DNA of 64,000 nucleotides, taken from positions 21,172 to 85,171 of the forward strand of contig PLSX01000216.1 of NCBI GenBank assembly GCA_003165315.1, given 5' to 3'. Numbering within the stretch: position 1 is the stretch's first letter; each line of letters starts with the position of its first letter. The notes under the pieces are model-generated. The model worked only from the letters and a program-made list of their open reading frames with translations, searched no databases and was not told the DNA's origin. Shown piece after piece: positions 1 to 64,000 of the stretch. Origin of the DNA: Acidobacteriota bacterium. Its GTDB lineage: Bacteria > Acidobacteriota > Terriglobia > UBA7540. Position numbers and translations under genes: made by a program.

Positions 1-384
1 GCCGCGCAGGGTACGGAGGATGAGGGCATTAAACCCCAGCCAAAAGGGCGGTGAAACCACCATCACGGCATCAGGGCGAGTAGTGAAAAGGCCAGCGGCA
101 AGGCTGGTGAGCGTGAAGCTCCCATAGTTCAGGAGTTTCGCGAATTTGCCTTCGGATTTCGGGAATGCCCAGCACCGAATCACCTTCACGCCATCAAGGA
201 ATTCACGGTGGAATGGCCACCACGCGTAACCCGCCGGAACGCTTGAGAGTTGGTAGTGCGGCGTGCCCGCAAGCACCGTCACCTGGTGTCCGCGCCTGGC
301 CAACTGCTGTGCCAGGCCGGTGATGACGATGGCGTTGCTGGTGAATTCCGGTGCGTATCGGATGCTGATAATCAGGAGGCGCAA
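1..384 (-). CDS. glycosyltransferase family 4 (WcaI-like), N-terminal part; gene runs off the left edge
   Basis: Not in the ORF track. Reverse-strand reading from TTG at 384 (in-frame TAA two codons upstream) gives MRLLIISIRYAPEFTSNAIVITGLAQQLARRGHQVTVLAGTPHYQ..., a typical GT4 N-terminal Rossmann start. The frame is open for 128 codons to position 1. Confidence 0.65.
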   Translation of the reverse strand, partial: MRLLIISIRYAPEFTSNAIVITGLAQQLARRGHQVTVLAGTPHYQLSSVPAGYAWWPFHREFLDGVKVIRCWAFPKSEGKFAKLLNYGSFTLTSLAAGLFTTRPDAVMVVSPPFWLGFNALILRTLRG

Positions 385-423
385 GGGTTACTTATGGTCC
401 GAGCCTGGAGAGAACGGCTGGGG

Positions 424-1620
424 TTAAGATCTCCTTTCCGGAGGCATGCTTTCGGCTCCACGGTTCGATCCGAGTGGCGCGAGTTGCTGAAAAAGCTGGT
501 GAACCTTTTCCGCGCCTTGTTGCCAGGAAAACTGACTTGCGCGCTCCACTGCGCGGCGGGAGAGACCTTCCTGGCGGGAGGGATCCGAAAGCACCTCGAA
601 GATTCTATCGGCAATGTCTTGGGGGTTTTCACCGTCGAACAAGACGGCTGCATCGCCGCAGATATCGCTCATGGGGCGGCGCCCACAGCAGAGAATCGGG
701 GTCCCGCAGGCGAGCGCCTCAATCAAGACGGTGCCGCACGCTTCCAGCAGCGACGGAAAAACAAAGCAGGTGGCGTTGCCGAACAGCAAGGGCATGTCCT
801 GATGCGGAACATAGCCGATGAACTTGACCCAATCCGAGCAGCCCTGATCCGCGAGCAGCTTCTTGACGCGGCCGATATACTGAGCGTCCCACACCTCGCC
901 TGGAATCACCAGCGGCATCGTGACCTTTCCCGACTTCACCAGGGAAACGTAGGCTTTCGCCAGATTCAGCAAATTACCGTAGCCCGCCAGGCGCGTCACC
1001 GAGAGAACGTAAGGCGGCTCCAGTCCCAACCGCTCGCGCAATAGTGCTGCGGAACCGGCATCAGCAGGATGGAAGCCTTCCGTGACGCCAGGGTAGCTGA
1101 CGATGATCTTCTCCGGGGGCAGGTGAAACTGCTCAACCAGAAAGTCCTTTTCCCAATCGGAAATGGCGATGATGCCATGGCTGCGGCGCAGGGAGAGCAC
1201 CGTCATGAACCGGATCAGCCAAAGCCTCGCGCGAAGATGCAGCGGGTTGGGAAATTTCCCGGCGAAGAACGGCTCCACATTCTGAATGATGATGATGCAG
1301 GGCGTGGGAGACAGAAGAATTGCCATGTTTTGCGTGGTGTAAACAACATCCACATGCTTGGCGCGGAGAATCCACGGGAAGATCAGTTGTTCCCAGGCTA
1401 CCCGAAACGTGCCGGATTTGGGCGCACGGCGCGGGGCGTGAATATGAAAGTTCTCCTGCCGCACATCCAATTCTCCGGACTTGGCGGGAGGAAGAAAGAC
1501 CTCGTATTGATTGGTGCGGTCGAGCTGCGCCAGGTGTGGAAGCAGATTCTTCAGATAGGTATGGCTGCCGTAGGACGTCGCCGTGAGCCCGAGAATGGCG
1601 ATCTTCATTGCTTCTTCCAC
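424..1620 (-). CDS. glycosyltransferase family 1 (GT4-type)
   Basis: 398-aa ORF. The C-terminal half has the GT1 donor-binding region (...FVFPSLLEACGTVLIEALACGTPIL...). It sits on the same strand between a GmhA-like gene and another GT4 gene. The start may be the internal MKIAILG (1608). Confidence 0.85.
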   Translation of the reverse strand: MEEAMKIAILGLTATSYGSHTYLKNLLPHLAQLDRTNQYEVFLPPAKSGELDVRQENFHIHAPRRAPKSGTFRVAWEQLIFPWILRAKHVDVVYTTQNMAILLSPTPCIIIIQNVEPFFAGKFPNPLHLRARLWLIRFMTVLSLRRSHGIIAISDWEKDFLVEQFHLPPEKIIVSYPGVTEGFHPADAGSAALLRERLGLEPPYVLSVTRLAGYGNLLNLAKAYVSLVKSGKVTMPLVIPGEVWDAQYIGRVKKLLADQGCSDWVKFIGYVPHQDMPLLFGNATCFVFPSLLEACGTVLIEALACGTPILCCGRRPMSDICGDAAVLFDGENPQDIADRIFEVLSDPSRQEGLSRRAVERASQFSWQQGAEKVHQLFQQLAPLGSNRGAESMPPERRS

Positions 1621-1737
1621 CCCAGCCCGAGCCGAATTTCCGCCGGCGTGCAGCGGGAAGCGAGAGCGTTCGATTGTGATCCCTTGGGCATCGAGAGCAG
1701 ATCTCAGGTTGACGGGCAGCGAGGGTGCGGCACAGCC

Positions 1738-2334
1738 TCAGCAAGCAGGACCGGCGGCTGCCCCGGCGGCGGAATCCATGCGCGCGCACAAAACCTGCAT
1801 GGCCACATGGAAAAGCATCATGTGGATGTCTTCCACCTTTTGCATATCATGTACCGGAACGTGCACGGGCACTTGCGCCAGGGTGGCCAGCTTGCCGCCG
1901 CTAAAGCCGGTGAGTCCCACCGTGATGGCGCCCTGCTGATTGGCGTATTCAATGGCCTTCAGAACGTTGGGGGAATTTCCGCTGCCGGAAATGGCAATCA
2001 CCAGGTCGCCGGGGTGGAGAAAGTTCTTGAGCTGCTCCACAAACACATCCACGTAGGAGACGTCATTGGCGTAGGCCGTCAGCGTGGCCAGATTATCGTT
2101 AAGGCTGATCACGCGAAAGCGTTTCTCCCGGCCGTAGGAGACGCCTTTGTTCAAGTCGCCGGCCGCGTGCGATGCGCTGGCGCCGCTCCCGCCATTGCCC
2201 ATTAGAAAGACCTGGCGGCCATCGAGGTATGCGCTCTCCAGAAGCTGGAGGAATTTCTCCGCAGCGTCGGTGGGAATGGCGTCCAGCGCCTCCTTGAGCC
2301 CATGGGTATAATCAAGAAACAGTTGGCGAATCAT
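1738..2334 (-). CDS. gmhA: SIS-domain sugar isomerase, phosphoheptose isomerase (GmhA)-like
   Basis: 198 aa. GNGGSGASASHAAGDL and AISGSGNSPNV motifs and the size fit GmhA. It is the first gene of a same-strand glycosyltransferase operon. Confidence 0.7.
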   Translation of the reverse strand: MIRQLFLDYTHGLKEALDAIPTDAAEKFLQLLESAYLDGRQVFLMGNGGSGASASHAAGDLNKGVSYGREKRFRVISLNDNLATLTAYANDVSYVDVFVEQLKNFLHPGDLVIAISGSGNSPNVLKAIEYANQQGAITVGLTGFSGGKLATLAQVPVHVPVHDMQKVEDIHMMLFHVAMQVLCARMDSAAGAAAGPAC

Positions 2335-2600
2335 TCATGCTCTCCTCGTCTGGATTATTCCTCATCGAGGCGGGAAGGGCAAGCCCGGCGAAAAGGGGCA
2401 TCGGGCGATTGGCGATTGGTGAATGGTGATTGACGATTTTCGGCACTTGATTGTGGATTTGCAGATTGCCATTCCGGCACAAAGGCCCCCCGGCTCCGTA
2501 CTCTTGATTTGACATTTTGACCTATCCTGCAAGCTTGGGTTCTCGATCGACGTTGCTGGTGCACATCACGCTGGTCTTTCGTCTCAGAGCTGTGATTTTA

Positions 2601-2862
2601 GCTAAGTGTCTTTATTTTCATAACTATCGTGGCCTAAAAATTAAGTTATTTGTTTTCATCAACATCGTGGGATATGTCAAACTGTCACTTCGCTCTTCCT
2701 TTGTTTTCATCAACATCGTGGGATATCCCCTTATTTTTTATTCCCCTTTTTCCCGGCATCGAATCCCGGGCTTCGCTGTAAGCCATTTATAATCAGCAAT
2801 ATAAAATTTCGACGCATTTTTCGAGTTTCTTGTAAGTCTCTGTATTTTCATACACATCGTGG
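2601..2862 (+). repeat. AT-rich intergenic locus with 4 direct copies of the motif (GCTAA..)..TTTTC-N7-(A/T)ATCGTGG
   Basis: Copies end in ATCGTGG at 2632, 2670, 2721 and 2862, all on the + strand. Two copies are identical over 27 nt (TTTGTTTTCATCAACATCGTGGGATAT). The same motif recurs at 61581-62100. Confidence 0.8.
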
Positions 2863-3255
2863 CCTCCCCAGGGTATTTTCGGGGGGAAATCTGCCATCCT
2901 GGTCCTCAAAAGAGCTCCCCTGATTTACCTGCGCTCACGCCATAGCCCAGCGGCAAAAGTCCCCCTCCTGATTCAAGGACAGGCGGCGCGTGAGCGCGGG
3001 GGGGGTTGCCGGCGCCGCCCCGCGGCGGTCCTGCCTCTCCCCTCTATTGTAGCCTATTATTCGAAATTGTCAAGGGAAATGCAGAGCCTAGCGCATGGGT
3101 TTGCAGCCCGCGGGGCGCGGCGGCAGGACACTCCGCGTGCCGTAAGAAGCCGTGAAAAACCCAGGGACAGGCAAAAGCAGGCAGGCCAGCCGCATCATCC
3201 GCCACCAGTTAGAGCGGGCCAAAGCCGAATCGGCCAGTAAGCTGATTGCTGCAAA

Positions 3256-3284
3256 TTGACGTCATGATGTCCAGGATTTAGCAT
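3256..3284 (+). promoter_or_regulatory. candidate sigma70-type promoter/operator of the vapB remnant locus (possibly a leaderless mRNA)
   Basis: TTGACG (3256-3261), a 17-nt spacer, then TAGCAT (3279-3284). The GTG start at 3291 is only 7 nt downstream. The direct repeat CATGATGT occurs twice (3263-3270, 3285-3292) and overlaps a TGACGTCA palindrome, as expected for an antitoxin operator. Confidence 0.35.
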
Positions 3285-3290
3285 CATGAT

Positions 3291-3536
3291 GTGAGAACAA
3301 CATTAACGATCGACGACGATGTGGCAGCCAAGCTCCGGGCGGAGGCGCGCCGGTCTGGCGAACCGTTTAAGCAGACCGTGAACCGCGTCCTGCGAACGGG
3401 TCTCCACGTTCGATCGGTGGCGGTTTCGGCTCCCCCCTTCAAGGTCAGGCCACGCCCTCTGGGTCTGCGCCCGGGGTTCAGTTACGATAAGGTGGGGGAG
3501 CTCATCGAGCAGGCGGAGGCGCCTTTCTATCGATGA
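3291..3536 (+). CDS. vapB: type II antitoxin, VapB-like (ribbon-helix-helix)
   Basis: 81 aa, MRTTLTIDDDVAAKLRAEARRSGEPFKQTVNRVLRTGL... is a typical VapB/RHH N-terminus. Its stop overlaps the next start (ATGA at 3533-3536), which is classic TA coupling. Confidence 0.75.
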   Translation: MRTTLTIDDDVAAKLRAEARRSGEPFKQTVNRVLRTGLHVRSVAVSAPPFKVRPRPLGLRPGFSYDKVGELIEQAEAPFYR

Positions 3537-3673
3537 TTCTTCGTGGGAACCTCATCATGGACGCCCACTTGGGAGCGTTAGCCATCGAGCACGGAGCCAC
3601 CCTCGCCACCTGTGATCGGGACTTCGCACACTTTCCCGGCCTGAAATTCTTTAATCCCCTCGACAAACCCTGA
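3533..3673 (+). pseudogene. vapC: internally deleted PIN-domain toxin (VapC) remnant, 46 codons
   Basis: Below the ORF-track size cut-off. ATG at 3533 gives MILRGNLIMDAHLGALAIEHGATLATCDRDFAHFPGLKFFNPLDKP*. The start (MIL..) and the C-terminal third of a VapC (DAHLxALAxxHGATLxTxDxDFxxFPGL) are present. The roughly 80 residues carrying the N-terminal and central acidic catalytic residues are missing. Confidence 0.7.
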
Positions 3674-3782
3674 TTACTCCCTCGCCATACCTCAACCCCC
3701 AAACGCCTGCCTGACCATATTACTTGCGGGAAGCTGCCGGTTCGCCCTATCCTTATGAGGGAATAAGTGCGCAGCAAAAGGA

Positions 3783-3998
3783 TTGGACACTGTGAAAACC
3801 ATAAGCGTCGATTTGCCGGAAAAGGTCGCCGAGGAGTTGTCGCGACTCGTAGAGACGGGATGGTTCCGCGATGAATCCGAGGCAGTTCGCGCGGCTTTGG
3901 TGGAATTCCTCGGGCACCGCGCTGCGGAACTCCAGGAACGCTTTCAACGCGACGACATTGAATGGGCGCTACGAGAGAGTCAGAAAGCCCGGCAATGA
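3783..3998 (+). CDS. CopG/RHH-family antitoxin-like protein, orphan
   Basis: ...KTISVDLPEKVAEELSRLVETGWFRDESEAVRAALVEFL... is an RHH fold signature. The likely true start is GTG 3792, with AAGGA 10 nt upstream. Its stop lies in ATGAACTGA, so an overlapping downstream ATG is followed by only one codon and no toxin gene remains. Confidence 0.6.
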   Translation: MDTVKTISVDLPEKVAEELSRLVETGWFRDESEAVRAALVEFLGHRAAELQERFQRDDIEWALRESQKARQ

Positions 3999-4081
3999 AC
4001 TGATCGAAATTGTGATTTGAAGTGCCGCCGAAGAAAGCAAAACTGCGCTCGCCTTGACCCTGCCTGCTATCCGCCCTGCCT

Positions 4082-5845
4082 CTACCCATTGAGATCCAAT
4101 GTTTGCACCTCGGGATTTGCGGTGTCTTCGTACATGATGCTAAACCCATTGGCCGACGCGACATTTCTTCGGAGGACGAGTGCAGCGAGTGCAAGAAGGG
4201 CGACTACCATGAATACTAGCCAGCGAGTGCCATCCTGCAGTAGCCACCGTTCAACAGTTGCCATCGTATAGGCGTACGCGGTGAAGGCGAACCAATAGAA
4301 GACGCCGAGCAGCGTGATATTTGCCTTCCCGGATTGGAAGGAACAGGTGAAGGGTATTTTGAGGAAATTCAGGAACAACAATTCCGCGAGGATCACCGAC
4401 AACACCAGGCTGAAGGTGAAATTCATCAACGCCGGCCGCCATCCCCAAAGGGCAGAAAATATGGGAAAAAGCGCGGCCAGAATCATGACTACAGGCACCA
4501 GCATCGCCTTCCTTGCGCCCCGCAGAAATTCGGCCCTGTTTTCGTCTTCGGCCAATTGAAAAACCCAGTTTGCGCTCAACTCCGCCGGGATGGTAAAGAT
4601 CATGCGCATTCCCGACAATACAAAAAACGAAACGATCAGGGGGATGGCAAGCAACGCTTCGTGCGGCTGGCTGATGGCAGCAATCAAGTCGCCTTTCGAC
4701 ATGTAGACGAATGCATCCAGCGTCCCAAACAGCGCCAGCGCCAATCCAGTTCCCACGTAGGCGGCAAGGTAGAGCCGGTGTTTGCCGCTGCGAGCGATTG
4801 TTTTTGACACAAAGTAAAAAGCCGCCCGTTCCCTCGGCTTGCGGAGGAGAAGTACATTCATCGCCCTGATTGCAAACGCGTCCATACGCGACGGGCCGGA
4901 TGGCTCAGCCGCGGACGCTTCGACCGCCTGTTGCATGTGCCGCCTGTAGTTGAGGGCATAGGCGGCGGCGCAGGCGAAGGCCACCACGGCAAGCGCCACA
5001 ATGGCAATCCCGGCCAGGGTGTGGAGCGCGCCTTCACTTGAACCCAGAAGGGTTTGATAGAGGCCCAGGAACCAGAGGGGTGGGAACCACAAAAGTCGCG
5101 CGCCGGGCGCCTGCTGCCAGCCGGACGGAAGGTCGGATAAGGTGGGCAGCAGGAAAAGCAGCAGCAGTAGTGCAATCATGGCGTCAACTTGCACGCCGAG
5201 TGAAATCTTCTTGAAGGCCCGTGGGCTCAGGGCGTTAATCAGCAACCCTTGGAGCGCGACGATAAAAAGAAAGGTGAACGCACTGGCTGCGCCAATGGCA
5301 ATTCCGTGGGCGAAGATCATTCTGCAAAGTCGAAGCAGCGACACGTGAGCCGCGGGAATGCCCGTGCTCTCCACTACCGGGTAGAGCAGCGTGGGAATGC
5401 CTCCCACATCGCCAATGAATAACGAAAGAAAGAGCAGCAGCGCAGTGATCTTGGCGCGGAAAACCGTGGAGGCTTTAAGGGGCAACGGGATGAGAATCGC
5501 AAAGTCCCGCGCATCGAGAAACAACGCGTCCCACTCCAAAACTGCCACGAACCCGATGATGGCCATGGAGAGGATGATGAAACGGCAATGGTCCATCAGC
5601 GAGACTTGCTCGTATTTCCACTGCGAAAACCAATAAATATAGGAGTAAGTGGGAAGCTGATAGAGCGAGTAAATAACGGGAGGCATCGCCAGCAGGGCAA
5701 GTATGTGGACCACCGTCAGCAGCGCTTCGCTGCCCTGCGCGATCAGCTCATTGTCAAAAAACCGCTGAAAAAAGTGCTCCGTCAGTTGGACGAAGTGAGT
5801 TTCATCGTCGCGGAAGAACTTACGGATTCGAGCCAGTATGTGCAC
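4082..5845 (-). CDS. polytopic membrane protein, probable permease partner of the upstream ABC ATPase
   Basis: 587 aa with many long hydrophobic segments throughout. It lies directly downstream of the ABC ATPase gene on the same strand. I did not recognise a specific family. Confidence 0.6.
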   Translation of the reverse strand: MHILARIRKFFRDDETHFVQLTEHFFQRFFDNELIAQGSEALLTVVHILALLAMPPVIYSLYQLPTYSYIYWFSQWKYEQVSLMDHCRFIILSMAIIGFVAVLEWDALFLDARDFAILIPLPLKASTVFRAKITALLLFLSLFIGDVGGIPTLLYPVVESTGIPAAHVSLLRLCRMIFAHGIAIGAASAFTFLFIVALQGLLINALSPRAFKKISLGVQVDAMIALLLLLFLLPTLSDLPSGWQQAPGARLLWFPPLWFLGLYQTLLGSSEGALHTLAGIAIVALAVVAFACAAAYALNYRRHMQQAVEASAAEPSGPSRMDAFAIRAMNVLLLRKPRERAAFYFVSKTIARSGKHRLYLAAYVGTGLALALFGTLDAFVYMSKGDLIAAISQPHEALLAIPLIVSFFVLSGMRMIFTIPAELSANWVFQLAEDENRAEFLRGARKAMLVPVVMILAALFPIFSALWGWRPALMNFTFSLVLSVILAELLFLNFLKIPFTCSFQSGKANITLLGVFYWFAFTAYAYTMATVERWLLQDGTRWLVFMVVALLALAALVLRRNVASANGFSIMYEDTANPEVQTLDLNG

Positions 5846-5878
5846 AGCACCTTTCGTGCTGGGGAAGCTGATGGGAAG

Positions 5879-5957
5879 CGGCGTAGAGGCGGGTTTACCC
5901 CGCCATCCGATGCCGGAATCAGCGGCAGTCTGGCGGGGTAAACCCGCCTCTACGCCG
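5879..5957. repeat. REP-like perfect hairpin (26-bp stem, 27-nt loop) between the ATPase and permease genes
   Basis: CGGCGTAGAGGCGGGTTTACCCCGCC (5879-5904) is the exact reverse complement of 5932-5957. It starts 5 nt after the ATPase stop codon (5962-5964, minus strand). Confidence 0.9.
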
Positions 5958-5961
5958 CCGG

Positions 5962-6726
5962 TTAGAGCTTCATGACTTCGACGATATCTTTGGCGACTTT
6001 TGCCGTATCTTCTTCCATCGCCAGTTCGCGGAAAATCTCTTCGAGCGAGGGAAGCTTCATCAGGTCGCGCAGATGCTCGACGCGGTCGTTGGCCACGGAG
6101 CGGCCCCGGTGCAGAATCATGACCCGCGAACAGAGCTTTTCCACCACTTCCAGGACGTGCGAGCTGTAGATGATGATCTTCCCCTCGCCCGCGAGCAGCT
6201 TCACCAAGTTGCGGAAAACCATGACAGAGGTTACATCCAGTCCGGAAAGCGGCTCGTCAAATATCAAGATGTTCGGATTATGGAGAAGAGCCGCGCAGAT
6301 AAAAATTTTCTGCTTCATCCCTTTTGAATAGGAGGAGATGGCGGCGTGCCTTTGCGTCCGGAGAGAGAAGAGTTCCAGCAGGGCGTCGGATTTCTCCGTC
6401 AGCAACGGCTCCGGGATGGACCGCAATCGGCCCACGAGTTCCAGGTATTCCTTGCCGCTAAGGTAGGGGTAGAGACGCGGCTCCTCGGGAACGTATCCAA
6501 GCCGGCGGCGATAAGCAATCAGGTCAGCACTGATGTCCCGCCCGTCCAAAAGGATGTGGCCGGCGCTGGGCTCAAGCAATCCGGTCAGCATCTTTACCGT
6601 CGTGCTCTTGCCCGAGCCGTTGGGGCCCAGGTAGCCGTAGACTTCGCCGGCGTCGACCTGAAAGCTGACTGCATCGACGGCGGTAAGAGTGCTATAGCGC
6701 TTTGTGAGCCCGATGACTTCAAACAT
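5962..6726 (-). CDS. ABC transporter ATP-binding protein (ABC-2/DrrA-like)
   Basis: Walker A GPNGSGKST, signature-like YSKGMKQK and Walker B ILIFDEPLSGLD. 254 aa. Confidence 0.9.
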   Translation of the reverse strand: MFEVIGLTKRYSTLTAVDAVSFQVDAGEVYGYLGPNGSGKSTTVKMLTGLLEPSAGHILLDGRDISADLIAYRRRLGYVPEEPRLYPYLSGKEYLELVGRLRSIPEPLLTEKSDALLELFSLRTQRHAAISSYSKGMKQKIFICAALLHNPNILIFDEPLSGLDVTSVMVFRNLVKLLAGEGKIIIYSSHVLEVVEKLCSRVMILHRGRSVANDRVEHLRDLMKLPSLEEIFRELAMEEDTAKVAKDIVEVMKL

Positions 6727-6904
6727 CGATCAGCCCTCACCGCCTTCAAAAATACGCTCCTTAGCGCCCGCCAGGACTTCCCTGTGCCATCGGATTAGCC
6801 CGACCAGATCAGAATCGAAAACATCCTGGCGAGTTGCCGCCCCAGACCGTGACCGCACTCTCTGCTAGACACCGCACGAGGTGGAAATGTTCCAGCGTTA
6901 TTCC

Positions 6905-9553
6905 TCATTCGTATCGCAACGCCACCATGGGATCGACTTTGGTCGCCCGGCGGGCGGGAATGTAAGAAGCGAACGCGGCCACGAGCGCCAGGCCCACCGA
7001 CACGGCAACCAGAGTAACATGGTCGCTGGGGCTGACCCCGAACAGCAGACTGCGCAGCAGACGTGTCAGCGCCAAAGCGCCGGCCAGGCCGATCCCAGCG
7101 CCAAAACCAACCAGCCGCATCCCCTCGGCTCCGACCAGCGCTAGCACATCCTCACGGCAAGCTCCCAACGCCATGCGGACCCCAATCTCATGAGTGCGCT
7201 GCGCCACCGAATAAGACACGACACCGTAAATCCCAACCGCCGCCAGCGAGAGCGCCAAAAGCGCGAATATTCCCACCAGCAAGGCATTGAATCGCTGCGG
7301 TGCAGTTGACTCTAACAATCGCTCATCCATCGTGGCAATGTCGTATAGCGGTTGGTTGGCATCCTCCGCCCGAACGGCAGCTTTCACCGCCGCAATGGAA
7401 TTGAGCGGGTCGCCGGAAGTACGAAGTACCACGTACAAATCTGATGCGGGATCCTGCAAGCAGGGGATGTAAACCTCGGGCGACTCAGGGTTGTCAGGGC
7501 CGAGTTGTCTCACATTTCCCACCAAGCCGATGATTTGGCGCCACGGATCTGTTCTTGCTCCAGATTTGACATGCTTTCCGATCACATTCTGGTCAGGGAA
7601 AAATTGGCGGGCAAAGGCTTGATTGACGATAGCCACCGGCAGGGTGGCCAGACGGTCCTGATCACTAAATGCACGACCCGCAACGACAGGGATGCCCAGG
7701 GTGCGAAAATAGTTAGGCCCCACCACATCATCGGGGATATCCGGACGCAATCCTGGTAGTGCTTCCGGGGTGCCCTCGACATCAGTGCCGCTGATGCGCC
7801 ACGAGCCCAGAAGCGGAAGTCCACTCCCGGCATCGGCGTATTGGATGCTAGGGAGTGCCTTCAGTCGCTCCAAAAGTTGCCTGAAGAATGCAGCCTTTCG
7901 TTCAGGCTCGGAGTATTCATTTCCGGAAATTGAGATTCGAAGCGTAAGCAGTTGGTGAGGGTCGAACCCAGGATCAACTGTGATCAGATAAATAAAGCTT
8001 CGAGTGAAAAGACCCGCGCCAACCAATAATATGACAGCAAGTGCGATTTCAGCCGTTACGAGGATGCTCCTGAGCCGGTGTTGTCTTTGGCTCGGCGTTG
8101 ATCGTGACGTTCCATATTTGAGCACTTCGTCGAGTTTCACGCACGAAGCCAGCATGGCCGGAGAGAAGCCGAACAGGACACCGGTCATTGTGGCAACGAA
8201 CAACGTGAAAAGCAGAACGGTAGAGTCCAAACGGATGGTTTGCAGGTGCGGAATCTGAGGAGGCCCAAGGGCCTGAATGACCCTGAGGCCAGCGAATCCG
8301 AACAATACTGCGACAGCTCCCGCGGCGTTTACAAGCACCAAGCTCTCCGTTAGCAATTGCATTACAATGCGCAGCCTCGGAGCGCCAAGAGCCATGCGCA
8401 AAGCGAGTTCCTTTTGCTGCGCCGCGCCTCGTGCAAGCTGCAAGCTGGCTACGTTGACACACGACATGACCAGCAAGAGCCCGACGGAGCAAAGCAAGAC
8501 GAGCAAAATGAGACGAACGGGCGCGGCGAGTCTCTCGTGCAAGGGCGTCACACGTACCTCCATCCCAGCCCGCATACGCTGAAATTGCGGCGGTTCTTGT
8601 CCGGCCGTTTGTTTTATCAGGCCATTTAACTCCACTTTCACATTGTCGACGGTGACGCCTGGCTTGAGGCGGGCGAGAGCTCTAACAAGCCTGAACTTCT
8701 CAGAGTCGTGAGAAGCCCAGTCGGCGGCCCGCGCCACGAGCATTGGTAAAAACAACTCTGCCTTGAACTCGTCGTCTGGGAATCGGAAACCGGCGGGCAT
8801 CACCCCGATGATCGTGTGCGGTGTGCCGTTGAGCTTGACGGATGAGCCAATAATGCCCGGGTCAGACCCGAAGCGCCGCTGCCATAGTTCGTGACTGAGC
8901 AGCACCACTTTCCTTCCCCCTGGTTGGTCCTCTTCTTGAAGAAAGCCGCGACCCAGCTCCGGTCGGACTCGAAGCAAGGGGAAGAAATCCCAGGTAACAC
9001 TTGCTCCGAGAATACGGTCGGGTTCTCCGCGCGAAGTTAGATTCACCTCGGCACCGCCACCATAGGCTGCAAGCCCTCCGAAGAGCTGTGTATGCTCGCT
9101 CCAGTTGGCAAAGTCAGGGGTGGGCACTGTCCTCACAGGGGCTTCGTGTGGCCAGAACTCAGAGATGTACACCAGTTGGTTCGGCTCGCTGTAGGGCAAC
9201 GGGCGGATCAGGACAGCATTCACAACACTAAAGATAGCTGTATTGGCACCAATCCCTAAAGCAAGAGTGATTATGGCAACTGCTGTGAAGCCAGGATTCT
9301 TGCGCAACTGTCGCAGGCCATATCGCAAATCCTGAATAAGCTCTTCCAGCCAGCGAAAACCCCAGGTGTCGCGGGTCATTTCCTTGATCACACCAACGTT
9401 GCCGAATTCGCAGAGGGCGGAGGCGCGGGCCTGCTCGGCGGATTCGCCGCGCTCCATGCGGTCCTGCGCGGCCATTTGCAGATGCGCCTGGACCTCTTGG
9501 TCCAGTTCTTCATCACGCTGCTCCCGGCGAAACAATCGATCCCAGAGATTCAT
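6905..9553 (-). CDS. ADOP-family duplicated MacB-like (FtsX-domain) permease
   Basis: The conserved ADOP N-terminus [38 protein letters not shown]...[29 protein letters not shown] is present, with two MacB_PCD/FtsX halves. I place the start at the MNLWDRLF Met (9553) rather than the ORF-track 9592. Confidence 0.9.
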
Positions 9554-9728
9554 GGCTGACCTTCTTTGCGTGCAGGGGGATTCAAAATTCAAGATTCAAG
9601 AGCTGCCATTCCGAATTCCAGTTTCATTATCTATTCCTGCGAGATTCGCGATGTCGGACCATTAAGAAATCAAAATTCAAGAATCATTATTCCGCCCAGT
9701 TACTAACCACCATCCACTAAACACTGCT

Positions 9729-12338
9729 TCACTCATATCGCAGCGCCACCATGGGATCGACGTTGGCCGCCCGTCTTGCAGGCACATAGACTGCCAGGCA
9801 TGCAATTGCACCAAGCAAGAATGAAACCGCGACGTAGGTCAGCAGGTCTGTGGGGGCTGTATGATATAGAAAGGTGGCTAGCGTACGCGATAATACGAAA
9901 GCTCCGGCCAGCCCCAGCACGATTCCCAAAAGAATGACTCGCATCCCCTGCACAATCATCATCCGCATGATGTCCTTGCGGCGAGCGCCCAGTGCGACGC
10001 GCACGCCAACTTCATGAGTCCGCTGGGTGACCGTATACGCCGTCACGCCATACACTCCACTGGCGGCGATCAGCACGGCCAAAATTGCAAACGTGCCGAG
10101 CAATAGCAACCGCTCGCGGCGGTCGGCCAAGGATTCAGCAAGCCGCTGGTCCATTGTCTTCACGTCCGACAGGGGCTGGTTCTTATCAACGGCCATCACT
10201 ACATTCCGGAGCGCGGACACGTAGTTCAAGGGGGCGGACGACGTGCGGACAATAACGTCCATAAAACCAGACGGTTCCTGTAAGTAGGAGGTGAACAGTT
10301 CAGGCATCACGTTTTCGCTAAGGCCGAGGTGGTGCGTATCCGCTACCACCCCCACAACGGTTCGCCATATGCCGTCATCCAGGATTCGCCTGCCGACAGC
10401 ATCCTGCCCCGGAAACAGCGCCCGGGCAAGGCTCTGGTCTAGAATCAATACCGGCGGCGACCCGGCAGCATCATGGTCGCTGAAAAAACGTCCCGCAAGT
10501 AACCTGATCCCCATCGCCTGGAAGTAATCCGGTGTCACAATTCCCGGGCAATAAGGAGTGTTACTTTCCGGCTGGCCTTCCGGCTTCAAACCGTTCCCGA
10601 GGGAGTTAAACATCGTAAAGGGCATCTCGGTTGTCGCCCCGGCAAATTCCACTCCCGGCATAGCCCTGAGCCGCTCAAGCACCTGCCGATAGAACTCTCT
10701 TTGATGTGCGGGGTCGTAGATATTTCCCGGTGGTAGCAAAACCTCGGCCGTGAGGACGTTGTGCGGGTCGATACCCGAGTCAACTTTGAGGAGAAGCAAG
10801 AAACTCCGCACTAATAAGCCCGCCCCCACCAGTAGCAGAACGGAAATGCCCAATTGCACGACAACCATCGCACTGTGGAGCCGTCGGTACGTTTTCGACT
10901 CACCGAAGTGACGTGTGTTCTCCTTGAGGGAATCGGCAAGGCGAAGCTTGGAGACCGTCAACGCTGGGACTAGGCCGAAGAGGATCGCTGCCAGCCCGCA
11001 GCAAACCACGGTTAAGGCCAGGACTCTGAAGTCGACATGCGCATGTGCCGCCACCGATCCTGGCACGTAGGATTGCAGGATGGTGGTCAGTGAGGGGACA
11101 ATGAGCAACCCAAGACCGCCACCGCCGACAGCCAACAGCGTACTCTCCGTGAGCATCTGCCGGATCAGCCGCGCCCGGCCGGCGCCAATCACGGCCCGAA
11201 CCGCGATTTCCTTCTTTCGAGTGACGGCGCGGGCCAGCAGCATATTGGCCACATTGGCGCATGCAATCAAGAGGACCAACCCTACCGCCCCCAGCATGAC
11301 ATACAACGCCGGGCGAACGTCGCGAGTAAGCCAATCGAGCAGAGGAATCAGGCTGACGTGGGCAGAGGCATGGTAGCGCGACCATGGCGGAGGATACTGT
11401 TTGTCCATCCGGCGCGTGGCAACCTCCAGAGCTGCCTGGGCCTGCTCAATGCCAACGCCAGGCTTGAGCCGACCGATAACACTCACGACGCCCATCGCCC
11501 TGCCGGGGCGCGCCGCTTCGGGCGGCACGGCGAAGGGCAGCCAAACCGCTTCCCCTTTGGACCCTGGGTGAATGAAAAGGCGGGGCATTACGCCGACCAC
11601 GGTGTAGCTCGCCCCGTCCAAAATTAGCGATTTACCCAGCACATTTGGGTCGGCATTGAAATAGCCCTGCCACAGGTCCTGACTGACCACCGCAACGCGG
11701 TCGTGCCCAGGTTGTCCTTCCTCTGGCAAGAAGGTGCGCCCGAGGGCGGGTTGGACTCCAAGGGCCAGGAAGAAACTTGGGGTGACATGGCCGGCCATGA
11801 TGCGTTCCGGCCTCACACCTCCGGTCAGATTGATGCCCCGAGTGGTGTCGAATACGCCCAGTTGATCAAATATCTTCTCCTCTTTTTCCCAGGCTGCGTA
11901 CTCGGGCGTGAGCACGATGGCGCGGCCGGAAGGCGGCATAAATTCTGTGACCCAAACTACCCGCCCCGGATCTGGATAAGGTAAAGGCTGTAACAGGACG
12001 GCATCAATAACCGTGAAGATGGCAGTGTTCGCCCCTATGCCGAGGGCTAGCGTAATGACCGCCACTGCCGTGAAACCGGGATTCTTGCGCAACTGGCGCA
12101 AACCGAAGCGAAGGTCTTGAAAAAGCTCTTCCAGCCAGCGAAAGCCCCAGGTGTCGCGGGTCATTTCCTTGATCAATCCGACGTTTCCGAATTCGCGGAG
12201 GGCGGAGGCGCGGGCATCTTCGTCGGATTCGCCCCGCTCCATGCGATCCTGCGCGGCCATTTGCAGATGCGCCTGGACCTCTTCGTCCAGTTCTTCATCA
12301 CGCTGCTCCCGGCGAAACAATCGATCCCAGAGATTCAT
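9729..12338 (-). CDS. ADOP-family duplicated MacB-like (FtsX-domain) permease, paralog
   Basis: 869 aa with the same conserved N-terminus and duplicated permease architecture. It lies directly downstream of padR. Confidence 0.9.
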
Positions 12339-12428
12339 GGCGGACCTTCTTTAAGTGCACGGCGATTCAAGGTTCCGGAATCTCAATTCCGAATTCCGGA
12401 TTCAGAATTCCGGATCCATAATCGCTAT

Positions 12429-12782
12429 TCAAAATTCCGGCTTCATAATCCCTGCCACGGCGTTGACGATTTGCTCCCAGCGAACTTGCTCGGATTGCAA
12501 CTGCTTCCTGCCGGCGGCGGTGAGTCGATAAAACTTGGCGCGCTGCTTGCTCTCCGTCTGCTTCCATTGCGACGTTACCCAACCCTGCTTTTCCAGGCGA
12601 TGGAGCGCCGGGTAGAGCGACCCTGTTTCCACCTGCAGGATTTCGCCCGAGCGTCCCCGGATGGAGTGGGAGATGGCGTATCCGTGCAGCGGCCCCCAAA
12701 CGAGGGTCTGGAGAATCAGCATGTCGAGCGTGCCCTGCAATAAATCAATGCGGTTCTGATCGCGTTCGGTTTTCGGTTTCAT
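12429..12782 (-). CDS. PadR-family transcriptional regulator
   Basis: 117 aa. LLQGTLDMLILQTLVWGPLHGYAISHSI...GSLYPALHRLEKQGWV is the PadR winged-helix signature. The PadR + ADOP arrangement is typical of Acidobacteria. Confidence 0.9.
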   Translation of the reverse strand: MKPKTERDQNRIDLLQGTLDMLILQTLVWGPLHGYAISHSIRGRSGEILQVETGSLYPALHRLEKQGWVTSQWKQTESKQRAKFYRLTAAGRKQLQSEQVRWEQIVNAVAGIMKPEF

Positions 12783-12996
12783 GATGTAGGCAATCTACAT
12801 CCAAGGCTGTAGGTTGTCAACACCCTTGCGGCGGGTCGGGACGATTGCACTCTTTCCCCCGGAATGGGCGATCAGCGTTCGCGGTCCCCCAATTTTTTCT
12901 GACGCATCGCAGCCGTCGCGTGTAGTATTACGGGCGGGCTGGCCCTTCATGAACGGGGCGGGACGGCATCTTCAAAACCAAGCTTAGGGGGACTCG

Positions 12997-13809
12997 ATGA
13001 GATTACAGGGCAAAGTGGCGATCGTCACGGGCGCGGCGCAGGGCATCGGCCGGGGAAGTGCGATCCAATTTGCGAAAGAGGGGGCAAAGGTCACGGTGGC
13101 GGATATCCAGGCCGACCAGGGCCAGGAGACGGTGCGCCTGATCGAAAGCAAGGGCGGCGAGGCCATTTTTGTTCAGACCGATGTATCCAAAGAAGACAAC
13201 GTCCGCAATATGGTGGAGAAGACGGTGGAGCGTTGGGGCCGCGTTGACATCCTGTTCAACAATGCCGGCTACGCCGCGGTGAAGCTGGTGGAAGACACCA
13301 CCGAGGCCGAATGGGACCACCTCATGGCCGTCAATTTGAAGTCAATCTTCTTTGGAGTGAAGTACGTTGTGCCCCTCATGCGCAAACAAGGGGGCGGCGC
13401 GATCCTGAACATGGGATCGATCAGCGGTCTGACGGGCCAGATGCGGACTCCGGGCTATGTTGCTTCCAAGGGAGCGGTCGTTATGCTTACCAAATCTCTG
13501 GCGCTCGACTACGGCTGTGACAATATCCGCGTGAATTGCGTTTGCCCCGGCATCACTGACACGCCTGCTTTGCGGAAGCACATTGACGCCGCCGCTGACC
13601 CGGAAGCACTGATCAAGGAGCGGTTGACCCGCGTGCCCCTGGGCCGTTTCCTGACCCCTGAGGACATTGGCAAGGCGGCGGTCTATCTGGTGTCCGATGA
13701 GAGCGATGGCATTACCGGAATCGCCCATATCGTGGATGGCGGGTTGCTGGCCGCTGCGGAGTACAGCTCAACCTGGCTGCCCAAGAAGCCGGAAGGGGAA
13801 AAGCAGTAG
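12997..13809 (+). CDS. short-chain dehydrogenase/reductase (SDR) family oxidoreductase
   Basis: TGAAQGIGRG cofactor motif, NNAG, and catalytic YVASKGAV (YxxxK). 270 aa. Confidence 0.9.
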   Translation: MRLQGKVAIVTGAAQGIGRGSAIQFAKEGAKVTVADIQADQGQETVRLIESKGGEAIFVQTDVSKEDNVRNMVEKTVERWGRVDILFNNAGYAAVKLVEDTTEAEWDHLMAVNLKSIFFGVKYVVPLMRKQGGGAILNMGSISGLTGQMRTPGYVASKGAVVMLTKSLALDYGCDNIRVNCVCPGITDTPALRKHIDAAADPEALIKERLTRVPLGRFLTPEDIGKAAVYLVSDESDGITGIAHIVDGGLLAAAEYSSTWLPKKPEGEKQ

Positions 13810-13916
13810 GCAGTTAGCAATAGGCAATAAGCATTTGGCGGTAGGCAGATGGATCATCAAGCCCTGATTCCCAAAGAGCAGATGACATCATTATGAAGCA
13901 GTGACGCGCCCCAAGC

Positions 13917-14537
13917 CTATTGCGTCTTTTGGGAGTGATAGACGACGCCGAAGCCCAGGCGAATGCGGCCTTGCGTATCTCCACCGTTATTGGGCAGGTA
14001 GGAGCGAACGTAATCCGCTTCCACGGCGCGAATGGCGATGTGTTTGGTAATGGCAATGTCCCAGCCCCCGCCCACCTGATAGAGAAAGGAGCTGGCGTGA
14101 GTATCCAATCCGGTTGATTTGGGAAAGACGCTGCTCATACCGCGTGCGCCGCCCACCAAAGCTTCGCCGAACACCCTGCTTTCATGCTTGGAATTGGATT
14201 TGAAACGGAAGGTGTAACGGGGTCCAACCGCAAAGTCGACTTCATTCAGGCCCACACCCGGAGCAATGCGGGAAGCATGCTCTCCCGTCAAGTTAAGGGC
14301 GAAACCGAAACCGCGGTGGAAAGTCATGGCGCCGTCAATGCTGGCCCCCTGCATCCAAAAGCTACCCGCGCCGCTGGGCGTGATCTGCCCCTGTTCGGTG
14401 GAGTAGAATGCTGCCAGGTCAGTGGTAGACCCCTGGGAGCCCGAGGGCGAAGAGGATTTATCCTGCGCGCGCGCCATGGTGCCGCCCAGGGCGACGATAC
14501 CTGCAAGAAGCGCAATTGTTAGAGACGTAGTTCGCAT
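13917..14537 (-). CDS. outer-membrane beta-barrel protein (OmpW/porin-like small barrel)
   Basis: Signal peptide MRTTSLTIALLAGIVALGGTMARAQD from the Met at 14537 (AGGGAGAG upstream). Alternating beta-strand pattern. It starts 17 nt after the stop of the FG-GAP gene. Confidence 0.6.
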   Translation of the reverse strand: MRTTSLTIALLAGIVALGGTMARAQDKSSSPSGSQGSTTDLAAFYSTEQGQITPSGAGSFWMQGASIDGAMTFHRGFGFALNLTGEHASRIAPGVGLNEVDFAVGPRYTFRFKSNSKHESRVFGEALVGGARGMSSVFPKSTGLDTHASSFLYQVGGGWDIAITKHIAIRAVEADYVRSYLPNNGGDTQGRIRLGFGVVYHSQKTQ

Positions 14538-14553
14538 TTTCGGTTCTCTCCCT

Positions 14554-17500
14554 TTACTCCACGGTGAAGGTGACGGTGGTCGAGTGCGACAGAGCACCGG
14601 AAGTGGCAGTGACGGTCACCGTATAATTCTTCACTTGTTGCCCGAAATAGCCCGTGCTAGCCCCGCTGCCGCAGGCGGTGAGGCCCAGTGTGGCGCAAGC
14701 TGCCACCATCAATAGAAGCATCAGCCCTGCGAACCGTCCAACTCTACCTCGCGACCGGCGGATCTTGACGCCGAAAGGAAGCAAGAACATTCCACCCACC
14801 ATTGCGAGGGCCAGCCCCCGTCCCAGCGGGTTGGAGGGAATATTCGACACAATCTGGTTGGCCAAATGGATGGTTAGGGTGTCGGTGTCGGTGGATGTAC
14901 CCGCGGCCAGCGTCTGGGGCGCGAAAGTTGCCGTGGCGCCAGTCGGCAGGCCGGTGACGGAGAAAGCAACTGCTGAAGGGAAAATCGCGCTGAGGCTAGG
15001 AGCTGCCAGAACGTTCACGGTGAGCGTGCTTCCCGGAAGAACCAATGGCGGCGCAATCGTGCCCACTGGAAATGCAGCGCTCAGGGTGAAATCTTCCACG
15101 TTCTGCGTAAGCGGCGCGCTGGAGAGGCTGACGTAGTTGGCGTCACCGTTGTAGACTGCGGTGATGGAGTGCCCACCGATGGCAAGGCTCGACGTCGTGT
15201 AAGTGGCCACGCCCTGTGTCAGCGGGACTGGACCTAATCCCAGGGGTATTTGTCCATCTGCGAAAGTGATCGTACCCGTCGGGGCGATGGCCGTTGAAGT
15301 GACAGTGGCCGTGAAGGTAATCGAATTTCCCGAAAAGACGGGATTCAGAGACGATACCAGGCTAACGGTTGCCCTCCCGGCATTGACGGTCAGAGTGACG
15401 CTAGCGCTCACCGATTGGTAATCGGTCGGGTTGGTAGGCGTAAAGGTGACGCCAATTGTGTAGGTGCCCGGTAATAATAAGGTGGTGCCAGTGATGGCAG
15501 TGGAGGCCCCGCCGGAGGGGGTTGCCGTGTAGGCGTAACTCCCCACCACCGCGGTTGTTCCATTCACGGCAGAAGCGCTCAATACCGTGCCAAGTGTCGT
15601 ACCGTAGGTTATGGCCGCCGGCGGGTTCCAGTTCAAGGTGGGAGTGGCTTGGTTGATCTGCAACCCGACGTTTCCACTGCTGGGCAAATAAGTCAAAGCT
15701 CCCAGGAAATTGACCACGATGGAATGAGCACCGAGGCTCAGGGCGGACAAAGCAGGCCCCGTGATCTGGAATTGATTTCCGCCTTTGGCGGCAATCGTCA
15801 ACAGCGTTGTTCCATCCAGGATGGCGGTAAAGTCCGCGGGGGTGATGCCTGCCGCATTTTGTGGGGTTAACGTAGCGACAACAGTGATGGGAATACCGTA
15901 GCCTGCCGGATTGGGCGTGGCCGAGACGGTTAGCGTGGTCGAAGTTCCCGAACCAGTCAGCACAATGGTGCTGGAGTCGCTGGCGTTGTAATTTGGATCA
16001 CTGGAGTAGCTGGCGAATACACTCTGCACGCCTGAGCCCAGGATGCTAACACCCGTCGCCGTGGCAGTTTCCGTCTGTTCTCCAAGAAAGACGCCCGCGT
16101 AATTGGAAGTGCCGGTGACGGCCCCGGCAAAATCGGGTCTGCCGTCTCCATTGAAATCACCCACCGCAACCGCTTGGGGTGTCCCGCCGGCGGGAGAGTT
16201 GCTGGGGCTTCCAAAGGTCCCATCGCCGCTCCCCAGCAGGATACTGAGGTTCTGTGAGTTGACGTTGGCGACGGCCAGGTCGGCTTTTCCATCCACGTTA
16301 AAGTCCCCGACTGCGATGGCATAAGCGGTGTTGCCTGCGGTGTAACCCACAGCGGCGTTGAACAATCCCGTACCCTTATTCAGCAGCACACTTACATTGC
16401 CGGAGCTGGCGACGGCGATGTCCGGGGATCCGTCGGCGTTGAAGTCTGCCACGGCCACACCCCAGGCGCTGTTGCTTGGAAGACTGACGGGATATGTGCT
16501 CTGTGCCTGAAAGGTTCCGTCACCCTTACCCAGTAACACGCTGACGTTGTAGCTGCCGGAGTTCGCCGTCACTACATCCAGAAAGCCATCGCCATTGAGG
16601 TCCGCCACCGCGATACCGAAGGGCGAATTGCCCACCGAATAACCTACGGCTGTTTGGAAGGTGCCATTGCCATTGCCCAGGAGGATGCTCACTGAGCCTG
16701 GGCCGCCACTATAATCCGCCACGGCGAGGTCGAGGATTCCATCTCTATTAAAATCTCCCACCGCCACGGCTGAGGGGAAGCTGCCCGCGGCAAAAGTGGA
16801 CTGAGCGCCAAACGTTCCATCGCCATTCCCCAGAAGTATGCTGACGGTATTACTGCCATAATTGGCTACTGCCAGGTCGGGGATTCCATCGCCGTTAAAA
16901 TCTCCCACCGCCACCGAGTATGGTGATGTCCCCACGGTATAATTCTTGGCGCTGGCAAACGTGCCATCACCATTTCCCAGCAACACGCTGACGGATCCAT
17001 CGGAGCTGTTTGCCACGGCGAGGTCAGAAATTCCATTACCTTTAAAGTCTCCGGCCGCGATGGAATAAGGGTTGGCGCCGGTACCGTAAGTCTGTAGAGG
17101 CCCAAAGCCATTGGCCAGCGTGGCGCTGACAAGAGGGGCCGTAGCGGCAATGGCGTTTTTGTTGCTCTGATTTTCAAAGAAGATGTATCCCGTGGGGGCC
17201 GGAACGCCAAAAGCCGTCAGGGTTCCCGTAAGCGTGTAATCGCCGGCGGTGCCGCTGGATTGGATGGCGGTGGTGGTGAGATCATAGCCCGTTACCAATA
17301 GCGATGAGGCGGTGGAAGTGCTGGAGGCGGTACTGGTTGTCCCTACAAAGACCGCTTTGTAACTGTGGCTGGCGATTCCGGGAACGAAATGCAGCGTCGC
17401 GGTTCCTGCGCTGGTCAATTGCGCCGAGCCCAACAGGTGAATGTCCTCGCAATAGGCTGCCGTGGCGTCGCAGAATTTCACCTGGCCTGGCGAGACGGGC

Positions 17501-17727
17501 GTGGTGCCGGCCAGCACAGTTGCCGTGAGCGTCACCACCGTACCTGACGGTACCGAGGTCACTGCGTTGCCGCCCGCTTTCACAGTCAGCGTCGTGGTGG
17601 TGGCGGCGGGGGGCACGGCCGCAACTGGAAGCGCAGCCATCAGCACCGCGCCAAGCAGCGCAATCAATCCATCGCTCAATTTGTTGATGCGAGCGGCAAT
17701 CGCCATCATCTTCCATATGTTGGACAT
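14554..17727 (-). CDS. large secreted FG-GAP/VCBS-repeat plus Ig-like-domain surface protein
   Basis: About 7 tandem repeats of the type GDFNGDGIPDLAVANYGSNTVSILLGNGDGTF (FG-GAP propeller blades), flanked by Thr/Ser/Val-rich Ig-like segments. The start at MSNIWKMM (17727) has GAGGGGAA upstream. Confidence 0.85.
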   Translation of the reverse strand: MSNIWKMMAIAARINKLSDGLIALLGAVLMAALPVAAVPPAATTTTLTVKAGGNAVTSVPSGTVVTLTATVLAGTTPVSPGQVKFCDATAAYCEDIHLLGSAQLTSAGTATLHFVPGIASHSYKAVFVGTTSTASSTSTASSLLVTGYDLTTTAIQSSGTAGDYTLTGTLTAFGVPAPTGYIFFENQSNKNAIAATAPLVSATLANGFGPLQTYGTGANPYSIAAGDFKGNGISDLAVANSSDGSVSVLLGNGDGTFASAKNYTVGTSPYSVAVGDFNGDGIPDLAVANYGSNTVSILLGNGDGTFGAQSTFAAGSFPSAVAVGDFNRDGILDLAVADYSGGPGSVSILLGNGNGTFQTAVGYSVGNSPFGIAVADLNGDGFLDVVTANSGSYNVSVLLGKGDGTFQAQSTYPVSLPSNSAWGVAVADFNADGSPDIAVASSGNVSVLLNKGTGLFNAAVGYTAGNTAYAIAVGDFNVDGKADLAVANVNSQNLSILLGSGDGTFGSPSNSPAGGTPQAVAVGDFNGDGRPDFAGAVTGTSNYAGVFLGEQTETATATGVSILGSGVQSVFASYSSDPNYNASDSSTIVLTGSGTSTTLTVSATPNPAGYGIPITVVATLTPQNAAGITPADFTAILDGTTLLTIAAKGGNQFQITGPALSALSLGAHSIVVNFLGALTYLPSSGNVGLQINQATPTLNWNPPAAITYGTTLGTVLSASAVNGTTAVVGSYAYTATPSGGASTAITGTTLLLPGTYTIGVTFTPTNPTDYQSVSASVTLTVNAGRATVSLVSSLNPVFSGNSITFTATVTSTAIAPTGTITFADGQIPLGLGPVPLTQGVATYTTSSLAIGGHSITAVYNGDANYVSLSSAPLTQNVEDFTLSAAFPVGTIAPPLVLPGSTLTVNVLAAPSLSAIFPSAVAFSVTGLPTGATATFAPQTLAAGTSTDTDTLTIHLANQIVSNIPSNPLGRGLALAMVGGMFLLPFGVKIRRSRGRVGRFAGLMLLLMVAACATLGLTACGSGASTGYFGQQVKNYTVTVTATSGALSHSTTVTFTVE

Positions 17728-18165
17728 TGACTTTCCCCTCAAATCACAGTTATGGCAAGTCGGCACTTTCCTGCCCCGTTAAGACCTGTTTTACCTCGAC
17801 CCTTCGCTCCAGGGTTGGCCGTCTCTGTCCGACTACGAAGAGTATTCAACCGTGTTTAAAACGTTAAGCACGGCAGCAAGGAGGTCAACGGGTGTGCGGC
17901 TGCTGCAGTTTCATTCTTTCGCGCTGTGCAGAACATTCAATATATTTGCCGGTGCCGTCAAAGTCAATTCGAAACCAAAGGGTTAACCTTGCTCTGGGCT
18001 TCGAGAATTAGGATGCTATCCCCACATTTGTCGTTGTGTTTGGGGGCGATGCCTTTTCTTCCGATGGGTGAAAATACAGGGTTGGTCCATCCCGCAAATG
18101 GGCTTGGTGAAGGGCGAAACGTCCTACAAACTCCCCGTCACGGCAAAGCTTGGGGGGAGATATCC

Positions 18166-18351
18166 TTGAAAATCACGATTGATGTGGACAGGCTGCTGAA
18201 GGAAGGGTGCATCTCCAGCGAGGAGTTCACACGCCTCAAATCGCTGCTGTTTTCCGGCCTTGCTGCCCTCGGAATCGCCTTCTTCATCCTTCGCTTCAAC
18301 CTGAAAGGGAAGGTGGCAGGGCCGGAAAGCTGCACATCCTTGTCGAAGTGA
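18166..18351 (+). CDS. possible small membrane protein (61 aa)
   Basis: TTG at 18166 is preceded by GGGGGGAGA. The product is MKITIDVDRLLKEGCISSEEFTRLKSLLFSGLAALGIAFFILRF... with one hydrophobic helix. This is weak and rests only on an RBS-like element and ORF shape. Confidence 0.25.
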   Translation: MKITIDVDRLLKEGCISSEEFTRLKSLLFSGLAALGIAFFILRFNLKGKVAGPESCTSLSK

Positions 18352-18366
18352 AGGTATCGAACATCG

Positions 18367-20619
18367 TCACTTTACCCTCTCCAGCGCCACTGAGGTGCTA
18401 TCGAAATCGCCTTCGAGAATAAAATTCAATCCATGGTTCATCAGGTACGCCCCGCTCAGTGTCTCCTGGGGGTCCGTTAGTTTCCCGTCGATGCGTTTCA
18501 CCTGGTAGACGGCGGCAGGATCAAGGCCGCGGAGGTAAACCGTTGGTGGCGGATAAAGGAACTGTTGTGAATGCAGGAACGCAAATACCACGGCGTGCTT
18601 TGCGTCGCGTGAAACATATTCGTTCGCGGTAACTTCGCCTTCGCGGGGGGAAAGTAAGCGATACAGGTTGCCGAGTTGCACCGTTTCACGGATGGACTTG
18701 TAGTAGGCAATCATCTGCCGTGCCAGATCAAAGTCTTGATCCGTCCAACGATTCAAGTTGCTTCCAATTCCAAACGCCCCCTGCATGGCCACCAGGAAGC
18801 GAAATTTCAGTGGTGTGGTGCGCCCGTTGATATTGGGGACGTCCGTGACCCAGTCCATCATGACCTGGGGCGGATAAGCCAGGCTCAAGCCTTCCTGTAT
18901 CCGCAGGCGGTCAAAGGCATCGGTATTGTCTGACGTCCACACCTCGTCTACTCGCGTGAGAATCCCAAGGTCCATTCGGCCTCCCCCGCCGGAGCACGAT
19001 TCGATTTCCAGATGGGGATGCCGGGCCCGCAGACGGTCGATGATTTCATAGACGTTCTTCGTGTACTTGACCCAGATCTCCTTCTGTTCGGCGGGTGGAA
19101 CCTCCGCCCAACCCGGCTCACCAAAGTGCCGGTTCATGTCCCACTTGATGAACTCAATGTGGTTCTCATTCAGCATTTTGTCCAAAACTCCGAAGATGTA
19201 ATCTTTCACATCGTCGCGAGCCATGTTCAGGACAAGCTGGTTGCGCCCGAGTTCGCGCGGCCGTCCGGGAAAGTTCATGGCCCAGTCCGGATGCATTCGG
19301 TAGAGGTCGCTATCCGGGTTGATCATCTCCGGTTCAAACCAGAGGCCAAACTTCATTCCCAGCCCGTTCACATGGTCGATGAGGCCTTTCAAACCACGCG
19401 GAAATTTCTGCGGGTTCACAAACCAATCACCCAGACCGGCGTGGTCGTCATTGCGCTTGCCAAACCAGCCATCGTCCATCACAAACAACTCAACGCCCAG
19501 CTTCGCGGCCTTGTCGGCCAGCATTTCCTGCCCTGATTCGTTGACGTCAAAGGTGGTGGCTTCCCACGAGTTGTAGAGCACCGGGCGCGGGTGGGGCGTC
19601 GAGTGGTCAGGCAGCAACTCATCGGTAACAAGATGATGCATCAAGCGCGAAGCCTCGCCAAAACCGGCGCCGGTGAATCCCCCGTAATAGCCGGGCGTGT
19701 CAAGGCTCTCTCCGGGCTTCAGGGGATAGGCGAAATCAAAATCGTTGTATCCGCCCACCACGCGCACCTGCTGTGCGGGAGTCTGCTCCACCACCAGTTT
19801 CCAATTGCCGCTCCACGCAACGCCGCCGAACCAGACGCGGCCGTGCGTCTCATCCGCCTTGCCGCCTTCATCCAGGGCAAACCAGGGATTGAGTTGGTGG
19901 CTGGTGTTGCCCCGGCGGCTTTCCAGCACCACCTTGCCGGGGTGAATCGCCACCTGGCTGATCTGATTTTCACCCGCCCAGCGTCCGGTTAGATAGGTCA
20001 GCCGGTAGCCGTCGCCCGGCGCCACGTACCACACCCCCGATTGCGCGCTCTCCAGCGTCACCGCCTGCGCTGTCCGGTTTTCCACCTGTGAGCTTTTGCG
20101 AATGATGTCCTCGTGGGGAAAGACCTTGTAGATGAGGGTGACGATCAGGTCATATTGAATGTCGCGCGTGCGGAGCTTCAAGGTGTCGCCCTGAATCTCA
20201 TAGGAATCGTATTTCAGCACCAGGTCGCGGTCCCCATCGGCCAGCGTTACCTTCAGGCAGGGTTCGGTGTAAAGCCGCCCACCCCAACCGGGATATTCGA
20301 GACTACTCATCGTCTCGGAAGAATCGAAGGAGGCGTGCTCCGGCCGGGTGTGGGCTGCCTGAAGGTCCTCATCGCGGCCCAGTTTCTTGCCCCAATAAAT
20401 GTTCTGAAGCTGGCCCTGCTCGTTCACGCCCACCACGTAAGTGGTACGGTCGCTTTCAACCACCCATAGCTTGCGCTCAGGGAGATAACGGATGAGGGCG
20501 CTGGACTGCGCTTTCATTGCGAAAGGAAACAGGAAAGAAAACGCTATAAGGGAAAGAACCAAGACCCTGTCATTGCTGCGATTGAAATTCAACATGGGAT
20601 CTCCTCCGGGCGAATCCAA
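18367..20619 (-). CDS. alpha-galactosidase, glycoside hydrolase family 36
   Basis: 750 aa with an N-terminal signal peptide. GH36 hallmarks are YNSWEATTFDVNE, MDDGWF, FIKWDMNR and ESCSGGGGRMD. Confidence 0.9.
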   Translation of the reverse strand: MDSPGGDPMLNFNRSNDRVLVLSLIAFSFLFPFAMKAQSSALIRYLPERKLWVVESDRTTYVVGVNEQGQLQNIYWGKKLGRDEDLQAAHTRPEHASFDSSETMSSLEYPGWGGRLYTEPCLKVTLADGDRDLVLKYDSYEIQGDTLKLRTRDIQYDLIVTLIYKVFPHEDIIRKSSQVENRTAQAVTLESAQSGVWYVAPGDGYRLTYLTGRWAGENQISQVAIHPGKVVLESRRGNTSHQLNPWFALDEGGKADETHGRVWFGGVAWSGNWKLVVEQTPAQQVRVVGGYNDFDFAYPLKPGESLDTPGYYGGFTGAGFGEASRLMHHLVTDELLPDHSTPHPRPVLYNSWEATTFDVNESGQEMLADKAAKLGVELFVMDDGWFGKRNDDHAGLGDWFVNPQKFPRGLKGLIDHVNGLGMKFGLWFEPEMINPDSDLYRMHPDWAMNFPGRPRELGRNQLVLNMARDDVKDYIFGVLDKMLNENHIEFIKWDMNRHFGEPGWAEVPPAEQKEIWVKYTKNVYEIIDRLRARHPHLEIESCSGGGGRMDLGILTRVDEVWTSDNTDAFDRLRIQEGLSLAYPPQVMMDWVTDVPNINGRTTPLKFRFLVAMQGAFGIGSNLNRWTDQDFDLARQMIAYYKSIRETVQLGNLYRLLSPREGEVTANEYVSRDAKHAVVFAFLHSQQFLYPPPTVYLRGLDPAAVYQVKRIDGKLTDPQETLSGAYLMNHGLNFILEGDFDSTSVALERVK

Positions 20620-20709
20620 GCCTCGTGGGCGACTCAGGCGGAGAGTATACCTGAAATGGCCGCGTCATTGCCGGAGTGTGAAGAACACGTTGGCGGCCGA
20701 AGAAACCGG

Positions 20710-20806
20710 CCTTAGGGTGCGGTAGCAGTAGCTACAGCCTTTCTGGCTCTGTTCCGGAGCGATGTTGCTGTGAGAAGGCGGTAGCTGCTGCTACCGCACC
20801 CTAAGG
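20710..20806. repeat. REP-like long hairpin (26-bp stem with one G-U position, 45-nt loop)
   Basis: CCTTAGGGTGCGGTAGCAGTAGCTAC (20710-20735) pairs with GTAGCTGCTGCTACCGCACCCTAAGG (20781-20806). It contains the GTAGC/GCTAC words shared by other hairpins in this window. Confidence 0.85.
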
Positions 20807-20976
20807 CGCTTCACGCAGACGTAGAGGTTGCAAGTCATAAGTGAATAGTATTGGGGCTGGCCTGTGCGTTACCACCTTGTTGCCAGGCGCATCGGCTCCT
20901 TTCGGTGATTACAGTGCTGGACACGCGGGGGATAATTTCGCAGAATATTAGGCAGGCCCGAGACACTACTGTTGCA

Positions 20977-21768
20977 ATGGGCTCACAGGCTGGATGGTGC
21001 ACCTTGGGAATTTCCCCGTCCCACCCCAAAAATCCGACTCCCACCGCTGAGTACGTGCTGGGGAAGTTTGTTCCCATCTCGCGGCTGACGCACGACTGGG
21101 AATTTCATTCCGACGTCACCCTGAGCCCGGCGGAAGAGCGCACCATTGTGCGTGAGCCAGTGCAGGCCATCCCGGCGGCAATTGCCCTGCGCCTGGGAAA
21201 AGTGCGGGTGCTGGCCGTGGCCTATATTGCCTGCCTGGATTCAGGCGACGTAGTATGCCGGCAGAAGCCGAGCGGGGAAGCACACACCGCCGCGTGGGTG
21301 GAGTCTCCCGATCAAATCAACCTGCTGCTGGCCTGCCGTGAGCTGGACGCACATGATACAGGATTTGAACTTCTGGGCAGCGCGGCGGAGCTGCTCCGCC
21401 CGCGCCTGACCCCCTCGGAATTAGCGGCTTACACCCAGATGCTGGAGGAGGAACTTCGCCACGGAGTGCGCGGCGAAATTGATGAGGATGCCCTGACGGC
21501 CAAGCAGATCTACCTGCCCACGCGCGGAGGACGCCGCGCCCGCCCCCAGTTTGAGCGCTACCGCGACATCTCGTTTGTCAGCACCACCGCCGAGTATATC
21601 CACGGACTCTGGCACGACGTGCAGATCCGCGTCGGCCCGGAGCACCTGCCCATCGCCCAACTTCGCCGCCGCATGGACCTGATGGCGGAGCTCTTCCCGC
21701 CCAACGAAGGCTATCGCGTGTTCGATGAAGCTATGGACAAGGACGAAGCCACGGAAAAAGCGGAGTAG
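20977..21768 (+). CDS. hypothetical protein
   Basis: Long ORF with protein-like composition and an acidic C-terminus. The start is uncertain (ORF track 20851; I prefer Met 20977). No family recognised. Confidence 0.45.
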   Translation: MGSQAGWCTLGISPSHPKNPTPTAEYVLGKFVPISRLTHDWEFHSDVTLSPAEERTIVREPVQAIPAAIALRLGKVRVLAVAYIACLDSGDVVCRQKPSGEAHTAAWVESPDQINLLLACRELDAHDTGFELLGSAAELLRPRLTPSELAAYTQMLEEELRHGVRGEIDEDALTAKQIYLPTRGGRRARPQFERYRDISFVSTTAEYIHGLWHDVQIRVGPEHLPIAQLRRRMDLMAELFPPNEGYRVFDEAMDKDEATEKAE

Positions 21769-21819
21769 TTGATCCGCCGCGCCTGCCTAAAATACAGCCC
21801 AGCTTATTGACGGACAATC

Positions 21820-22470
21820 TTGATTCTGCCTCCTGTGGTTCTCCCGGGCGGGCACAGAAACCGGACTATAACCATAAGGCTTTTCTTTGCGGGAGTATTT
21901 ATACTCGTGGGAGTTTTGGGCGAGTTCTTGATTGTTGAAAGGATAAGCCCCCAAACCAATCCGTTCGAACTGAGATTTTCCATTCCATTAATCGTGGGCT
22001 TGATCGTCGCCGCCAAATTTCTATTCAGCGAACGCAGCTCCTGGGTAAACAGAAACGGTGTCCTGACGTACCGGCGCAGGAATGAACTTGTTTCGGATAG
22101 TTACCGCGCACGCAGGGCGTTTGAGTTGAGGGATCTTGACACTCAAGAGGGGTGGTACCTCATCGAGCTCGATACGGGGAAGGTTCTTTGCCTTTGGGAC
22201 AATCTACCCAGTGGCCCATTGGGTTTTGACGCGATGAATCCCGAGGTCCGGCGATTCCCCTGCACGGAATTCGCCGTCCTCCGCCACCCCACTGAAAATT
22301 TCACGGCGGAGGTTGATTGCGGCGGGCAGGTGATTAAGCCAGTGACCATTCATTTGGGCAATCACTATGACGACTGGCTCTATACCTACGTCCCAAAGGA
22401 CGGAGAGGTGATTCCGAACAAGACCTTTGACGAAGCGCTGGCGGACATGCAGAAAGAAAATGGCGCGTGA
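21820..22470 (+). CDS. hypothetical membrane protein (two N-terminal TM helices)
   Basis: 216 aa with a TTG start. Two hydrophobic helices (LFFAGVFILVGVLGEFLIV, FSIPLIVGLIVAAKFLF) are followed by a soluble domain. The DNA is visibly lower in GC than its surroundings. No family recognised. Confidence 0.45.
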   Translation: MILPPVVLPGGHRNRTITIRLFFAGVFILVGVLGEFLIVERISPQTNPFELRFSIPLIVGLIVAAKFLFSERSSWVNRNGVLTYRRRNELVSDSYRARRAFELRDLDTQEGWYLIELDTGKVLCLWDNLPSGPLGFDAMNPEVRRFPCTEFAVLRHPTENFTAEVDCGGQVIKPVTIHLGNHYDDWLYTYVPKDGEVIPNKTFDEALADMQKENGA

Positions 22471-22814
22471 TGAGTGCTGCTTTGAATTCTGCAGACCCCG
22501 CCGAATTTTGGACCTCATTGACAGGCGAAGATCGCAGTGACGGTGGCTACCCCACTGGCGCAGAGAATAAGGGCGACCGTTATTGGACCTGGAGTCATCC
22601 CGCAATCGACTTGCAAGTGTTCCCGGTTTTCGATACCATTCAAGCGTAAAATTGGAAAAACAGCCGTTCTTAAACGGAGAATGTAAGAGTTCTTCGCAAA
22701 CCCTATTCATTTGAAAACATGGCGTGAATGCTGTCACGGCGTCCGCCACCCGTGGGCCATGCTGGTTTACGCAGTGGACGTACAGTTCCAAAATCTCACA
22801 AGGGGGACGAGACC

Positions 22815-23594
22815 ATGGTTAGGAAACATCTGCTCTTGGTTGTAATTCTTCTCGCCGCGACGACGATCGCCAATGCCTTTGCACAAACCACCCAAAGCCA
22901 AACAAATGGATCCTCGGCGACCACTCTGACGAATAAGGACGTGCTGGACCTGGTGAAAGCAGAAATGCCTTCCGAGGTCATTGTGGCCAAAATCCAAAGC
23001 TCCCCATGCGACTTTGACACCTCCCCCGGCGCGCTCAAAAGCTTGAAGGCAGCAGGGGTTCCTGGTCCGGTTATCCTGGCGATGGTAAAAGCGTCCGCGC
23101 CGGCCCCAGAACCCGCGCCCGCGCCCGCTCCAGCCAAAGCCGAGACAGGCTCCAGTGGCCACGGCAAATCACTTTGGATTTCGAAATTCGTATGTCCCAC
23201 CGATGCATCGGATGTCACCGCCACTGTGCAGAATGATGACCTTGCGGCCTTGCAGCAGAGCAGCCTGTTTGACAGAGTCTTGTCATTTGCCAACAATCCC
23301 GCGCAACCGGCGGGCGCCTGGGTGCTATCGGCAAGGGTGACCGACTACGCCAATGGGAACACGGCGGAACGCGTTCTTCTCGGCTTTGGGACCGGTCGCG
23401 CCCATATTGTTGTGGCATATGAACTGCACGATCCTGGCGGGGCCGTTGTATGGTCCCAATCGATTAAGACGCAACCGCCGTATTTTAGTTCCGCGGGTGG
23501 CATGGGCGGCGTCCAGAACCAGCACCAGGCAGAGAACGAACAGCCCCGTAAGCTCCTGGCCGCACTTTCAAAGTACTTTGGCGGGGGGATGTGA
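22815..23594 (+). CDS. secreted hypothetical protein with a Pro/Ala-rich linker
   Basis: Met at 22815 preceded by AAGGGGGA. Signal peptide MVRKHLLLVVILLAATTIANAFAQ, linker APAPEPAPAPAPAKAE, then a C-terminal ~130-aa domain. Confidence 0.6.
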   Translation: MVRKHLLLVVILLAATTIANAFAQTTQSQTNGSSATTLTNKDVLDLVKAEMPSEVIVAKIQSSPCDFDTSPGALKSLKAAGVPGPVILAMVKASAPAPEPAPAPAPAKAETGSSGHGKSLWISKFVCPTDASDVTATVQNDDLAALQQSSLFDRVLSFANNPAQPAGAWVLSARVTDYANGNTAERVLLGFGTGRAHIVVAYELHDPGGAVVWSQSIKTQPPYFSSAGGMGGVQNQHQAENEQPRKLLAALSKYFGGGM

Positions 23595-24022
23595 CTTTCG
23601 GACGCTGCCGGTTCCCATGCTTTCCAGATGTCTAATGCTCGTCCGCCGTCAACCGCATGGCGGTCCCAAGCACTTTGTCGCTGATGGCGTGGGGCAGGCG
23701 TGCCAGTGTCTCCGTCCACCCCCAGCGCGAAGCCCTTTTGAAGTGCGGCCGCGAAGCTGCCGCTTTAACCCTTCAATGTGAAAGACAAACCTTTGAGAAA
23801 GATAGAGAGTGCCAAGACCCAAGGCAAAAGAGCCCAAGCGACACCTTCGCGGTCGCACTCCATAGGTCACTGCGTGACCAAAGCGATAACTCCGCGGGCG
23901 CAGTCAAAGCCAGCGTACCGTCGTCCTGCTCTTTGGGAGCGCGGTTCCTCCCATCAGGATTACGGAAAGCAGCTTTTTTCACAGCTTCCTGTCCCTCGGG
24001 TTTCGATGATGGCTTCGTTTGA

Positions 24023-24535
24023 TCAATGGATGCCAATCAGCAGGCCGCCGCTTATACTGATTGATTGATCGTGCCCTCGCCCAAAATCGTAATCGTAACT
24101 CGGTTCCAGATACCAGCCGAATTTATGCCTTCCCGAAGGCCAAAACATAAAATCCAGCGCGACTTCCCCGCCGGCTGAATTTGTCACTACGTTGTAGCGG
24201 CTGGTATGAATCCACTCCGGACCAACGCCGAACATAAACTCCGCTTTGCGGGAGAGCGTCCACGGCTTTTTGAACAGAAGGTCGGTATCCCATTCCGTCG
24301 AGTGGCGAGCGAATAGCGGCGTCACTCCCGCCTCAAGTTCCAGCCAGTTCTCAATCGGCGTAACCTCAACCGCCACCGTGGGGCCGAAGCTCGATCCGCC
24401 GCCTTTGAGGCTGCGATCCGGAGCTGCCCCAATTTCCAGGGTTGCGGCAGGGTCCTTATCCACCGACTGCGCAAAGGCATTCGCAGAGCAGAGGAACAAA
24501 AACGCCATCAACACGGATTTTGCCGCGGCCTTCAT
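24023..24535 (-). CDS. secreted hypothetical protein (beta-rich)
   Basis: Signal peptide MKAAAKSVLMAFLFLCSANAFAQ from the Met at 24535. About 170 aa. No family recognised. Confidence 0.5.
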   Translation of the reverse strand: MKAAAKSVLMAFLFLCSANAFAQSVDKDPAATLEIGAAPDRSLKGGGSSFGPTVAVEVTPIENWLELEAGVTPLFARHSTEWDTDLLFKKPWTLSRKAEFMFGVGPEWIHTSRYNVVTNSAGGEVALDFMFWPSGRHKFGWYLEPSYDYDFGRGHDQSISISGGLLIGIH

Positions 24536-24579
24536 GACCTCGCCGTGATCCATATCATCCACTATATACGGGGATGCAA

Positions 24580-24632
24580 GTTGTAGCATCGATCTCCGAC
24601 CGACGGCGGCGGTCGGAAACCGCCGCTACAAC
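24580..24632. repeat. imperfect GTAGC/GCTAC-type REP-like hairpin
   Basis: GTTGTAGC (24580-24587) pairs with GCTACAAC (24625-24632). An inner stem TCCGACCG/CGGTCGGA lies between them. Confidence 0.6.
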
Positions 24633-24656
24633 CGGATGCGCGAACACTTATGTCCC

Positions 24657-24824
24657 TCAGCCTAATATGTCACCTGCAGGCAATACAGGAAGTTTAGATT
24701 CTCTCTTCGGCAATTGCCCATTGCTGACGCTGATCTTCCACATCCCGCCGAGCGGCCTCTGCGCCAGCGCCATAAGGGGACTAAGCACGGAGATCCAGAA
24801 TCCGAACACTATCAGTTTCTTCAT
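24657..24824 (-). CDS. possible small secreted protein (55 aa), below the ORF-track cut-off
   Basis: ATG at 24824 gives MKKLIVFGFWISVLSPLMALAQRPLGGMWKISVSNGQLPKRESKLPVLPAGDILG*. It has a signal-peptide-like N-terminus and AAGG 8 nt upstream. Confidence 0.3.
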   Translation of the reverse strand: MKKLIVFGFWISVLSPLMALAQRPLGGMWKISVSNGQLPKRESKLPVLPAGDILG

Positions 24825-25142
24825 CGCTTGTGCCTTCAGCGCTCTGGAAAAGGATTTGGAATTTGCCCTGGGGAAGGCCGGAGTATATCTCGAACTGCCT
24901 CGTTTGCAGGCACAATTATGACAAAATGACCGATACGGCGGCTGCTCAAGAATGCATCCTCAAGCAGCATCCAGCACCTTGAAGCTGCATTCCCCACCCT
25001 GAATTCTGCCCTATGGCCTTTTCAAATAATTATGCACTTTAACGTTGCAAGGGCGATTCAAAAGTCCCCGTGCAATTTAGTACAAAGCAGGTATGAAATC
25101 GCCCCAATGAACCGTGCAAGCAGATTTTGCCAAAAGGCAGGT

Positions 25143-25173
25143 GCCGTCCCCGTTTTCGGGGACGGCATTTTTT
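25143..25173. terminator. intrinsic terminator hairpin 3' of hemA, potentially bidirectional
   Basis: GCCGTCCCCG-TTTT-CGGGGACGGC. On the + strand it is followed directly by ATTTTTT. On the - strand (hemA direction) an A-run precedes it and CTTTT follows 8 nt later. Confidence 0.7.
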
Positions 25174-25191
25174 GGGCTTTGAAAAGATGGG

Positions 25192-26490
25192 CTAATTTAT
25201 GATTGCTGAGGCTGTGTCAGGTGAGACTTCTTGCAGATGAAAAATCGTTCGCACGACGTCGATGAACTCCGAGCGATCGGGACGTCCAGCCGCCTGCTTC
25301 AACTCGGTGAAGGGCGTGTGCAGAATCTTGTTCACCAGACCGTGGGTCAGAGCTTCAAGCGCCTGTTCCTGGTCCGGGGTTAATTCGCCGAACATGCGCC
25401 GCATGCGCTTCATTTCCGCTTGACGAATTTCTTCCACGCGCCGCTTAAGGCAGACAATGGTAGGCACCACGTTCAATTGTTCCTGGCGGGCGCGGAACAA
25501 CTCAATCTCTTCCGCCAGAATATGGTCCGCCGCTTCCATCGCCTTTTCCCGTTCGTGCAAATTGTGGTGGGTCACTTCTTCCAGGCCATCGATGTTGACG
25601 AGCGTACAGCCGGCCACTTCGCGCACGGCCGGGTCCACATCGCGGGGCACGGCAATATCGATCAGAAAGATCGGCCGGCCATTGCGCGCCGGCATCAAGC
25701 GCTCCATATCGTCGCGGGTAATAATGTAGTGGGGGCAGCCGGTGGAGCTGATCACGATGTCGGCGCCCTGCATGGCCTGCCAAATTTCACTAAACTGAAC
25801 CGCCAGTCCGCGCAGCTCATTGGCCAGAGCGACGGCATGGGTGTGGGTCCGATTGCTAACCAGTACCGTCGAGACGCCTTTTGAAACCAGGTGGCGGGCA
25901 GCAAGCTCACCCATCTGCCCGGCGCCGATAATCATCACCGTCTTATCTTGTAAGCCACCGAAGGTCTGCTCCGCCATCTCGACCGCGGCAGAGCTGATGG
26001 AGACCGGCGCTTCCGCCACGTGAGTTTCGGTCCGCACCCGCTTGGCCGTGTTGAAGACGCGATGGAAAACTGATTCCAGCGCATTCCCGCAAGTCTCCGC
26101 TTCCTTGGCCAGAAAATACGCCTGCTTCACCTGGCCAAGAACCTGGGGCTCACCCACAATCATGGAATCCAAACCTGAGGCCACCCGGAACAGGTGGCGC
26201 ATCGCTTCCTCTTCCCGGTGAACGTAAAAGCAGTCGGCGAATTCATCAAAACGAATACCGTAAAACGACTCGGCAAACCGGCGGAAGGCCGCCATGCCAT
26301 CGAGCTTTTCAAAGGCCACCAAAACGAATTCCACTCGATTGCAGGTGGAGATGATTACTGCTTCCTCGATCTCCGGCTCGTTCTGAAGGCGGCGAAGGGC
26401 TTCGGGCGTGGTCCGCTCATTCAGTGAAAACCGCTCGCGCAATTCCAACGGCGCCTTCTTGTGACTGATTCCCACTACAACAAGATTCAT
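25192..26490 (-). CDS. hemA: glutamyl-tRNA reductase
   Basis: 432 aa. MNLVVVGISHKKAPLELRERFS..., ISTCNRVEF (catalytic Cys) and the NADPH-binding GAGQMGELAARHL are all diagnostic of HemA. Confidence 0.95.
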   Translation of the reverse strand: MNLVVVGISHKKAPLELRERFSLNERTTPEALRRLQNEPEIEEAVIISTCNRVEFVLVAFEKLDGMAAFRRFAESFYGIRFDEFADCFYVHREEEAMRHLFRVASGLDSMIVGEPQVLGQVKQAYFLAKEAETCGNALESVFHRVFNTAKRVRTETHVAEAPVSISSAAVEMAEQTFGGLQDKTVMIIGAGQMGELAARHLVSKGVSTVLVSNRTHTHAVALANELRGLAVQFSEIWQAMQGADIVISSTGCPHYIITRDDMERLMPARNGRPIFLIDIAVPRDVDPAVREVAGCTLVNIDGLEEVTHHNLHEREKAMEAADHILAEEIELFRARQEQLNVVPTIVCLKRRVEEIRQAEMKRMRRMFGELTPDQEQALEALTHGLVNKILHTPFTELKQAAGRPDRSEFIDVVRTIFHLQEVSPDTASAIIN

Positions 26491-26938
26491 GAAAGATGTC
26501 CTTATAAGTGCAAATGATGATCGAGTAGGGCTAAATGTCGCTCACCAGACGCCCTCGGGGACTGAGAAGGGCAAGCAGCATGCCATTCCGTCAACGATAA
26601 GGTGTAAAAAAATTCTACAAACTACGCAAATGGTTCACCCTTTGGGTTCATGTAGATAAGCTGATGGGGCGGTTTCGGACAGAGGGTCTTATGTCAGCAA
26701 AGTCCGAACGCGCTGAGTCATTTGCCGCAAACGCATCGGAGATTTCGCGCAAATGGTTTCCTTACAATCAGGTACAGAAGGCTGAAGGCCCCTAAGTTTT
26801 GCAATATCCTAGGTGTACAAAAATTATACAGTGGGACCCTATGGTATTCAGAATGCTCCCAGAGATTTTGGGTGTGTCTGATTAAAGACTTAATGTCGCT
26901 CGAACCTACACACCCTTTATTTAAGGAGGTTTAATTCT

Positions 26939-27151
26939 ATGAAACTGATCAAGACAGTATTTTTGGTCGTCTTTGCCGTTGCCATGACTTTACCTTTTGG
27001 AATGGGCAAACCTGAATATGCCAAGAAAGAGGGCAAGGGTTGCACGTTCTGCCATCCGGCGGGAAAAATGAAGGAACTCACTCCCGCAGGTCAATACTAT
27101 AAGGACCACAACCATTCGCTCGAAGGGTACAAGGCCCCGGCTGCCAATTAG
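26939..27151 (+). CDS. mini c-type cytochrome (single CxxCH, ~45-aa mature protein)
   Basis: Strong RBS (AAGGAGG) 9 nt upstream. Signal peptide MKLIKTVFLVVFAVAMTLPFGMG, one haem-binding motif CTFCH. It is a paralog of 29165-29377. Confidence 0.7.
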   Translation: MKLIKTVFLVVFAVAMTLPFGMGKPEYAKKEGKGCTFCHPAGKMKELTPAGQYYKDHNHSLEGYKAPAAN

Positions 27152-27152
27152 T

Positions 27153-27220
27153 CCGAAGCCTTCGGCCGCGAGGGCGGGGAAAGTCGAACAGAGCCCCACC
27201 CTCGCGGGCCGACATTTTGA
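27153..27220 (+). terminator. candidate attenuator/terminator hairpins after the first mini-cytochrome gene
   Basis: CCGAAG/CTTCGG mini-hairpin, then the stem CGCGAGGGCGGGG (27167-27179) with CCCCACCCTCGCG (27194-27206). TTTT follows 9 nt downstream, so the U-tract is weak. Confidence 0.35.
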
Positions 27221-27333
27221 GTACGAATTTTCACTAAGTGTTCAAAACTGCACATTGCGCGGTTGGCTCGAAGTAGTAGAATGCCACCACTCTGCGGAAT
27301 AATTCGCTGCGGGGACGAGAGAGGATTTAGGTT

Positions 27334-28827
27334 TTGCCGGAACCCACTAGCAACAATGCTCCCAAAATTTTCGATAAGTTGCGGGGTGTAATTCGCCCTG
27401 CATTTTACCTTAGTCAGAATGCGATCAGCCGGACGGGAGTGGTGATCGCCACAACGACCGGCATCACCCTGGTTTTTGCATTTATTCTGCTCATTTTCGG
27501 GTTCCAACCCAATCCTTATGCCGGGATTGTGGTTTTGATGATTCTGCCAGCCATCTTTGCCTTGGGACTCATCCTGATTCCCATCGGCATCGTGCGGGAT
27601 GTGCGCAAGTTTCGGCGCTTGGGCACTCTTCCCTCGACGTACCCCACGGTCGATTTTTCGCATCAGGGGGTGCGGCGGACGGCGCTGTTTGTGGTCATCA
27701 TGACGGCCATCAACATTCCCATCTTCGCCTTTGCCACTTACCAGGGAACCGTCTTCATGGAGTCCACCCAATTCTGTGGACAAACCTGCCACAAGGTAAT
27801 GGATCCGGAATATACGGCCTACCAGCGCTCTCCCCATGCCCGCGTGGCCTGCGTGGAGTGCCATATTGGGCCGGGCGCGCCATGGTTCGTGCGGTCCAAG
27901 CTTTCCGGGAGCTACCAGGTCCTGGCTGTGACATTTGACCTCTATCCTCGTCCGATTCCCACGCCCATCCACAATTTGCGTCCGGCGCGGGAAACCTGCG
28001 AGCAGTGCCATTGGCCCGAACGTTTTTCCGGCGACAAATTGGTGATCAAGACCAAGTATGGCGACGACGAAAAGAACTCCTCCACCAAAACCGTGCTCAT
28101 GGTTCATATTGGCGGGCGCAATCAGGATAGCAAGTTGGTGGGGATTCATGGACGCCATTTGGGACTGGTGTCATACCTCCCGGCAGACGGTAAACGGCAA
28201 GCGATTCCCTGGGTGAGCTATCGAACCGTGGATGGAACCGTGACGGATTACGTCTCGACGGATGCTCCACCCAAGGCTGATTTGTTGGCAAGCGGCGAGC
28301 GGCGCACCATGGATTGCGTGGACTGCCACAATCGGCCCACGCACACTTTTGACCTTCCGGAAAACGCCGTGAACAAGGCCATGGCGGCGGGCCGCATCGA
28401 TCCTGCACTCCCGTTCATTCACAAGAAGGCCATCGAACTTCTGAAGGTGAAATATCAAAGCCGCGAGGCGGCGGCGGCTGAACTGCCGGAAGCTTTGCGC
28501 GAATTCTACCAGAAAAACTACCCGGCGGTTTACAGCTTACAACACGCGGCGATTGAGGAAGCCGCCAAGGGAATTCTGTACATTTACCAGGGGAATGTCT
28601 TCCCCGAAATGAACATCACTTGGGGGACGTATCCCAACAATCTTGGCCACACGGATTTCAGCAATCCAGACCAGCAAAGCTTTCCTGGCTGCTTCCGATG
28701 CCACGATGGCAATCACAAGTCGAAGGACGGCAAGGAAATCACCCAGGATTGCAATGCCTGCCATGCGCTTCTGGCCCAGGATGAGGCCGACCCCAAGATT
28801 CTTCATGAAATGGCTGGAGGGAATTGA
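27334..28827 (+). CDS. membrane-anchored multihaem c-type cytochrome, NapC/NirT-like with six CxxCH motifs
   Basis: Three N-terminal TM helices, then CGQTCH, CVECH, CEQCH, CVDCH, CFRCH and CNACH. 497 aa. The TTG start follows the ORF track. Confidence 0.85.
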   Translation: MPEPTSNNAPKIFDKLRGVIRPAFYLSQNAISRTGVVIATTTGITLVFAFILLIFGFQPNPYAGIVVLMILPAIFALGLILIPIGIVRDVRKFRRLGTLPSTYPTVDFSHQGVRRTALFVVIMTAINIPIFAFATYQGTVFMESTQFCGQTCHKVMDPEYTAYQRSPHARVACVECHIGPGAPWFVRSKLSGSYQVLAVTFDLYPRPIPTPIHNLRPARETCEQCHWPERFSGDKLVIKTKYGDDEKNSSTKTVLMVHIGGRNQDSKLVGIHGRHLGLVSYLPADGKRQAIPWVSYRTVDGTVTDYVSTDAPPKADLLASGERRTMDCVDCHNRPTHTFDLPENAVNKAMAAGRIDPALPFIHKKAIELLKVKYQSREAAAAELPEALREFYQKNYPAVYSLQHAAIEEAAKGILYIYQGNVFPEMNITWGTYPNNLGHTDFSNPDQQSFPGCFRCHDGNHKSKDGKEITQDCNACHALLAQDEADPKILHEMAGGN

Positions 28828-29164
28828 AGAATAGTGGGCAGGTAACGGTAGGCGGAAACCGATAGCCCCCGGGGGACCTCGAAGAGGTGAATCGCGGTTT
28901 GCAGTTGGTGAAACCTACAGAAACGTTCCCTGACCATTTACCATCCTGCAAAGGGTTTAATTGGGTCCCGGGCCGACTGGGTTCAGAAGAGCTTCGACCC
29001 CCTTTAGGATCATAGAGGCGGTTCGCAAGCTATCCTCAATTTTCCTTTTTCCGAGCTGCGGGTCTGGTTTGAGTGGCACTGGGGTTGGTGGTAAGCTTGC
29101 AAGGCATTTCATCGGGCGTTATACATAGCGCGAGTAAGACAATTTGATTCTCAAGGAGGAACCT

Positions 29165-29377
29165 ATGAAGTTGTTCCAAGTGTTGGTTGCACTTGCAATT
29201 CTCAGTGGCTCCATGATTTCGATTTCCACCGCCAAACCGGCTTACGCGACGAAGGAAGGGAAGAAATGCGGGTATTGCCATGTTACTGCCGGCAAACCCG
29301 ACCTGAACGATACTGGTAAGTGCTACAAAGCAAACGATCATTCGCTGGCGAAATGCGCGGCTCCCGCAGGTAGCTAG
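29165..29377 (+). CDS. mini c-type cytochrome (single CxxCH), paralog of 26939-27151
   Basis: Met at 29165 preceded by CAAGGAGGAACCT. Signal peptide, then KPAYATKEGKKCGYCH...YKANDHSLA, matching KPEYAKKEGKGCTFCH...YKDHNHSLE in the paralog. Confidence 0.7.
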   Translation: MKLFQVLVALAILSGSMISISTAKPAYATKEGKKCGYCHVTAGKPDLNDTGKCYKANDHSLAKCAAPAGS

Positions 29378-29860
29378 AACGCCTTGGGGCAGTAACCCGG
29401 ACTTCGCTGGCAGGAATCTAAATCTGATTCTGGCGCCCGCGCTCAGAGGATACTTTCCCGAGAGCGCGGGCGTAAGTCTGCCTCCATTGACCCGCAATCG
29501 ATCATCTGCCCACAATCACATGCTGCCGCATGTTGGAGTATTGGCGTACCCCTTCGCCAGGCCAGCGAGGACGGATCCGCTTTCAGTGTTCCCTCACGGC
29601 CATTCCTACATCGATTCACCTTTGCTTGTCATTCCTACGATATATTGTCCGAAGTCTTCGCCACTGACATCTTTAGCGACAATTCGGACTTTAGCGGTTT
29701 CCCCCCCCGCCATGATCATTTGCCTAAGACCTATCTGGCACGACCCCGCGGCGTTGCCGGACTTTGCTCACAGCCCCAAGTAGTTACGGGACGATTCTGC
29801 TTACAATGTGAGCCTGGCCGCGTTCTGGCGGCATAAGACCGGGAAAATCAGATTTGATTT

Positions 29861-31078
29861 GTGTGCGGTGTTTTCAATAGAATTGTTCCATGGTTGGAGG
29901 GCATATCCATTTCCAGGAAGGGCAGAGATCACTTGAGCGGAAAAAACGATAAAGCAGGGTTTTTGGCAATAGTTCTCATGCTGGCGTTCGTTAATGTCAT
30001 CGGTGGATACGGCCAACTTCCCCCCACCCAAACATCTCCACCCAAGAAGCCGGCGAGCTCAGTTTCCGCCCTAAGTGATTCCAAACGCGACACCATCCTG
30101 AAGTACATCCGGGACCGCTTTGGCGTGCCTGACACCGTAAAACTGACCTTCGGTGACTTGCATCCTTCCGCAGTTTCTCCGGATTTCAATGATGCAACTG
30201 TGATTGTTGACGATGGCAAGGCCAAGCACCCGCAGGCGTTGCTGGTTTCCCGGGACGCGCGTTTTCTGATTGTCGTCACCGGCGCCGTAATGGAACTTCA
30301 TCAGGGTACGCCGGCGGAAATGGAACAGCGTATCCAAGAGCTTTTCAAGACACCTGCCACCTTGAAGGTTTCCGTAAGTGGATTCAAGCTCTCACCTTCT
30401 CCGGATTTTAGGCAGGGCACGCTTACCATGGACAATGGCAAGTCGAAGCAGGACCGTACGGTGCTCCTGACCCGGGATGGTAAACACCTTGTGGTAAGCG
30501 ACCTTTATAATCTGGGGGTCGATCCCCGCGAACAGGCTCTGCACACCATTTCGCTTCACGACGAACCCACTCTGGGACCGGCCAATGCCCCCGTTACGAT
30601 TGTAGAGTACGCTGACCTCCAGTGTCCCACGTGCGCCCGCATGCACGATTTTCTGGAGACTAAAGTTGTCCCGCGTTACGGCAACAAGCTTCGCATTGTC
30701 TTTAAGGAGTACCCTCTGCCGATGCATGACTGGTCGTTTACGGCGGCAATTGCCGACCAGTGCGCTTATGAAATCAACCCATCCGCTTATGTGCCCCTGC
30801 GCACCGCTATCTTCAAGAGCCAACAGCTCATTAACATCACCAACCTGCGGGACACTTTATTGAGCTACGGCGAACAAGCGGGACTTGACCGGGTGCAGTT
30901 GGCCGGCTGCCTCGACTCCAAATCATCCCTGCCCAGGATTCAGCGTGATATGGCGGAAGCCAAACGCATTGAGGTGAATTCAACGCCCACCTTGTTTATC
31001 AATGGCAGGATGATGGTCGGACTGCCCTCCGAGGACGCTTACTACCAGGCCATTGATGAGGCATTGAAAGGCAAGTGA
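29861..31078 (+). CDS. DsbA-family thiol:disulfide oxidoreductase with duplicated N-terminal domain
   Basis: Thioredoxin-fold active site VTIVEYADLQCPTCARMH (CxxC). Two ~90-aa internal repeats precede it. N-terminal hydrophobic anchor. The exact start is uncertain. Confidence 0.8.
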   Translation: MCGVFNRIVPWLEGISISRKGRDHLSGKNDKAGFLAIVLMLAFVNVIGGYGQLPPTQTSPPKKPASSVSALSDSKRDTILKYIRDRFGVPDTVKLTFGDLHPSAVSPDFNDATVIVDDGKAKHPQALLVSRDARFLIVVTGAVMELHQGTPAEMEQRIQELFKTPATLKVSVSGFKLSPSPDFRQGTLTMDNGKSKQDRTVLLTRDGKHLVVSDLYNLGVDPREQALHTISLHDEPTLGPANAPVTIVEYADLQCPTCARMHDFLETKVVPRYGNKLRIVFKEYPLPMHDWSFTAAIADQCAYEINPSAYVPLRTAIFKSQQLINITNLRDTLLSYGEQAGLDRVQLAGCLDSKSSLPRIQRDMAEAKRIEVNSTPTLFINGRMMVGLPSEDAYYQAIDEALKGK

Positions 31079-31479
31079 GTTTCAGAATGTTGGGATTGGG
31101 AGGCTGAAAGCCGCCGACCACAAGTATAGGCCGGCGTCTTGGTTGCTTCTTTTGGCAAGGACGCGGTGGTTTGAAGACACACGGCCATTTCCCTGCGCCC
31201 ATCGCCGCTGCCGTAGGTGTCATGCTGCACGCAACCCTGCGTGTCATGGGTAAAGAGTTTGAGTAAGGTCCTCTCCCGTTCGCCCCATAATTGCAACCCG
31301 GAAAAACGTAGTTCCTCAGTATGGTCCTTGTAGCGGCCGTCTCCTGCAACTGAAACGCGCAGCATTTCCCTCCAGGCGCGTAGAGCGCTGCCAGAGTAAA
31401 TCGAGATACTACCCTCAGTGCTTGCTTCCGCCGTTGAGCTATGATACACAGGAAACCAGTAACTTAACTGGTAAACAAC

Positions 31480-34437
31480 TTGTTCATTCAAGACAAGCCC
31501 ATGACGTTGCGTGTGAAGACCCTGATTATAATTGGCGCGATGCTGGCCGGGTCCTTGGGCGCTCTTTACATTGTTTCACGGATTGTCTTGCTGGGAAGTT
31601 TTGCCAAGTTAGAGGAACAGGAAACCCGGCGCAATGTGGACCGCGTTCGCAGCGCCTTGGCTGACGAGCTTTCCACCCTGGATCACCTCTGTAGAGATTC
31701 CGCCACTTGGGACAAGGCTTACGCATTTATCGAGAATGGCGACCCCGATTTTATTAGGTCGGATGTCGGTTACGGGCGCTTTAGCACACTTTCCCAGCGT
31801 GGCCAAACTCTTCTGCTCTACATCCACTCCTCCGGCCGGATTGTGTTCGGCGAGGGTTTCGACCTGAGGACTCAGAAAGAAACACCTATTCCTGAGGGTC
31901 TACACGCGCATCTTCTCCCTGGAGGAACTCTGCTTCGTCACTCAACTCCGGAAAGTGGTGTGGCGGGAATCCTCCTGATTCCCGAGGGGCCGATCCTGTT
32001 GGCGTCCCGGCCCATCGTGACCACGGATGGGCAAGGTCCCATCCGCGGCTCACTGCTCGTGGGACGTTCCCTGGACTCGACCGAAATTGCGCGTCTCAGC
32101 GAAAAAACGCATTTGGCAGTTGCTTTGCTGCCGTTCCAGGATCCTCGATTGCGCAGCCTATTTCCCATTGTACCGTCTGCACAAATAAATAATGGCCCCG
32201 TTGCTGTCCAGCCGGTGAATGGCGACACCATTGCCGGATACGCCCTGTTGGGAGACATGAATGGCAACCCCGCGCTAGTGCTGAGAGTTACCATGCCACG
32301 CGAGGTTTACCACCGGGGTCAAACCAGCGTCATCTACTTTAGCATTGTCATATTGGCTGGGGGCTTGGTGGCCAGCATCTTGACTTTGCTCCTTTTAGAG
32401 AAGGCTATTCTGTCACGGGTGGCTATTCTAAGCTCGAGTGTTCTTACCGTGGGAGAAACCGGGGATCTCTCGCGCCGTGTCCAACTGACCGGGACGGATG
32501 AATTAGGCCACCTGGCGGGAGCGGTGAACAGGATGCTGGAGGCGCTTGAAGCCTCACGGCGTTTGGAGCGGGAGAGCGAGGAACGTTACCGTCTGCTCTT
32601 CCAGCGCAATCAGGCAGGAGTGTTTCGTTGCACGACCGACGGGAAAATTATTGATGGCAACGAAGCGCTGGCCCGGATCCTGGGTCATACCTCGAGGGAG
32701 GAAATGCTGGCCCCACATCAGGCGGAAGCCCAGTGGGGGGGCGAAGATACCGCCTCCTTCCTTACCCGTCTGAAGGAACAAAGTATTGTTAGTAATTGGG
32801 AAGGAATCCTTCGACGCAGGGACGGAAGTCCAGTATGGGTGCTGGCAAGTGGGACCCTGCTCGATGGTTGCGTCATCGAAGGAACGGTGATTGATATCAC
32901 GGATCGCAAGCAGGCTGAAGCTGAGAATCTCCGCCTGGTAACGGCAATTGAGCAGTCTGCCGAAGCCGTAGTGATTACCAATCCCACCGGGGAAATTGAG
33001 TATGTCAACGCTGCCTTCACTTGGATAACCGGCTACAAACGCGAAGAAGTGATGGGGCAGAGTACTAAAATCTTGAAATCGGGCAAGCATGACCGGGCGT
33101 TTTACCAACAGCTTTGGGAGACGATTCTCAAAGGAAGGAACTGGCATGGTGAACTCATCAACCGGCGAAAGGACGGAACCCTTTATACCGAACTGATGGC
33201 CATCTCGGCAGTTAAGGGTGAACGCGGCGAAGTCACCCACTTCATCGCCACAAAACAGGATGTGACAGAGCGCAAGTCTCTGGAGGCTCAGCTTCAGCAA
33301 GCGGCGAAAATAGATGCAGTCGGTGGTCTGGCAGCTGGTGTTGCCCATGACTTTAACAACCTCCTTACCATCATTAATGGGTATACAGAGCTTCTCGTGG
33401 ATCAATTTGCATCGAACGAGGAGGTGAGCGCTTTCCTGAAGGAGATCAAAGATGCCGGGGAACGTGCTGCCTCCCTCACGCACCAGTTGTTGGCCTTTAG
33501 CCGGCATCAAGTGCTGGCTCCTGAGGTGATTGATCTAAACTCCGTGATATCCAATCTGGAGAAAATGCTGAAGAGACTCATTGGGGAAGACATAACACTG
33601 CACACGCACCTTGATCCATCATTGGGGTTGGTGAAGGCGGACCCGGGGCAAATCGAACAAGTCATTATGAACCTGGCGGTAAATTCGCGCGATGCCATGC
33701 CGACAGGGGGGAATTTCAGCATTGAAACAAGCAATGTGGAGCTGGACGAGGTTTTCGCTCGCAGCCACCTCACGATGGAGCCGGGTTCTTACGTTTTGGT
33801 GGCAGTTGGCGATACCGGGGTGGGAATGACGCCTGAGACAAAAGCGCACATCTTCGAACCCTTCTTCACAACCAAGGGAAAGGGGAAGGGAACGGGCCTG
33901 GGACTGGCGACTGTGTACGGAATTATTAAACAATCGGGAGGCAGTATTTGGGTATACAGCGAGCCTGGCCAGGGTACCGTATTCAAGCTCTACCTTCCCG
34001 TCGCCAGTGGGGAACCAATAGTGAAGCGCGACGCGATTACATCGGCGGATTCGGCCTCCGGGTCGGAAACGATTCTGGTGGTCGAGGATGAGGAAGGCGT
34101 GCGCTCCATGGTACGGTTGGCACTGGCGTCGGCTGGATACAAAGTCCTGGAATCGGCGGACGGGGAAAGTGCCTTGTTAATTTGCGCCGACCATGGCGAA
34201 CCTATTCATCTCTTAATAACAGACGTGGTGATGCCCAAAATGTCAGGTCCTTTGGTGGCGGATAAAGTCGCCACCTTGCGTCCTGGGATCAAGGTGCTCT
34301 ATATGTCTGGATATACCGACGATGCCGTGGTGCACTACGGCGTTCTTCGGCAGGAAATGCCCTTCATCCAGAAACCCTTCTCCCCCATCGCGTTACGTAA
34401 GAAGGTTCGGGAAGTTCTGGGGGAACAGAAAGTGTGA
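31480..34437 (+). CDS. hybrid sensor histidine kinase (CHASE4-HAMP-PAS-PAS-HisKA-HATPase-REC)
   Basis: N-terminal TM plus a CHASE4-like periplasmic region, and two PAS/PAC units. H-box AAGVAHDFNNLL; N/G boxes NLAVNSRDAM, DTGVGM and GTGLGLATV. C-terminal receiver ILVVEDEEGVR...LLITDVVMPKMSG. Confidence 0.9.
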   Translation: MFIQDKPMTLRVKTLIIIGAMLAGSLGALYIVSRIVLLGSFAKLEEQETRRNVDRVRSALADELSTLDHLCRDSATWDKAYAFIENGDPDFIRSDVGYGRFSTLSQRGQTLLLYIHSSGRIVFGEGFDLRTQKETPIPEGLHAHLLPGGTLLRHSTPESGVAGILLIPEGPILLASRPIVTTDGQGPIRGSLLVGRSLDSTEIARLSEKTHLAVALLPFQDPRLRSLFPIVPSAQINNGPVAVQPVNGDTIAGYALLGDMNGNPALVLRVTMPREVYHRGQTSVIYFSIVILAGGLVASILTLLLLEKAILSRVAILSSSVLTVGETGDLSRRVQLTGTDELGHLAGAVNRMLEALEASRRLERESEERYRLLFQRNQAGVFRCTTDGKIIDGNEALARILGHTSREEMLAPHQAEAQWGGEDTASFLTRLKEQSIVSNWEGILRRRDGSPVWVLASGTLLDGCVIEGTVIDITDRKQAEAENLRLVTAIEQSAEAVVITNPTGEIEYVNAAFTWITGYKREEVMGQSTKILKSGKHDRAFYQQLWETILKGRNWHGELINRRKDGTLYTELMAISAVKGERGEVTHFIATKQDVTERKSLEAQLQQAAKIDAVGGLAAGVAHDFNNLLTIINGYTELLVDQFASNEEVSAFLKEIKDAGERAASLTHQLLAFSRHQVLAPEVIDLNSVISNLEKMLKRLIGEDITLHTHLDPSLGLVKADPGQIEQVIMNLAVNSRDAMPTGGNFSIETSNVELDEVFARSHLTMEPGSYVLVAVGDTGVGMTPETKAHIFEPFFTTKGKGKGTGLGLATVYGIIKQSGGSIWVYSEPGQGTVFKLYLPVASGEPIVKRDAITSADSASGSETILVVEDEEGVRSMVRLALASAGYKVLESADGESALLICADHGEPIHLLITDVVMPKMSGPLVADKVATLRPGIKVLYMSGYTDDAVVHYGVLRQEMPFIQKPFSPIALRKKVREVLGEQKV

Positions 34438-34712
34438 GAAGCCAGAGTGGAAAGGCCTGCAATTTTCCGGGTTACCTCTTCGTTTACCTGGGAGATGTGT
34501 TGCTGGTTGTTGCCGCCTTGAATTAGACATTGCTGTCCTATGACTTGCTGAGGATAAGCCTTTCGAAGCCTCGCTGAAAGCTCAAAGCCACGCCGCACGG
34601 GTCGCCGAAGTGAAGTTCCGAAACTGACCCAAAATCAGAAAATCCAAACCTTGCTGCATTTGGTTAATCTCTTCTATAATGAATAGGTTTTGGCCAAATA
34701 TCAGGAGCAATC

Positions 34713-36644
34713 ATGTTTGCCTTATTTAAGAAAAATAAAGACCAAGTCAAGAAATGGCTACTCATATTCTTCCTGGGCATCGTGTCCCTGAGCATGGTGG
34801 TTGTGATGGCGCCCCTCCCAGGCGGTGATACGTCCCGGCCCGAAGGCAATGTGCTGGCCTCGATTGGCGGCGATACCATTACCAGTGCCGAACTGGATCA
34901 AACCATCCGCGACCGGTTCAAGAACTCGCCCATGGGTTTCGATCGGCACATGGTGCCCATCGTCGCGCCCAGCGTTCTTGACCAGATGGTGACCGAACAG
35001 ATCCTGATGCAACAGGCGGCAAGAATGGGAGTTGAGGTTTCCGACCAGGAGATGCTGAAGACTTTTCAGCGCATTCCCTGGTTGTACCCGGATGGGAATT
35101 TCGTAGGTGCTGATCGCGCTTCCGATTTGGTGGCTCAACAGACCGGCAAAACGCTGGCGCAATTTGAAACGTTGATGCGAAACAGCCTGCTGGAAGAGAA
35201 GATTCGCAGCATTGTGACGGATGGAGTCCAGGTAACGCCCACAGAGGTTCTGGCCCAATTCCACCACCGAAATACCAAAACCAAGATTGATTATGTCCTC
35301 TTTGATCCCAGCCAATTTGTCAAGGACGTGCAGGTAACGCCTGAAGCCCTCCAAGCGTACTTCCAGAAAGATCCTGCCCACTACAAGCTTCCCGAGCAGC
35401 GCCAGGTGCGTTACGTGGTGATCGATCCTGACCAGGTGCGGGCGCAAGTGAAAGTGGATGAGGCGGAACTACGCCAATATTATGCCCAGCACCTCTCCGA
35501 TTACCGCGTGCCGGACCGAGTCAGGGTGGCCCACATCTTATTTAAGACCACGGGTAAGTCGCCGGCGGAAATGGCGACGATTGAAAAGACGGCGGCCGAT
35601 GTGTTGAACCAGATTCGCGCCGGCGGTGACTTTGGCGAACTCGCCAAGAAATTCTCAGAAGACAGCACGGCGCAAGCGGGCGGTGAGCTTGGCTGGCTTG
35701 TTCACGGGCAGACCGTGCCGGAGTTCGACTCCATGGCATTTTCATTGAAGCCGGGCCAAGTGAGCGGCCTGGTTAAGACGGTATATGGCATCCACATCCT
35801 TAAACTTGAGGAAAAAGAGATTGCCCACTTGCAGACCTTTGACGAAGTCAGGAATTCCATCGAAGTGGAAATCATGAAGCAACGCGTTGCCGACGCACAG
35901 GCGGCGCTTGCCACCAAGCTTGAATCGCAGCTCAAGGCCAACCCGCAGCAGTTTGACGACATTGCACGCAAGGCAGGCTTGGAGCCCAAACAGTCGCCGC
36001 TGTTCAAATACAATCAACCAATTCCCGACCTTGGCAAGACGGACGCGTTTGAGAACCTTGCATTTCAGCTTCGTCTGAATGAAGTCGGCACCCCCATTTC
36101 GGTTCCCCGGGGAGCGGCAATTATCCAGTTGGTCCAGGTCGTTCCGGAGCATGTTCCCGCACTTGATGAAGTTCACGCACAAGTGGAAGAAGACTATCGG
36201 CATGACCAGTCCATCCAGTTGGCGCAGGACAAAGCCAAAAAGCTTGCGGATCTGGCCAAGACCCAGGACTTTGACAAGGCAGCGAAATCTCTTGGATTGA
36301 CCTCCAAAGAGAGCAATGACTTCAGCGCCAGCGAATACGTGGAAGGTGTGGGCAGCGGCTCTCAATTAAGCGATGCCTTCACCCTGAACCCCGGGCAAGT
36401 GAGTGGTGTTATTGCCGCCGGAACCAACCAAGTTTTGTTCAAAGTGGTTTCGCACACCCCCGCCAATGAAGCTGATTTTGCTGCCCAACGCGACCAGATC
36501 AGCGAGGAGTTACTGGACCAAAAGCGCGACCTGCAATTTGAGATCTATCGTGATAACTTGAAGGATCAGTTTATCCACTCCGGCAGATTGAAGATGAACG
36601 AGGCCGGCATGAAGCAATTCCTGGCATCGTATCAGGCGCAGTAG
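34713..36644 (+). CDS. ppiD: periplasmic chaperone / peptidyl-prolyl isomerase, PpiD-like
   Basis: N-terminal membrane anchor, SurA-N-like region and parvulin domain (VAHILFKT...GGELGW...FSLKPGQVSGLVKTVYGIHILK). 643 aa. Confidence 0.8.
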   Translation: MFALFKKNKDQVKKWLLIFFLGIVSLSMVVVMAPLPGGDTSRPEGNVLASIGGDTITSAELDQTIRDRFKNSPMGFDRHMVPIVAPSVLDQMVTEQILMQQAARMGVEVSDQEMLKTFQRIPWLYPDGNFVGADRASDLVAQQTGKTLAQFETLMRNSLLEEKIRSIVTDGVQVTPTEVLAQFHHRNTKTKIDYVLFDPSQFVKDVQVTPEALQAYFQKDPAHYKLPEQRQVRYVVIDPDQVRAQVKVDEAELRQYYAQHLSDYRVPDRVRVAHILFKTTGKSPAEMATIEKTAADVLNQIRAGGDFGELAKKFSEDSTAQAGGELGWLVHGQTVPEFDSMAFSLKPGQVSGLVKTVYGIHILKLEEKEIAHLQTFDEVRNSIEVEIMKQRVADAQAALATKLESQLKANPQQFDDIARKAGLEPKQSPLFKYNQPIPDLGKTDAFENLAFQLRLNEVGTPISVPRGAAIIQLVQVVPEHVPALDEVHAQVEEDYRHDQSIQLAQDKAKKLADLAKTQDFDKAAKSLGLTSKESNDFSASEYVEGVGSGSQLSDAFTLNPGQVSGVIAAGTNQVLFKVVSHTPANEADFAAQRDQISEELLDQKRDLQFEIYRDNLKDQFIHSGRLKMNEAGMKQFLASYQAQ

Positions 36645-36649
36645 TTCCG

Positions 36650-37534
36650 GTGGGTGTGCCACGGGCAGCCCGCTTGATCCATTGGGGACCCACCCGTGGA
36701 GGATTGCATGGCCGGGACGGCCATGGCACAAGCGGAAAAGTCCGCGTCGGAGCCCCATTGTCCCATCCGCAAAACGTCTCCCCCAACAATCAACCTTCAG
36801 GAAATGTTATCGAACCCACCTGCGTGCTGATTCCCTCAGGAGATTTTTTGATGGGCTGTGAGCAGGGCCGCGAGGAGGAGCGTCCTGCGCATCGCGTCTG
36901 GGTGGATGCCTTCGACATGGCGATTTGCCAGGTGCGAAATCGGGACTTTGCCGCGTTTATGCGATCCACCGGGCATCCGGCGCCGCCCAACTGGAATCAG
37001 CCGGGCTTTGATGATCCCGACCATCCTGTTGTCGCCGTCAGTTGGGTGGAAGCGCAGAAATACTGCCAGTGGCTCGCGGAAACGACCGGCCGCGATTATC
37101 GGCTGCCCACGGAGGCAGAATGGGAACGCGCCGCGCGTGCGGGCGAGGAGGGTCGGCTTTATCCCTGGGGTGATGTCCCTCCACAGGACTGGTGGGAATA
37201 TCAGCAGAGGTGGGGCAGGGAAGGGCCGGGGCCGCTGGTTGTGGGTCAAGGAGCGCCAAACGCTTACGGCGTATTCGATCTCTGTGAAAACGTCCATGAG
37301 TGGTGCGCGGATTGGTACAAGGCGGATTATTATGAGTTATCCCCTCGCCATAATCCTTCGGGGCCGTCTACGGGAGAACGTCGCGCCTCACGGGGAGGTT
37401 CCTGGCGGCACCATGTGAAAGTTAGCCGTGTGGCTGCCCGCTCCAGCATTCCGCCCACCTTTCAGTATGCTGATTATGGCTTCCGGGTGGTACGCGAGCA
37501 CAGGCAGCAAGAGTCAAAATGCAGTGACCAGTAG
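36650..37534 (+). CDS. formylglycine-generating enzyme (FGE/SUMF1) family protein
   Basis: VLIPSGDFLMG, RPAHRVWVDAFDM, PVVAVSWVEAQKYCQWL, YRLPTEAEWERAARAG, RGGSWRHH and YGFRVV. The first ~55 residues of the ORF look non-native (Gly/Arg/His-rich). The true start may be GTG 36824. Confidence 0.8.
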   Translation: MGVPRAARLIHWGPTRGGLHGRDGHGTSGKVRVGAPLSHPQNVSPNNQPSGNVIEPTCVLIPSGDFLMGCEQGREEERPAHRVWVDAFDMAICQVRNRDFAAFMRSTGHPAPPNWNQPGFDDPDHPVVAVSWVEAQKYCQWLAETTGRDYRLPTEAEWERAARAGEEGRLYPWGDVPPQDWWEYQQRWGREGPGPLVVGQGAPNAYGVFDLCENVHEWCADWYKADYYELSPRHNPSGPSTGERRASRGGSWRHHVKVSRVAARSSIPPTFQYADYGFRVVREHRQQESKCSDQ

Positions 37535-37737
37535 GCGGCAATAAGCAGACTGCGAAAAGGGCAGAATGAAATGAAAGTCAAAGTGCAAAAGGCAAAGGGC
37601 AAAAGTCCAATCCGTTTTCGCAGCGTTGGGGTTCCGACGTCCGGTTCCAGACTCATGAAGCTGGAATCCCGTATTAGTTCTCGAATTTTGAATCTTGATT
37701 CTGGAATTCTGCGAAGCGGTTATTTGGACCATCAATT

Positions 37738-38712
37738 ATGAAGATCTCCCCGCTCACGAGAGGCGCAATTCTGCGGCGTAGTTTCCTGTCGCAGTTCGCC
37801 GCTGGCGCAGCCGCCGCGATGCTGGGACCCAGCGGAAGCGCCCTTGCTTATTCCAAAAAGCGCCATTCCGCCCCCAGTCCGCCTAACAAGCTTGACCGCA
37901 TTGCCATTTCAACCTGGAGCCTTCACAACTATTTCCGATCCACGCGCGAAAGCACCTTCAGTCTCCCGGGTCCGATGCTGGCACTGCTTGATGTCCCGGA
38001 AATGCTTGTGGACCGGTATAGAGTTCACCACTTTGAGCTTTGTGCCTCGCACTTTCCCTCCACCGAGCAAGCCTATCTGCGCGAGTTGAAATACGTGTTG
38101 GTGCACACACAATCGACGGTTGTGCATCTATCCATCGATATTGACCCATGTGGATCGGAGGGAACTTTTTCCGACCCCGATCGTGGAACTCGTCTGGCAG
38201 CCCTGGAAAGCGTTCAGCCCTGGGTGGACCTCGCGCACACGCTGGGTGCGAAGTCAGTGAGCGTTGGTCCCGGCAAAACTGATCCGGAGAATTTGGCGCG
38301 AACCGCTGAATCCTACAAAGCGTTGGCAACTTATGCCTTGGCCAGAGGTGTCCACGTGATTGTGGAGAACCAAATCGGCTTCGGCGCCGAGCATCCGGAA
38401 GAGCTAGCCAGTGTCATCAATCTTCCTGGTCCTGGACGCATTGGCGCGCTGCCGGATTTCGCTAATTTTACCGATGAAGCCGCGCGCGCGAAGGGATTGA
38501 AGCTGCTCTTCCCCCTGGCTCCAACCGTTTGTCACGTGAGTGCCACGGAATTCGATGCTGGCCGATTCGAGTCGGCGTATGATTTTTCCCAGGCGATTGA
38601 AATTGCCAGACAGTCGGGCTTCCATGGAATTTACTCGATTAAATTTGATGGCCCCGACGATCCCTACACCGGCATACAGAAAACCCTGGATGAATTGCTG
38701 AAATATTTGTAG
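37738..38712 (+). CDS. Tat-exported sugar phosphate isomerase/epimerase (xylose-isomerase-like TIM barrel)
   Basis: Twin-arginine signal ...AILRRSFLSQFAAGAAAAMLG. The size and the HVIVENQIG-type segment are consistent with the AP_endonuc_2 TIM barrel. It clusters with Tat-dependent GMC oxidoreductase genes. Confidence 0.6.
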   Translation: MKISPLTRGAILRRSFLSQFAAGAAAAMLGPSGSALAYSKKRHSAPSPPNKLDRIAISTWSLHNYFRSTRESTFSLPGPMLALLDVPEMLVDRYRVHHFELCASHFPSTEQAYLRELKYVLVHTQSTVVHLSIDIDPCGSEGTFSDPDRGTRLAALESVQPWVDLAHTLGAKSVSVGPGKTDPENLARTAESYKALATYALARGVHVIVENQIGFGAEHPEELASVINLPGPGRIGALPDFANFTDEAARAKGLKLLFPLAPTVCHVSATEFDAGRFESAYDFSQAIEIARQSGFHGIYSIKFDGPDDPYTGIQKTLDELLKYL

Positions 38713-38898
38713 AGAGTTCGCGATTCCTGCCAAAAAGGGTCGCCACCCTGCCAAAGATTTCTTGCCGGCGCTTGATACCACTCAAATAAACATTGACCCG
38801 CTGACTGAGAATCTGTAGTTTCATCGCTGTCACCCAGAACACCTAATCCAGGGGGACGGGCGCCAGGGGCTGCGCATTCTGTCAGGGGGCCAACATTC

Positions 38899-40608
38899 AT
38901 GTTGGAAATCATTCGCACGGGAAGAGTATATGACGTGTGCGTCATCGGCTCGGGGGCTGCGGGCGGGGCTTCGGCCAAGGTGCTGACCGAGGGCGGGCTG
39001 AATGTGGTGATGCTGGAAGCTGGACCTATGCTGCACCCCGAAACGGACTACAAGGAGCACGTCTGGCCCTACGAGTTGGCGCATCGCGGCGCGGGCATTG
39101 GGGGCGGCGCTTTCAGCGATTATAGTAAGACCGAGCTCTTCGCCCCGAATGGCTACTGGAAAATCGAGGGTGAACCGTATACGAAAGCGCCGGGTTCCGA
39201 ATTCATGTGGTTCCGCTCGCGCATTTTGGGCGGACGCACGAATCATTGGGGCCGCATTGCCCTGCGCTTCGCCGAGGCGGATTTCCACGCGCACTCCAGC
39301 GACGGCCTGGGCGACGATTGGCCCATTACTTACCAGGACCTCGCCCCTTATTACGACAAAGTCGAGCGTTACATTGGCGTCTTTGGATCGAAAGAGAATA
39401 TCCCCAGCGCACCCGACGGGATTTTCCTGCCGCCACCCAAGCCTCGTTGTACCGATCTGATGGTGAAGCGCGGGTGCGATAAGTTGGGGATTCTCTGCGT
39501 GCCTTCGCGTCTTGCCATCCTTACGCAGTCGGTGAATGGACGCGCGCCGTGCCACTATTGCGACCAGTGCGTGCGTGGGTGCAAAACGGCATCGAACTTC
39601 AGCTCCAGCCAGGTTTTGATTCCTCCCGCCATGGCGACGGGACGCCTGACGATTGTGACCGGAGCGATGGCGCGGGAAATCGTGGTGAATGATGAGGGCA
39701 AGGCGACGGGAGTCTCCTATGTTGACAAGGCCACGCGGCGCGACCAGCAAGTGCGCGCAAGAGCCGTGGTGGTGGCGGGGAGTTCTTGTGAATCCGCAAG
39801 GCTGCTGCTGAATTCCCGGTCGCAGCGATTCCCCCAGGGTCTCGCCAATTCCTCCGGGGTGGTGGGACGTAATCTGATGGATTCCGTGGGCAGTCTCGGC
39901 GCGGGATATATTCCGGCGCTGGAGAAGATGCCCCCGCACAACCATGACGGCGTGGGCGCGATGCATCTTTACATCCCCTGGTGGAAATTCGACCGCAAGA
40001 ATGAGTTCTTGCGCGGCTACCACATTGAGTTTATGGGCGGGAAGACCATGCCGACGGCGGGCCAGTTCCATGGCGTCTGCCAACAGCATGAAGGTTATGG
40101 CCTGGATCTGAAGCGGCGATGCAAGGAGAAATACGGGGCGTTCATTCACTTTGGCGCCCGCGGTGAGATGATTCCCAACAAAGACACATATTGCGAGATT
40201 GATCCCAACACGGTCGACGAGTGGGGAATTCCCGTTCTGCGCTTCCATTTCCAGATGGGAGAGAACGAAATCACGATGGCGCGTGATATGCAGCAGACCT
40301 TTCGCTCCATCGTCGAGGCTGTGGGCGGAACCTATCTGACGGAGACTAAAGCGACGGGGAAATTTCCCCATGGTCTTCAGACCGGTGGCGAGGTGATCCA
40401 CGAAGTGGGCACAGTCCGCATGGGGAACGATCCCAAGACCTCGGCCCTCAACTCGTTCTGCCAAGCTCATGAGGTTAAAAACCTGTTCGTCACCGATGGT
40501 GGGTGTTTTGTGACCAATCCGGACAAGAATCCGACGCTTTCGATACTGGCCCTTTCCTGGCGGGCGTCAGAATACCTGCTGGACGAGGCGAGAAAAGGGA
40601 ATGTTTGA
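38899..40608 (+). CDS. GMC-family FAD-dependent oxidoreductase (gluconate 2-dehydrogenase flavoprotein-like)
   Basis: FAD-binding DVCVIGSGAAGGASAKVLTEGGLNVVMLEAG. C-terminal GMC region ...HEVGTVRMGNDPKTSALN...NLFVTDGG. 569 aa. Confidence 0.9.
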   Translation: MLEIIRTGRVYDVCVIGSGAAGGASAKVLTEGGLNVVMLEAGPMLHPETDYKEHVWPYELAHRGAGIGGGAFSDYSKTELFAPNGYWKIEGEPYTKAPGSEFMWFRSRILGGRTNHWGRIALRFAEADFHAHSSDGLGDDWPITYQDLAPYYDKVERYIGVFGSKENIPSAPDGIFLPPPKPRCTDLMVKRGCDKLGILCVPSRLAILTQSVNGRAPCHYCDQCVRGCKTASNFSSSQVLIPPAMATGRLTIVTGAMAREIVVNDEGKATGVSYVDKATRRDQQVRARAVVVAGSSCESARLLLNSRSQRFPQGLANSSGVVGRNLMDSVGSLGAGYIPALEKMPPHNHDGVGAMHLYIPWWKFDRKNEFLRGYHIEFMGGKTMPTAGQFHGVCQQHEGYGLDLKRRCKEKYGAFIHFGARGEMIPNKDTYCEIDPNTVDEWGIPVLRFHFQMGENEITMARDMQQTFRSIVEAVGGTYLTETKATGKFPHGLQTGGEVIHEVGTVRMGNDPKTSALNSFCQAHEVKNLFVTDGGCFVTNPDKNPTLSILALSWRASEYLLDEARKGNV

Positions 40609-40740
40609 AAAAGCTGTCAATTGGCCGTCGTCAGTTGTCCGTTGTCAGTTTTCGGTAGCAGACACAAGGGTGTACGGTTTGGATTTTACTGACAAATGAT
40701 GGCTGAGAGCTGAAGGCTGGTGTTCATTGGAGGACTTCTG

Positions 40741-41337
40741 ATGCCCCTTGATATAACACGCCGTGATGTACTTAAAAGTCTCGTTATGGGGATCTCCGGG
40801 GAATCGGTGCTGCATACGATGCCATTGCAGGCAGCGGAGCAAGTGCACCGCATGGTCATGGAGGAACGAGGCCAGGCCTCCCGGGGCGATTACGCTCCCA
40901 AGTTTTTCACCGCGCACGCGTATCAGACTCTGCAGTTACTGTGCCAGACGATCATTCCCCCTGACGGTGAAACGGGCGGCGCATTGGAAGCGGGCGCCCC
41001 GGAATTCATTGATTTGCTGACCAGTGAGAATCATGACTACCAGTTGGTTCTGGGCGGCGGCATTGCCTGGCTCGACCTCACTTGCAATGACCGGTATGGA
41101 CATGCCTTCCTTGAATGCGTCGCAGCGCAACAGAAGGAAATCCTCGATCAGATCGCTTATCGTGAAAATGGGCAGAAGGACCCTGCGCTTGGGCCCGGCA
41201 TCAGGTTCTTCTCCCTCCTGCGTGACCTCACCACGGATGGATTCTTCACCAGCAAAATCGGCATCAAGTACCTGGAGTACATCGGCAACACCTATGTGGC
41301 GGAATTCCCCGGGTGCCCGCCGCTTCCGGAAAGCTGA
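40741..41337 (+). CDS. gluconate 2-dehydrogenase subunit 3 family protein (Tat signal)
   Basis: MPLDITRRDVLKSLVMGISG twin-arginine leader from the Met at 40741 (GGAGGA upstream). It lies directly downstream of the GMC flavoprotein, which is the usual pairing. Confidence 0.8.
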   Translation: MPLDITRRDVLKSLVMGISGESVLHTMPLQAAEQVHRMVMEERGQASRGDYAPKFFTAHAYQTLQLLCQTIIPPDGETGGALEAGAPEFIDLLTSENHDYQLVLGGGIAWLDLTCNDRYGHAFLECVAAQQKEILDQIAYRENGQKDPALGPGIRFFSLLRDLTTDGFFTSKIGIKYLEYIGNTYVAEFPGCPPLPES

Positions 41338-41418
41338 CGCGAGGCTTTAAAAATGCTCGGATGACGCGCCTCGATGAAAATCTTGGCGAGCTCGCGCGGT
41401 AGCATTTAGAATATAGCC

Positions 41419-41910
41419 ATGCGGAAAATCCACTTCATGGTGTTGGCTGCACTCCTCGCCTGCTCCGCGGAAATGTTTGCGCAAGATAATTCGGCAAAGC
41501 CGGCAGAAGCGTCAACCAAAGCCAAGTCAGACGCGGGTTCCAAGATTCCACCGACGCACAAATTCTGGGACGAGGAAAATGATCTCCTCTTTGCGGGCGT
41601 TGGCGCCGCCCGAATGTTGGACTACGCTTCCACCCGCCACTTTCGCGACCAGGGCGACAACGAAGTGCTGCTGACCAATGGCATCGTGGATAACCGGCCG
41701 CTCTTTGTGGGAATTGAACTTGCGGGAACGGCCGCCTCCATCGGTGTCTCTTACCTCTTTCATCGCGCCGGCCACCACACCCTTGAGCGTTGGGTCTCCA
41801 TCGCGCACATTGGCATCGGTGTGGGCGGGTCCATTCACAACTACACCTTGAAGCCAGCGCCAGGATTTGGCCAGCCCGTGGCGTCCGGACTATTTCCCCC
41901 CGCGCGCTAA
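41419..41910 (+). CDS. secreted/membrane hypothetical protein
   Basis: Signal peptide MRKIHFMVLAALLACSAEMFAQ and two later hydrophobic segments. No family recognised. Confidence 0.5.
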   Translation: MRKIHFMVLAALLACSAEMFAQDNSAKPAEASTKAKSDAGSKIPPTHKFWDEENDLLFAGVGAARMLDYASTRHFRDQGDNEVLLTNGIVDNRPLFVGIELAGTAASIGVSYLFHRAGHHTLERWVSIAHIGIGVGGSIHNYTLKPAPGFGQPVASGLFPPAR

Positions 41911-42062
41911 CCCTTGAGCCACGCACCAGCACCGATCGGTTCATGATTCGAAGATGGCTTGTTGCCGGAAACTGCGGTCGTTGGAAAGGGGGGAGGCCGA
42001 CACGGGAACGAGGGACATATTTCCCTCGGAATGGGATGAAAGAAGGCAATCTTAGCGACCCA

Positions 42063-42866
42063 TCATCGAGTGATATTTCGCAGATGCTCCACGCTATAAA
42101 GTTTGGCCAGCAAATCGACATTCTGAACAGGGCGGCCCGCGGCGGGGGGCACGTAGAGAGTGAATCCCGCATGAAGCTGTTCCGCTCGCTCGCCCATCTC
42201 CTCCAGCGCAAACCGCAAAATGGTCGGCGGCATCAAGGGGTGAGGCGAGCAGTACATGGCCACCACCGGGTGCCCCGCCGGATAGAATTGCTTCAGGTGG
42301 GTGACGAAGCGCGTGAATCGTTCCGGGCGCGAAATCCGGTGGCTATGTAGTGCGGTTTCGATGGGGCCGATTTGCCAGATGATGGCAGGCACATCGTTTT
42401 GCAAGGGCCGCCGGCGAAGAAGCAGGTCCGTGGCCTCATACATCTGCAGGCCATGAACGACGGGGTCAAGCCGCAGGTCTGCAAGCAATGCATCAAGGGC
42501 GGAGACGCCCGGCAGGATTTCCACTTCGAGTTTAAGCGCTTTCGCCATTTCCAGCACCAAAAAGGGCGCGTGAACCGCCACCACCGGATGCCCGTGAATG
42601 GCGAAGGTCACGGGTGGATTTCCCAGCGCCGCCTGCACCACCTTGATCGCCATGTGCTCATAGGCACTCAGACGCGGACGTTCGTCGAAATAGCTCTGCT
42701 CAAAAAGGGCCGTGACCTTCGGGCATAAACTTCTCAGGTAAGCCTCGGTGGCTACCCCCGCATCGAGATAGAGGACCTCACGCGAGGCGCGTAGTGCCTG
42801 CTCAACTTCGCGCGTAACTTGATTGATGCCCCGCACTCCGAGTCCGGCGATCCAGATGTCCGTCAT
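42063..42866 (-). CDS. borosin-type (OphMA/SonM-like) SAM-dependent peptide alpha-N-methyltransferase, tetrapyrrole-methylase fold
   Basis: 267 aa with GLGVRGINQVT, SYFDERPRLSAY, FAIHGHPVVAV, LPGVSALDALLADLRLDP, YEATDLLLRRRP, IIWQIG and LYVPPA. By eye these match remembered OphMA/SonM strings in the same order. It lacks the GxGPGD loop of cobalamin/sirohaem methylases. Confidence 0.7.
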   Translation of the reverse strand: MTDIWIAGLGVRGINQVTREVEQALRASREVLYLDAGVATEAYLRSLCPKVTALFEQSYFDERPRLSAYEHMAIKVVQAALGNPPVTFAIHGHPVVAVHAPFLVLEMAKALKLEVEILPGVSALDALLADLRLDPVVHGLQMYEATDLLLRRRPLQNDVPAIIWQIGPIETALHSHRISRPERFTRFVTHLKQFYPAGHPVVAMYCSPHPLMPPTILRFALEEMGERAEQLHAGFTLYVPPAAGRPVQNVDLLAKLYSVEHLRNITR

Positions 42867-43702
42867 CGCACATCTCCCTGGTGCAAGGCATGCAAGAGAT
42901 CCACCAGCCTGTTGTATTTCTCACTGCTTGAAGCGTTGCGGACTGCGGCCACTGCGGCCTCCACCGGCGCGGAATCAAGGGGACTCTTAAAGGGAGAAGC
43001 GTCTATGTCCCCGGAGCTTTCCGGCGGTGGCGGCAGGGTGACGCTCGAAGCAGGGAGAAACGAACCCCACATGCCCAGCTGAGGATTTCCGTATGCATTT
43101 TGAGATTGCACCGCGGCAATCCGGATGACCGCATACAGGGGCGCAAGTGGTTCGCCGGGAAGCACTGTGCCAGCGGGGGATGGCAGACTGGCCGGGTCAA
43201 TACCATCCGTCAGGGGATTCACCCAAAGCACATAGCTGATTCCTTTGAATTGACCGTTCTCGCGCAGCGCGCAGGGAACCACGGTCAATGCCATCAGGCT
43301 ATCCGGCAGCGCGCGCGCGGCACTCTCCTCGGCAGGTGCAACGGGCACGGCTGGCGCTTCCCCTGCTGGCATGGGCATGCTGGCCACATCGGCCGGGATC
43401 TCGTCCATCGCAGGCGGCGCTGGGGATTTCATTCTGCGTTCCAGCGCCGCGCCCAGCAAGGGGAGCAGACGGTGGTCAGGCCGCCGCAGAAGTTCGCGCT
43501 CCTCCACAGTGAGATCATAAATCTGAAAAACCTCGTCGGGGGATTCCAGCAAGCGTTGGCAAAGGTCCGGTTGAAGCGCCGACTCTATGAGCAACTCGTC
43601 GATTTTGGGTTTCGCCACAGTCGTCCTGTCTTTTGGTGAAGATGTGATGGTCGTAATGGATTTGGGCGAACAGAATACCACGGCGGGCAAAGCTGAAATC
43701 AA
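42863..43702 (-). CDS. borosin precursor-like protein: N-terminal borosin-binding-domain-like helices plus a long C-terminal extension
   Basis: Its stop overlaps the methyltransferase start (ATGA). The N-terminal KIDELLIESALQPDLCQRLLESPDEVFQIYDLTVEERELL resembles the SonA-type leader. The likely start is GTG 43618, with AGGA 5 nt upstream, giving ~251 aa. Confidence 0.55.
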   Translation of the reverse strand: MISALPAVVFCSPKSITTITSSPKDRTTVAKPKIDELLIESALQPDLCQRLLESPDEVFQIYDLTVEERELLRRPDHRLLPLLGAALERRMKSPAPPAMDEIPADVASMPMPAGEAPAVPVAPAEESAARALPDSLMALTVVPCALRENGQFKGISYVLWVNPLTDGIDPASLPSPAGTVLPGEPLAPLYAVIRIAAVQSQNAYGNPQLGMWGSFLPASSVTLPPPPESSGDIDASPFKSPLDSAPVEAAVAAVRNASSSEKYNRLVDLLHALHQGDVR

Positions 43703-43826
43703 AAAGCTTCAGAATCGGGCGGGCGAGAAGAGCCGCAGACCTTGAATAAAAAGCCTGCGGCTACCCGGCGCAATGGGTGGGGGAAGTTTGAAACAATAAA
43801 GACAGTAAACCTTGCGAAGAACTAAT

Positions 43827-44321
43827 TCAGTTTGGTTCCTGCTTCCGCGTGAACCGGTAATTGCGAATGGCGAAAGCGAGTGCCGGGGAATTCTTATTTC
43901 CGCGAGTCTTCTTATCAACGCGGACAACCTCACATTTGCAAATGACCTCGGCATGGGAGCCATCGGCTCTCGTTGGGGGAACTTCAAGCCTCACATCAAC
44001 CATGGTTGAAGGCTTCAGGATCGACTTCGTCCGGAACAGGACCCCTGTATGGCTGACGTTCTCCGTCCGTGCCTCATGCCACTCCGTGCTGTCCGCGGTC
44101 CGATAGCGCACAGGCAGTTGGACCAGGAAGCGAGCCGCCCGAGTCGAGCCTTCCGGTTCTCTTCTTGCCATGGTGTCGTTTTCTTCTGTGCTGGTGGTGG
44201 CCAGTTGAGCTTTTGTTATCATATTTCTTTCTTGCACCTTCAAATCTATCATTTCCGGCTTTGAGAGTTGCCGACTTCCCCGCCTTCGAGAAGCTAGGTC
44301 TTTGTTCACAGCATGCCTCAT
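43827..44321 (-). CDS. PilZ-domain protein (c-di-GMP motif partly degenerate)
   Basis: ...TRAARFLVQLPVRYR...ENVSHTGVLF... The (D/N)xSxxG motif is present and the RxxxR motif is imperfect. The start is uncertain (Met at 44321, 44252, 44222 or 44171). Confidence 0.55.
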   Translation of the reverse strand: MRHAVNKDLASRRRGSRQLSKPEMIDLKVQERNMITKAQLATTSTEENDTMARREPEGSTRAARFLVQLPVRYRTADSTEWHEARTENVSHTGVLFRTKSILKPSTMVDVRLEVPPTRADGSHAEVICKCEVVRVDKKTRGNKNSPALAFAIRNYRFTRKQEPN

Positions 44322-44612
44322 GCCAAAAGGCCAAATAGTTGATGCGGCCTAAAAGTCCGAAATCACACGACTTACAGGTTTTTGTGAATGTATAAGCTGG
44401 CGCGCCAGGAATAAGATGGGAAGATTTTTATTTCCCAGGTAATGTCTACACGGCAGGGTCCAGGGGAGTTGCCCGCAACCCGTCCAGTTCTCCCGGATCG
44501 GGAGATTGCGTTTGCCGCAGTCCCAAGTTGGTCCCGGCGGAGGCATTCCCTTCCCGCCCTACCGGTCCATTGCATTAATGTCGTTCCCCCTCGAATTTCC
44601 AGACCTAAAATC

Positions 44613-45197
44613 ATGGCAAGGGCGAGGGCGCACGTGCTAAACTTCAATCCAACGCCAAGGAGGATGACCAGACCGTTGAGCCTACCCTCGATACCACCCA
44701 CGGCAACCCCCTGCGCGCAATGTGGCGCCCCCCTTAATCCTGCAGAAACCGCTCACATCTGCCCACATGGTTGCGGAACGTTGCACATGCAATGTGTCGA
44801 CGCCCATTCCACGAAGCACAAGCCGCCAAAATCTCCCGAGGCGGAACCTGTTGATGCCCCAACATTACCCGGCATTGGAACGCTTTGCCCGCAATGTGGC
44901 GCCCCTGTCCATCCTGAAGAAACGGCGCACGTCTGCCCTTACGGTTGCGGGACAGTTCACCTGCAATGCCTCTACGCCCATTCCAGGAAGCACAAACCAA
45001 TAAATTCTTCCGAGCCCGAACGCGTGAACCTTCCTCCATTACCCGCCATTGGAACGCATTGTGCGCATTGTTATGCTCCCATCAAGCCGGAAGAAACAGT
45101 TCAGGTTTGCACTTATTGCTGCGGAACCCTGCATGTGGTATGTGTCGACTCCCATAATGCCAGGCACAACCAACCACATTCTCACCCCTGGGTTTAG
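44613..45197 (+). CDS. Cys/His-rich protein made of three tandem 58-aa zinc-binding-like repeats
   Basis: The first Cys codons of the three repeats are at 44712, 44886 and 45060, an exact 174-nt period. Each repeat has C-x2-C-x12-C-x3-C-x3-H-x2-C-x3-H-x3-H. The start is uncertain (Met 44613, or 44667 directly after AAGGAGG). Confidence 0.6.
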   Translation: MARARAHVLNFNPTPRRMTRPLSLPSIPPTATPCAQCGAPLNPAETAHICPHGCGTLHMQCVDAHSTKHKPPKSPEAEPVDAPTLPGIGTLCPQCGAPVHPEETAHVCPYGCGTVHLQCLYAHSRKHKPINSSEPERVNLPPLPAIGTHCAHCYAPIKPEETVQVCTYCCGTLHVVCVDSHNARHNQPHSHPWV

Positions 45198-45231
45198 CAC
45201 CTTTCCCAATGAACTCCGCTCGGGCACCTGG

Positions 45232-46299
45232 TTACGCGGGTTCCAGCGCGGATACCGGCCGCGCGGTGCTGGGCAATTCTCGTTTGACGAAGTAGGTGGG
45301 TTCTTTCAGCTCCCGGATTAGCGTGGGGACGATCTCGCGGTAGGCTTCCCAGAGGCTGTTGTAGGGTTTAGGCATGTCGCCCTTTATTTCCTGGTGCAGC
45401 TTTCCCAGTGCGTGGTAGGGCACCATGGGGAACATGTGGTGCTCGATGTGGTAGTTCATCTCCCAATAGATGAAGCGGAAGATGGGATTCATGTAGATGG
45501 TGCGGGTGTTCAGGCGGTGGTCAAGAATATCCTCCGCCAGCCCCGCATGCTGGGTCACGCTGAAGATATGCATCAACCAGCCTCCGTAGAAGGCGGGCAG
45601 GCCGACGTACATCAGCGGCAGGATGGTGTGCTTTGTTATGCACAGGGTAATAAGCGCCGCGTAGATCAGCACGTAGATGCGCGCGTTGCGATAAACCTTG
45701 TGGCGCTCGGAATCAGGAATGTAGGTCTCCTCCGCCGGGGTAAGCCATCCAAAACAGTGGCGCAGGATTTCCGCAAATTCCATGGGTACCCGCTTCAGAT
45801 TGAAAACGTCCATGGTGATGGCCCACAGATTGGGGGGGCGGGGGGCGGGGATTTCCGGGTCGCGGCCCACGATAATGGTGTCCGTGTGGTGCCGGGTGTG
45901 GCTCCACCGCCAGGGCACCGATTCAAAGATGTACATGAACGAGGCAATTTCATACAGCGCATCGTTCATCCACTGGGTCTTGAACGCCGTGCCATGCCCC
46001 GACTCGTGCCAGCGCGGTCCGGAGGCCGATCCGTAAAGGACGCCATAAACCAGGAAGCAGGGAACCGCCCACCACGTATGCCAGGTCAGAAATCCGAGCG
46101 TGCCGGAAATGATGATGGCGGCAAACCAGATCACCGTATCGCGAATGGCCGGCCCGTCGCGCCGCTGCATGAGTTCCCTCATCCGCGCGCGCGAAAGCTT
46201 GCAGGCATACCACTCCGCATTGGCCAGCCCACGCTCCTCGGCCAATTTGGCCTCACGCCCAATCAAACTGTAATCACGCTTGGTGATTTCCACTGCCAT
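45232..46299 (-). CDS. membrane fatty-acid desaturase family protein
   Basis: Three His boxes: HESGHG, HTRHH and HIEHHMFP. Hydrophobic segments lie between them. Start at MAVEITK (46299), with AGGGG upstream. Confidence 0.85.
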   Translation of the reverse strand: MAVEITKRDYSLIGREAKLAEERGLANAEWYACKLSRARMRELMQRRDGPAIRDTVIWFAAIIISGTLGFLTWHTWWAVPCFLVYGVLYGSASGPRWHESGHGTAFKTQWMNDALYEIASFMYIFESVPWRWSHTRHHTDTIIVGRDPEIPAPRPPNLWAITMDVFNLKRVPMEFAEILRHCFGWLTPAEETYIPDSERHKVYRNARIYVLIYAALITLCITKHTILPLMYVGLPAFYGGWLMHIFSVTQHAGLAEDILDHRLNTRTIYMNPIFRFIYWEMNYHIEHHMFPMVPYHALGKLHQEIKGDMPKPYNSLWEAYREIVPTLIRELKEPTYFVKRELPSTARPVSALEPA

Positions 46300-46883
46300 T
46301 CTGAACCCCTGTTGGTTTGCCCTTCGAAACGGCTTGTCACTTGTTATGCGGACCTCACGCTGATGCGTTCTGTCCGGCCGCAAACATACCCCACGCCTTA
46401 ATTATGGCACAATCAAGGGGCGGAATTGAACGCATCAATCCAACTCATTCCGGGCGCCGTAGCACTCAAAGTGCGCACAACTCCGGGTTGCCTGCTTTGG
46501 CGACAAATCGGAAGCGGGATTCGGTCCATGCCGCGATTTTTTTGGCCGCGAAAATATAGGCCTTTAGGGGGCCCTTTTTTGAAATAACGCGAAGAGAGCT
46601 ATGCGAGGGTGGAGACTGACGGGTCGCCGGGCGCAAAAAACGCGTTTTGCGCAAGTCAAATTGTCCTGCGAATTTCTTAGGATTCGGGACAAGGGATACG
46701 GGATTCGGGACACGCGGGGCAATTTGGAATTAAGAATTATGCGTCGAAGTGTTCGTTCCGGGCCTCAATTCCTAATTCTTAATTCGTAATTCTTAATTGG
46801 TCTTTCCGCCCCCGGCAGCCGGAACTAAACACTAGTACAGTGCGTCACAGATCCGGCAACATTCAATTTGCGGCGGGCGTGAC

Positions 46884-46933
46884 GTAGCGTCGGGCTTTAG
46901 CCCGGCATGTGCCGCCCTAAAGGGCGGCGCTAC
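46884..46933. repeat. GTAGCG...CGCTAC REP-like element with two internal hairpins
   Basis: GTAGCG, then CGGGCTTTAGCCCG, CATGT, GCCGCCCTAAAGGGCGGC, then CGCTAC. Confidence 0.7.
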
Positions 46934-47260
46934 AAGGTGCGTTTTCTGTGGCGCACTACACTAGCCACTCCCCACTAACCACTGCTCTTGATGTTTTTCC
47001 TTCTCCCCGGGGAGAAGGTGGCGGAGGGACGACGCCGGATGAGGGGTCCCTTTCATGTGCCCACACGCCTGGGCCGGATGGGTTGCGTTGAACTTTGTAA
47101 AGGTCCCTTCGGGAGATCGCAGAATTCAAAGTGCCGAAGTCTGCGCCAGCCTCGGGGGAACCAATCCCGTGCCATTCAAGCTCTTGCTGTATCCATGCAC
47201 TCTATGTATGCTCCACGCAACGGACGCCAGATTTGCTATTATGGGTGTCCAGAGAAACGA

Positions 47261-47728
47261 ATGCCTCCATTAAGCTACCGACAAAACGAGGTCAGTTTTT
47301 GCGCTGACGTTTCAAAGTGGTCAGATAAGATCTTTGAAACCCATCCCGAGTTGCTTTTTGGTTCGTCTGAAATTGAACGCGTTGGACGCGGCAGCCGACA
47401 GAGACAAGATTTTCGCCTCTACGAACGGAAAGAGGGCGGGCGCGGCAAGCTGGCACTTTGCGGCGAGGTCAAACTTCCGGGCGCGGCCCAGGGCAGTTCC
47501 CCGTTCGGCATGGCCCTGATGGAGGATGCGTTCCTGAAGGCTACGCGCGAGGGATGTCGTTACTTTTTCACATGGAATGTCGAACACCTTGCGCTTTTCG
47601 ACTGCAAAAGGTGGGACGCCGCCTCGATGCACGAGCGTTGCGTCGGCGAGTGGAAGCTCGGCGCTGAACTCAACAGGCCTGAACCTGACGATTGCATTCA
47701 CATGCGGTGGGTTGTATCTTACCTGTAA
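47261..47728 (+). CDS. hypothetical protein with PD-(D/E)xK-like nuclease motif, possible restriction-enzyme remnant
   Basis: ...RQDFRLYERKEGGRGKLALCGEVKLPG... fits a D...(D/E)xK pattern. It lies immediately upstream of a C5-methyltransferase fragment. It is short (155 aa from Met 47261) and ends abruptly. Confidence 0.35.
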   Translation: MPPLSYRQNEVSFCADVSKWSDKIFETHPELLFGSSEIERVGRGSRQRQDFRLYERKEGGRGKLALCGEVKLPGAAQGSSPFGMALMEDAFLKATREGCRYFFTWNVEHLALFDCKRWDAASMHERCVGEWKLGAELNRPEPDDCIHMRWVVSYL

Positions 47729-47798
47729 GTCGGCAATTGAGAACGAGCATCCCCGTCGATTGGCCGTTGCATCGGAACTTTCGGTCAACAAATGATAG

Positions 47799-48341
47799 AT
47801 GATGAATAGAAAATCCAGAGCTAAAAAGACTCGTCGCTTAATGGCAGGTGGCCGGCCCAGAGTCCTTGATCTGTTCTCTGGATGCGGCGGTCTTTCTCTC
47901 GGGTTGCATCGGACCGACTTTGAGATCGTCGCCGCTGTCGAGATTGACCCATTGGCGGCAGCCTCCCATAGGCTGAATTTCCACGGTGGTCTCGATAAAA
48001 TCGAGTCAGGTGATCTGGCCCGAGACATTACCAAAGTGGAAGCCGAAGAGTTAATGGGGGAGTCCGCTCCCGGAATACCACCTAATGAAGCAATTGACGT
48101 AATTGTCGGTGGCCCACCGTGTCAGGCCTTTGCCAGAGTGGGCAGAGCTAAACTCCGCGAGGTCCAGGACCACCCTACAGCCTTCAAACAGGACCCCAAA
48201 GGAAATCTCTACCTCCGTTATCTCGACTACGTCCGGCGTCTTGAGCCCTTGGCGATTCTGATGGAAAACGTGCCTGACGTATTGAACTACGGCGGACACA
48301 ATATCGCAGAGGAGACCTGCAAGGCCGCGATTTCTTTGTGA
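47799..48341 (+). pseudogene. DNA (cytosine-5)-methyltransferase, N-terminal half only
   Basis: Motif I DLFSGCGGLSLG, motif IV GGPPCQAFARVG and motif VI ENVPDV are present. The ORF stops ~25 codons later, so motifs VIII-X and the target-recognition domain are absent. Confidence 0.75.
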
Positions 48342-48349
48342 GGCCGTCT

Positions 48350-49144
48350 CTAGGGACGGAAAATATTCTGTCGGTGGTACTCTACGAATTCTGAACCGGG
48401 GCGGAACCTCTCGGGCATCCTTAAGGGACTTCCTTCGATTGATACAAACTCACGCTGCAGGCTCTGGTTGGGCAAGTAAGCTCGTAGGCGCGAGCTCAAG
48501 ACCAATTGCATGTCAGTGCCAAAGGTGATCAGCCCACTGTCAAATGCTCGGTCAAGGTGAGCGGCAAGGCACAGTCCGTTGCTGGGGTTGAGCCGCTGCT
48601 CCGGGAAATCACCCCACGGCAGGATGTGACTCGCAATCAACAACTGAGGGACCGGATTGCCGGTCACGCAGCACTGCCATCCGTACGCCGCAAGAACAGC
48701 CTTCCTGAAGAAGCTTTGCATGACGCGCACCTGAACGCTGGCTGTCCTCTCAGTTGGCTGGGTTGGAGCCGGTAGCACTATCTCAGCCGCACCCACCTTC
48801 TTCTTGACCGGCTTCTGATCTACAGCAAGTACGTCTTCCAATAACCTTTCGCTTTCGCTCGCCATTCTTGACCAATTCGCGTGAAACTCTTGCCACACCT
48901 CCTTATCCATGCGGCTCACTCCCTTCAACCCGGAGACGCCCCTGGCCTGATGGGCTGGATCAAGAGACGCGAAGTTGACCAGTTTCATTGCAATGCTACT
49001 GGGAGTTCTACCGAGCGCGCTGGCGAGGGCAATCACACTCGGATTGCGCGCATGCATCTGGCCGAACGGAAGCGTAAAGTAGAGATTGCACGCAACGATC
49101 AATTCGTCATGGCGCCAGAGCCTTCCTTTGATAGCGGACGGCAT
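48350..49144 (-). CDS. HNH-family restriction-type endonuclease (COG3183-like)
   Basis: The C-terminal ...CCVTGNPVPQLLIASHILPWGDFPEQRLNPSNGLCLAAHLDRAFDSGLITF is the HNH_2-type motif. It is convergent with, and abuts, the truncated methyltransferase. Confidence 0.75.
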   Translation of the reverse strand: MPSAIKGRLWRHDELIVACNLYFTLPFGQMHARNPSVIALASALGRTPSSIAMKLVNFASLDPAHQARGVSGLKGVSRMDKEVWQEFHANWSRMASESERLLEDVLAVDQKPVKKKVGAAEIVLPAPTQPTERTASVQVRVMQSFFRKAVLAAYGWQCCVTGNPVPQLLIASHILPWGDFPEQRLNPSNGLCLAAHLDRAFDSGLITFGTDMQLVLSSRLRAYLPNQSLQREFVSIEGSPLRMPERFRPGSEFVEYHRQNIFRP

Positions 49145-49490
49145 CGGTTTCTCCTGGAAATCGGAACAACAGCATAGGATACTTGCATTTTAGCGGGTTG
49201 GGGCCGCGTTCTCACTTACGCACGGCAAAGGACCTGCGTTCATATTTGGATGACACTTCCTATTTGCTGGCTTGTTGGTTCTAGTGTGCTCAAAAATCCA
49301 ATTCTTGACAATACGTCCGGCACACTCGCAAGTCCTAGGCGTACGGCTCGCCGCAGACTTATCCAAATTACAGTTGGTCCGGCGAGGCATGGCCCAGCGC
49401 GCCGCCGCATGGCGTAAGGAAATGTTGCACGTTTCAACGATACCTGTACCAGACCCAACCTGCTTCGCTCGAAGGTGGAATCGAATTTAC

Positions 49491-49730
49491 TTCCCTCGCC
49501 CCTTTGGGGGAGAGGGTGGCCCGCAACCGGCGTTTTCATCAGCCGGGGCGGGACGGGTGAGGGGGTCAAAAACGCTGGGTGTTACTAACACAATTCCGAA
49601 ACATAGGTTTTTTCATTCTTAGATCTGGGTCTCCTCTTGCGGTTCTGACAAATGGTTTCCACCTTGGTAAGAACCCCCTCACCCACCGCCTTGCGGTCCC
49701 CCCTCTCCCCCAAGGGGGGCGAGGGAAGCG
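49491..49730. repeat. MITE-like element: two inverted ~60-77-nt GC-rich palindrome-containing arms around a 103-nt AT-rich core
   Basis: The arm 49491-49567 (TTCCCTCGCCCCTTTGGGGGAGAGGG...GGGTGAGGGGGTC) matches the reverse complement of 49671-49730 apart from a ~20-nt indel. Solo copies of the same arm are at 46999-47050 and 49855-49906. Confidence 0.6.
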
Positions 49731-50101
49731 CGTGAATTGTTTCCGGGCACGGGGAAAGTACCGCTGAGTAATCCGGCTTGGAGCCGAATAACTCAGCGCT
49801 ATCTTTCCCCGCTTGTCGCGGTCCACGTTTGGGAAAGGGAAAGCATCAACGAATGACCCCTCACCCCCCCTCGTCCCTTGGGGACCCTCTCCCCTCGGAG
49901 AGGGCAAAAACATTCGAGATGCAGAGATGTGGACAGCAGGTAGCGCGGACCACCGCCATTGTGGTCCGCGTCTCTTTCCCGGCAAGGACCGTGGACCATC
50001 ATCAAGCGGCCAACGTCATTGAAGAACCGCAGACCGCAAATTCGGCGGTCTGCGCTACGCGTGGTTTGTTTCCGGGCACGGGGAGAGAACCGCTGAGCAA
50101 T

Positions 50102-50129
50102 CCGGGGGCTGGCGCAGAGTGAAACTCTG
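50102..50129 (+). repeat. left copy of a 27-nt direct repeat bracketing the PIN toxin-antitoxin module
   Basis: CCGGGGGCTGGCGCAGAGTGAAACTCTG. The partner is at 51136-51162. Confidence 0.8.
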
Positions 50130-50205
50130 CGGCTTGGGGAAAACGAAACTGAAATTGGAATGGGTCAAAGGCGTCAATCGCAGGGCTGCGCTCGCCCTGC
50201 GCCGA

Positions 50206-50263
50206 CCCCGATTTCACGATGGGGGACGAGACGTCAGACGCGGGTGGGGACGCCCTCGCTACA
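50206..50263 (+). repeat. 58-nt direct repeat, copy 1 (copy 2 at 50362-50418)
   Basis: CCCCGATTTCACGATGGGGGACGAGACGTCAGACGCGGGTGGGGACGCCCTCGCTACA versus the near-identical second copy. Confidence 0.8.
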
Positions 50264-50473
50264 GGCTCCACCTGTGCACCTGTAACCACCCCCGTCGCTC
50301 GCGCTCCGGCCCCTCCTTAGATTAAGGAGGGGAGCTTGGTTTCCAGCGCGGGTGGGGATGCCCCCGATTTCACGATAGGGACGAGACGTCAGACGCGGGT
50401 GGGGACACCCTCGCTACAAACGATGGGTCGAACGGGGGACCAGAAATCAGCGCCGAAGCTTGCGGCGGGTGAT

Positions 50474-50725
50474 ATGATGGCGAATATGAGCAGTTTGGAA
50501 TTGAGTGACGAACAGGTGGTTTCATTGGTGCGGGGGTTGCCGGCCGAACGCAAGCGGGTGGCGCTGCTGGCGCTTGCCCTGGAAGCACAAGCGGGCCGGG
50601 AGGATCGGCTGCGCCTGGGCGAGGCGCAACTGCGCCGGGTGGCGGCGGATCGTGGACTCGATTGGGACCGCCTGACGGAAGATGAACGCGAGTCCTTCGT
50701 CAATACCTTGCTGCACAAGAAATAG
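50474..50725 (+). CDS. putative antitoxin of the adjacent PIN toxin
   Basis: 83 aa from the Met at 50474 (MMANMSSLELSDEQVVSLVRGLPAERKRVALLALALE...). It ends 5 nt before the PIN reading frame opens. No family recognised; the call rests on position. Confidence 0.45.
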   Translation: MMANMSSLELSDEQVVSLVRGLPAERKRVALLALALEAQAGREDRLRLGEAQLRRVAADRGLDWDRLTEDERESFVNTLLHKK

Positions 50726-50730
50726 CCTAG

Positions 50731-51135
50731 CCTTTTACCGCCGTTTTCGACACCAACATCCTGTTTTCCGCCACGGGCTGGCGGGGAAACCCCTTTCAAT
50801 GCGTTGAGCGGGCGCGCTCCGGCCAGTTCCGGGTGTTCACCTGCCCGGAATTGATGGAGGAACTGGCGGAGAAGCTTGAAACCCGCCTCCTGTTCTCCGC
50901 GGACCAGGTGGCGGAGACGCTGGCTGACTATCTGGGCTTTCTGCAGGTGATTCAGCTTCCCAAGGCGCTTACGGCGGTCTGCCGCGACCCCGACGATAAC
51001 ATGGTCCTTGAATGCGCTCTTGAAGGCCGTGCGCAATATATCGTCAGCGGTGATAAGGACCTGCTGGACTTGAAAGAGTTTCGCGGCATCCGGATTGTCC
51101 GCGCCGCCGAGTTCCTGAGTCTGCTCGCAACTTGA
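50731..51135 (+). pseudogene. PIN-family toxin (TIGR00305-like) without a canonical start codon
   Basis: The frame opens at 50731 after TAG and reads PFTAVFDTNILFSATGWRGNPFQCVERARSGQFRVFTCPELMEEL...CRDPDDNMVLECALEGRAQYIVSGDKDLLDL... No ATG/GTG/TTG precedes the catalytic FDTN Asp. The first GTG (50833) would delete it. Confidence 0.6.
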
Positions 51136-51162
51136 CCGGGGCTGGCGCAGAGTGAAACTCTG
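51136..51162 (+). repeat. right copy of the 27-nt direct repeat bracketing the PIN module
   Basis: CCGGGGCTGGCGCAGAGTGAAACTCTG begins on the nucleotide after the PIN stop codon (51133-51135). Confidence 0.8.
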
Positions 51163-51260
51163 GATAGCGCCGGGATAAACCGGCATGGAGTAGCGAATGA
51201 AAGAGTCGTACAGGGAAGGCGTAGCGAGTCACCCTGGCCCCCAGCCCTGCGAGGGCGGTC

Positions 51261-51524
51261 GTGAGGCCGGGCAGGACCTTCCGGTACTCCGATGGCGGCG
51301 CTCTTGGTCTGGCGAAGGACAAGAAGGCCATCCTGGTTCTGGCTTCGGGTGGCGTTTTTACAGAAGGCCCATGGCGCCCGTGGGACTTTGTCGAGCCATA
51401 CTTGCGTCAGATCCTGGGATTCATTGGCATCGCGGATGTGCAGACCGTTCGAGTTGAGGGGACGAAAATTCCCCTCTTTGCTGCCAATGCCTTGCCAGAG
51501 GCGAAGAAAGCTGTTGCGCTGTAA
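51261..51524 (+). pseudogene. azoR: C-terminal fragment of FMN-dependent NADH-azoreductase
   Basis: ...GRTFRYSDGGALGLAKDKKAILVLASGGVFTEGPWRPWDFVEPYLRQILGFIGIADVQTVRVEG... matches the last ~85 residues of AzoR. The N-terminal flavodoxin-like ~110 residues are absent. Confidence 0.65.
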
Positions 51525-52012
51525 AGACTGTTCCCGACCAGTTGAACTGGACGACGTGCAGGGAAACCCGGGGAAACCGGAATTCGAAATCCCGGGAATC
51601 CCGGAAACCCGGTACGATCACGTCATTTCCTGATTCTTGCCGCTTCTTGCAGGCACCGCGTTGGTGGCGGAAAACAAATTTTCCTCGCCCGATTTTGCCG
51701 GCGGCGTGGCGCTTCTATAACGGCATCGGAGCTATTTTTCATCGAGACAATTACCCTGGGGCACGCCTTAATACAAACGTTTAATTGCGCGATAGCGTGG
51801 TCGGGAATTCCTTGTCAACGAAGGTCACCAACGTCACCCCTCTGGAAACGCTAAAGCCCGGCCATCCTGGCTATGCCACGACCTCCAGCTGCACTCGGCA
51901 AAATCACATCCCCCATCCCCTTAATCAGCAGGCTGAACCCTAACGCTTAATTCTCTTTCAAGCTTTTCCCTCCACCTGCCGAAAATATAGTGAGGAAGGA
52001 AATATTTGCGTC

Positions 52013-55000
52013 GTGAGTGCGGGCCGAGCACCAACCCGGATTATTGTTCTCGCTTGCCTGCTCGTATTTGGGGGGCCGGGGAAGATTTGGGGGCAGCAAG
52101 GTTACCTGCCGATGGAGGCTTTTTCCCTTCCGACATTGGGATGGACCACGGGCCCCCGTGCGCATGTGGAGGTGGACGCCTTCCTGGCAGTGGCAGTCCG
52201 CCCTATTCATTTGGTGGACTTTGGTGGAACCCCAAGCCTGCGCAAAAGTTCCTATGTGACGGAGGGTGACGGTTGCAGCATCCTCGGCACGGGGTCTCCG
52301 CCGCTTTCGATCGTAAATTTCATAGCCCTGCCGGGGAATGATCACAGTTCCCTCGGGCGGCTGGAAGGCCGGGTGTCTGAGTGGATGGCGAAGGCCCATC
52401 TTGCCACTCTCGTAGGCATCCTGATGTTGGTGGTGGTCGCGTGGGTGGTGATCCTGCGGCGGCAAGTGCGCGCCAAGACGGAGGAGATTCGGGAATGGCT
52501 GCGACGGGAAGCGGCTCTTACAGATCGTTACCGCGATTTGCTTGAGAATGCCATTGACCTGGTTTATACGCGTGATCTTCAGGGGAACTTTACCTCTGTG
52601 AATAACACCACTGTCAAAGTGCTGGGTTACACGCGGCAGGAATTGCTGGGCACGAATATTGCCCAGGTCGTTGCCCCCGAGCATCGGGATGCCGTCCGCC
52701 AAGCCTTGGAAAGTGCACGGGCGGGGAAAGAATCCGGTGACGCAGAACTTGAATTCATCGCCAGAAACGGCGCCCGGCTGACCATGGAGGTTCGCGGCCG
52801 CCTGCTTTACGAGGACGGCAAGGCGGTGGGAGTGCAGGGGATCGCACGCAACCTCACGGAGCGCAAACGGGTGGAACAGCAGGTCCGCCTGCAAGCCGCC
52901 GCGCTGGAGGCCGCCGCTCTCGGTATTGTCATTACGGACTGCGACGGCAACTTCCTGTGGGTCAACCCAACCTTTACAGCGATGTCTGGCTATACCTTGG
53001 ACGAAGTAATTGGCAGGAATTCCAGCCTGCTCAATTCTGGGACGGACGGTGAGCAATTTTATCGGGAAATCTGGAACAACGTTCGCAGGGGGAATGTATG
53101 GCGGGGTGACACAATGACCCGCCGAAAAGATGGAAGCTTGTACCAGGAGGAGTTGACCATAACGCCCGTCTGCCGTGGACCCGGCGAAGTGACCCACATT
53201 GTGATTACGGGGCAGGACATTTCCGCGCGCAAGCAAGCAGAGGAAACTCGCGCCCAATTAGCCGCAATCGTGGAATCCTCCCAAGACGCCATCATGGGGA
53301 TTTCGCCCCAAGGACTTATTGTCAGTTGGAACCGGGGCGCGGAAGCTCTTTGCGGATATTGTCAGGAAGAAATCCTGGGCAAGTCCCTGTCCGTGCTAAC
53401 GCCGGCGGAGCTTTCAGGCGAATTGTCCCACCTGTTTGAGCAGGTCCAACAAGGGCAAACCATCACCAGCTTTGAGACGGTTTGGCGGGGAAAGGCGGGG
53501 AATATCCGGGTAAGTCTGGGCATTTCGCCCATCAAAGACGCCCGGGGTAAGCTGGTAGGCTGCTCCGTCATCGCCCGCGACATCACCAAACTGCGGATGG
53601 CGGAAGAGGCGCTCAAATTAAGTGAGGAGCGCTACCGGACCTTGATTGAAAACGCCCCTGTGGGAATCTACCGGAGAACCCTGAAGGGGCGTATTCTTGT
53701 GGGAAACCCGGCCTTCGTCAGGATGCTGGGCTACTCTTCGTTTGAAGAATTGGCATCAAGCAACCCTGAGGCCGAGGGGTTTCTACCCTCGTACTCACAA
53801 AGCCAAATTCAGGAACTGTTGGAAAGCCAGGGTGAGGCCACGGGTTTGGAGTCCGAATGGCACCGTCCGGATGGTGCCACCTTGGTTGTCCGGGAGAACG
53901 TCCGCGCCGTCCGGAACGGATCCGGCGAAATTCTCTATTATGAGGGCACAGCAGAAGATATTACGGAACGGAAGCACGCCGAGGCGCGATTGCGGGAAAG
54001 TGAAGAGGAGCTGGCCGCGGCGCAGCGAATCGCCCACATCGGTTCATGGTATTGGAATGCCAAAACCGACATTGCGCACTGGTCCGATGAAACCTTCCGT
54101 ATCTTTGGGCAGACGCCCGGCCAATTGGAAGACCATCGAAAAGTCTTCCTGGCCATTGTCCATTCCGATGACAGGATGCGGGTCGATTGTGCTCTAAGCG
54201 ATGCCCTGAACGGAACAAAGGAGTACAACATTGACTATCGTCTCCAATTGCCCGACGGGGCGGTGAAGGTCATTCATGCCCAAGGCGAGGTCTTGAAAGA
54301 CGAGGCAGGCAGGCCTTTCGGTTTGCGGGGGATAAACCACGACATCACTGAACGCAAGCTCGCCGAAGAAATGTTGCAGGAAAGCGAAGAACGCTTCCGG
54401 CAATTGGCCGAGAACGTGGAAGAGGTTCTTTTGCTGTTCGATCCGCAATTGAACAAGGTTTTCTATGTCAGCCCCGCCTACGAAAAGGTTTGGGGCCGGA
54501 GTTGCGAGAGTTTGTACGCAAGTCCTCGATCATTCCTGGTCGGCATTCATCCGGACGACCGTCCGGCAATAGCAGCCAGTATGGAACTTTCTAATCGCAG
54601 CCGGGGAGAGTGGGAATATCGCGTTCTTCGTCCCAACGGAAGCCTTCGCTGGGTATGGGACCGTGCCTTTCCCATCCGTGACTCCGCGGGAAAGGTGGTT
54701 AGAATTGCCGAGCTTGTACAGGACATTACCGAACGCAAACAAGTTGAGGTTGCAACACACAATGCGATGAAAGCCGCCGAGGATGCCAATCGGGCCAAAA
54801 GCGAATTTCTAGCCAACATGAGCCATGAGCTCAGGACCCCCATGAATGCAGTCATTGGCATGACCGAGCTTGCACTTGCCACGCGGTTGGACGCGGAGCA
54901 ACGCCACTACCTGGAACTGGTGGAGTCCTCGGCGAACTCACTGATGGAACTTATCAATCACACCCTGGACTTCTCGAAAATCGAAGCAGGTAAATTGGAG

Positions 55001-56722
55001 CTGGAGGCCATTCCTTTCTTCTTGGCCGACGTTATGGCAGAAGTCGTTCGCCCCCTGGCTAGTCAGGCGTATGGCAAAGGTCTGGAGATGGTCTGCGCTT
55101 TGGATCCCTCCTTGTCTTTGCCGCTTTTGGGCGATCCGTTCCGCTTGAAGCAAATTGTTATGAATCTGGTGGAAAATGCCATCAAATTCACCGAGCAAGG
55201 TGAAGTTGTGGTTCGGTTCAGGGCGGACTCGCAAACAGAAACTGAGGTAACGCTTCGCATCTCGGTGGCAGATACCGGCGTTGGAATTCCTGACGATAAA
55301 ATTGCCATGGTGTTCGAACCGTTTACCCAGGTGGATGGATCCGCGACCCGCCGGTTTGAGGGTGCGGGGTTGGGTTTGGCCTTGTGTTCGGAATTGGTCC
55401 GCATGATGGGGGGGGCCATTTCCGTTGAAAGCGGCCCGGGGAAAGGGAGCACTTTTAGCATCATCTTGCGCCTGGGTTTCGCCGGGACAGCAGCGTCGCC
55501 TCCAGATGCAATGCAGACCAGCCTATTGCGCGGAGTGCCGATTTTGGTGGTAGACCATCACACCGCCAGCCGCGAAATTCTAGGCGAATTGCTGCGCCAC
55601 AGAGGATTGATTCCGACCCTTTTGCAAGGCGGTGTGGGCGCGCTGGCAGCGATTCGCAAAGCACAGCGATCCACCGCCCAGTTTCGCCTTGCCCTTATTG
55701 ACGGGCAGCTACCAAGCGGTGATGGATTTGATCTGGTGGAACAAGCGCGCCGAATCCCTGGGTTCTCGACTCCCATTTTGATGATGCTCTCTCCCGCGAG
55801 CGTTGAACGTGACGCAATCCGATGCCGCGAATTGGGTATTGCGGATTATTGTACAAAGCCAGTCCTGGAGTCGGATCTGGTGAAGGTCCTGGTCAAGGCG
55901 CTGGAGACGGCCATGGTGGGGAATACCACCCCTGATTCCCCACTCTCCCCACATGAGCCCAAACAAACACTTCGTATACTTCTGGCGGAGAGCAATGAAG
56001 TCACCCAGTTGCTGGTGACCCATTTGCTGGAGAAGCGGGGACACCAAGTTTTTCTTGCTGCAGATGGCTTGGAAGCGTTCAGCGCTGTCCAAGACGCACA
56101 GGCGCGAGGATTTGACCTGATATTGGTGGATACGGATATGTGTGGCATGAATGGGTTGGAGGCGGCCCGCGCGATCAGGGAAATTGAGCGGCGCACTGGG
56201 GGGCATATGCCAATCATTGCCATGACAGGCAATCCATCTCTGAGTGAGGAGGAAGCCTGCGCGGGCGCAGGCACGGATGCTTACCTTGCCAAACCAATTC
56301 GACCCATCGCGCTTTTCGAGTGTGTTCAACGATTGACTTCGCCGCAGGCCACCCCCGCCACGAGGCAGGCTCCACCTTCAATGGTGTTCGATAAGGACGG
56401 CTTTTTGAGCCGATTGGAAGGCGACGAGGGATTGGGCAAGGAGATTATTGAAATGTTTCTGCAAGAGTGCCCCAAACTTCTGCAGAATGTCCGTCAAGCT
56501 GCTGAGCAGCGGAACGCCTCAATGTTGTTTCGATCCGCACACACGCTGAAGGGTTCTATTGGCGACATCGCCGCGCCCCAGGCGTTGGATGCCGCGCGGA
56601 CCCTGGAGCAGATGGCCAGAAAAGGCGAGTTGGAAGGTCTTGAAACCGTTATGATGAGCCTGGAAGCGGCTGTTCAAACACTGGTTCGCGAGTTGGGCAA
56701 TCACGAGAAACAAGTTGTGTAA
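52013..56722 (+). CDS. very large hybrid sensor kinase (signal/TM, >=6 PAS/PAC, HisKA, HATPase, two REC, HPt)
   Basis: Repeated PAS/PAC units (...ITERK...). H-box ANMSHELRTPMNAVIG and G-box GAGLGLALC. Receivers are centred on LIDGQLPSGDG and LILVDTDMCGMNG. The C-terminal HPt motif is SAHTLKGSIGDIAA. GTG start at 52013. Confidence 0.9.
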   Translation: MSAGRAPTRIIVLACLLVFGGPGKIWGQQGYLPMEAFSLPTLGWTTGPRAHVEVDAFLAVAVRPIHLVDFGGTPSLRKSSYVTEGDGCSILGTGSPPLSIVNFIALPGNDHSSLGRLEGRVSEWMAKAHLATLVGILMLVVVAWVVILRRQVRAKTEEIREWLRREAALTDRYRDLLENAIDLVYTRDLQGNFTSVNNTTVKVLGYTRQELLGTNIAQVVAPEHRDAVRQALESARAGKESGDAELEFIARNGARLTMEVRGRLLYEDGKAVGVQGIARNLTERKRVEQQVRLQAAALEAAALGIVITDCDGNFLWVNPTFTAMSGYTLDEVIGRNSSLLNSGTDGEQFYREIWNNVRRGNVWRGDTMTRRKDGSLYQEELTITPVCRGPGEVTHIVITGQDISARKQAEETRAQLAAIVESSQDAIMGISPQGLIVSWNRGAEALCGYCQEEILGKSLSVLTPAELSGELSHLFEQVQQGQTITSFETVWRGKAGNIRVSLGISPIKDARGKLVGCSVIARDITKLRMAEEALKLSEERYRTLIENAPVGIYRRTLKGRILVGNPAFVRMLGYSSFEELASSNPEAEGFLPSYSQSQIQELLESQGEATGLESEWHRPDGATLVVRENVRAVRNGSGEILYYEGTAEDITERKHAEARLRESEEELAAAQRIAHIGSWYWNAKTDIAHWSDETFRIFGQTPGQLEDHRKVFLAIVHSDDRMRVDCALSDALNGTKEYNIDYRLQLPDGAVKVIHAQGEVLKDEAGRPFGLRGINHDITERKLAEEMLQESEERFRQLAENVEEVLLLFDPQLNKVFYVSPAYEKVWGRSCESLYASPRSFLVGIHPDDRPAIAASMELSNRSRGEWEYRVLRPNGSLRWVWDRAFPIRDSAGKVVRIAELVQDITERKQVEVATHNAMKAAEDANRAKSEFLANMSHELRTPMNAVIGMTELALATRLDAEQRHYLELVESSANSLMELINHTLDFSKIEAGKLELEAIPFFLADVMAEVVRPLASQAYGKGLEMVCALDPSLSLPLLGDPFRLKQIVMNLVENAIKFTEQGEVVVRFRADSQTETEVTLRISVADTGVGIPDDKIAMVFEPFTQVDGSATRRFEGAGLGLALCSELVRMMGGAISVESGPGKGSTFSIILRLGFAGTAASPPDAMQTSLLRGVPILVVDHHTASREILGELLRHRGLIPTLLQGGVGALAAIRKAQRSTAQFRLALIDGQLPSGDGFDLVEQARRIPGFSTPILMMLSPASVERDAIRCRELGIADYCTKPVLESDLVKVLVKALETAMVGNTTPDSPLSPHEPKQTLRILLAESNEVTQLLVTHLLEKRGHQVFLAADGLEAFSAVQDAQARGFDLILVDTDMCGMNGLEAARAIREIERRTGGHMPIIAMTGNPSLSEEEACAGAGTDAYLAKPIRPIALFECVQRLTSPQATPATRQAPPSMVFDKDGFLSRLEGDEGLGKEIIEMFLQECPKLLQNVRQAAEQRNASMLFRSAHTLKGSIGDIAAPQALDAARTLEQMARKGELEGLETVMMSLEAAVQTLVRELGNHEKQVV

Positions 56723-57160
56723 GGTGAGGGTGAGCCTGCAGCAGGAGGCGGGAAGTCATCATCGAATCCGTCTGTAATTTTGAGGAGTGGCCGCAAGTGT
56801 GGGAAGTGCTGAGAATCCGAATGGATGGAATGCGGAATTGGGACCGCCGACACCCTCCCAGGGTACACTGCTGAACCGATGCAACCAGAATAGCACCGTG
56901 CTTTTGGGGGGTATTTCCAAGCTGAGAATTATCCTCAAACAATTGTGATTAAACACTGATTGACGCACGGAGTGGTGTGACGTATAGTCCGCACTGGGAG
57001 AAACCACAAGGCCGATTGGGTCAGAGGAACCGCTCGGCTGGTTTAAAAACCAAGAAATCCTCTGAGCCCCTCGAGTTCGCGCCAGTCGACGGCAAACATA
57101 GAGTCAGGCAATGGCAATGCCTGCGGTGTGGTATAGGCTTCCTCGCCTGGATGGACTGCG

Positions 57161-60088
57161 ATGGGGAACTATCTTAGCGGCTCGGGGTTTACACTTTTTC
57201 TTCCAGTCTTGGCGATCGCCCTGGTGCTGGTGGGGATGCTTCTCCCCAGATGGCGCGGACGGACCCAAACGTTGCACCGCAATACAGACGTCTTCTGGTT
57301 TTCCAGCCTCCACTTTTTCGGCAAAGAACTTTCCGAGTGTCGTGATCCCCAACAAATGGTGGACCACTCGCTCCGTGCCGCCATCGAAATGCTTGGCGCA
57401 GAGCAGGGTTACATGCTGCTCCAGGAAGAGGGTGACGAGGGGAAGGTGCACTGTAGCATTTCCGGGGTTTCACCTGAGGGAGTGGAGCGGCTGAGCCAGG
57501 ATTCCCTCCGCTACTATCTGCTTTCCAGCGGCGGGCGGTGGGGGGCACTGATGGTCTTCCCCGACCTGCGCCGGTCGGAAGTGGTTGCGGCGTGGCAGCG
57601 CGACCCTGACTTCCACGAATTCCGAGACGTAATGAGGCATGAAGGGTTGCGGACAGTTGTGGTTGTGGTGATGCAGGTTCGCGAGAAATCATATGGCGCA
57701 CTAATACTGGGTTTTCGCCGCATTCGGACCTTTTCGCCGCAGGAATTGAAGGTAGCTTTGGCGATTGGAGTTCAGGTGAGTGTGGCCGTGGAAAATTGGT
57801 CGCTAAACCGGGCGGCGGAGCGGCGCAGCGAAGAGTTGAAAACTCTGCATCGGGTGGGCGAAGCCCTGCGCACCACGTTTGATATGCGTGCCCAAATTGA
57901 AATCCTCCGCCAGGAATTGAAGGGATTGTTGGGAGGATCGAATTTTGCCCTGGCCCTGCAGGACGCGGCAGATGGGCCGTTGGAAGTTATCGTGCCGTTT
58001 GACCGCGAAGGTCCGCAACATACACCACAAGGTGGCCCCGCGAGTTCTCTGGCGCAATATGTGCAGAAAACCCGGCAGCCCCTGCTGGTCCCCAACGATG
58101 TTCAAGCAACGGTGCGGCGATTGGGCTTGGCGCCGGTGAATCCGAATATCAAGACCTGGAGCGGGGTGCCCCTCCATTTTTCCGATGGAACCATGGGCGT
58201 GCTGGGGCTGGCGGATATGGAGCGGGAGTTCGCTATCAGCAAGACTCAGTTCGATCTTGTGCAAGTGCTGGCACAGGAGGCAGCCGGCGCCGTGGAGAAC
58301 GCCAGGCTTTTTAAACGGGAACAGCGGCGCTCAAGCCATCTGGCATTGCTGAATGAATTAGGGCGCAAGGCAAATTCGGTCTTGAACCCCAAGGAATTGC
58401 TGCCCACAATCTGCCAGCAGGTCCGCAGCGCCTTCGGCTATGACCTGGGGCGGATCGAAATGGTTGCACCGGGAGGCGAAGAATTGGTGGTGGAAGCGGA
58501 GGCTGGATACGGGCCGGAATTGGTGGGGCGCCGCATTCGCATGGGTGAGGGCCTTTCGGGGGTTGCGGCGGAGTCCGGCGAACCGGTGCTGGCGAACTCC
58601 GTGGTGAAAGAACCCCGCTACATTGCCTTGCATCCCGGCATCCGATCGGCATTGAGCCTTCCCTTGAAGTACCGCGAGGAATTGATGGGGGTCTTGAGCC
58701 TTGAGAGCAAGCAGGCGTACGCCTTCTCGCAGCAGGACGTGCTGACCTTGCGAACCCTGGCGGACCAGCTTGCCGTTGCCCTGCACAACGCGCAAGCCTA
58801 TCAGGTGGCGTTGGAGCAGGCCATCACCGATGGGCTGACGGGATTGAAAACCCATCGCTATTTCATGGAGGCTCTTGATCGCGAGTGGCGCCACTCCACG
58901 CGCACGGGCCAGACCTTCTCCGTCATCATGATGGATCTGGACGGATTTAAGCAGGTCAACGACCGGCATGGCCACTTGGAAGGTGACAAGGTTTTGACGG
59001 CTGTTGCTCAACTGCTCAACGACCGCGTACGGCAATCGAATGTGGTGGCGCGATATGGGGGCGACGAGTTTGCCATCATGTTGCCCGATACTCGCACCGA
59101 TCAAGCGGAGACCCTGGCGGAGCGATTGCGCTCAAGCATTGAATCGGATGGCTATCTGTCCGCCCATGGAGTGACAGCGAGTTTTGGAATTGCCTCCTTT
59201 CCCTTGCATGGCCCCACGCAGGAGGAAATTCTGCGGGTGGCGGATTCCGGAATGTACCTGGCCAAACATCAACAAGGCAATAGCGTCCGGGTCGCTTCGC
59301 TGAGCATCGGCTCAGTGCGGTCCGAATGGGAGACCAAGTTGCTTGAGGCTTACCTGGGCGTAACCATGAAGCGCATGTTCTCCACCGGGCCGGAAGTCTT
59401 TGATCATTACCTCGAGCGCTTTCAAAACGTCACCTTGAAAGGGAACGGCGAGTCTCCATCATTGCTGGATATCGTGACCGCACTGGCTTTTGCCATCGAC
59501 GCCAAGGACCATTACACCCAGGGTCATTCGCAATCGGTTTCACGCATCGCCGCCCAGATCGCACGCCAGATGGGCCTTTCCGAAGGGTCGATTGAGGAAG
59601 TTCGTTTGGGCGCCATTCTTCACGATGTCGGCAAGATTGGCGTGCCGGAGTCGATTCTCAACAAAACTACGCGCCTGAGCCGGGAAGAATTTGAATTGAT
59701 GAAAGCCCACACAATCCTGGGGGCGAAGATTCTCGAACCCTTGAAGCTGAAGTCCATCGAACGGATTCGCGGTATGGTGCGAAATCATCATGAGATGGTC
59801 GACGGGACGGGCTACCCCGACCGTTTGAAAGGCGACGAGATTCCTCTGGGCGCTCGCATCATCGCTGTGGCGGACGGCTTCGATACCATGGTTTCAGCAA
59901 GGGCTTACAAGCCTGGCCGCACCGTCGATGACGCCATCCAGGAATTACGCCGGTGCAGCGGGACACAATTCGATCCCAACATTGTTGAGGCCCTTGCCCA
60001 CTCACTGGAACACACGCTTGATCCGGTTTCCCGCGATGGCATTAATGAGCCGCCGATCAATCCCCTGAATAATCGCTTAGTGCCCTGA
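57161..60088 (+). CDS. membrane-anchored GAF-GAF-GAF-GGDEF-HD-GYP protein (c-di-GMP turnover)
   Basis: N-terminal TM. The GGDEF domain has an intact RYGGDEFAI active site, with no RxxD I-site at the usual position. HD-GYP motifs are ILHDVGKIGVPE and HHEMVDGTGYPDRL. Confidence 0.9.
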   Translation: MGNYLSGSGFTLFLPVLAIALVLVGMLLPRWRGRTQTLHRNTDVFWFSSLHFFGKELSECRDPQQMVDHSLRAAIEMLGAEQGYMLLQEEGDEGKVHCSISGVSPEGVERLSQDSLRYYLLSSGGRWGALMVFPDLRRSEVVAAWQRDPDFHEFRDVMRHEGLRTVVVVVMQVREKSYGALILGFRRIRTFSPQELKVALAIGVQVSVAVENWSLNRAAERRSEELKTLHRVGEALRTTFDMRAQIEILRQELKGLLGGSNFALALQDAADGPLEVIVPFDREGPQHTPQGGPASSLAQYVQKTRQPLLVPNDVQATVRRLGLAPVNPNIKTWSGVPLHFSDGTMGVLGLADMEREFAISKTQFDLVQVLAQEAAGAVENARLFKREQRRSSHLALLNELGRKANSVLNPKELLPTICQQVRSAFGYDLGRIEMVAPGGEELVVEAEAGYGPELVGRRIRMGEGLSGVAAESGEPVLANSVVKEPRYIALHPGIRSALSLPLKYREELMGVLSLESKQAYAFSQQDVLTLRTLADQLAVALHNAQAYQVALEQAITDGLTGLKTHRYFMEALDREWRHSTRTGQTFSVIMMDLDGFKQVNDRHGHLEGDKVLTAVAQLLNDRVRQSNVVARYGGDEFAIMLPDTRTDQAETLAERLRSSIESDGYLSAHGVTASFGIASFPLHGPTQEEILRVADSGMYLAKHQQGNSVRVASLSIGSVRSEWETKLLEAYLGVTMKRMFSTGPEVFDHYLERFQNVTLKGNGESPSLLDIVTALAFAIDAKDHYTQGHSQSVSRIAAQIARQMGLSEGSIEEVRLGAILHDVGKIGVPESILNKTTRLSREEFELMKAHTILGAKILEPLKLKSIERIRGMVRNHHEMVDGTGYPDRLKGDEIPLGARIIAVADGFDTMVSARAYKPGRTVDDAIQELRRCSGTQFDPNIVEALAHSLEHTLDPVSRDGINEPPINPLNNRLVP

Positions 60089-60185
60089 TCGGATGAAGTG
60101 GATCGGCAGATCGGTCGATCCACTGACCCCATGATCAACACGCGCATGGGGTGACCTTTGTTCACCCCATCATCCGGTTTCCCGG

Positions 60186-61307
60186 TCATTTGAACCTTGT
60201 CGGTCTGTAGACTTCAATGGGCCTGGAAGTAAAACCTTTCACAATTAGGTCCGCAATGATTTCCGCTGTTACCGGCGCAAGAAGGATGCCATTGCGGAAG
60301 TGGCCGGTGGCGAAAGTCAGGTTCTCAATCTCTCCATAGCCTAGGATTGGAAGGTGATCCACGGTGTCGGGCCGCAGGCCTGCCCAGGCGCGCAGGAAGA
60401 GGGCTTTTCCCACCATCGGCGCAATGCGGACCGCCCCTTCCATTAGCGAAAGCAATCCGTTGGCCGTCACAGTCTTTTCAAAGCCAGTGTGCTCTGAAGT
60501 GGCGCCCACCAACAGGCGGCGCCCCGGGCGCGGCACCAGGTAGTGCATTCCGGAGCGCACTACGAAGGGCAACTCGCGCTCAACCTCGAACTCCATCATT
60601 TGCCCGCAGCAGGGAGCGACGGGTACCTTGATCCCAAGCCCTTCGGCGATTTTCCCCGACCAGCATCCTGCCGCCAGAACATATGTTTTTGCCGTATAGC
60701 GGGTGTCGTTTTCCTCCACAACGCTGTCAATGCGGTCGCCGGTCAGGTTGAACTTATGAACAGCGCACCCGGCTTCCAGCCGCACGCCCGCACGCTGACA
60801 GGCAATCAGTAAAGCTCGCATCAAGCGCTCATTATCAACCCAGTGATCTTCGGGAATAAACAGGCCGCCGCGGACATGGGGGGAAAGGTCTGCTCCGCGG
60901 CCCTGAATTTCGCCGGGCGTCAGCGGATCGAGCGAATATCCTTGCGCGGTCTGCACGCGCTGGATTTCCCCCAATTCCCGCTCGATCTTTTCGTCAAGCG
61001 CCACCATCAGGGAGCCGTCGCTGCGATAGCCGGCGTGATGGCCACTGGACTCTTCGATTTCAGCCGCGAAACGCGGGTAAAGATTGCGGCTGGCGACGCA
61101 CAACTCTGAAAATGTACGGGGCTCCAGCATCTCCCCCAAAGGCGCCAGCATGCCCCCCGCGGCGCTACTAGCCTCGCCGCCCGGTTCGGCGCGGTCAAGA
61201 ACCGTTACCTTCATCCCCGCCTGCGCCAAGCGCCAGGCAATGGAGCAACCGATGATCCCCCCGCCGATAACCAGCACGTCGGCAGCGCGTGATGAATGCT
61301 CAGCCAT
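60186..61307 (-). CDS. FAD-dependent glycine/D-amino-acid oxidase, ThiO-like
   Basis: DVLVIGGGIIGCSIAWRLAQAGMKVTVLDR dinucleotide fold. ~370 aa from the Met at 61307, with DAO-family layout. The ThiO assignment is tentative because no other thi genes are adjacent. Confidence 0.65.
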   Translation of the reverse strand: MAEHSSRAADVLVIGGGIIGCSIAWRLAQAGMKVTVLDRAEPGGEASSAAGGMLAPLGEMLEPRTFSELCVASRNLYPRFAAEIEESSGHHAGYRSDGSLMVALDEKIERELGEIQRVQTAQGYSLDPLTPGEIQGRGADLSPHVRGGLFIPEDHWVDNERLMRALLIACQRAGVRLEAGCAVHKFNLTGDRIDSVVEENDTRYTAKTYVLAAGCWSGKIAEGLGIKVPVAPCCGQMMEFEVERELPFVVRSGMHYLVPRPGRRLLVGATSEHTGFEKTVTANGLLSLMEGAVRIAPMVGKALFLRAWAGLRPDTVDHLPILGYGEIENLTFATGHFRNGILLAPVTAEIIADLIVKGFTSRPIEVYRPTRFK

Positions 61308-61580
61308 ATTGAAACCAATCGTCAGTGAACGGCACGACGTCACTCCTGCCGCGACTGATTGCCTGCCATCAGCCACCTACCCAATCGACTCTTAACACTG
61401 CCCTTTTCCCAGTTTTTGCCAAGCGAGGCGAGGGGTCAAGGGGATTCTTCGGGTCTTTGGATTTGTGCTGTCTCCCGGCGTCGTTTCTGCTCCCGGCAAA
61501 GCGACTTTCATTGCCCTGGAATCCAGCATCAGGGCATCAGATTTCAGACTTGGCTGCTCGTCCCTTACAACTTGCATTTT

Positions 61581-62100
61581 CACTAACCACCTTTATTTTC
61601 ATCAACATCGTGGAAAGCGACTTGTAACTATCTTTGTTTTCATCAACATCGTGGAAGAGCAAAAGCGGACATTTTTTCTACATTTGTTTTCAGTGACTTA
61701 GGGATAATTTTTCATAATTTCCCCCCCTTTTTTTTTACCCTCCAGAATTCACAGGGAATTTAATAAATGTCTTATTTTTCAATAATATAGAAGTTTGAGG
61801 AATTTCTATCATTTTCGATTAAATCCTTTTTTTTCTTATATATCGTGGAAAGCAAACCCCGTTCCATCACTCCGATTCTCCGATCCCCCGCTAAGTTCCT
61901 GTATGCAAAGAGAATAGAGCCTCTGACTTATTGTCTGAAATTGCTAACCCCTTGTGTTTTCTTCTACATCGTGGAAAGGTGAGTCCAGGCATCCACTCCG
62001 ATTTTCCGTTTCCACGCTAACTCCTTGTATTCAAAGAGAATAATTGCTGTGACTTAAAGTCTGAAATCACTAACCCCTTGTGTTTTGTCGTACATCGTGG
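61581..62100 (+). repeat. AT-rich intergenic locus with 5 direct copies of the TTTTC-N7-ACATCGTGGRA motif, including two 126-nt tandem units
   Basis: Copies end in CGTGG at 61613, 61654, 61848, 61974 and 62100. The last three are spaced exactly 126 nt apart and the intervening units are clearly homologous. An AT-rich core with long T runs lies at 61660-61840. Confidence 0.85.
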
Positions 62101-62782
62101 GAAGGCGCGGAAATTCCCCCGGAAATTGGACCCAGGACGAGAGAGCCGGGACACAGCATCTTCCCTCGGAAAATAGGTTCTGGACGCCCCAGATAAAGTC
62201 CCCACTCACGGGTTTTCGCCCCCCTGATCCTGGCGCTGAAGTTCTGACCGGTCGACCCGGCAGGTTGGATTGCTGGGGCTTCGAGAAGAGGTGAGAATTG
62301 GGGAGGGACATAACGATACCCCACAGTAACACATGGTTATTATATCTAGAGATACTTCTCAAGTCAAGGAAAATCTACCAGATTCAGAGGCTACAAAAAG
62401 TCGCATCCGGGCGGCCATCCTGACGTCTTCGGGGCTGCTTTGGCGCAGGGGATGGCGCGCCGCCCCCTGGTTCCGCATTCACTTTGCGGAATTGCAGCAG
62501 GGGCGCCCCTCGTGAGCGCCCGGAAACGCCTGGATCGAATTCCGGCGGGAGGGGGCAGGCACGAGGCCTGCCCCTGCGCCTGCTTTCTTTCGCCGCGCCG
62601 CGGTTCGGTGGGCGCTTCAACCGGCGGGCATTATTGTATTTCTTGACAGAAAACTGAAAGCTGATGACTTCAGCGGTACGCCTGATTCATATCCGGGCAA
62701 GGGGAAAGACCCGCAAAGTAATTCGGCTCTGAGCGGAATGACTTTGCGCTACCTTTCTCCGTGCTAGCTCGCTCTTCGACCC

Positions 62783-64000
62783 TCACTTGATCGCGGAGGT
62801 TCCCTCCACGCGGACGGTGACAATCTGAAAGGGTTTGACGGAGAAGTGGAATCCGTGGGGCGAGGCCGTGAGCGCACTCTGGTTCCGTTCCAAAGCATCG
62901 GCCATTGTCGCCGCTTGCACATTCAGCAGCGGAGTCTCGGCGTTGACCTCCGCGGGTTTTCCCGCCAATTCCAGAAAGCGCAGAATCGTTCCCTTGCCAT
63001 CTTCCGCTGCCTTCCACGTCACCAGAGCGACATCGGGTTGATCCACTTTCAGGAAGCTCGCCTGCGCTGTATCCAGGGGCCGCGGTGAATTGATGGCTTT
63101 GTCCTGCGAAGTGATCTGGTCAACTTCCAGGGGAGACATCTCTTCGCGCCCGAGGCGGCTCAATTGTGCAGGCTCAAGATTGGCGCCACTTGTCAGGACG
63201 TAGCGGAAGGTGAAATCCCCACCCTGGCCCGCGGCATAATTGGTGAAGTAGTAATTGTTCATGACCTGGGAAAAGATAGTGCCATTGCGGCGGCCGAATT
63301 CACGCGGCCATGTACCGCGCACGATGTCTCCCAGGGTGATCAGCGATGCGTCCACAGGGATGATGGCCGCCGTCGCGCCGTCCTGGTCCGCCGCCACCCA
63401 ATGCTGCACGGAGAACCACTCTTTTCCCGCTCCCGGCAGTTGATCGTGGGCCGGATTCACGAAGCCATTCTGGATTTCATAGCGGAATTGCGGCTGATCC
63501 ATGGCCAGGGGAAAGGCAAAGTAGATACCTTCTTTGGAATAGACCTCCGTCTTGCGCACGTGGTTGATGAACTCAATCTTCTTTTGTCCCTTAAAGAGGA
63601 TGATTTCGGTTTCAATCTGCGGTGTGTTAACGCCCGAGCTTTCAAGGCGCGCCGCCATGCCGAAAGGCTCTTGGGTAAGGGACACCAGGCGCCCGCCGCC
63701 CGCATTGTGAATGGTGAGTTCAGGAATCGGCCAGTTGGCGCTGTATTCGAGCAGCCGATTGGGGCTCTGGTCACCTCCCGTGACGTAGAGATATTGGTCA
63801 AACTTGTAAGGGCTGCCGGTGTTCACCAGTTCCTTGCTCAGCTCCTTATCGAAAATGCTCTTCACTGCTCCACTCTCCGCATCCAAAACCACGCGGTAGA
63901 ATTGATTCTCCATGGTGCTGGCGGAAACCGGTTGGGGCGCGGGCGGCGCGTCGGGGATTTCCTTCAATGAATAAGCCTTGTAACCCACCGACGGCACGTC
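62783..64000 (-). CDS. glycoside hydrolase family 38 (alpha-mannosidase)-like protein, C-terminal part; gene runs off the right edge
   Basis: ...MENQFYRVVLDAESGAVKSIFDKELSKELVN... and the following beta-rich ~350 aa resemble the GH38 C-terminal domains. The reading frame is open to the window end. Confidence 0.6.
   Translation of the reverse strand, partial: DVPSVGYKAYSLKEIPDAPPAPQPVSASTMENQFYRVVLDAESGAVKSIFDKELSKELVNTGSPYKFDQYLYVTGGDQSPNRLLEYSANWPIPELTIHNAGGGRLVSLTQEPFGMAARLESSGVNTPQIETEIILFKGQKKIEFINHVRKTEVYSKEGIYFAFPLAMDQPQFRYEIQNGFVNPAHDQLPGAGKEWFSVQHWVAADQDGATAAIIPVDASLITLGDIVRGTWPREFGRRNGTIFSQVMNNYYFTNYAAGQGGDFTFRYVLTSGANLEPAQLSRLGREEMSPLEVDQITSQDKAINSPRPLDTAQASFLKVDQPDVALVTWKAAEDGKGTILRFLELAGKPAEVNAETPLLNVQAATMADALERNQSALTASPHGFHFSVKPFQIVTVRVEGTSAIK

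Follow-up and report, generated by a model that had tools for sequence, protein, structure and literature searches.

A conserved two-gene cassette of soil Acidobacteria pairs a borosin-type N-methyltransferase with a large partner carrying a predicted borosin-binding bundle

[quoted passage not shown] Both genes lie on the reverse strand of the 64-kb window, by which we mean the whole stretch of DNA that was analysed, and neither has a second copy within it. The first gives a borosin-type peptide backbone α-N-methyltransferase at 42063..42866 (−) (267 aa, ATG start, stop codon 42063-42065) and the second a partner protein at 42866..43618 (−) (251 aa from the GTG at 43618, stop codon 42863-42865), within a maximal ORF that extends to a TTG at 43702. 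A first-pass annotation of this DNA had described the two ORFs as 42063-42866 (−), 267 aa, and 42863-43702 (−), 279 aa from TTG, and both are present as described. Borosins are the only ribosomal peptides known to carry backbone N-methylation, and very little is known of what bacterial borosins do biologically.

The methyltransferase was compared with solved structures and with family profiles. In a phmmer search of the PDB, only borosin N-methyltransferases matched at E ≤ 1 (25 of 25 matches), and these solved-structure relatives were OphMA, dbOphMA, MroMA and SonM and none else. OphMA matched over the full length of the enzyme (residues 4-256, E 1.6e-28) and SonM matched at E 8e-17. The gene might also be read as an ordinary tetrapyrrole (precorrin or uroporphyrinogen), RsmI-type or YabN-type methylase beside an unrelated upstream gene. 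This would agree with the automatic labels of its homologs (581 at E ≤ 1e-5), which are 'precorrin-3B methylase' or 'siroheme synthase', with Pfam, where PF00590 alone was found and spans only the N-terminal half of the protein (E 1.2e-11), and with the top NCBIfam match, YabN (E 2.7e-16). However, the YabN match reached 59.6 bits against a cut-off of 525 bits, every NCBIfam score was far under its family cut-off, the NCBIfam precorrin families gave E values of 0.01 or higher, and no CobA, CysG, CbiL or RsmI chain was among the PDB matches at E ≤ 1. The GxGPGD-type SAM loop is absent from the enzyme, the corresponding loop being G-L-G-V-R-G, no cobalamin or sirohaem genes were found near the cassette, and the enzyme is strictly paired with, and in relatives fused to, a protein bearing a borosin-binding domain (BBD). 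We regard the tetrapyrrole-type reading as effectively refuted.

Structural modelling of a homolog gave the same picture. P0393 is a natural partner-methyltransferase fusion in which the enzyme domain shares 69% identity with the window methyltransferase; the best 50 Foldseek matches of its model were all borosin N-methyltransferases, and it matched SonM at E 1.8e-21 with a TM of 0.80-0.84. In a published survey, MBC8164876.1, which adjoins a protein 43% identical to the partner, has a -log10 E of 50.1 for the BorosinMT HMM versus 14.2 for PF00590 (Lee et al. 2024, bioRxiv 10.1101/2024.01.09.574750). Judged by its sequence relationships, the enzyme belongs by family to the borosin-type α-N-methyltransferases and not to the precorrin, sirohaem or RsmI methylases. 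The first-pass call of a borosin N-methyltransferase is upheld by the borosin-only PDB matches, the precorrin E values and the SonM-like P0393 model, and profile searches gave the enzyme no place among precorrin, uroporphyrinogen or RsmI methylases. Pfam detected no extra domain, consistent with a discrete enzyme of 267 aa. This family assignment shows a clade of ~267-aa proteins of peat and soil Acidobacteria, annotated as 'precorrin methylase', to be mis-annotated.

A putative catalytic 'side clamp' is located at 42660..42692 (−), with the sequence Y59-F-D-E-R-P-R65-L-S-A-Y69. Y59, R65 and Y69 align with Y66, R72 and Y76 of OphMA and Y58, R67 and Y71 of SonM, giving the window enzyme and SonM a common Tyr/Arg/Tyr triad. 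R65 and Y69 are invariant among 26 clade members and Y59 is kept in at least 90% of them; in SonM, the mutations Y58F, R67K and Y71F lowered catalytic efficiency 14- to 98-fold. Unlike SonM, which has the borosin 'YGHP' motif, the window enzyme reads I-H-G-H-P, with Tyr replaced by His (H91-G-H-P94; 42585..42596 (−)). G92, H93 and P94 are invariant in the alignment of the 26 members, and they are preceded by H, Q or P in the window clade and by Y in more distant short homologs. The Y93F mutation in SonM reduced efficiency just 1.6-fold, pointing to a minor role of this Tyr in catalysis. 'YGHP' and 'DCLFAD' correspond to the NMT_2 and NMT_1 HMMs, respectively, of the antiSMASH/RODEO rule. For MBC8164876.1, the enzyme of a family member, the RODEO table of Lee et al. 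2024 has no NMT_2 match and records a 'DCLFAD' match; at this position the window sequence S-A-L-D-A-L-L-A-D-L is aligned to SAEDCLFADL of OphMA. The window motif strings quoted in the first-pass annotation all occur in the translation. Among the comparison strings given beside them, GTGIESIGQMT, YYDNGKSRLNTY, FYGHPGVFV, LPGVSAEDCLFADLCIDP and YEASDFLIRDRP agree with OphMA in the alignment, whereas 'LLWQIA' and 'LLIPPA' differ from OphMA, which has LVLFQVG and FYIPPKA.

The two genes meet in a coupling junction at 42863..42879 (−). An AGGGAG Shine-Dalgarno sequence (42874-42879) is positioned 7 nt upstream of the methyltransferase start, within the last codons of the partner, and the start and stop codons overlap in ATGA (42863-42866). 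At all 26 of 26 loci the methyltransferase start reads ATGA or GTGA and has a GGAG-type motif 7-9 nt upstream, and the end of the partner alignment coincided with the methyltransferase start at 21 distinct loci. These features show that translational coupling of the two genes, already proposed from the ATGA overlap, is real and conserved. The partner most likely starts at the GTG at 43618 and begins MAKPKIDELL, since most homologs begin there and an AGGA precedes this codon. Translation probably does not include the 28 additional residues of the 279-aa ORF.

We surveyed homologs of both proteins and the loci that encode them. The partner family has at least 157 proteins, typically ~217-290 aa in length; among 1.84 billion proteins, 174 representative clusters belong to it. 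Because there are 581 methyltransferase homologs and at least 157 partner homologs, neither ORF is a chance frame. The gene pair occurs widely among soil Acidobacteria, and the host, initially called Acidobacteria-like, is confirmed as acidobacterial. The cassette is conserved with its long partner, the methyltransferase being immediately downstream of the partner at 32 of 32 loci. No recurring neighbour was detected, whether protease, exporter or transporter, GGDEF or PilZ gene, or regulator, and the next commonest gene was present at 5 of 30 loci. The earlier observation that no protease or exporter adjoins the genes held in the window and extended to 30 other loci. Since the methyltransferase trails the partner at every locus and no other neighbour recurs, the cassette is an autonomous two-gene unit. 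A PilZ gene lies upstream in the window and is missing at L001, L004 and L007. Toxin-antitoxin and restriction genes nearby prompted us to consider a role in anti-phage defence; PADLOC gave no match for either protein and this candidate was rejected.

Residues 1-64 of the partner (43427..43618 (−)) are predicted by AF2 to form a five-helix bundle of the BBD type. The helices are at residues 6-15, 17-25, 27-31, 38-45 and 51-64 (pLDDT 86-93 in the model of the partner alone), and the same five helices appear in the model of the P0393-type fusion homolog with pLDDT 92-98. The partner family profile matched residues 328-362 of gallate dioxygenase (a LigA-like cap) at E 2e-4; individually, 43 of 94 family members weakly matched LigA and 22 of 94 weakly matched PF14407, and the NCBIfam NHLP-clan model matched the partner at E 0.0049. 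Structural homologs of BBDs cap the active sites of dioxygenases (PMC8429565). The 43%-identical homolog of the partner, MBC8164877.1, has -log10 E values of 8.64 for BBD_A, 5.43 for BBD_B and 8.14 for BBD_old, with 'Precursor has a BBD domain' = 1 (Lee et al. 2024). SonA itself was not found at E ≤ 10 with either the partner sequence (phmmer) or the family profile (hmmsearch), nor by structure, the partner model having no Foldseek match below E 0.14. Sequence divergence among BBDs is reported to be high. Collectively, the AF2 bundle, the LigA-like cap match and the BBD HMM matches of a family member indicate that the partner N-terminus is, as modelled, a five-helix bundle of the BBD type, and they support the earlier suggestion of a leader-like N-terminus.

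Two aliphatic patches that had been noted in the partner are placed within folded helices by the AF2 model. 'LLPLLGAAL', thought to lie past the leader, is helix 5 of the bundle; it was also considered as a free core peptide and rejected, being helix 5 in the partner and fusion models alike. By analogy with SonA, partner helix 5 may still enter the active site transiently, because helix 5 of SonA can unwind and, with the SonA core, is metamorphic. The second patch, 'VEAAVAAV', forms a helix within the folded C-terminal domain, and it too is no free aliphatic core.

Between the bundle and that domain, residues 65-100 (43319..43426 (−)) form a predicted disordered linker rich in Pro, Ala, Ser and Glu. 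Its pLDDT is below 50 in the model of the partner alone and 52-61 in the fusion model, its length varies from 15 to 37 residues, and its alignment entropy is 2.24 bits versus about 1.0-1.35 bits in the rest of the partner. The C-terminal region that follows is modelled as a conserved and confidently folded α/β domain of ~150 aa with no relative in the PDB (best Foldseek match E 0.14). It starts with a conserved four-stranded β region and a Pro-rich loop, PPPPE..G....SPF (residues 101-216; 42971..43318 (−)), in which the strands have pLDDT 90-96 and the loop 63-66, and T112, P115, C116 and W132 show complete or almost complete conservation in the alignments. The domain ends in a helix pair, VEAAVAAVRNA...YNRLVDLLHAL (residues 217-251; 42866..42970 (−)), with AF2 helices at 217-227 and 234-245. 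V226, A229, Y235 and L241 are invariant in a 23-sequence alignment of the partner; in a 94-sequence alignment, V226, A229 and L241 are invariant and Y235 is present in at least 90%. Pfam, NCBIfam and PADLOC gave no match for the C-terminal region, Pfam recognised no domain in the whole partner, and the partner contains no sequence repeats. The C-terminal domain is not a typical RiPP core.

More distant relatives join the two proteins. Natural partner-methyltransferase fusions include P0325, P0383, P0389, P0356, P0350, P0382 and P0393, among others, in the order binding domain, middle region and methyltransferase. All fusions retain the bundle and the stretch after it, whereas the β region or the helices are variably lost; the PPPPE...SPF loop is absent from P0393-type fusions and the β region from P0394. 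In many of them the β domain continues covalently into the methyltransferase. The helix-pair module directly precedes the methyltransferase domain in P0394, P0325, P0391 and P0350, with 0 of 500 shuffles reaching an equal score. A possible counterpart of the helix pair in the Bryobacteraceae precursor MBC8164373.1 was rejected, 115 of 500 shuffles equalling the score, and one in the pre-enzyme helices of FpeAM and SkoAM was likewise rejected by shuffles. The AF2 model of the fusion was confident overall, its pTM of 0.71 versus 0.48 for the partner alone favouring a functional link between the two proteins, but it left the active site without a confidently positioned segment.

For binding, methylation site, stoichiometry and product fate, we infer the following scheme. 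Translational coupling would provide the SAM-dependent methyltransferase and its cognate protein substrate in fixed proportion. The partner bundle would serve as a leader that docks on the methyltransferase, the docked complex probably being 2:2 as in SonM-SonA. Docking would feed the flexible stretch C-terminal to helix 5 (residues ~58-100, the Pro/Ala linker) into the active site, where Y59, R65 and Y69 would polarise the backbone amide for methyl transfer from SAM. By analogy, the linker would be the most likely region of the partner to be methylated, because its position matches that of the SonA core (at 62-71, behind a BBD of residues 1-53; PMC8429565), of SamA1 Phe52 and of type 0 cores. 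In the characterised systems that carry the BBD on the precursor, methylation occurs ~10 residues past the bundle or between bundle and enzyme (SonA, SamA1 Phe52, SkoAM/FpeAM). The linker may, however, be a mere spacer, since it is ~20% proline, which cannot be N-methylated, and is hypervariable. The C-terminal α/β domain could provide a second docking element or, left unmethylated, be a payload or a functional domain. The docking model gives this conserved domain only a speculative role.

That domain could instead be the product. The segment past the bundle would be marked by methylation, and a protease encoded at a distance would then free the unmethylated ~150-aa C-terminal domain. There is a precedent in shewasin A biosynthesis, where SamM1 methylates Phe52 alone, just past the bundle, and SamP cuts between Phe53 and Pro54 efficiently only if the precursor is methylated, freeing an unmethylated peptide. 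The conserved part of the window partner is likewise C-terminal to the variable segment, and RiPP protease genes are often outside the cluster. We nonetheless consider such methylation-licensed release distinctly unlikely: no protease recurs near the cassette at 30 loci, release of a folded 150-aa domain is unprecedented in RiPP pathways, and a β domain that is covalently joined to the methyltransferase in many fusions fits a released payload poorly.

Methylation might also fall within the domain itself, with the C-terminal strands (ALTVVPCA, YVLWVNP and LYAVIRIAAVQ) or the PPPPE...SPF loop as substrate and the fold being remodelled or blocked. Borosin cores are often aliphatic runs and the enzymes have little sequence preference; the metamorphic behaviour of the SonA core and helix 5 also favours this idea, as do the conservation and moderate pLDDT of the loop and a published Bryobacteraceae precursor with a hydrophobic core where the profile aligns β strand 1. 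However, the β region is predicted to be a stable sheet (pLDDT >90), which makes threading into the active site difficult; MBC8164877.1 and, as described above, P0393-type fusions lack the loop, P0394 lacks the β region, and the likeness of the MBC8164373.1 C-terminus to the helix pair was not significant in the shuffles. Direct methylation of the folded domain therefore appears quite improbable, and methylation past the bundle remains our preferred reading.

A broader, tentative and rather unlikely suggestion is that the cassette is not a natural-product system and that backbone N-methylation of a 250-aa cytoplasmic protein, in its flexible segment or in a strand or loop, controls the release, stability or activity of its C-terminal domain. 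If true, methylation of the amide backbone would here, for the first time, serve to regulate a protein instead of tailoring a RiPP. The family represents a minimal, self-contained borosin, consisting of a coupled gene pair that lacks a protease or exporter and has a partner with a conserved folded domain. It offers a clean test of whether borosin enzymes act on proteins as well as on short excised peptides, and of the role of extra domains in large borosin precursors. If the partner turns out to be a type-IV-like precursor of the ordinary kind, extended by a spacer and a follower domain, the family, already diverse, would modestly gain one more architectural type.

Among the closest known systems is SonM/SonA, the type IV split borosin of Shewanella oneidensis (PDB 7LTC, 7LTE; PMC8429565). 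As there, the methyltransferase is a discrete protein of ~265 aa with no fused binding domain, and the precursor starts with the five-helix BBD, the bundle residing on the window partner and not on the enzyme. Type IV precursors are short (~50-100 aa) and terminate in the core, SonA having 71 aa with its core at the end, whereas the window partner has 251 aa and continues through a linker into a conserved folded domain of ~150 aa. Unlike the SonM/SonA locus, which is gammaproteobacterial, the window cassette has an acidobacterial host and no GGDEF gene or protease nearby. Similarly, SamM1/SamA1/SamP of Shewanella amazonensis (shewasin A) carries the BBD on the precursor, but SamA1 is a 78-aa protein that has an acidic tail, and its cluster encodes a dedicated A1 peptidase, whereas no peptidase accompanies the window cassette.

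Among the fused borosins, type 0 SkoAM and FpeAM (Lee et al. 2024) and the 'type XI' XulAM (PMC11395268) share their domain order with the fused relatives of the window pair. The window pair itself differs in being split into two proteins with a stop codon between them. SkoAM and FpeAM receive 10-14 methylations between binding domain and enzyme, in low-complexity sequence (Lee et al. 2024). Unlike the window system, they have a canonical FYGHPG and DVDV or Ser/Thr-rich cores, they lack the β domain and helix pair of the window partner, and their N-termini were not detected by the partner profile.

Members of the same family already published are MBC8164877.1 and MBC8164876.1 from a Bryobacteraceae MAG, which have the same two-gene layout and a partner 43% identical over its full length (E 5e-54), although without the PPPPE...SPF loop. 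MBC8164877.1 is scored as a valid precursor by RODEO, with a BBD match beside a BorosinMT match (Supplementary Dataset 2, Lee et al. 2024); it appears there as a table row alone, and the text of the paper never names Acidobacteria. The partner family is already listed as a borosin precursor in a published table, and the novelty is smaller than the first-pass annotation held. The size of the partner, which had been noted as unusually large, also has parallels in types VI and VIII, where large precursors with extra regions are found (SliA, ~300 aa; PmoA-type, ~600 aa; Imani et al. 2021). Their binding domain is fused to the methyltransferase, whereas that of the window system is on the partner, and their cores stand out as TEVX or DVDV repeats, whereas the window partner is free of repeats. 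In type VIII the core lies mid-protein with about 160 aa after it (Imani et al. 2021). Lengths of about 60-600 aa are stated for borosin precursors, and SliA at 300 aa and a type VIII precursor at about 600 aa have been validated; the 251 aa of the window partner fall within this range.

The enzyme encoded at 42063-42866 on the minus strand (267 aa, ATG start) matched in Pfam only the generic TP_methylase fold, over its N-terminal half (PF00590, 1.2e-11). No NCBIfam family scored above its cut-off on the enzyme, the best being YabN (59.6 bits; cut-off 525 bits); precorrin families scored E≥0.01. YabN-like domains serve as the outgroup in the borosin field's own work. A sequence search of the PDB at E≤1 returned 25 distinct sequences, all of them borosin peptide N-methyltransferases, led by OphMA (1.6e-28, residues 4-256) and followed by dbOphMA, MroMA and SonM (8e-17); no CobA, CysG, CbiL or RsmI chain was among these matches. 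These matches agree with the first-pass annotation, which had assigned the enzyme to the borosins. All the window strings on which that assignment was based were present in the translation and most of the OphMA strings given for comparison matched the alignment; the exceptions were 'LLWQIA' and 'LLIPPA', for which OphMA has no match. Enzyme residues Y59, R65 and Y69 aligned with OphMA Y66, R72 and Y76, equivalent to SonM Y58, R67 and Y71, where mutation lowers efficiency 14- to 98-fold or abolishes activity. Across 26 clade enzymes R65 and Y69 were invariant and Y59 was present in at least 90%. The YGHP signature was replaced by HGHP in the enzyme, the Tyr position being H, Q or P throughout the clade. 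Since SonM-Y93F, at the equivalent Tyr, loses only 1.6-fold in efficiency, with a higher KM for SAM as the chief effect, we treat HGHP as a trait of the clade rather than a mark of an inactive enzyme. The fold was tested on a model of P0393, a natural partner-methyltransferase fusion with an enzyme domain 69% identical to that of the window. The top 50 Foldseek matches were all borosin enzymes (SonM TM 0.80-0.84). The rival identification as an ordinary tetrapyrrole methylase is effectively refuted, and the annotations of public homologs as 'precorrin-3B methylase' or 'siroheme synthase' are wrong.

The partner gene lies directly upstream, its maximal ORF (42863-43702, minus strand) giving 279 aa from the first TTG. 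Its true start is most likely the GTG at 43618, because most homologs start at exactly that position and an AGGA lies upstream; this yields a protein of 251 aa with the N-terminus MAKPKIDELL. As first described, the partner TGA overlaps the enzyme ATG in an ATGA (42863-42866, minus strand). A Shine-Dalgarno sequence, AGGGAG, lies 7 nt 5' of the enzyme ATG within the final codons of the partner, and a GGAG motif with an ATGA or GTGA start was found in 26/26 loci, bearing out the proposed translational coupling. The C-terminal residues of the partner (…G-D-V-R; 42866-42880, minus strand, and likewise in L001-L034, the fetched loci) share bases with the GGAG and the methyltransferase start codon, so their conservation may be owed in part to this translational signal and not to the function of the protein.

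The long partner was directly followed by the methyltransferase in all 32 fetched loci whose contig extends past the partner, and in 21 distinct loci the methyltransferase started just where the partner alignment ended. When the flanking ORFs of 30 loci were clustered, nothing else was conserved (the next commonest neighbour occurred in 5 loci), and Pfam context differed completely between loci. As the first-pass annotation had noted for a protease or exporter in the window, no conserved protease, exporter, GGDEF gene or regulator was found near the cassette in these 30 loci. There was no second copy of either gene in the 64-kb window, and direct reading of the partner sequence revealed no signal peptide or hydrophobic N-terminus. 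The cassette is an autonomous, translationally coupled two-gene unit, apparently cytoplasmic. A PilZ-domain protein gene (PF07238, 2.5e-9) lies immediately upstream on the same strand (43827-44321), and c-di-GMP (GGDEF) genes are enriched in published borosin clusters (56%). The PilZ gene is absent from L001, L004 and L007, so its link to the cassette may be coincidental. The GC content of the cassette (42063-43618) is 60.5% vs 56.5% for the 64-kb window, and its surroundings differ in nearly every genome. These features fit a mobile or often-relocated module; no mobility genes flank the cassette.

No Pfam domain was found on the partner, whose family comprises at least 157 proteins (first search) and 174 representative clusters in a set of 1.84 billion proteins. 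Consistent with the Acidobacteria-like host first suggested, members came only from Terriglobia, Bryobacterales, Solibacter and Sulfopaludibacter MAGs and two Planctomycetota MAGs. The cassettes of L027 (a Gemmataceae MAG) and L033 (a Planctomycetota MAG), with partners 42-43% and enzymes 67-69% identical to those of the window, suggest horizontal transfer or binning error. Alignment, per-region entropy and an AF2 model (mean pLDDT 81) divided the partner into five regions. Residues 1-64 form five helices (6-15, 17-25, 27-31, 38-45 and 51-64; 1.01 bits, pLDDT 86-93), followed by a Pro/Ala/Ser/Glu-rich linker at 65-100 (15-37 residues in the family; 2.24 bits, pLDDT below 50). Residues 101-189 form four long β-strands with T112, P115, C116 and W132 (nearly) invariant (1.10 bits, pLDDT 90-96), 190-216 a conserved Pro-rich loop, PPPPE..G....SPF (1.35 bits, pLDDT 63-66), and 217-247 a helix pair (1.29 bits, pLDDT 89-94 for most, lower at the C-terminal end). 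The two supposed aliphatic patches were reassigned by the model: LLPLLGAAL, thought to follow the leader, lies within bundle helix 5, and VEAAVAAV in the first helix of the C-terminal pair.

The borosin-binding domain (BBD) is defined as a bundle of five helices (SonA 1-53) from which most of the binding energy comes; domains of homologous structure form caps over the active sites of dioxygenases (PMC8429565). Five N-terminal helices were predicted both for the partner alone and in the fusion model, and the partner-family profile matched the gallate dioxygenase LigA-like C-terminal cap (E 2e-4). Among 94 family members, 43 weakly matched Pfam LigA and 22 the RiPP-leader family PF14407; NCBIfam gave a weak NHLP-clan match on the partner (E 0.0049). 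SonA was not detected with the partner by sequence (single or family profile) or by Foldseek, as might be expected given reports that what BBDs conserve is secondary structure and not sequence. The strongest evidence is a row in Supplementary Dataset 2 of Lee et al. 2024 (bioRxiv 10.1101/2024.01.09.574750) for MBC8164877.1, a Bryobacteraceae protein of 225 aa with 43% full-length identity to the window partner (E 5e-54). It is listed with 'Valid precursor' = Y, 'Precursor has a BBD domain' = 1, and -log10 E of 8.64 for BBD_A and 8.14 for BBD_old. Its adjoining 268-aa enzyme has -log10 E of 50.1 for BorosinMT and 14.2 for PF00590, with the DCLFAD motif HMM positive and the YGHP motif HMM negative. 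Together, these results uphold the borosin leader-like N-terminus proposed for the partner. Two other acidobacterial predicted BBD precursors in Dataset 2 of that study, MBC8164373.1 and OLC43585.1, have quite different cores, one with a poly-Thr run then TIVAVIVVVAIVVFVAAVG and the other with a Gly/Lys-rich tail; the partner profile detected only their N-terminal bundle.

A profile search revealed a partner-like module N-terminal to the methyltransferase in P0325 (518 aa), P0383, P0389, P0356, P0350 and P0382. Further relatives, P0390-P0399, include the acidobacterial-type fusions P0393, P0395, P0397 and P0399, with enzyme domains 63-69% identical to that of the window. P0393 is present on 5 contigs, the longest being 444 kb, and is therefore no assembly artefact. 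Such 'Rosetta stone' fusions indicate that the two window proteins act together. The gene order matches the published 'type 0' architecture of SkoAM and FpeAM; these belong to a separate lineage, with canonical FYGHPG and DVDV or Ser/Thr-rich cores, and were not detected by the partner profile. The fusion P0394 lacks the β region, P0393, P0395, P0397 and P0399 lack the loop and helix pair, and P0382 keeps a single hairpin. In P0393, P0395, P0397, P0399 and P0291 the partner ends after the fourth β-strand (…LLQSSN), with loss of the loop and helix pair, and a new Pro/Ala linker leads to the methyltransferase. Besides the bundle, only the Pro/Ala-rich stretch that follows it was kept in every fusion.

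An AF2 run on P0393, with an alignment pairing both halves, gave a confident model (pLDDT 86.5; pTM 0.71 vs 0.48 for the partner alone), and the two modules are therefore predicted to pack against each other. In the proposed mechanism the bundle would dock on the enzyme and so guide the flexible segment that follows helix 5 to the catalytic centre. We favour this segment because known sites also follow the bundle and every fusion keeps the stretch: the SonA core (62-71) begins 9 residues past the bundle (PMC8429565), SamA1 has a single methylation at Phe52, directly after it, and type 0 enzymes carry 10-14 methylations in the low-complexity stretch between binding domain and enzyme. That methylation occurs there is a prediction, not a result. 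The linker is 20% proline and hypervariable, which counts against it as the site. In the P0393 model it had pLDDT 52-61, confidence within the enzyme was lowest at the two active-site clamps, and no substrate segment was confidently placed in the active site.

The C-terminal domain of the partner is as conserved as the bundle, is confidently folded (AF2) and has no solved relative (best Foldseek E 0.14), features that do not mark a hypervariable RiPP core. It may be an unmethylated payload freed by methylation-dependent cleavage, as in the precedent of SamA1/SamP, but the cassette has no associated protease. Alternatively, the domain may itself be methylated, in its aliphatic strands or conserved loop, although some relatives do without the loop and some without the strands. 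A third option, a structural or docking module, is consistent with the helix pair, which is significantly common to the window partner, P0394, P0325, P0391 and P0350 (0/500 shuffles as good) and in these four fusions immediately precedes the enzyme N-terminus.

The borosin enzyme class, split architectures, BBD-bearing precursors and large precursors are already published. Partner size, first held to set the system apart, does not do so, as precursors of 300 aa (SliA) to ~600 aa (type VIII) are known within a stated range of ~60-600 aa. Nor is the partner family wholly new, since MBC8164877.1 is in a published prediction table. In the literature searched we found no description of a conserved folded C-terminal domain on a BBD-bearing precursor, of a strictly autonomous cassette of two genes or its distribution in Acidobacteria, of an HGHP/QGHP clade of enzymes, or of a family of cognate partner-methyltransferase fusions. 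The chief value of the cassette is as a clean system for asking if borosin enzymes modify proteins.

Two further features lie near the cassette. A restriction-modification pair ~4 kb away comprises an ORF for a cytosine-5 DNA methyltransferase (MTase_II, 5.5e-31) and a restriction endonuclease of the HNH type (5.7e-92), at 47799-48341 (plus strand) and 48350-49144 (minus strand). Against profiles of 344-412 positions, the methyltransferase ORF aligns with no more than the N-terminal ~130-140 and so may be truncated or frameshifted. The ORF at 44442-45197 (plus strand, 251 aa) contains three tandem Cys/His-rich repeats of ~60 aa each (C-x2-C...H-x-C-P-x-G-C-G-T-x-H-x-x-C...H), with a marginal C1_2 zinc-finger match (6.7e-6).

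Follow-up and report, generated by a model that had tools for sequence, protein, structure and literature searches.

The sequence analyzed here, referred to as the window, is a 64,000-nucleotide stretch of a contig from an Acidobacteriota bacterium of the class Terriglobia (GenBank contig PLSX01000216.1), whose genome assembly comprises 6.19 Mb in 285 contigs, is 92%-complete and has a GC content of 56%. The region of interest is bounded by two minus-strand genes, a thiO-like FAD oxidoreductase gene (positions 60186 to 61309, with its start at 61309) and a GH38-like gene whose stop lies near position 62783. A first-pass annotation of the window had recognized five + strand copies of a conserved motif between these genes, and all five are present, with their CGTGG ends at 61613, 61654, 61848, 61974 and 62100. 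The spacing that it gave for the motif was off by one nucleotide, as the gap between the TTTTC/G and ATCGTGG blocks is 6 nt (N6) and not 7 nt (N7); the N7 pattern yields almost zero matches, whereas N6 recovers all five of the copies and also matches two further copies at window positions 2653 and 2704. In the window as a whole, the N6 pattern is observed seven times, as compared to an expectation of 0.11 derived from shuffled sequences.

The five motifs are boxes of a ~0.8-kb composite non-coding element that occupies window positions ~61575 to 62375 and is best read on the minus strand. Numbered along the + strand, on which they were first described, the boxes begin with M1 (CTTTATTTTCATCAACATCGTGGAAAG after TAAC.., positions 61584 to 61617), which is followed by M2 41 nt further on (61625 to 61658) and by M3, the third copy, about 194-195 nt past M2 (61819 to 61852). 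Copies 4 and 5, ending at 61974 and 62100, are contained in two 126-nt units (61853 to 62104, + strand), each of which consists of a variable segment of ~40 nt, a half-box (CTAAC..TT.TAT..AAAGAGAATA), a GAC.T...GTC stretch and a full box, in that order. Copies 3 to 5 form a 126-nt tandem repeat (1.9 copies, 81% identity), and the boxes vary at 6 internal positions. Homology to other copies of the family begins ~10 nt to the left of M1 and ends immediately past copy 5. The AT-rich core between M2 and M3 that had been noted previously (61659 to 61818, + strand) is real: the GC content at 61700-61850 is 0.24-0.29, versus about 0.56 for the genome. Features of this core are GACATTTTTTCTA, a stretch that is conserved; TTTGTTTTCAGTGAC, a degenerate third box of the head about 51 nt past M2; CCCCCCCTTTTTTTTT, a C-run/T-run; and TTATTTTTCAATAATATAG, a half-box. 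No skew switch is found at the locus.

A consensus scan identified a single strong promoter-like site in the locus, a near-consensus sigma-70 promoter on the minus strand (TTGACT-17-TATAAT, 11/12 matches, positions 62339 to 62367) that lies ~240 nt past box 5 and points towards the boxes. Downstream of it lie the decayed remains of a small gene that we term X (MSLPNSHLFSKPQQSNLPGRPVRTSAPGSGGRKPV..., positions 62054 to 62311, minus strand), in which a Shine-Dalgarno-like GGGG and an ATG downstream of the promoter open the frame MSLPNSHLFSKPQQSNLPGRP... (62311-62054) that reads into box 5. The earlier statement that this region holds no credible ORF is nearly right, with this minus-strand relic as its exception; a + strand ORF at 61845-61982, which starts at the GTG of copy 3, was rejected as coding, as a stop comes immediately after the GTG at copy 4. 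After the relic come three 126-nt units, each with a terminal box, then an A/T-rich segment that includes a G-run/A-run, and finally a head of three boxes, the last of which is M1. The head ends about 270 nt from the start codon of the thiO-like gene, which faces M1 and is co-directional with the element's promoter, and about 130 nt from a conserved block upstream of that gene. A + strand RNA of the locus would be C-rich and G-poor, and the minus-strand RNA purine-rich with GAAAACAAAGG boxes. The working strand is probably the minus strand, opposite to that of the earlier description.

A second element is present in the window at positions 2601 to 3075 (+ strand), where four boxes ending at 2632, 2670, 2721 and 2862 are spaced by 38/51/141 nt. 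It has a minus-strand TTGACA-16-TACAAT promoter at about 3040-3075 and sits upstream of a minus-strand gene (1738-2334) that we take to be gmhA-like.

The element family in the genome and across Terriglobia

A genome-wide motif search, proposed with the initial description as a check on whether the motif is scattered by chance, returned 69 exact copies as compared to 1 in a reversed control, and their positions are non-random. The copies fall into arrays of defined layout. Family A, to which the thiO-like locus belongs, comprises 13 loci with five boxes spaced by 41/195/126/126 nt; all five boxes are intact at 12 of these, and the fifth is mutated at the remaining locus. Family B comprises about 12 loci with four boxes spaced by 39/51/142 nt, the boxes at window positions 2601-2862 among them, and a few further loci have a 40/72/39 nt spacing. 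Altogether, related layouts occur at about 35 loci beyond the 13 of family A. The source genome also contains arrays composed of a promoter, a GGGACTC-heptamer and boxes with an identical box core, and across the loci the modules are found in differing combinations. A profile of the upstream half-box (TAAC..CTTTGTTTTCATnnACAT) matches 328 genome sites, which sort into separate classes according to the pentamer that follows: CGTGG (103), CTTGG (44), CGCCG (43), CTCGG (31), AATGG (29) and TCCGG (12). Within one locus every box carries a single class pentamer (CGTGG, CTTGG or AATGG), while the other variable positions differ. This pattern fits recognition by a specific partner, although a pentamer that is shared within each locus could also stem from gene conversion.

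The copies of the element are about 70-85% alike, with no near-identical pair, and their differences lie mostly between the boxes. The family-A alignment is conserved chiefly at the boxes and at a small number of stretches between them. No protein is common to the flanks of the loci, where only spurious ORFs across the repeats recur, and no transposase was found near the element. A stricter 24-nt motif (TTTG + TTTTCAT + NN + ACATCGTGGRA), searched against the genomes of about 185,000 species, occurs in Terriglobia/Acidobacteriota metagenome-assembled genomes only, and the element family is confined to Terriglobia. Within the genus the exact motif count ranges from 0 to 68, but the search of 29 genomes lists diverged heads in most of them.

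The minus-strand promoter belongs to a conserved cassette family that recurs at other arrays and often has a GACAnnnTGTC palindrome over its -35 element. By a strict regular expression, a co-directional canonical promoter is found at most 1.1 kb from the last box at 29 of 49 arrays, where chance would provide an estimated 0.05 per locus. On the other side of the arrays a strong orientation rule is observed. In 43 of the 49 A/B-type arrays the nearest long ORF past box 1 is co-directional with the element promoter and has its start facing the array; a binomial p of 2e-10 was computed on an earlier hand count (44/47), and 43/49 is still far from an even split. Genes on the promoter side are found in either orientation, and arrays of the CGCCG/CTCGG type are unbiased (7 vs 5). 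The downstream genes are mutually unrelated, but many have core housekeeping functions. As identified from N-terminal sequence, they include gyrA, glmS, glnA, cysS, purB, fba (class II aldolase) and nuoA, as well as gmhA-like, Mrp/ApbC-like, ftcD-like and thiO-like genes. The housekeeping genes keep a conserved proximal block of their own downstream of the boxes, and the sites and A-tracts of the arrays precede this block by 90-500 bp.

The boxes are unstructured, linear sequence motifs of ~30 nt. RNAalifold applied to 44 aligned heads gave no consensus structure on either strand, and inspection by eye of 22 aligned units revealed no conserved stems in their variable 40-nt segments. In 34 of the 44 copies, folding is slightly more favorable on the minus strand, probably owing to base composition. 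In some CGTGG-class copies M2 is followed by a hairpin and a T-run, which the CTTGG, AATGG and B classes do not conserve; given this restricted occurrence the hairpin/T-run was discounted as a + strand terminator, and no terminator was recognized in the conserved part of the array. An Rfam search at a permissive E-value returned noise, with the best matches scoring 14-25 bits against thresholds of 45-117 and belonging to unrelated eukaryotic or archaeal families.

Genes X and XL and the conservation of the boxes

The relic in the window is homologous to an intact gene X (MSLRKSPTMTPARIEANRRNAQKSTGPRTARGK...) that encodes a protein of about 110 amino acids. The source genome contains 17 copies or relics of X, the gene is decayed at many loci, and more than 500 homologues with 50-85% identity are present in Terriglobia metagenomes. 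A larger relative, XL (350-366 amino acids), has its N-terminus in common with X and is equally conserved. Intact members of the element family start with X or XL, and the stop codons of these genes fall inside the first box. Homologues enter this box in three different frames, ending in the tails ...TKPECY, ...NEAGM and ...SRNVIEN, which indicates that the box is an element at the nucleotide level rather than a peptide. X and XL have zero matches in Pfam, NCBIfam and PDB sequence searches, no DNA- or RNA-binding domain or fold is recognizable in either, and an AlphaFold model of X (all-helical, pLDDT 74) gave no Foldseek match better than E = 4. In a sample of 151 genomes from the class, the N-terminal domain of X occurs in 39 and the box sequence in 5, all of one family. 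The domain is therefore far more widespread than the box sequence, so the pairing of X with the boxes is not obligatory.

The genomes compared all represent different species, with coding DNA that is 76-90% identical. The region immediately upstream of gyrA holds XL and then boxes in genome G000 and in no fewer than nine further species of the genus, and on a separate metagenome contig XL is located between gyrB and gyrA, again with the boxes following. In an alignment of the gyrA-upstream region from nine species, the mean column identity of the three full boxes is 0.83-0.88, compared with 0.87 for the gyrA proximal block and 0.61 for the remaining columns. The boxes are thus under purifying selection at this orthologous site, and the persistence of XL, boxes and gyrA in this order across species, with the boxes matching the proximal block in conservation, shows that the family is old. 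Individual loci, such as the copy in the window, come and go. On another contig, a head with an identical 51/41 spacing follows a different XL (54% identical) and precedes a sugar kinase gene.

The thiO-like gene illustrates this turnover. A 40-nt block upstream of it (61409 to 61448, minus strand) is kept by all eight thiO-like homologues from other species (about 50% protein identity) and probably serves the gene itself as promoter or regulatory site; the array element lies further upstream. Within ~1.5 kb upstream of the homologues, no boxes are found in six of the eight species. As for the remaining two, the head in genome G003 faces the opposite, divergent gene, and the available sequence of the other species stops short of the upstream region. 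Since six of the eight homologues lack upstream boxes, the array copy in the window is probably dispensable for thiO. An exact empty site could not be aligned at the thiO-like homologues, as synteny with the GH38-like gene is lost and the species are too distant.

Competing explanations for the boxes

We tentatively lean toward a reading in which the boxes are putative cis-acting sites for one sequence-specific trans factor that tunes the downstream gene, with X/XL as its candidate; judged from comparative sequence data, we place it a little short of probable. The factor would recognize the boxes in one of two forms, as DNA upstream of the host promoter or within the nascent RNA that starts at the element's promoter, and binding of the factor would tune transcription into the downstream gene or its expression. 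The X/XL family is the obvious candidate partner, as its genes always precede such arrays, and loci with a decayed X, such as the one in the window, could be served in trans by intact copies. An array of binding sites for a regulator, which had been among the initial suggestions, is compatible with all of the observations, including the unstructured boxes, their fixed orientation and the purifying selection at gyrA. The orientation bias may instead of function reflect selection against promoters that point the wrong way. A bolder version, in which X/XL and the arrays would constitute a new Terriglobia-specific cis/trans system that sets the expression of housekeeping operons and acts as a growth/dormancy switch of global reach in this lineage, is in our judgment doubtful.

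The main rival holds that the element is a selfish or neutral dispersed repeat akin to pneumococcal BOX or Neisseria Correia elements, a modular non-coding unit with a promoter and a dead gene, that has spread between genes and is retained where its outward promoter happens to be co-directional with the neighboring gene; the orientation bias would then reflect tolerance and the boxes would have no function for the host. We regard this as rather unlikely, but much of the family's behavior is what such a repeat would show: its copies are many and vary widely in number among species of the genus, most of the thiO-like homologues from other species showed no upstream boxes, the modules are mixed, X is often decayed, and the CGCCG/CTCGG-type arrays show no orientation bias. 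Evidence against it is that no near-identical copies exist, that the differences lie mainly in the segments between boxes, and that neither terminal inverted repeats spanning the element nor a transposase accompanies it. Against it also stand the exact maintenance of box number and spacing at the 13 family-A loci and, at gyrA, an XL-box arrangement kept in at least nine species with boxes conserved like the proximal block.

Two further explanations assign the boxes an expression signal of their own. It had been suggested that each motif could be a + strand promoter or small RNA module, in which case an unfamiliar sigma factor or polymerase would start short RNAs at GGAAAG, antisense to the promoter-led transcript, that end at the hairpin/T-run of the core. 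A three-block motif of ~30 nt followed by G-starts has the look of a promoter, the hairpin and T-run after M2 are on the appropriate strand in some family-A copies, and TAAC...CGT loosely resembles the -35/-10 elements of ECF-type promoters. Nevertheless, the consensus scan found no sigma-70 hexamer pair at any of the five copies, and the AAC-to-CGT distance is 21 nt, as compared to the 16-17 nt spacing of ECF promoters. Moreover, the best-conserved part of the box is what would be the promoter's spacer, other classes have unrelated pentamers in place of the CGTGG block, the hairpin is limited to certain copies, and a C-rich, G-poor RNA would be Rho-prone, all of which make this explanation improbable. 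We consider it very improbable that the boxes encode or derive from tiny minus-strand uORFs (M-K-x-x-P-T-M-L-L-K-T-K-E...) that couple translation to the downstream gene. In family B and in AATGG heads a well-spaced Shine-Dalgarno sequence and ATG do precede an ORF of 30-40 codons with an internal repeat, and in one relative this ORF stops 4 nt past the gyrA start codon. No such ORF exists in family A, the thiO-like locus included; the 'start' is ATA in several copies and ATG is missing from 27% of boxes, the unit boxes close the frame by TAG, X and XL traverse the boxes in three frames, and the median open frame past a box is 21 codons. The minus-strand 'MLMKTK' mini-ORFs were set aside as coding sequences on the same grounds, as they are not conserved in family A and the boxes are crossed in three frames.

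The first-pass annotation had also compared the repeats to iterons beside a DNA-unwinding element, and same-strand direct repeats that flank a core of 24-29% GC do suggest a plasmid, phage or chromosomal origin. In practice this explanation can be regarded as refuted by the number and setting of the copies, as about 50 loci are present per genome, each beside a different housekeeping gene. In addition, the flanks have no shared rep or dnaA, the skew does not switch, positions 61300-62400 contain no DnaA box with up to one mismatch, and the repeats are about 30 nt long and separated by 41-195 nt, as opposed to the ~17-22 bp repeats typical of iterons. A CRISPR array was likewise rejected, given the 126-nt period, the internal variability of the boxes, their near-constant number and the lack of conserved neighbor genes.

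Relation to known systems and significance

Several described systems share features with the element. Streptococcus pneumoniae BOX and Neisseria Correia (CREE/NEMIS) elements are many-copy, modular, intergenic non-coding repeats located near gene starts; BOX is built from A, B(n) and C modules, and Correia elements can carry promoters and alter the expression of their neighbors. The element studied here resembles them in being many-copy, modular, intergenic and near gene starts. It differs in that it has no terminal inverted repeats or conserved hairpin, its copies have diverged over a long time and stay conserved only at the boxes, and it is led by X/XL or a relic and strictly oriented toward the downstream gene. 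A comparison with REP/BIME or MITE-type elements leads to the same result: the many-copy, intergenic and modular character is shared, while a palindromic hairpin (44 heads) and terminal inverted repeats (element span) were not found.

Lambda N/nut and RfaH/ops (JUMPStart) are short conserved leader elements upstream of operons that function in a fixed orientation, and lambda N itself is a small basic protein, encoded just upstream, that recognizes the nut elements. Here, too, short elements are found in a promoter-led leader, promoter-proximal and fixed in orientation, as seen from the promoter at 29 of 49 arrays and the gene start at 43 of 49. However, the boxes are about 30 nt long, occur in 3-8 copies and have no boxB-like hairpin, X/XL is dissimilar to N, NusG and RfaH, and the host genes retain their own proximal block downstream of the boxes. 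The strong promoter and the repeated motif, which is A-rich or contains GGA, recall CrcZ/CrcY of Pseudomonas and CsrB/RsmZ. The boxes do not fit AAnAAnAA exactly, though, and about 50 loci are present rather than 1-3. A Csr/Rsm sponge RNA was rejected, as no CsrA was found in the 92%-complete genome (controls positive) and there are no conserved hairpins; Hfq is present in the source genome. Finally, several sites and A-tracts upstream of a proximal block are also a feature of the Fis/UP-type arrays of growth-rate-controlled promoters, whereas the sites of the present element are about 30 bp long, directly repeated and nearly invariant, with spacings (41, 51, 126 and 195) that are not uniformly in helical phase.

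The element looks to be undescribed. The motif matches no catalogued repeat in Rfam or in the literature searched, a full-text search with motif and peptide strings returned nothing relevant, and no Rfam, Pfam or NCBIfam entry fits. The new points are the link to X/XL, the fixed five-box layout, the orientation rule, the housekeeping context and the selection on boxes at gyrA. For genome annotation, such loci should not be labelled as origins or sRNA genes, and most of the short ORFs called across them are artefacts. In soil and peat, Terriglobia rank among the most abundant bacteria, and to our knowledge almost nothing is known of how they control gene expression. In one genus of this class, dozens of core genes, including those for gyrase, glutamine synthetase, GlmS, NADH dehydrogenase and a tRNA synthetase, share a conserved upstream module that is tied to an uncharacterized family of proteins, of which hundreds of homologues exist. 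If selfish, the boxes would represent a novel kind of repeat that carries a promoter and reshapes transcription beside essential genes; if regulatory, they would offer a compact and testable way into a circuit of global control in this uncultured lineage.

Distribution of the promoter cassette and of related box arrays

A search of G000, the genome to which the window belongs, that allowed three mismatches in TGTCTCTTGACAA and required a -10-like TAnnnT 12-16 nt downstream returned 116 matches genome-wide. Many of these, though not all, are the conserved promoter cassette TGTCTCTTGACAA-N-TAGGCT/TATACT, whose -35 is frequently overlain by GACAnnnTGTC. The cargo that follows the cassette in this genome is of at least three kinds (i.e. 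the small gene X, a 'ATGAAGGCC...' frame and heptamer arrays).

A related box, AAAAATGAAGGTGCATCCGGCGATATTCATGAAAACAAAGGAACG ('MKVHPAIFMKTKER'), is present in 43 copies in G000, where it recurs in tandem with a period of 155-175 nt and its arrays alternate with a CTCGGGTTATCCCCGCAAGGG class. Such tandem arrays lie outside the window on contigs C244 (25700-27000), C261 (6300-7900) and C47 (20300-21000). In both cases checked (C244 and C261) the conserved promoter cassette stands at the head of the AAAAATGAAGGTGCATCCGGCGATATTCATGAAAACAAAGGAACG array; on C261, GGGACTC heptamer runs also precede the array. The tandem AAAAATGAAGGTGCATCCGGCGATATTCATGAAAACAAAGGAACG arrays of G000 show no orientation bias toward adjoining genes.

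Sequences surrounding the five-box array

Upstream of the thiO-like gene, the minus strand carries a conserved 40-nt block, CCCCTTGACCCCTCGCCTCGCTTGGCAAAAACTGG (window 61409-61448), that is kept at this position in eight species. Rfam detected no TPP riboswitch. The block probably serves as a promoter or operator belonging to the gene itself. A perfect 12-nt inverted repeat, GATTTCAGACTT / AAGTCTGAAATC, is also present, its arms separated by 505 nt; one arm (61540-61551) is positioned just beyond box 1, in flanking sequence that cannot be aligned among the other loci of family A, and its partner (62057-62068) falls within the last unit. This pairing may be due to chance.

Immediately beyond the stop codon of the GH38-like gene is a ~100-nt repeat (62670-62780) that is distinct from the boxes, and that contains the 18-nt inverted repeat CGCAAAGTAATTCGGCTC / GAGCGGAATGACTTTGCG. 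Other contigs carry at least 25 copies of this ~100-nt repeat, which may represent a REP-like or terminator-type element. The region also holds GC-rich, nested inverted repeats (62440-62580 and 62499-62756; 25-nt arms, 76% complementarity), and a 258-nt stretch of it is matched at 80% identity by contig C221 (29878-30148).

The gyrB-gyrA interval and the N-terminal domain of X

On the metagenome contig L129 (1-6943), the gyrB-gyrA interval holds XL, the larger relative of X, together with a PIN-domain gene and two small ORFs. The box-head mini-ORF of this relative ends 4 nt past the gyrA start codon, an arrangement that could allow translational coupling.

Among genomes sampled class-wide, the X N-terminal motif, ANRRNAxKSTGPxTxxGK, is found at the start of many proteins of 200-700 aa from several Terriglobia families, reaching a maximum of 26 copies in a single complete genome; it appears to represent a widespread N-terminal domain that lacks a name.
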